A DNA stretch of 6,133 bases, taken from Candidatus Electronema aureum (GTDB lineage: Bacteria > Desulfobacterota > Desulfobulbia > Desulfobulbales > Desulfobulbaceae). The position numbers were made by a program, and so were the translations under genes. The stretch spans positions 1 to 6,133 of the forward strand of contig NQJD01000068.1 of assembly GCA_004284765.1 (NCBI GenBank), in the 5' to 3' direction. Numbering within the stretch: position 1 is the first letter of the stretch; each line of letters begins with the position of its first letter. A model generated the notes under the pieces. The model searched no databases and was not told the origin of the DNA. It saw only the letters and a list, made by a program, of their open reading frames with translations. This document shows positions 1-6,133 of the stretch, piece by piece.

Positions 1-1172
1 CCAGCCGCCACAGAGGGCCCGAAAAGCTTCTGGTACCACGCCTGGTGCTGCGCCGCGAATAACTGAGCCGCACAGCCGGGTTGATCGCTACGCTGCTCAT
101 AGACCTGCACGGCAGCATCACGCACCAACTCGAATGCGTCCAGGTAGCCCTTGGCCGCCATCGCTGCCACTTGCTTTTGATCGGCCGTATCGTTGATCGG
201 ATCCCAGCCTTCCTCGGCTACTTTGTGAATCAGTTCGGGGGTCACCCGATAGCGCTCGATGGACAGCGAGTGATAGGCATCCTCCGCGCGGATTGCTTGC
301 ACCTGGGCCAGGTAATCAGCCGGGCGCAAGTCGACCACGCCACCGACCGGCCGGCAGGCAAGCACGGCCTCCCGGTGCTGTGCCCACAAGGCACGGATGC
401 GCGCATAGAGCGGCGATCGCCCCGGTTGTCCCAGCGCGTAGACTGGCGTTGCGTCAAACGGGGTGTCGTCCGTCTTGAGCTGGATACCCAGCCCGGTGAG
501 TTGCTGGAGTACCGCGTCAGCGAAATCTCCCCGGTTCACTTGCCGATAGGCCGACAAAATGCGCACAAGGCCGGCACGATTGATATTGACCAGCGCGGCC
601 AGTGCTCCAGGGTCCTGGAGCTGGGACATGACGATCTGCACTTCACGACCGTATGCCGTGAAATGCCGGGGCGGCAGATTGACGAGGCAGAGCGGCAGGC
701 TCATGCAACGCAAACCGTGGAGATCAACTGTTTGCGCAGCCGTCGGAAATGCCGATTTACCCGGAAACATGGCGACAGTATGGCCAAATGCCAGGGCTTG
801 CACCTGGCTCTGATTAGACTGCAACACGACATGCACGGTTTTGGGAATCACCGTGTGCTGAGCGTGCCGCAACAAGGAATGCTCCGCGGTCAGACAGTAG
901 CCCGCGCCAAATCGCTCGCCGAGATAGCGCGCAAGATATTCCCAAAAATTGGCAAAAAACGGGGTCGTATCGCCCTGTTCCGCCGTCGGGTCAGAGACGA
1001 AGTACCAGCCCTTGAGAATCTCGCGCAGGTAGCCGGATTGCAACAGCAGCAGGCGATTGACGTTGGCTAACTGCGGCCCCCGCACAACGCCTCGATCTGA
1101 TCCAAGGATGCCGTGCAACTCAGCTAATGCGCGGGCCAGTTTTTGCCGTGAAGTCAGTCGAGGTCGTGCCAT
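1..1172 (-). CDS. Fic/DOC-family-like protein, N-terminal 390 codons (AbiEi-antitoxin-like wHTH module followed by Fic N-terminal helices); 3' end lies beyond the left edge of the window
   Basis: Missing from the supplied track because it runs off the edge. The minus frame is open from ATG at 1172..1170 down to base 1. An in-frame TGA sits at 1178..1176 and a GGTGA SD-like sequence lies 3 nt upstream of the ATG. The translation starts MARPRLTSRQKLARALAELHGILGSDRGVVRGPQLANVNRLLLLQSGYLREILKGWYFVSDP...GYCLTAEHSLLRHAQHTVIPKTVHVVL, an AbiEi-like pattern. It continues ...EDAYHSLSIERYRVTPELI...LFAAQHQAWYQKLFGPSVAAG, the Fic_N / pre-catalytic pattern. The catalytic HxFx(D/E)GNGR motif is not reached inside the window. 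The family call is from memory of family patterns. Confidence 0.75.
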   Translation of the reverse strand, partial: MARPRLTSRQKLARALAELHGILGSDRGVVRGPQLANVNRLLLLQSGYLREILKGWYFVSDPTAEQGDTTPFFANFWEYLARYLGERFGAGYCLTAEHSLLRHAQHTVIPKTVHVVLQSNQSQVQALAFGHTVAMFPGKSAFPTAAQTVDLHGLRCMSLPLCLVNLPPRHFTAYGREVQIVMSQLQDPGALAALVNINRAGLVRILSAYRQVNRGDFADAVLQQLTGLGIQLKTDDTPFDATPVYALGQPGRSPLYARIRALWAQHREAVLACRPVGGVVDLRPADYLAQVQAIRAEDAYHSLSIERYRVTPELIHKVAEEGWDPINDTADQKQVAAMAAKGYLDAFELVRDAAVQVYEQRSDQPGCAAQLFAAQHQAWYQKLFGPSVAA

Positions 1173-1300
1173 AAATCACCATGTTTAGATTCAAATAATC
1201 TACATGTTCAAAATAGAATAATCAACATGTTTTATTTATTTTTATTCAAATAAAATTTACTTTCCATGTAAAAACACGACCATCTTGAGTCGTTTTCCGC
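1173..1300 (-). promoter_or_regulatory. AT-rich promoter/leader region of the Fic-like gene
   Basis: The composition drops sharply to AT-rich directly upstream of the minus-strand ATG. The segment contains the 23-bp tandem repeats plus further CATGT and TTCAAATA motifs (1244-1251, 1264-1269). I could not assign exact -35/-10 hexamers with confidence. Confidence 0.5.
1175..1243. repeat. Three tandem 23-bp imperfect direct repeats (core ATCnnCATGTT)
   Basis: R1 1175-1197 ATCACCATGTTTAGATTCAAATA. R2 1198-1220 ATCTACATGTTCAAAATAGAATA. R3 1221-1243 ATCAACATGTTTTATTTATTTTT. The period is exactly 23 bp. The first 11 nt are conserved and the tails are AT-rich and degenerate. R1 starts 3 nt from the start codon of the Fic-like gene. 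Confidence 0.8.
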
Positions 1301-1396
1301 GCCGATCAAGGTTGTCCCAGAAAGCCCAGAAGATCATCTATCCGAGCTTCCGCCTTCACGTCCAGTGCCCAAGGCAGGCATAACCCCGGGCAGGGG

Positions 1397-1423
1397 CCGT
1401 GCCTGGTCGCTAGACCAGCACGG
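1397..1423. repeat. Stem-loop, 11 bp with one bulged C and a GCTA loop
   Basis: CCGTG(C)CTGGTC GCTA GACCAGCACGG. Pairing was checked base by base. Confidence 0.7.
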
Positions 1424-1431
1424 GGCGCAGC

Positions 1432-1458
1432 CCTGCCAAGCGAGGCCAGCGAAGCAGG
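1432..1458. repeat. Hairpin H0 (weaker member of the conserved-loop family)
   Basis: The stem is CCTGC/GCAGG (5 bp). The 17-nt loop CAAGCGAGGCCAGCGAA resembles the H1/H2 loop core GCGAGCGNAGCGA. Confidence 0.4.
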
Positions 1459-1495
1459 ACCGAGCGACAGCAGCGGGGAGCCGCAACTGAGCAAG

Positions 1496-1529
1496 CCCCC
1501 CTATCTGCGAGCGCAGCGAGTTAGGGGGG
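1496..1529. repeat. Hairpin H1: 8-bp stem, 18-nt conserved loop
   Basis: CCCCCCTA | TCTGCGAGCGCAGCGAGT | TAGGGGGG, perfect pairing. Confidence 0.85.
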
Positions 1530-1552
1530 TGCGTCGAAGGCGCGGGGGCACG

Positions 1553-1579
1553 AAGCTGCCCCGGTCCAGGCGGCAGCTT
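1553..1579. repeat. Stem-loop, 8 bp (AAGCTGCC/GGCAGCTT) with an 11-nt loop
   Basis: AAGCTGCC ccggtccaggc GGCAGCTT. It lies between H1 and H2. Confidence 0.7.
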
Positions 1580-1601
1580 GGTGGGGGGGCCGACCGGCGA
1601 A

Positions 1602-1635
1602 GCCGCCCATTTGCGAGCGTAGCGAGTTGGGCGGC
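1602..1635. repeat. Hairpin H2: 8-bp stem, 18-nt conserved loop (paralog of H1)
   Basis: GCCGCCCA | TTTGCGAGCGTAGCGAGT | TGGGCGGC, perfect pairing. The loop is 16/18 identical to H1. Three stem pairs differ from H1 and all three changes are compensated. Confidence 0.85.
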
Positions 1636-1671
1636 GTAGTCCGGTTGGGGGCAAAGCCCGGGACGCCAAGC

Positions 1672-1841
1672 AAAGCGCGGCCACCCTGGTCAGCAAGCCG
1701 GCTTGCCGGCGTGGTCGTTGCAGGGGTCCCCGTTTTCTGGACGCGCAGCGGCCGGAAAAAAGGGGAGGCAACGAGTCCCAAAGGGACCACTTTGGAGCGC
1801 TTGCGCGTAAAAGTGCCTGCGGAGCAGGGTGGCCGCGCTTT
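1672..1841. repeat. Perfect 17-bp inverted repeat enclosing 136 bp
   Basis: The left arm is 1672-1688, AAAGCGCGGCCACCCTG. The right arm is 1825-1841, CAGGGTGGCCGCGCTTT. The interior holds further small hairpins: GCAAG-CCGG-CTTGC, GTCC..GGAC, GTCCC-AAA-GGGAC, and the alternative CCAAAG-GGACCA-CTTTGG. Confidence 0.85.
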
Positions 1842-1983
1842 ATGCGGCGTCCCCCGCAAGGGGCGATAAGGAGCGAAGCGACCCAGCCCCGCTGCAAGCC
1901 GGTGAAACCGGCTGAAAGCCCAAGCCCGGCAAGGAGGCTGCAAGCCGACCCAGGGCGCGGAGCCGCAACGCGGCGGAGTTTGT

Positions 1984-2040
1984 TTTACACGAATTTATAC
2001 CACGGGTATTCATTGACAATAGCCTCACGAATAACCACGG
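1984..2040 (+). promoter_or_regulatory. Candidate promoter/operator region of the 2056 operon
   Basis: Two direct copies of CACGAAT-N(2-5)-CCACGG are present: 1988-2005 CACGAATTTATACCACGG and 2026-2040 CACGAATAACCACGG. A perfect TTGACA sits at 2013-2018, but there is no good -10 at 17 bp. An alternative pair is TTTACA 1984-1989, a 17-bp spacer, then TATTCA 2007-2012. The hexamer assignment is uncertain. Confidence 0.4.
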
Positions 2041-2055
2041 ATTGATTACCGTTAC

Positions 2056-2877
2056 ATGGATACGAGTACACAAATTAAGAAAATGCAGGCGGCGCGAGCA
2101 CTACGCCTAGGCGATAAGTCGCCACGCCAGGTCGGCGCTGAAAAGGCGAACTTGGTGCTGCTCTGGATCTACCGCTGGGGCTGGGCCAGCCCGACCACAG
2201 TCGGCCTGGTCGGCAGCGACAACCAGAACGGACTGGCGGCACGCCTGGTAAGGCGTGGCTTCCTGAACAAAATCCGAACGGAGTCGGGCGGGGGACAGCG
2301 CGACGTGCCAGCCTACATCCTAACGCTCACAGAGCTAGGACGACACGAGGTCGAGCGCTTGATAACTGACCCGGATGACCTGCTGCCATATGACGTCGAC
2401 CCATACCGCATCAATCAAACGCTGCTGCGCCATGACCACATGGCGCAGACAGCGACCGCCAAGGCGTTAGCCAGCGGCACGATTTCTGGCTACCAAACAG
2501 AGCGGGAACTGCGGCAGAAGAGCCAGAAAAGCATGAAACAGCCGGATGTGGTGTGGCAGCAAGGCTCGGACCATCTCACCGCAGTCGAGATCGAACTATC
2601 GGCCAAATGGGAGCGCGACCTCGACCAGTTTGTTCGGTCTTGCATCTATGCGATGACAGAGGGACGAAATGGAGAGCCGCCACGCTTCCAGCACATTGCC
2701 GTGGTCAGCGATGCGCCAGCCATCGTGACCCGGTACAAGCGGGCGTTTTCTCCAGGCGCCTCCTATGGCATCTGGAAGCGGGACGAAAAAAGTCGGCACT
2801 GGAAGCAGGAGCGCACCGCAGAAGTTCCAGATTGGGTCGAGGAAAGGATGCTGTGGAAACTTGTCGAACATCGCTAA
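2056..2877 (+). CDS. wHTH + PD-(D/E)xK-like protein resembling the 'replication-relaxation' (Replic_Relax) family
   Basis: This is the 273-aa track ORF, with GC-rich third positions. The N-terminal part fits a winged-helix pattern (LVLLWIYRWGWASPTTVGLV...AARLVRRGFLNKI...YILTLTELGRHEV). The C-terminal part fits H..D..ExE..K spacing (LLRHDHMAQT...KQPDVVWQQ...AVEIELSAKWERDL). There is no clear SD before ATG 2056; an alternative in-frame ATG lies at 2083. The family call is from memory of the Pfam pattern. Confidence 0.8.
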   Translation: MDTSTQIKKMQAARALRLGDKSPRQVGAEKANLVLLWIYRWGWASPTTVGLVGSDNQNGLAARLVRRGFLNKIRTESGGGQRDVPAYILTLTELGRHEVERLITDPDDLLPYDVDPYRINQTLLRHDHMAQTATAKALASGTISGYQTERELRQKSQKSMKQPDVVWQQGSDHLTAVEIELSAKWERDLDQFVRSCIYAMTEGRNGEPPRFQHIAVVSDAPAIVTRYKRAFSPGASYGIWKRDEKSRHWKQERTAEVPDWVEERMLWKLVEHR

Positions 2878-3476
2878 TCGCCTTCGCCCTGTTAGCGGCG
2901 CTCCTATCAGGCTGTGACTCAGAGGTGAGCCGGCTCCAGTCCGAGAATGCCAGCCTGCGTCAGAGGCTGGCTGAAGCGGGTCAGCGTCAAGCTGAACTGG
3001 AGTACATGGAGCAGCAAGCCGGAATTGCCGCCGGTTGTGATTGGCTCGTGTCACTCTGTCCTACCTCAATCGTGGAAACAGGACGTCAGGCACAGGCGCA
3101 AGGCTTCGGCGGCGGCCATACCCTACCTTTCTGGATTGCATTCATCACCAAGCTACTGGCGATGGGTACGTTTCTAGGTGGCATGGGTGGGATGGCTATT
3201 TGGCTATGGATCAAGATTGGATATCCGGAAGCTGAGGAGTTAGCCAAGGCAAAAGCGTTGCTGCAGAACGCCGACAGACAAGCCAAGGCGGCACAGCAGC
3301 GGGCAGCGCAAGCAGAAGCCAAAGCTGTTCTGCTATGCGAAGCGAACTGGGATGCTCAAGTCACACTGGAGGAGCTAAACAGGCAAATTGAGGCCAGTAA
3401 GCAAACACTGGAAGCCAAAACCCGAGAGATTCAGGCAACAAAGCTAGTGCAAGCGGCCTTAAACGCTTTCGACTGA
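2853..3476 (+). CDS. Putative lipoprotein / membrane protein with coiled-coil segments (207 aa)
   Basis: I use an internal GTG start at 2853 within track ORF 2553..3476, preceded by GAGGAAAGGA at 2839-2848. This start yields METCRTSLIAFALLAALLSGC, a basic n-region, a hydrophobic core and an LSGC lipobox. The rest contains a hydrophobic stretch LPFWIAFITKLLAMGTFLGGMGGMAIWLWI and A/Q/K/E-rich helical tails. It overlaps the upstream gene by 25 nt, which suggests translational coupling. Confidence 0.7.
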   Translation: METCRTSLIAFALLAALLSGCDSEVSRLQSENASLRQRLAEAGQRQAELEYMEQQAGIAAGCDWLVSLCPTSIVETGRQAQAQGFGGGHTLPFWIAFITKLLAMGTFLGGMGGMAIWLWIKIGYPEAEELAKAKALLQNADRQAKAAQQRAAQAEAKAVLLCEANWDAQVTLEELNRQIEASKQTLEAKTREIQATKLVQAALNAFD

Positions 3477-3484
3477 AAAGCCAC

Positions 3485-3499
3485 GGGGGCTAAGCCCCC
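3485..3499 (+). terminator. GC hairpin just after the operon stop; no U-tract
   Basis: GGGGGC TAA GCCCCC lies 9 nt after the TGA at 3474-3476. It is followed by GAACCCCG rather than a T-run, so intrinsic terminator function is doubtful. Confidence 0.3.
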
Positions 3500-3531
3500 G
3501 AACCCCGACCCTTGCCGCCGGGAGGCTCGCC

Positions 3532-3558
3532 GGGGATGGGTAAAACCAACCCATCCCC
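3532..3558. repeat. Stem-loop, 10 bp (GGGGATGGGT/ACCCATCCCC) with a 7-nt loop
   Basis: GGGGATGGGT aaaacca ACCCATCCCC, perfect pairing. It lies in ORF-poor GC-rich block C. Confidence 0.7.
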
Positions 3559-3607
3559 TCTGGCCATGAGCATCATCGCTCCGGTCAACGTCAAGGGTGC
3601 GCTTCGC

Positions 3608-3656
3608 CAGGTGCTCACCCGGTCCCGGCCATGCCGGGCTGCGGCTTCCGCACCTG
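3608..3656. repeat. Nested stem-loops in block C
   Basis: The outer stem is CAGGTGC (3608-3614) / GCACCTG (3650-3656). The inner hairpin is CCCGGC-CAT-GCCGGG (3624-3638). Confidence 0.55.
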
Positions 3657-4130
3657 CCCTTGACGCCGCCCTTCGCTTACAGGCCCATCGAGTCCCCCGC
3701 CCAGGATAGAGCAAGGAAGTCAGCCCTCCGCCGTTCTGCTGCCCAGTGGCGGCTTCTCGCATGTTCTGGCCGATTCGCTGACAGTCTCGGGTGTCCCCCT
3801 TTTCACCACTCTCCGAGCGCTGCTTTCACCTCCTGGGTGACCGCCTGCGCACTGGTGGCGCCGGCGAATACGGCGTCAGCTGGAGCATGGTGCTGCTGTG
3901 CTGGGCGCTGTAAGGCCAGTTCGCTACGCTTGGCGGTGGTTATCTGCCGTTCTTCCCGAACTGGGCGGAAAGGTATGAGCAGGGGCTGGTGACGGTGAAG
4001 GAGTGGCGGGAGAACCGGTTCAGGTTTTTCTGAAAAAAATAAACGACGCCTATATCACAACTAAAGCAATTAGTTTCAGACTTTTTTTACAGGAAACCTC
4101 GCTGTTACGTTCAAGCGGCGATGGTAGGAT

Positions 4131-4155
4131 TAGCACTCAAATGAGTCGAGTGCTA
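4131..4155. repeat. Stem-loop, 8 bp (TAGCACTC/GAGTGCTA), followed by an A-run
   Basis: TAGCACTC aaatgagtc GAGTGCTA, then AAAAAAC. On the plus strand it is followed by A residues and on the minus strand preceded by T residues, so it is not a canonical terminator on either strand. Confidence 0.6.
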
Positions 4156-4278
4156 AAAAACTCCCCCAACACATAAAACACTGTATCTAGTCAACACCTT
4201 GAGATAAAGCACTAGATCTAGTAGTCTAAAAACCATATTAAAAAAGTGGTTTGGAGAAAAAATGACTTTAGATGATTG

Positions 4279-4383
4279 CGCCTCTACCCCATAGCCCACA
4301 ACGGTAGAGGCGAAAAAAAGCCCACACTGGCGATTCTCTTCACGTAGAGCCAGTATGGGCAGCGCAGGGGCACCAAGAGGTGC
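4279..4383. other. Three consecutive stem-loops (possible leader or small RNA)
   Basis: The first is 4279-4312, CGCCTCTACC (14-nt loop) GGTAGAGGCG, 10 bp, followed by AAAAAAA. The second is 4320-4360, GCCCACACTGGC (17-nt loop) GCCAGTATGGGC, 11/12 pairs. Its single C/A mismatch becomes a G-U wobble if the minus strand is transcribed. The third is 4370-4383, GCACC-AAGA-GGTGC. Confidence 0.4.
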
Positions 4384-4413
4384 TAGCGGTATTCATCAAC
4401 CTTTAACAACCAG

Positions 4414-4433
4414 TTTCGTGTTGGCGCACGAAA
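4414..4433. promoter_or_regulatory. Inverted repeat TTTCGTG-N6-CACGAAA upstream of the small ORF
   Basis: The arms are a perfect 7 bp. The half-sites match those of the 16-bp element at 4752 and 5619, but with a wider spacer. It lies about 12 nt upstream of the strong SD at 4445-4455. Confidence 0.5.
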
Positions 4434-4451
4434 TCATGCTGGTGAAAGGAG

Positions 4452-4604
4452 GTGAGACCAATTAAACAGCTTAAACTTCCACTGAACATTCCAGAAGGTT
4501 ATGAACTCCGATTCGTGAGCTACATAACTGCAAAAAATGGTCAGCGAATTTATGCAAAGCACTATGGGAAAAAGGCGTTTCCGATAGTTGTCCGAGTAAA
4601 GTAA
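4452..4604 (+). CDS. Small basic protein, 47-50 aa, unknown function
   Basis: A near-perfect SD, AAAGGAGGTGA, lies at 4445-4455. The frame opens after TGA 4443-4445. The candidate starts are GTG 4452 (zero spacing from the SD) or ATT 4461 (8-nt spacing); there is no ATG. The translation is (M)RPIKQLKLPLNIPEGYELRFVSYITAKNGQRIYAKHYGKKAFPIVVRVK, with stop TAA at 4602-4604. It is too short for the supplied track. Confidence 0.5.
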   Translation: MRPIKQLKLPLNIPEGYELRFVSYITAKNGQRIYAKHYGKKAFPIVVRVK

Positions 4605-4743
4605 TCAGCGACAGCAACTAGGCAATCGTTAGCACCCTCTTGGATTCTAAGAGTGCATTAAACACGATCAGAGTGAAGATCGTCCAGCCATAATTACGAA
4701 ATACATAATTTTGAACGAACGTAATTTGCCCAATCAGAATTAG

Positions 4744-4767
4744 TATAATTATTTCGTACGAACGAAA
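4744..4767 (+). promoter_or_regulatory. Consensus -10 (TATAAT 4744-4749) followed by the 16-bp operator-like element TTTCGTACGAACGAAA (4752-4767)
   Basis: A perfect TATAAT lies 33 nt upstream of ATG 4782. No good -35 sits at 16-18 bp (TTGCCC 4726-4731 is only 12 bp away). The operator contains the 10-bp palindrome TTCGTACGAA (4753-4762) and is 15/16 identical to 5619-5634. Extra ACGAA-type half-sites occur at 4695-4700 and 4714-4724. Confidence 0.55.
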
Positions 4768-4781
4768 TAATCGGGCACCCG

Positions 4782-5642
4782 ATGACTGACCAGGAACAAC
4801 CCAAACGCGGCCGTGGCCGGCCGAAGCAATACGCTTCCGACGCCGACCGTGCGCGCGCCTGGCGGCAGCGCCAGGCTGAACTGATTGCCCAGGCACAGCA
4901 GCCGGTGGCCCCGGTAGTCATCGAAAAGATCGTTGAAAAAGTGGTCGAAATCCCCGTCGACCGCAGAATCCAGGAAAACAGCCCCAAACCCGGCCGCAGC
5001 AAGGCCGCCGGAAGCACGCCGGACGCTACCAGGCTGGCCAGTGTGCTTAAACCCAAGTTCGGCGCCTACGGCGGTGAGGAACGCGCCAAACGGCTGCGCG
5101 TGAATGCTGCGCGCGCAGCCAGCACGGCGCGCGAGATCCTCGGGATGTTCGGCGCTGGCGAGGCCATCCCGGAAGCCGAAAAAGCCTTCCTGCAGCAGGC
5201 GGCACAGTTTTTCGAGGGGCTGAATGGGTTGTTCGAGACTAGCCAGCACAGCGCCAGGCAGGCCAAGACCCGGGCGGATGCCGAGCGCCAGGCAAAGCAC
5301 AACGCGAAACTTGCCGAGGTTGTTCGGCTGACCTTCGGTGAAACGCTCGACCAGGAACAAGTCCGGGCAACTGCCGAGGCGTTGCAAGCATTCGCCAGTA
5401 GCGAAACCGGCGCGGCGGAAGCTCGCCGCCGGCGCGTTGACCGCTCCTATTTCTTCATCAATCGGGAATATGAGTTGAAAGCGGCGCTGAAAGCCGGCGA
5501 TCCTCAACAGATTGCCCGTGAAGTTGCCGAAATTCGGTTGGATGCTGGCGAACGCGGTCGATTCTGGAATGATCGTGAGGAACGCTGTTACAGCGCTGGC
5601 TGGGCGGATTTTCTCGAATTTCGTTCGAACGAAAAACGCTGA
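4782..5642 (+). CDS. Hypothetical DNA-binding protein with an N-terminal AT-hook-like motif (286 aa)
   Basis: This is a track ORF with a strong GC3 bias. The N-terminus KRGRGRPKQYASDADRARAWRQRQ has an R-G-R-P core flanked by basic residues. The rest is A/E/Q/R-rich and helical. The longer minus-strand ORF 4749..5795 is its antisense shadow. There is no obvious SD. Confidence 0.85.
   Translation: MTDQEQPKRGRGRPKQYASDADRARAWRQRQAELIAQAQQPVAPVVIEKIVEKVVEIPVDRRIQENSPKPGRSKAAGSTPDATRLASVLKPKFGAYGGEERAKRLRVNAARAASTAREILGMFGAGEAIPEAEKAFLQQAAQFFEGLNGLFETSQHSARQAKTRADAERQAKHNAKLAEVVRLTFGETLDQEQVRATAEALQAFASSETGAAEARRRRVDRSYFFINREYELKAALKAGDPQQIAREVAEIRLDAGERGRFWNDREERCYSAGWADFLEFRSNEKR
5619..5634. 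promoter_or_regulatory. Perfect 16-bp palindrome TTTCGTTCGAACGAAA inside the last codons of the 286-aa gene
   Basis: Self-complementarity was checked base by base. It is 15/16 identical to the promoter element at 4752-4767. A T6 run at 5644-5649 lies 9 nt downstream. Confidence 0.6.
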
Positions 5643-5692
5643 TTTTTTGCCGTCGACCGCAAAATTGCTGCCAAGGAGAGCTGACTCAGCGA

Positions 5693-5727
5693 GTGGCAGA
5701 GATCGTAATGGCCTGAACTTCCCCGCA
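5693..5727 (+). repeat. 35-bp direct repeat, copy 1
   Basis: GTGGCAGAGATCGTAATGGCCTGAACTTCCCCGCA. It is 32/35 identical to 6034-6068, and the last 21 nt are identical. Confidence 0.85.
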
Positions 5728-5875
5728 ATTGTTTGAAAGTGGCGCTGCTTGGTTGCGATATGCGGTGCCGCTTCAAGCGGGAAGCTGTTGGCCATTCCCT
5801 CCCTATAGACTGCTTTTTAAAGCGGTTAAATAGTTGAAGGTGGTCCACCCTCAGGCGTGATCAAGGTTGAACAAG

Positions 5876-5969
5876 GAGGGGGCACTACAAGCCCCCTCTG
5901 GGGGCCTCGATAAGAGGGAGGGGGGGCCGGCTTTGCCGGGGGAACCCCGAAGGGGTGCCCCTTGCCCGG
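5876..5969. other. GC-rich hairpin cluster (block B)
   Basis: The first hairpin is GAGGGGGC-actacaa-GCCCCCTC (5876-5898). An alternative pairing is CCCTCT (5894-5899) with AGAGGG (5913-5918). The next hairpin is CCGGC-TTT-GCCGG (5927-5939). The next is GGGG-A-ACCCC-GAA-GGGGT-G-CCCC (5939-5961). A possible closing helix is CCGGG (5936-5940) with CCCGG (5965-5969). Confidence 0.55.
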
Positions 5970-5977
5970 TTGCGCCG

Positions 5978-5995
5978 CACGAAATTTATCCAGGG
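5978..5995 (+). promoter_or_regulatory. Third copy of the CACGAA(A)TTTAT..CCA.GG motif
   Basis: CACGAAATTTATCCAGGG here, against CACGAATTTATACCACGG at 1988-2005. It sits at the 3' flank of a GC hairpin block, in the same relative position as the copy in block A. Confidence 0.35.
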
Positions 5996-6025
5996 GTCGT
6001 CTCAGAAAACGGAAAATAAAGCACG

Positions 6026-6133
6026 CTAAGCCGGTGGCAGCGGTCGCAATGGCCTGAACTTCCCCGCACCGACCTTGGCACTGCTGCGCCATAGGTAATC
6101 GCCGGTCAGGTTGATATGCTCCCACCCCAGCGG
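6026..6133 (-). CDS. Possible 3' end of a minus-strand CDS entering from the right edge
   Basis: The minus frame is open from base 6133 to TAG (6028..6026). It reads [35 protein letters not shown], with mostly G/C third positions. Only 35 codons are visible and they overlap repeat copy 2. A plus-strand ATG at 6116 is an alternative reading. I cannot discriminate between them. Confidence 0.3.
6034..6068 (+). repeat. 35-bp direct repeat, copy 2
   Basis: GTGGCAGCGGTCGCAATGGCCTGAACTTCCCCGCA, located 341 bp downstream of copy 1. Confidence 0.85.

What the first reader, a model, noticed from the sequence alone, without database searches (positions are those of the whole stretch)
1320..1985. About 670 bp of GC-rich, ORF-free, hairpin-dense DNA between two divergent gene units
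Bacterial intergenic regions are normally short and AT-biased. This one is long and at least as GC-rich as the genes. It carries at least nine stable stem-loops, many capped by A-rich tri- or tetraloops (GCAA, GAAA-type, AAA, GCTA). Several G-runs and C-runs can pair in mutually exclusive ways, for example GGGG 1860-1863 with CCCC 1852-1855 or with CCCC 1887-1890.

Similar architecture recurs at about 3480-3800 and about 5730-6030. Roughly 40% of the window therefore lacks convincing CDS.

Possible explanations are a large structured ncRNA, a replication or transfer origin read as ssDNA (ssi sites or single-strand promoters of a leading region), or decayed gene remnants.
Basis: partly seen in the sequence, partly recalled or inferred. 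Interest (0 to 1): 0.65.

Follow-up and report, generated by a model that had tools for sequence, protein, structure and literature searches.

The report
Folded transfer-origin-like DNA before a relaxase gene
The GC-rich, hairpin-dense block is a real, widely conserved, strand-specific folded element that always sits next to a gene for a restriction-enzyme-like (MOBC-type) plasmid mobilisation nuclease, so it is most likely that system's origin of transfer acting as folded single-stranded DNA, although a large non-coding RNA is not excluded.

Summary
Window 1320-1985 is 65-73% GC between AT-rich flanks. It has no credible coding sequence and folds far better than shuffles (z about -6).

It is not filler or a pseudogene. 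The same element lies upstream of homologues of the 273-aa gene (2056-2877) in at least 65 of 100 sources searched. These include small plasmids, a circular 2,970-bp rolling-circle plasmid and a Burkholderia pseudomallei genomic island. In its 213-nt core (1645-1857), 96% of cells pair and 22 of 31 pairs show compensatory changes. G·U outnumbers A·C 54:17, so the + strand is the one that folds.

The 273-aa protein is a winged-helix plus PD-(D/E)xK nuclease, distantly related to MOBC relaxases (pAD1 TraX, CloDF13 MobC). The origins of transfer of those relaxases also contain a large inverted repeat upstream of the relaxase gene. The hairpin loops here are mostly C-GNA-G triloops and non-GNRA tetraloops, which fits stable DNA hairpins better than RNA.

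- **Best reading (about 0.5):** an unusually large, structured oriT-type element used as single-stranded DNA.
- **Main rival (about 0.27):** a new large structured RNA.
- **The other two blocks:** 3480-3800 and 5730-6030 are unrelated to this element (one holds a decayed hydrolase gene, both hold small-plasmid motifs, and the second ends at a Tn3-family transposon end).

The parts
1320..1985 (+). The whole GC-rich structured element. It has a 5' domain, a lineage-specific partial tandem duplication, a conserved core and a 3' domain.
   Evidence: GC profile. Fold z about -6. nhmmer and alignment homology from 1559-1984 to L048, L045, L005 and L003. In relatives the GC-rich island is always about 150 nt, then the core, then about 150 nt, between AT-rich flanks.
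1357..1367 (+). Small hairpin CAC-GTCCA-GTG carrying the family's recurrent GTCCA pentaloop.
   Evidence: Read directly from the sequence. C-GTCCA-G is the commonest pentaloop in the family, 31 of 83, and recurs in the 5' domains of relatives.
1475..1530 (+). First copy of the unit 'GGGGRGCCG junction motif plus long hairpin with a GCGNAGC mini-hairpin in its loop'. The hairpin is 1495-1530.
   Evidence: Direct repeats D2/D8 with compensating stem changes (CCCCCC/GGGGGG versus CCGCCC/GGGCGG) and a conserved loop. Motif search. Hairpin list.
1584..1635 (+). Second copy of the same unit. This copy is the one homologous to the single copy in most relatives: GGGGGGCCG at 1584-1592 and the hairpin at 1602-1635.
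   Evidence: GGGGGAGCCG lies 70-90 nt upstream of the core in nearly all relatives.
1645..1857 (+). Conserved core. It consists of a triloop hairpin (1649-1659), then a 6-bp helix plus an approximately 20-bp helix (arms within 1660-1698 and 1815-1853). These enclose a variable multi-hairpin interior (1697-1710, 1727-1766, 1775-1787, 1797-1806).
   Evidence: Covariance model R1 scores 65.7 bits on the + strand and 27.3 bits on the - strand. Inverted repeat I1. 96.1% of cells paired and 22 of 31 pairs compensatory.
1851..1946 (+). 3' domain hairpins: CCCCC-GCAA-GGGG (1851-1864), 1870-1883 (C-GAA-G), 1897-1913 (GAA triloop) and GGCT-GCA-AGCC (1936-1946).
   Evidence: Conserved with changes in L048, L005 and L004.
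1955..1979 (+). Terminal hairpin GCGCGG-AGCCGC-AAC-GCGGCG-GAGT at the boundary between GC-rich and AT-rich DNA. It is a candidate nick-proximal hairpin. A transcription terminator is the less likely reading.
   Evidence: Terminator-like scan hit at 1962-1974. About 16 relatives show GCGCAG, a hairpin with a different stem, then CGNAGT at the same place. The T-run is not conserved.
1988..2040 (+). Two direct repeats CACGAAT..ACCACGG (1988-2005 and 2026-2040) between the element and the start codon. They are candidate winged-helix binding or operator sites.
   Evidence: 2 matches, 0 expected.
1174..1242 (.). Three 23-bp direct repeats (AATCNNCATGTT...) in the AT-rich spacer between the Fic gene start and the element. 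They may be a binding site or a promoter region. Whether they belong to the element is uncertain.
   Evidence: 3 matches, 0.22 expected, period 23.
2056..2877 (+). 273-aa winged-helix plus PD-(D/E)xK protein, a putative MOBC-like relaxase.
   Evidence: NCBIfam NF041423 at E 4e-8; all 39 family members hit it. AlphaFold model with pLDDT 93. Foldseek finds MarR/PadR winged helices and weak nuclease-fold hits. Invariant D164, E178, E180 and K184. hhalign against the pAM373 TraX homologue aligns the EIEL(S/T)xK motif.
2853..3476 (+). 207-aa lipoprotein, membrane and coiled-coil partner gene. It overlaps the relaxase gene's end.
   Evidence: Lipobox LLSGC in the translation. Syntenic partner of 207-219 aa in L003, L004, L005, L105-107 and L109-111. 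Absent from the circular plasmid L040.

Best explanation
Window 1320-1985 is the cis-acting origin-of-transfer (oriT) region of a small mobilisation module. The module's nuclease is the 273-aa winged-helix plus PD-(D/E)xK protein encoded just downstream. That protein belongs to an unrecognised proteobacterial branch of the MOBC (TraX/MobC, restriction-endonuclease-like) relaxases.

**Shown**
- The element and the gene travel together on plasmids and genomic islands.
- The element is conserved as a + strand secondary structure: a 5' domain, a long conserved helix enclosing a variable multi-hairpin interior, and a 3' domain ending in a hairpin at the GC/AT boundary.

**Inferred**
- The protein binds the region through its winged helix, perhaps at the short direct repeats at 1988-2040.
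- It nicks one strand in or next to the conserved structure.
- A helper conjugation system then exports the strand.
- The exported + strand refolds into many very stable GNA-loop hairpins. The long helix rebuilds, in hairpin form, the same duplex that each arm presents in the double-stranded plasmid. A nuclease that reads double-stranded DNA can therefore recognise the site again for the closing reaction.
- The hairpin forest may also protect the strand end or help prime complementary-strand synthesis.
For: **1. Linkage.** The covariance model finds the core in 65 of 100 sources searched. In 63 of them it lies upstream of the gene and on the same strand, 70-900 nt away. These sources include Thiothrix plasmid pTunz3, a Sulfuriferula plasmid and a B. 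pseudomallei island next to an integrase and a TraG_N gene.

**2. Structure.** 96.1% of cells are paired, against about 45% when the partners are slid. 22 of 31 pairs have compensatory changes. The covariation score is 0.482, against 0.155 in shuffles, and 0 of 500 shuffles reach it.

**3. One strand.** G·U 54 versus A·C 17 over 61 distinct sequences. The + strand is 17 kcal/mol more stable with DNA parameters.

**4. The partner protein is MOBC-like.**
- 39 of 39 members hit NF041423 'MobC family replication-relaxation'.
- PF13814 is the MOBC relaxase domain (PMC5357655).
- MOBC relaxases are a winged helix plus a restriction-endonuclease fold (PMC12857230; PMC3424549).
- The model shows that architecture.
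- The catalytic motif aligns with the pAM373 TraX homologue.

**5. Precedent.** In pAM373, the DNA upstream of the traX homologue holds five short direct repeats followed by an imperfect palindrome of about 150 bp (read).

**6. Loops.** Of 506 hairpins in 36 elements, 33% are triloops, against 14% in shuffles. The leading triloops are C-GAA-G (34), C-GCA-G (31), C-AAA-G (12) and C-GTA-G (9). The leading tetraloops are CCCA, GACA, CCTA, CCAA and GATA, not GNRA or UUCG. From established knowledge, d(GCGAAGC) and other C-GNA-G loops are exceptionally stable DNA mini-hairpins.

**7. Not a leader sequence.** The spacing to the gene varies from 70 to 900 nt. Promoter-like sequences lie between the element and the gene in L003 and L048. 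In L062 the element is inverted and lies downstream of the gene.

**8. Minimal replicon.** L040 is a circular 2,970-bp plasmid holding only a Rep_1 rolling-circle initiator, the element and the MOBC-like gene. That is the layout of a mobilisable rolling-circle plasmid.
Against: - No nick site, transfer or binding has been shown for this family.
- The protein is below the curated cut-offs of NF041423 (32.8 bits against 200). The window's own protein misses PF13814 altogether.
- MOB-suite types the two PLSDB plasmids that carry the module as non-mobilizable.
- No coupling-protein gene accompanies the module, unlike CloDF13 MobB or pAD1 TraW.
- 450-650 nt of multi-domain structure, with conserved loops (GTCCA, CCTA) and junctions (GGGGGAGCCG, GCTGGAG, GTGAAGGCAA), is far more elaborate than any characterised oriT. 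It looks like a large structured RNA.
- The element is a GC island even in AT-rich hosts, as structural RNAs are.
- A subclade of more distant homologues shows no GC-rich island upstream and no model match (L041/42, L051/52, L058/59).
- The loop argument rests on MFE predictions and on general knowledge of DNA versus RNA loops.
Confidence: 0.5

Rival explanations
1. It is a new family of large (about 450-650 nt), ornate, structured non-coding RNA. It would be transcribed from the AT-rich region upstream, in the same sense as the nuclease gene, and would act with the winged-helix/PD-(D/E)xK protein as a scaffold, guide, regulator or antitoxin-like partner.
For: - Covariation is strand-specific and uses G·U intermediates (for example GC 13, GU 13, AU 4 at one pair).
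- The architecture is multi-domain, with conserved loops and purine-rich junctions.
- The element is a GC-rich island in AT-rich hosts.
- It is co-oriented with the gene almost everywhere.
- A sigma-70-like promoter at 1190-1219 faces the element.
- There is a precedent: a mobilisation module that needs its own small RNA, encoded between the atypical relaxase gene and oriT (SGI1 sgm-sRNA, PMC9299015).
Against: - No Rfam family matches, even at E<=1.
- The loops are dominated by C-GNA-G triloops and non-GNRA tetraloops. GNRA and UUCG are rare.
- G·U makes up only about 3% of the counted pair cells.
- There is no conserved U-tract terminator at the 3' end.
- I found no conserved promoter at a fixed distance.
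- Transcript data could not be obtained.
Confidence: 0.27
2. It is a single-strand initiation site or single-strand origin. The folded + strand would recruit RNA polymerase or a primase to start complementary-strand synthesis after rolling-circle replication or transfer. It would be merely adjacent to the nuclease gene and would not be its substrate.
For: - The fold is strand-specific and made of very stable DNA-type hairpins.
- The element is present in rolling-circle plasmids. In L040 it fills most of one of only two non-coding regions, and it is co-oriented with Rep_1. L005 carries a REP_ORF2-G2P gene.
- Loops contain TAGCGA (for example 1618-1623). From memory, this resembles the ssoA CS-6 motif TAGCGT.
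- The GGGGRGCCG motif also occurs in the Rep-associated element at 5921.
Against: - The element tracks the MOBC-like gene, not the replicon type. It occurs with RepB-type plasmids (L001) and in chromosomal islands (L105-107). In L005 the Rep gene is on the opposite strand.
- Known single-strand origins are 150-300 nt and are not co-inherited with one protein family.
Confidence: 0.12
3. It is non-functional: decayed coding sequence or GC-rich filler made of repetitive palindromic elements.
For: There are long spurious ORFs on the - strand. Gene callers sometimes annotate such ORFs in relatives (for example 256 aa in L106). Parts of other blocks in the window are decayed genes.
Against: - Conservation extends down to about 31% protein identity of the neighbouring gene.
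- 22 of 31 core pairs have compensatory changes.
- There is no protein similarity.
- There is a single copy per locus and no dispersed copies in the window.
Confidence: 0.02

Closest known systems
oriT2 and the TraX relaxase of Enterococcus plasmids pAD1 and pAM373 (MOBC family)
   Same: - The relaxase has an N-terminal winged helix and a PD-(D/E)xK restriction-endonuclease-like catalytic domain.
- A shared EIEL(S/T)xK motif aligns.
- The cis site lies upstream of the relaxase gene and is built around a large inverted repeat with short direct repeats nearby (pAM373 sequence read; review PMC12857230).
   Different: - The protein relationship is remote, below family cut-offs.
- The hosts here are Proteobacteria.
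- The structure here is three to four times larger, GC-rich and multi-branched. It is conserved through covariation on one strand only. The pAM373 repeat is one simple, AT-rich, near-perfect palindrome.
- There is no adjacent coupling-protein gene. The partner is a small lipoprotein.
- The covariance model does not match pAM373 (10.4 bits, E 0.96).
CloDF13 MobC/MobB mobilisation region (MOBC family, Gram-negative)
   Same: It is a small mobilisable plasmid module of Gram-negative bacteria with a MOBC-type relaxase (PMC12857230).
   Different: - CloDF13 encodes its own coupling-type protein, MobB.
- The public CloDF13 record could not be used for a protein comparison because its mob region is poorly annotated and broken into short ORFs.
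- The covariance model gives no significant match (13.4 bits, E 0.24).
Single-strand origins of rolling-circle plasmids (ssoA, ssoU, ssoT) and phage G4/phiX174-type ssi signals
   Same: They are orientation-dependent, non-coding, and act as folded single-stranded DNA. They are rich in stable hairpins. GCGAAGC-type mini-hairpins are known from such origins (established knowledge, not tested here).
   Different: They are tied to the replicon, not to a relaxase gene, and they are shorter. This element also occurs on non-rolling-circle plasmids and in chromosomal islands.
Large ornate bacterial RNAs (OLE, GOLLD, ROOL, raiA) and the SGI1 sgm-sRNA
   Same: The size class, the multi-domain covariation-supported fold and the residence on mobile elements are similar. 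SGI1 shows that a mobilisation module can need an RNA encoded beside oriT (PMC9299015).
   Different: No model match to any Rfam family. The loop repertoire is unlike the GNRA/UNCG-dominated loops of known RNAs. No transcript evidence is available.

Membership tests
MOBC relaxase / oriT module (pAD1 TraX, CloDF13 MobC) | N-terminal winged helix-turn-helix DNA-binding domain in the relaxase | tested here: met
   AlphaFold model with pLDDT 93.4. Foldseek finds MarR, PadR and HpaR winged-helix regulators with probability 0.96-1.0 over the N-terminal 100-150 residues.
MOBC relaxase / oriT module (pAD1 TraX, CloDF13 MobC) | C-terminal PD-(D/E)xK (restriction-endonuclease-like) catalytic core | tested here: met
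   D164, E178, E180 and K184 are invariant in 39 sequences (P163 in at least 90%), in the context 'PDV...VEIELSAKW'. hhalign pairs this with 'ADF...FEIELTMK' of the pAM373 TraX homologue (E 0.004). Foldseek gives weak hits to Can2, Card1, EcoO109I, NucS and SfsA nuclease folds. The fold-level evidence is weak; the motif evidence is good.
MOBC relaxase / oriT module (pAD1 TraX, CloDF13 MobC) | Sequence membership at the curated thresholds of PF13814 (Replic_Relax) or NF041423 | tested here: not met
   NF041423 scores 32.8 bits against a cut-off of 200. All 39 members hit it, with a best E-value of 2.9e-13. Of the 39 aligned members, none matches PF13814 at E<=0.01. One relative outside that alignment (L040) reaches E 0.0046.
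MOBC relaxase / oriT module (pAD1 TraX, CloDF13 MobC) | cis site with a large inverted repeat next to the relaxase gene | tested here: met
   39-nt arms at 1660-1698 and 1815-1853. The site is conserved upstream of the gene in 63 of the 65 sources where it is found. The same arrangement was read in pAM373.
MOBC relaxase / oriT module (pAD1 TraX, CloDF13 MobC) | Array of short direct repeats serving as the relaxase binding site near the inverted repeat | tested here: inconclusive
   There are two repeats at 1988-2040 and three 23-bp repeats at 1174-1242. No conserved array was established across relatives.
MOBC relaxase / oriT module (pAD1 TraX, CloDF13 MobC) | Site- and strand-specific nicking, and mobilisation by a conjugative helper | not testable with these tools
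   This needs mating assays and in vitro nicking.
MOBC relaxase / oriT module (pAD1 TraX, CloDF13 MobC) | Cognate coupling protein encoded alongside (MobB, TraW) | tested here: not met
   The conserved partner is a 207-aa lipoprotein/coiled-coil protein without any NTPase family match. L040 has no partner at all.
Rolling-circle single-strand origin (sso) | Linked to, and oriented with, a rolling-circle Rep | tested here: not met
   Present with a RepB-family plasmid (L001) and in chromosomal islands. In L005 the Rep is on the opposite strand. Only L040 fits.
Rolling-circle single-strand origin (sso) | Strand-specific folded structure | tested here: met
   G·U 54 versus A·C 17. The + strand is more stable than the - strand.
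Known structured RNA families (Rfam 15) | Match to a curated covariance model | tested here: not met
   The only hit in the whole window at E<=1 is a chance c-di-GMP-II match (21 bits against a threshold of 53.5) inside the 286-aa CDS.
Structured non-coding RNA in general | Covariation-supported secondary structure | tested here: met
Structured non-coding RNA in general | Evidence of a discrete transcript (promoter, terminator, reads) | tested here: inconclusive
   There is one promoter-like site at 1190-1219 and one weak terminator-like hairpin at 1962-1984. The T-run is not conserved in relatives.
Single-strand promoters of plasmid leading regions (Frpo/ssi type) | -35 and -10 hexamers rebuilt in the stem, driving genes for which the folded strand is the template | tested here: not met
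   The scan found no promoter-like hexamers inside 1320-1985. The folded strand is the sense strand of the downstream genes.

The most novel reading that the evidence does not exclude
The block encodes a previously undescribed class of large (450-650 nt) ornate RNA carried by plasmids and genomic islands of Beta- and Gammaproteobacteria. The RNA would form a ribonucleoprotein with a winged-helix/PD-(D/E)xK nuclease. It could, for example, scaffold or guide DNA cleavage during mobilisation, or act as an RNA partner that controls the nuclease.
Probability: 0.2. Interest if true: 0.85.

Novelty: new variant of a known kind. Interest (0 to 1): 0.6.

Why it matters
**An open question about MOBC relaxases.** They cut DNA with a restriction-enzyme fold, and no covalent DNA intermediate has been seen. 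How the strand is recognised, handed to the secretion system and re-closed is therefore unknown (PMC12857230). This family is a tractable case. It has a compact two-gene module, and its cis site carries a very strongly conserved duplex inside a strand-specific fold. That allows direct tests of whether the enzyme re-reads its site as a hairpin in the transferred strand.

**Under-called mobility.** Plasmids and islands carrying this module are currently typed 'non-mobilizable', and the region is left unannotated or covered by spurious ORFs. A B. pseudomallei island is one example. Mobility of these elements may therefore be underestimated.

**If the RNA reading is right.** It would add a new large structured RNA class tied to a nuclease.

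Tried and rejected
- **Rfam scan.** The whole window at E<=1 gave only a chance hit.
- **Plasmid searches.** megablast and blastn of the block against 72,556 plasmids found nothing. The thousands of megablast hits for the window are all to the Tn3-family end at 5985-6133.
- **Defence-system and phage libraries.** Neither PADLOC nor PHROGs matched the nuclease. For its partner, PADLOC found nothing and PHROGs gave only a marginal hit (E 0.051).
- **Solved structures by sequence.** Nothing.
- **IMG/VR scan.** The exact 14-mer GGGTAGCCGCGCTT gave 115 loci. None contains the element by nhmmer, so these are chance matches.
- **Full-core covariance model.** A 177-position model from short-interior members worked.
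- **Terminal hairpin consensus.** MAFFT plus RNAalifold on the terminal hairpin failed because the stems differ in length. That hairpin is therefore supported only by reading the individual sequences.
- **CloDF13 MobC as a comparator.** The record's mob region is fragmented and unusable.
- **Francia et al. 2013.** The paper is not held in the library.
- **A kissing interaction.** I considered pairing between the GTCCAG loops and the GCTGGA or CTGGAC segments (1565-1570 with 1736-1741). I did not pursue it because it is not conserved in L005 or L003.
- **Type III toxin-antitoxin RNA.** Considered and rejected: there is no tandem repeat array in most members.
- **ColE1-like primer RNA.** Considered and rejected: the element is independent of replicon type.
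Full report
**1. What the window holds**

The window is a 6,133-bp contig (one search shows its protein on a contig of that length).

| Coordinates | Strand | Feature | Calls |
|---|---|---|---|
| 1-1172 | - | N-terminal 390 aa of a Fic-family protein; runs off the left end | 9, 106 |
| 1173-1300 | . | AT-rich spacer with three 23-bp direct repeats | 91, 92 |
| 1320-1985 | + | The GC-rich block under study | below |
| about 1986-2055 | . | About 70 bp of AT-richer DNA with two direct repeats | 108 |
| 2056-2877 | + | 273-aa gene | 8 |
| 2853-3476 | + | Overlapping 207-aa lipoprotein/coiled-coil gene | 8 |
| 3480-4030 | . | Mixed non-coding and decayed DNA | 99 |
| 4030-4780 | . | AT-rich stretch | 3 |
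| 4782-5642 | + | Orphan 286-aa gene flanked by 17-nt palindromic repeats | 6, 107 |
| about 5985-6133 | . | Tn3-family inverted repeat and transposase end, shared with thousands of plasmids | 4 |

**2.

- GC is 0.665-0.73 across the block and 0.37-0.435 just upstream.
- The block folds about six standard deviations better than dinucleotide shuffles, on both strands and with RNA or DNA parameters.
- The MFE structure has 14 hairpins.
- The long - strand ORFs have no family or plasmid matches.
- The block has no nucleotide match in the plasmid collection and no Rfam match.

**3. It is a conserved element, not filler**

The 273-aa protein has about 120 homologous clusters, almost all unnamed and mostly from small metagenomic contigs.

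In the three closest contigs I fetched (81%, 74% and 59% protein identity), the same GC-rich block lies upstream of the gene. Compensatory substitutions are visible by eye. For example GGCCACCC/GGGTGGCC in the window becomes GGCTGCCC/GGGCAGCC in L005 and GGCTACCC/GGGTAGCC in L003.

I collected 99 further loci with a protein profile.
- Iterated nhmmer found the element upstream of the gene in 61 of the 84 loci that had at least 600 nt of upstream sequence.
- A covariance model of the core (R1) found it in 65 of 100 sources. These include loci that nhmmer missed.
- The window's core is 1645-1857: 65.7 bits on the + strand and 27.3 on the - strand.

Carriers include Thiothrix unzii plasmid pTunz3 and a Sulfuriferula nivalis plasmid. 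They also include a B. pseudomallei genomic island with an integrase and a TraG_N gene and a circular 2,970-bp plasmid, L040 (127-nt terminal overlap). L040 encodes only a Rep_1 rolling-circle initiator, the element and the homologue of the 273-aa gene.

The element is a sharply bounded GC-rich island everywhere: about 150 nt, then the core, then about 150 nt. This holds even in hosts whose flanks are 20-40% GC.

A subclade of more distant homologues shows no GC-rich island upstream and no model match.

**4. The structure is real and belongs to the + strand**

On 32 distinct sequences aligned to the model:
- 96.1% of cells form standard pairs, against 37-48% when the 3' partners are slid by 1-3 columns.
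- 22 of 31 pairs carry changes on both sides.
- The covariation score is 0.482, against 0.155 in shuffles. No shuffle out of 500 reaches it.
- Independent MAFFT/RNAalifold runs gave 21 compensatory pairs out of 29 and 21 out of 31.

Over 61 distinct sequences, G·U pairs outnumber A·C mismatches 54 to 17. A·C on the + strand would be G·U on the other strand. The + strand, which is the sense strand of the gene, is therefore the one under selection to fold.

The core consists of:
- a short hairpin with a GNA-type triloop;
- a 6-bp helix;
- an approximately 20-bp helix whose sequence is nearly invariant on both arms (AAGCGAAGCGCGGCUACCC / GGGUAGCCGCGCUUUGCGC);
- a variable interior of 60-170 nt made of further hairpins.

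In the window's own subfamily the interior has conserved hairpins and a multiway junction.

The window also carries a partial tandem duplication of the unit 'GGGGRGCCG plus hairpin' (1475-1530 and 1584-1635). L048 and L010 carry one too. This is why the block is about 650 nt here, against about 450-530 nt in most relatives.

**5. What the neighbouring gene is**

Pfam finds nothing in the window's protein. NCBIfam gives a sub-threshold but significant match to NF041423, 'MobC family replication-relaxation protein' (E 4e-8). All 39 sampled family members give that match, with a best E-value of 2.9e-13.

The literature held in the library shows three things:
- PF13814 (Replic_Relax) is the domain of the MOBC relaxase class (PMC5357655).
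- It has a PD-(D/E)xK fold usually fused to a helix-turn-helix domain (PMC3424549).
- The studied prototype, pAD1 TraX, has an N-terminal winged helix and a restriction-endonuclease-like active site. It binds five direct repeats 70-120 bp from the nick and shows no covalent DNA intermediate (PMC12857230).

The AlphaFold model (pLDDT 93) has exactly that architecture:
- MarR/PadR-like winged-helix hits at high probability;
- weak hits to nuclease folds (Can2, Card1, EcoO109I, NucS, SfsA);
- family-invariant D164, E178, E180 and K184.

A profile comparison with the TraX homologue of pAM373 aligns 'PDVvW...AVEIELSAKW' with 'ADFIF...SFEIELTMK'.

I therefore treat the protein as a distant, currently unrecognised proteobacterial branch of the MOBC relaxases. 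It does not meet the curated family thresholds, and MOB-suite types its plasmids as non-mobilizable.

**6. From gene to element**

Relaxase genes normally sit beside their origin of transfer. I read the pAM373 sequence upstream of its traX homologue. It contains five direct repeats of about 11 bp, followed by an imperfect palindrome of about 150 bp. From memory of Francia and Clewell 2002, which I could not check here, the TraX nick lies inside that large repeat.

The block in the window has the same logic on a larger scale: a large inverted repeat with internal hairpins, upstream of the relaxase-like gene, with short direct repeats close by.

A structure selected on one strand only points to a single-stranded state. 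In conjugation that state is the transferred strand.

One further point is inference. Each arm of an inverted repeat, in double-stranded DNA, presents the same duplex that the two arms form together as a hairpin. A restriction-enzyme-like relaxase could therefore read its site both in the plasmid and in the refolded transferred strand. This would explain why both arms of the long helix are conserved in sequence as well as in pairing.

**7. DNA or RNA?**

I could not obtain transcript data, so this rests on indirect evidence.

*For DNA*
- In 36 elements (506 predicted hairpins), a third of the loops are triloops, against 14% in shuffles.
- Almost all triloops are of the C-GNA-G or C-ANA-G type. 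The window itself has exact GCGAAGC heptamers at 1449-1455, 1596-1602 and 1874-1880.
- The commonest tetraloops are CCCA, GACA, CCTA, CCAA and GATA. They are not GNRA or UUCG.
- From established knowledge (Hirao, Yoshizawa and co-workers), GCGAAGC and related C-GNA-G loops are exceptionally stable as DNA and occur in single-strand phage origins. Large natural RNAs are dominated by GNRA and UNCG tetraloops.
- G·U makes up only about 3% of the counted pair cells.
- There is no conserved U-tract at the 3' end.
- The spacing to the gene varies from 70 to 900 nt.
- In L062 the element is inverted and lies downstream of the gene. This excludes an obligatory 5' leader.

*For RNA*
- The complexity itself: several domains, conserved loop motifs (GUCCA pentaloops, CCUA tetraloops) and conserved purine-rich junctions.
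- The GC-island character of the element.
- The precedent of SGI1, whose mobilisation needs a small RNA encoded between its atypical relaxase gene and oriT (PMC9299015).

*How I weigh the readings*

| Reading | Confidence |
|---|---|
| oriT-type element acting as single-stranded DNA | about 0.5 |
| New large structured RNA | about 0.27 |
| Priming site only (sso/ssi) | about 0.12 |
| Non-functional DNA | about 0.02 |

The priming-only reading is weakened because the element follows the relaxase-like gene and not the replicon type.

**8. The 3' boundary**

In about 16 relatives the element ends with GCGCAG, a hairpin whose stem differs from locus to locus, and then CGNAGT. This lies exactly where GC-rich DNA gives way to AT-rich DNA. 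In the window this is 1955-1979.

A conserved hairpin followed by a short conserved single-stranded motif is the usual anatomy around relaxase nick sites. I propose it as the place to look first, but nothing here shows a nick. An automatic consensus fold of this hairpin failed because of length variation.

**9. The other two blocks named in the finding are different things**

- Neither block matches the model.
- **3503-3677** is conserved only in the closest relative (87%).
- **3577-3677** contains an inverted repeat that is also found, at 77% identity, in non-coding DNA of 2,953-bp Pseudomonas aeruginosa RepA plasmids.
- **3748-4041** is 66-67% identical to 'metal-dependent hydrolase' genes of Thiothrix plasmids. 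It carries an in-frame stop at 3911-3913, so it is a decayed gene fragment.
- **5891-5971** is 80-93% identical to non-coding DNA of several small plasmids. In Thauera it lies about 600 bp from a replication initiator gene. It shares the GGGGGGCCG motif with the main element.
- **About 5993-6030** is the 38-bp Tn3-family terminal repeat.
- The third block as a whole does not fold better than chance (z -1.57).

**10. Verdict**

The finding is real and worth attention. It is best filed as a new, unusually large and structurally conserved variant of a known kind of thing: an origin of transfer beside its relaxase gene, of the little-studied MOBC type. There remains a real chance that it is instead a new class of large structured RNA.

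Noticed in passing
window 5985-6133 and 5685-5727: The right end of the contig is a Tn3-family transposon end: a 38-bp terminal repeat at about 5993-6030 plus the transposase end, 97-100% identical to thousands of plasmids. A 43-nt stretch just inside that repeat (6026-6068) is duplicated at 86% identity at 5685-5727. This suggests a relic of a second, related transposon end.
   Followed up: partly
window 5891-5971: An 80-bp GC-rich hairpin-forming segment is 80-93% identical to unannotated DNA of several small plasmids (Thauera, Paracoccus, Klebsiella 3-kb plasmids, Delftia, Nitrotoga). In Thauera it lies about 600 bp from a replication initiator gene. It is probably a replication-origin-associated motif. 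From memory it resembles the region upstream of rep in pBBR1; I did not check this.
   Followed up: partly
window 3577-3677: An inverted repeat (GTCAAGGGTGCG ... CGCACCTGCCCTTGAC) is conserved at 87% in the closest relative contig L004 and at 77% in non-coding DNA of 2,953-bp Pseudomonas aeruginosa RepA plasmids. Its function is unknown.
   Followed up: partly
window 3748-4041: This stretch is 66-67% identical to 'metal-dependent hydrolase' genes of Thiothrix plasmids. The reading frame ends at 4030-4032 and is interrupted by a stop at 3911-3913. It is a decayed gene fragment.
   Followed up: partly
window 4708-4767 and 5618-5634: Three copies of a 17-nt near-palindrome (ATTTCGTWCGAACGAAA) bracket the orphan 286-aa gene (4782-5642). 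That gene has no family and no plasmid homologue. The repeats are possibly operator sites or iterons of an unrecognised replication or regulatory protein.
   Followed up: no
window 1174-1242: Three 23-bp direct repeats (AATCNNCATGTT...) begin two bases from the Fic gene's start codon. There are 3 matches against 0.22 expected.
   Followed up: partly
window 1-1172 (- strand): This is the N-terminal 390 residues of a Fic-family protein (49.7% identity to a Deefgea piscis plasmid gene). It is truncated by the contig end and has no Pfam hit because the Fic domain itself lies outside the window.
   Followed up: yes
L106 9289-10059; L040 1788-2951: Gene callers place spurious or over-extended ORFs across the GC-rich element in public records. 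Examples are a 256-aa 'gene' in one B. pseudomallei assembly but not in its near-identical neighbours, and, in L040, an open frame across the element that would give a 387-aa version of the relaxase-like gene.
   Followed up: partly
L062 1400-1805: This is the one clear exception to the usual layout. The element lies downstream of the relaxase-like gene and on the opposite strand, and an 84-aa ORF takes its usual place upstream.
   Followed up: partly
window 5368-5421: A sub-threshold c-di-GMP-II riboswitch match (21.2 bits against 53.5, E 0.71) lies inside the 286-aa coding sequence. I treat it as chance.
   Followed up: no

What the first reader, a model, noticed from the sequence alone, without database searches (positions are those of the whole stretch)
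4414..5634. A recurring TTTCGT-N4-ACGAAA operator marks both ends of the 286-aa gene, with a variant upstream of the small ORF
TTTCGTACGAACGAAA (4752-4767) lies immediately after a consensus TATAAT. TTTCGTTCGAACGAAA (5619-5634) is a perfect palindrome inside the last codons of the same gene. The two differ at one base.

The same half-sites with an 8-nt spacer form TTTCGTG-TTGGCG-CACGAAA (4414-4433), ahead of the strong SD of the small ORF. Isolated CACGAA(A/T) half-sites occur at 1988, 2026, 4695 and 5978.

A 16-mer recurring at 15/16 identity, with dyad symmetry, is far beyond chance. It implies a dimeric DNA-binding protein. The AT-hook-bearing 286-aa product is the obvious candidate for an autoregulator. 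The copy at the 3' end could act as a roadblock or terminator, a looping partner, or a partition- or origin-like site.
Basis: seen in the sequence. Interest (0 to 1): 0.65.

Follow-up and report, generated by a model that had tools for sequence, protein, structure and literature searches.

The report
Conserved operators bracketing an unnamed gene
A 16-bp palindrome sits at the promoter and again inside the last codons of an uncharacterised mobile-element gene, and its conservation across distant relatives shows it is a real protein-binding site, most likely used by the gene's own product to repress itself.

Summary
The two 16-mers are real, at the stated coordinates, and far beyond chance (2 found, 0.01 expected). 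In 13 other distinct loci encoding relatives of the 286-aa protein (39-70% identity, unrelated neighbours), the dyad TTnCGT-NCGN-ACGnAA recurs. A proximal copy starts 0-3 nt after the -10 box, and in most loci a distal copy abuts the -35 box. A third copy lies inside the last codons. That 3' copy is selected as DNA. It survives a reading-frame change, the peptide varies only at the motif's degenerate positions, and the real codons are near-optimal among synonymous choices in all 12 loci tested. Strong sites occur almost only at this gene, so autoregulation is the best reading, but binding was not shown. The protein has no named family. It has an AT-hook-like N-terminal arm, also found on RHH and ParB proteins, and a winged-helix-like C-terminal topology without a significant fold match. 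The third 'variant' at 4414-4433 is not the same element. Relatives keep the hairpin by compensatory changes but not the half-site sequence. The isolated half-sites are chance or belong to other elements. This is a new member of a known kind, closest to LacI-O3 and C.Kpn2I.

The parts
4709..4724 (.). Degenerate distal operator relic (TTTTGAACGAACGTAA)
   Evidence: PWM score 11.8, against 23-27 for strong sites. Found as a direct-repeat family member with the other two copies. It is positionally homologous to the distal operators of L002, L004, L011, L015, L016, L019 and L020, which abut a TTGnnn -35 box. In the window it lies 43 nt, not 47 nt, from the proximal site, and the -35 is lost: TTGCCC at 4726-4731 is only 12 nt from the -10.
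4744..4749 (+). -10 box TATAAT of the 286-aa gene's promoter
   Evidence: Read directly from the sequence. An equivalent TAnnnT hexamer lies 0-3 nt upstream of the proximal operator in 12 of the 13 loci of the geometry table; the L009 row is not of that form, though CATAAT overlaps its operator start. The simple promoter scan reported no promoter here because the -35 is poor.
4752..4767 (.). Proximal operator TTTCGTACGAACGAAA. The dyad extends to ATTATTTCGT-ACGA-ACGAAATAAT (4748-4771) and covers the predicted transcription start.
   Evidence: A matching site lies 27-31 nt upstream of the start codon in all 13 loci with an intact family gene; L017 has a disrupted 5' end.
4782..5642 (+). 286-aa gene. 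It encodes an unnamed family with an N-terminal AT-hook-like arm plus basic helix (residues about 8-39), a disordered VEK-repeat linker (43-76), and a helical C-terminal domain ending in a winged-helix-like alpha1-beta1-alpha2-alpha3-beta2-beta3 segment (207-271).
   Evidence: No Pfam or NCBIfam family. 85 homolog clusters and 107 representative clusters among 1.84 billion proteins. AlphaFold models: full length pLDDT 81.7, C-terminal domain pLDDT 94.7. No significant fold match.
5619..5634 (.). 3' intragenic operator TTTCGTTCGAACGAAA, in codons F-R-S-N-E-K, ending 8 nt before the end of the stop codon
   Evidence: The site is strong in 11 loci and weak in L002/L003 and L011, and always lies 2-18 nt before the end of the ORF. 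It is kept in another reading frame in L009 and L016. The real codons are near-optimal against a PWM built only from upstream sites in 12 of 12 loci.

Best explanation
The 16-bp dyad (family consensus TTnCGT-NCGN-ACGnAA, with an invariant CGT.CG.ACG core) is the operator of the 286-aa gene. The gene, its promoter and its operators form a self-contained unit that moves between plasmids, integrated elements and chromosomes. The gene's own product most likely binds the dyad as a dimer and represses its own synthesis. The proximal operator begins 2 nt after the -10 box and covers the transcription start, so a bound protein would block RNA polymerase. In most relatives a distal operator abuts the -35 box; in this window it is degenerate and the -35 has been lost. 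The third operator is written into the last codons, about 850 bp downstream, and is kept by selection on the DNA itself. It most likely acts as an auxiliary operator. It could anchor a loop to the promoter operators. It could also stall elongating polymerase before the stop codon, giving truncated non-stop transcripts, as LacI does at O3. What is shown: the presence, significance, conservation, promoter geometry and DNA-level selection of the sites. What is inferred: who binds them, and whether the 3' copy works by looping or as a roadblock.
For: The motif occurs twice against 0.01 expected. It is conserved 27-31 nt upstream of the start codon in all 13 loci with an intact family gene (14 distinct loci analysed; pairwise protein identity 39-99%, median 50%), and these loci have unrelated neighbours: RepA/ParA plasmid, ArdC/integrase element, toxin-antitoxin modules, type IV CRISPR-Cas, and chromosomal cbi genes. 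The geometry is fixed: a -10 box, then 0-3 nt, then the operator. In 8 of 13 loci a distal operator abuts a TTGnnn -35 box that lies 17-18 nt from the -10. Across about 110 kb of these loci, sites scoring 17 or more occur only at this gene, with one outlier. For the 3' copy, Arg is always CGT in the in-frame loci, against 17% usage in these genes. The encoded residues vary (T/S/A, N/H) only at the motif's degenerate positions 7 and 10. L009 and L016 keep the DNA motif in a different frame, reading NYVRTK. Synonymous recoding matches the observed score with P = 0.004-0.04 in each of 12 loci, using a matrix built from upstream sites only. Remote relatives keep only the aromatic-Arg of the tail, not T-N-E. 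The protein's N-terminal arm also occurs on CopG-type RHH proteins (RHH_1, E = 3.7e-6) and on a ParB protein. Its C-terminal segment has winged-helix topology. Neither the gene nor the dual-operator promoter occurs in PLSDB or in the phage collection. Operators inside a regulator's own coding region that act as roadblocks are documented for LacI-O3 (PMC3711431) and C.Kpn2I (PMC6237814).
Against: No binding data exist. The protein has no recognised DNA-binding family, and the fold searches gave no significant match (best E = 0.4, TM about 0.2). Operator sequence does not co-vary with protein clade in a way that would tie specificity to the protein, so a conserved host factor would fit the same data. 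In the window itself the distal site is degenerate and there is no acceptable -35 box. The 3' copy is weak in one clade (L002/L003 and L011, scores 12.6-13.1), so it is dispensable in some lineages. The loci are not fully independent phylogenetically, so the combined P value is overstated.
Confidence: 0.6

Rival explanations
1. The dyads are genuine operators, but a host-encoded regulator reads them (for example a betaproteobacterial dimeric factor that binds 5-N4-5 dyads like CRP/FNR-family proteins), or another mobile-element protein does. The 286-aa gene would then be a regulated target, not its own regulator.
For: The core motif is the same in every clade, with no locus-specific co-variation. 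The distal site is centred about 43 bp upstream of the predicted start, a classic class II activator position (geometry; my inference). One extra strong site lies at an integrase gene in L011 (7576, score 18.6). The protein has no recognised DNA-binding fold.
Against: No other gene is shared between the loci. Three or four sites cluster on this one gene, and none occur at neighbouring genes in about 110 kb. A site written into the gene's own last codons is hard to explain for a general host regulon. The motif was not found in the literature. The protein's N-terminal arm is otherwise attached to DNA-binding proteins.
Confidence: 0.2
2. The sites are centromere-like (partition) or origin-associated sites, and the protein is a centromere-binding adaptor. 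Its basic N-terminal arm would talk to a ParA ATPase, and promoter repression would be a by-product.
For: The N-terminal arm occurs on a ParB-type protein (P0145) and on small RHH proteins resembling type Ib centromere-binding proteins. In the window and in L004 the gene lies next to an oriV region with a DnaA box, iterons and repA, and L004 and L015 carry parA nearby.
Against: Most loci have no ParA gene or origin within 4-5 kb. Where parA is present it has its own small partner gene. There are only 2-4 sites, spread over 900 bp and placed precisely on the promoter, not in a clustered array.
Confidence: 0.07
3. The palindromes act as RNA hairpins: a 5' stabiliser and a 3' end-protecting or terminator-like structure. 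They would not be protein-binding DNA.
For: Each copy can form a 6-bp stem with a 4-nt loop. In the window the 3' copy is followed 9 nt later by TTTTTT. Symmetric changes such as TTCCGT...ACGGAA in L012 keep the pairing.
Against: The distal copy lies upstream of the -35 box, and the predicted transcription start falls inside the proximal copy, so neither would be fully transcribed. The central CG of the 'loop' is invariant while the stem's outer positions vary. The stem has only two G-C pairs. The T-run is absent in L004 and the other loci. The terminator scan does not report it.
Confidence: 0.05
4. The 3' copy is a by-product of a conserved C-terminal peptide (F-R-T/S-N-E) and has no function as DNA.
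For: The aromatic-Arg dipeptide of the tail is conserved at protein level even in remote relatives (...DF..WR). An internal FRTN peptide also produces partial sites in one clade.
Against: The DNA motif is kept in a different reading frame in L009 and L016. Codon choice is near-optimal for the motif in 12 of 12 loci. Residues change only at the motif's degenerate positions. Remote relatives do not keep T-N-E.
Confidence: 0.03

Closest known systems
LacI with its auxiliary operator O3 at the 3' end of lacI (E. coli lac system)
   Same: A copy of the regulator's operator lies at the 3' end of the regulator's own gene. When LacI occupies it in a loop with O1, it blocks elongation, gives a truncated lacI transcript and leads to SsrA tagging of the product, so LacI limits itself (PMC3711431). 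In the window, too, the downstream copy lies before the stop codon and could pair with the promoter-proximal operators.
   Different: Here the main operators sit on the regulator's own promoter, not on a neighbouring operon. The spacing is about 850 bp, not 92 bp. The protein is unrelated to LacI/GalR. No inducer is known, and no roadblock or loop has been demonstrated.
C.Kpn2I controller protein of the Kpn2I restriction-modification system
   Same: The regulator's binding site lies inside the coding region of its own gene and acts as an elongation roadblock that lowers full-length mRNA. The authors suggest this arrangement may be widespread (PMC6237814).
   Different: C.Kpn2I is a small HTH C-protein with a single intragenic site near divergent promoters. 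The element here has promoter operators plus a site in the very last codons, and the protein family is unrelated.
KfrA-type alpha-helical plasmid DNA-binding autorepressors (RK2, R751, RA3)
   Same: These are plasmid-borne, almost entirely alpha-helical, alanine-rich proteins of about 300 aa that strongly repress their own promoter through an operator overlapping the -35 and -10 boxes. They are classified by predicted secondary structure, not by sequence (PMC7783346).
   Different: KfrA has an N-terminal globular HTH domain and a long coiled-coil tail, and the RA3 operator is five 9-nt direct repeats. Here there is no KfrA_N match, the predicted order is reversed (N-terminal basic arm, C-terminal globular domain), the operator is a 16-bp dyad, and there is an extra copy inside the coding sequence.
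Classical multi-operator repression with an intragenic auxiliary operator (lac O2 in lacZ, gal OI in galE)
   Same: Identical or near-identical dyads lie at the promoter and inside a coding region, which suits cooperative binding through DNA looping (my knowledge of these textbook systems).
   Different: In those systems the intragenic operator lies in a regulated structural gene, close to the promoter (about 100-400 bp), not in the last codons of the regulator itself.

Membership tests
Autoregulated promoter with a dyad-symmetric repressor operator | Dyad-symmetric site of 14-20 bp present beyond chance | tested here: met
   Two copies of a 6-N4-6 dyad against 0.01 expected. The proximal dyad extends to 10-N4-10.
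Autoregulated promoter with a dyad-symmetric repressor operator | The site overlaps the core promoter or transcription start | tested here: met
   The operator starts 0-3 nt after a -10 box in the 13 loci, and the distal site abuts the -35 box in 8 of 13. The transcription start is predicted, not mapped.
Autoregulated promoter with a dyad-symmetric repressor operator | The site is conserved with the gene across different genomic contexts | tested here: met
   Found in all 14 distinct loci, which have unrelated neighbours.
Autoregulated promoter with a dyad-symmetric repressor operator | The gene product binds the site and represses the promoter | not testable with these tools
   Needs EMSA or footprinting and reporter assays.
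Intragenic roadblock or auxiliary operator in the regulator's own gene (LacI-O3, C.Kpn2I type) | A copy of the operator lies inside the regulator's own coding region | tested here: met
   5619-5634 lies in the last codons. The same placement is seen in 14 loci, always 2-18 nt before the end of the ORF.
Intragenic roadblock or auxiliary operator in the regulator's own gene (LacI-O3, C.Kpn2I type) | The intragenic copy is maintained as DNA, not as a by-product of the peptide | tested here: met
   It is retained across a frame shift, and the synonymous-recoding test gives P = 0.004-0.04 in 12 of 12 loci.
Intragenic roadblock or auxiliary operator in the regulator's own gene (LacI-O3, C.Kpn2I type) | Protein-dependent truncated transcripts, tmRNA tagging, or loop formation | not testable with these tools
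   Needs 3' RACE or Northern blots, tagging assays, or looping assays.
KfrA family | Sequence match to KfrA_N, or an N-terminal HTH globular domain followed by a long coiled-coil tail | tested here: not met
   No Pfam hit at E <= 0.1. The model shows an N-terminal basic helix, a disordered linker and a C-terminal globular domain.
AT-hook-bearing DNA-binding proteins | An R-G-R-P core flanked by basic residues | tested here: inconclusive
   KRGRGRPKQ is present, but there is no Pfam AT_hook hit for the window protein. Relatives P0193 and P0208 score E about 0.03, below the cut-off. One clade (P0037, P0047, P0055, P0073) lacks GRP altogether.
Winged helix-turn-helix repressors (ArsR/SmtB, MarR, PadR) | alpha1-beta1-alpha2-alpha3-beta2-beta3 topology together with a significant structural match | tested here: inconclusive
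   The topology is present at residues 207-271 with pLDDT above 90. The top PDB hits are almost all winged-helix DNA binders, but with E = 0.4-3.4 and TM about 0.2.
ParB or centromere-binding partition proteins | Encoded in an operon with a ParA ATPase, with a clustered centromere array | tested here: not met
   No adjacent ParA in most loci. Where parA is present it has its own partner gene.
Intrinsic terminator (proposed for the 3' copy) | A G+C-rich stem followed directly by a U-run, conserved in relatives | tested here: not met
   The stem has two G-C pairs, and the T-run is 9 nt away and absent in L004 and other loci. The terminator scan does not report it.

The most novel reading that the evidence does not exclude
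This is an undescribed family of mobile-element regulators in which an operator is hard-wired into the last codons of the regulator's own gene as a selected design feature. The bound protein would stall RNA polymerase before the stop codon, so that excess protein turns its own mRNA into a non-stop transcript that is cleared by trans-translation. This feedback would act on top of promoter occlusion. The DNA site would dictate the C-terminal peptide, not the reverse. The same end-bracketing design may extend to a ParB chimera that shares the N-terminal arm and the RTNEK tail (P0145).
Probability: 0.25. Interest if true: 0.7.

Novelty: new member of a known kind. Interest (0 to 1): 0.5.

Why it matters
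It gives a testable function, sequence-specific DNA binding and self-repression, to an unnamed protein family of about a hundred clusters found on plasmids and integrated elements of environmental Betaproteobacteria. It defines that family's operator at single-base resolution from comparative data alone. It also gives a clean natural example of a protein-binding site constraining the coding sequence it sits in: the C-terminal peptide follows the DNA motif, even across a frame change. If the 3' copy proves to be a roadblock, LacI-O3-type autoregulation would be a conserved, selected strategy and not a peculiarity of the lac system. The compact promoter-operator unit could also be useful as a portable self-limiting expression module.

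Tried and rejected
1. Replication initiator with iterons: rejected. L004 and L015 have separate RepA/Rep3 genes, and the window's oriV-type element lies downstream at 5880-5990.
2. The site at 4414-4433 as a third operator: rejected on spacing and on comparative grounds.
3. Isolated half-sites as part of the system: rejected. Their count is at chance level, 5978 is not conserved in L004, and 1988 and 2026 read as a separate direct repeat, CACGAAT..ACCACGG.
4. The 3' copy as a peptide by-product: rejected.
5. Fold identification of the protein: PDB and BFVD searches with the full model, and a PDB search with the C-terminal domain model, gave nothing significant. A sequence-profile search against the PDB gave only a spurious LUC7 hit.
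6. Looking for the motif elsewhere: 51 single hits in viral contigs, none with a family gene and none paired, which is consistent with chance. BLAST of the dual-operator promoter against PLSDB gave only chance-level fragments.
7. More family loci from viral contigs: none found.
9. Literature searches for the motif and for the N-terminal peptide: no papers.
10. Locus-specific co-variation between operator variants and protein clades, to tie specificity to the protein: none convincing.
11. Rfam: no family matches any part of the region.
Full report
**Observation**

The window is a 6133-bp contig. TTTCGTACGAACGAAA lies at 4752-4767, two bases after a consensus TATAAT at 4744-4749. TTTCGTTCGAACGAAA lies at 5619-5634, inside the codons TTT CGT TCG AAC GAA A (F-R-S-N-E-K) of the 286-aa ORF 4782-5642. 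TTTCGTG-TTGGCG-CACGAAA lies at 4414-4433. The pattern TTTCGT-N4-ACGAAA occurs twice against 0.01 expected. With any spacer of 0-20 nt it occurs three times against 0.01 expected. After removing the six half-sites inside the palindromes, four TTTCGT/ACGAAA hexamers remain against 2.7 expected, so the isolated half-sites are unremarkable.

**Context**

The right end of the window, from about 5992, is a Tn3/Tn21-family inverted repeat. Positions 5880-5990 match unannotated DNA of small betaproteobacterial plasmids. Aligned with L004 and a Thauera plasmid, this stretch is a conserved GC-rich element ending in a DnaA box (TTATCCACA in L004). In those two replicons it is followed by iterons and repA. 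In the window the transposon end cuts the DnaA box (TTATCCA|GGGG). The window is therefore a plasmid backbone fragment. The 'half-site' at 5978 flanks the DnaA box and is not conserved in L004.

**The gene**

The 286-aa protein matches no Pfam or NCBIfam family. It has no relative in PLSDB plasmids or in the phage collection. It has 85 homolog clusters in the 5.8-billion-protein set, all unnamed and almost all from metagenomes. An exhaustive profile search found 107 representative clusters among 1.84 billion proteins.

AlphaFold (mean pLDDT 81.7) predicts a basic N-terminal helix at residues 20-39, preceded by KRGRGRP. A disordered VEK-repeat linker follows at 43-76, and then a confident helical domain at 83-286. 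A domain-only model of residues 190-286 reached pLDDT 94.7. It shows an alpha1-beta1-alpha2-alpha3-beta2-beta3 order typical of winged helices. Fold searches found nothing significant. The domain's top PDB hits are nearly all ArsR/SmtB, MarR, PadR, TubR or RTP winged-helix DNA binders, but only at E = 0.4-3.4 and TM about 0.2. I treat this as a hint, not a test.

**Comparative test of the element**

I obtained 14 distinct loci encoding family members. Pairwise protein identity ranges from 39% to 99%, with a median of 50%. The neighbours are unrelated from locus to locus:
- a RepA/ParA plasmid (L004)
- a Rep3/ParA/resolvase plasmid (L015)
- an ArdC/integrase element (L011)
- toxin-antitoxin modules (L006, L009, L020)
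- a type IV CRISPR-Cas locus (L018)
- chromosomal cbi genes (L012)

All 13 loci with an intact family gene carry the dyad 27-31 nt upstream of the start codon; L017, whose 5' end is disrupted, also carries upstream copies. The family consensus is TTnCGT-NCGN-ACGnAA, with an invariant CGT.CG.ACG core.

The promoter geometry is fixed. The proximal operator starts 0-3 nt after the -10 box. In 8 of 13 loci a distal operator (...CGTNCGNACGATA) abuts a TTGnnn -35 box that lies 17-18 nt from the -10. The predicted transcription start therefore falls inside the proximal operator, and the distal operator abuts or overlaps the -35 box.

In the window the distal site is degenerate (score 11.8, against 23-27 for strong sites). 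It lies 43 nt, not 47 nt, from the proximal site, and no acceptable -35 box remains.

A weight-matrix scan of about 110 kb of these loci finds strong sites only at this gene's promoter and inside its coding sequence. There is one outlier, in L011.

**The 3' copy**

A copy lies 2-18 nt before the end of the ORF in every locus. It is strong in 11 loci and weak in the YRTNG/V clade. Four observations show that the DNA, not the peptide, is under selection.
1. L009 and L016 keep the motif (TTACGTACGCACGAAA and TTACGTGCGAACGAAA) in a different reading frame, where it reads N-Y-V-R-T-K instead of F-R-T-N-E.
2. In the in-frame loci Arg is always CGT, which makes up 17% of Arg codons in these genes. 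The encoded residues vary (T/S/A as ACG/TCG/GCG, N/H as AAC/CAC) only at the motif's degenerate positions 7 and 10.
3. I built a matrix from upstream proximal sites only and enumerated all synonymous recodings weighted by family codon usage. The observed codons are at or near the optimum in all 12 distinct loci, with P = 0.004-0.04 each. The combined value of about 1e-13 assumes the loci are independent, so it is overstated.
4. Remote relatives keep only the aromatic-Arg of the tail (...DF..WR), not T-N-E.

The spacing between the proximal and 3' copies varies from 833 to 870 bp, so helical phasing is not conserved. There is no conserved -10 box upstream of the 3' copy and no conserved T-run after it. 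It is therefore neither a promoter operator for a downstream gene nor a terminator.

**The third 'variant'**

The small ORF has only two homolog clusters, at 79% identity. It never accompanies the 286-aa gene in other loci. In the two loci that carry it, the position corresponding to 4414-4433 reads GCCGTG-N6-CACGG with unrelated loops. Pairing is preserved through changes on both sides, but the TTTCGT/ACGAAA half-sites are not.

The hairpin is one of several covarying stems in a leader of about 200 nt. In that leader the Shine-Dalgarno sequence GAAAGGAGG pairs with an upstream CCTTT. Together with the different spacing (8 nt against 4 nt between hexamers), this makes it a structural hairpin of another module. 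It is not a site for the same protein.

**Who binds**

This is the inferred step. The points in favour of the gene's own product are:
- It is the only gene that always accompanies the sites.
- Three or four sites cluster on this one transcription unit.
- Neither the gene nor the dual-operator promoter occurs in 72,556 plasmids.
- The 16-mer occurs in viral contigs only as single, chance-level hits without the gene.
- The protein's N-terminal arm (GRPxxYxSxAERxRAWRxRQ) is a portable module. It also occurs at the N-terminus of CopG-type RHH proteins (P0218, RHH_1 E = 3.7e-6) and of a ParB-type protein (P0145, ParB_N E = 8.5e-9).

P0145 also ends in ...LIRTNEKTKSIDK, the same tail peptide as the family. 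This suggests that it too carries the dyad in its last codons, but its DNA could not be fetched.

Against self-binding, there is no recognised DNA-binding fold. There is also no clade-specific co-variation between operator and protein, so a conserved host factor remains possible. I put that rival at about 0.2.

**Mechanism**

The most likely mechanism is autogenous repression. Dimers on the proximal operator, and on the distal operator where it is intact, would occlude the promoter. The 3' copy would be an auxiliary operator.

Two documented mechanisms fit the 3' copy. The first is a loop anchor that raises occupancy at the promoter. The second is an elongation roadblock. LacI bound at O3, at the 3' end of lacI, yields truncated lacI transcripts whose products are SsrA-tagged (PMC3711431). 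C.Kpn2I binds inside its own coding region and stalls RNA polymerase (PMC6237814).

The site stays before the stop codon in every locus, despite the coding constraint this imposes. That placement is what a roadblock producing non-stop transcripts would require, and simple looping would not need it. This is my inference.

**Comparison and novelty**

KfrA-type plasmid proteins are functionally similar: alpha-helical, about 300 aa, and strong autorepressors with an operator over the -35 and -10 boxes (PMC7783346). The protein here fails the KfrA sequence and architecture tests. Neither the motif nor the N-terminal peptide appears in the searchable literature.

I therefore file this as a new member of a known kind: a dyad operator with an autoregulated promoter and an intragenic auxiliary copy. 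It belongs to an undescribed protein family, and its unusual feature is that the auxiliary copy is conserved in the last codons.

**Verdict**

- The operator interpretation is supported for the two 16-mers, and extended by a distal copy.
- It is not supported for the 4414-4433 variant or the isolated half-sites.
- Autoregulation is the best-supported but unproven mechanism (confidence 0.6).
- Interest: 0.5.

Noticed in passing
window 4130-4156: TTAGCACTC-AAATGAGTC-GAGTGCTAA is a perfect match to the CIRCE consensus (TTAGCACTC-N9-GAGTGCTAA). From memory, that is the HrcA heat-shock operator. It had 0 matches in 200 shuffles even with 3 mismatches allowed. It sits on a plasmid backbone, about 70 nt upstream of a putative promoter for the small ORF's leader, and is absent from the two homologous loci L022 and L023. 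A degenerate CIRCE-like repeat lies at about 4630-4662.
   Followed up: partly
window 4255-4462 (includes the hairpin at 4414-4433): There is a structured leader upstream of the 50-aa ORF. Of 56 predicted pairs, 10 show compensatory changes across three sequences. The SD sequence GAAAGGAGG pairs with an upstream CCTTT, which suggests translational control. There is no Rfam match.
   Followed up: partly
window 4452-4604: The small ORF's start is probably not the GTG at 4452, which abuts the SD sequence. In the two homologs the start ATG aligns with ATT at 4461 in the window (CCAATGAAACAG against CCAATTAAACAG). The window copy therefore uses a rare ATT start or is impaired. Only two homolog clusters exist among 5.8 billion proteins.
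   Followed up: partly
window 5880-5995: A conserved GC-rich element plus a DnaA box precedes iterons and repA in L004 and in Thauera plasmid NZ_OW011624. In the window a Tn21/Tn3-family inverted repeat (from about 5992) is inserted into the DnaA box (TTATCCA|GGGGTCG...), separating the backbone from its origin and repA.
   Followed up: yes
window 1300-1985: This is a GC-rich (65-73%) non-coding region of about 680 nt between the 390-aa gene and the MobC-like gene. It folds far better than shuffled sequence on both strands (z = -6.4 and -5.3). It has a 39-nt inverted repeat (1660-1698 / 1815-1853) and three copies of a hairpin whose loop is TNTGCGAGCGYAGCGAGT. It has no Rfam match and no PLSDB match. 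Its function is unknown.
   Followed up: partly
window 1986-2045: The 'half-sites' at 1988 and 2026 are part of a separate direct repeat (CACGAATTTATACCACGG and CACGAATAACCACGG) just upstream of the MobC-like gene 2056-2877 (NCBIfam MobC_subf E = 4e-8, below the cut-off). This is possibly an operator or part of an oriT for that gene.
   Followed up: no
P0145 (not in the window; cluster members P0189 and P0190): This is a ParB-type partition protein that carries the same N-terminal arm and VEK linker as the 286-aa family. It has the same RTNEK peptide near its C-terminus, which suggests a domain swap inside a gene whose operator-bearing ends were kept. Its DNA was not obtainable.
   Followed up: partly
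L012 4307-4322, L015 4301-4316, L017 4226-4241: In one clade a partial fourth copy (TTYCGTACGAACGC) lies inside the gene, at the conserved peptide RFRTNAA. The window has CTG CGC GTG AAT GCT at that position and no site.
   Followed up: no
window 4770-4783: ATCGGGCACCCGAT is a perfect 5-4-5 palindrome that spans the last 12 nt of the leader and the first two bases of the ATG of the 286-aa gene. It could occlude the start codon in the mRNA. It is not conserved in other loci.
   Followed up: no
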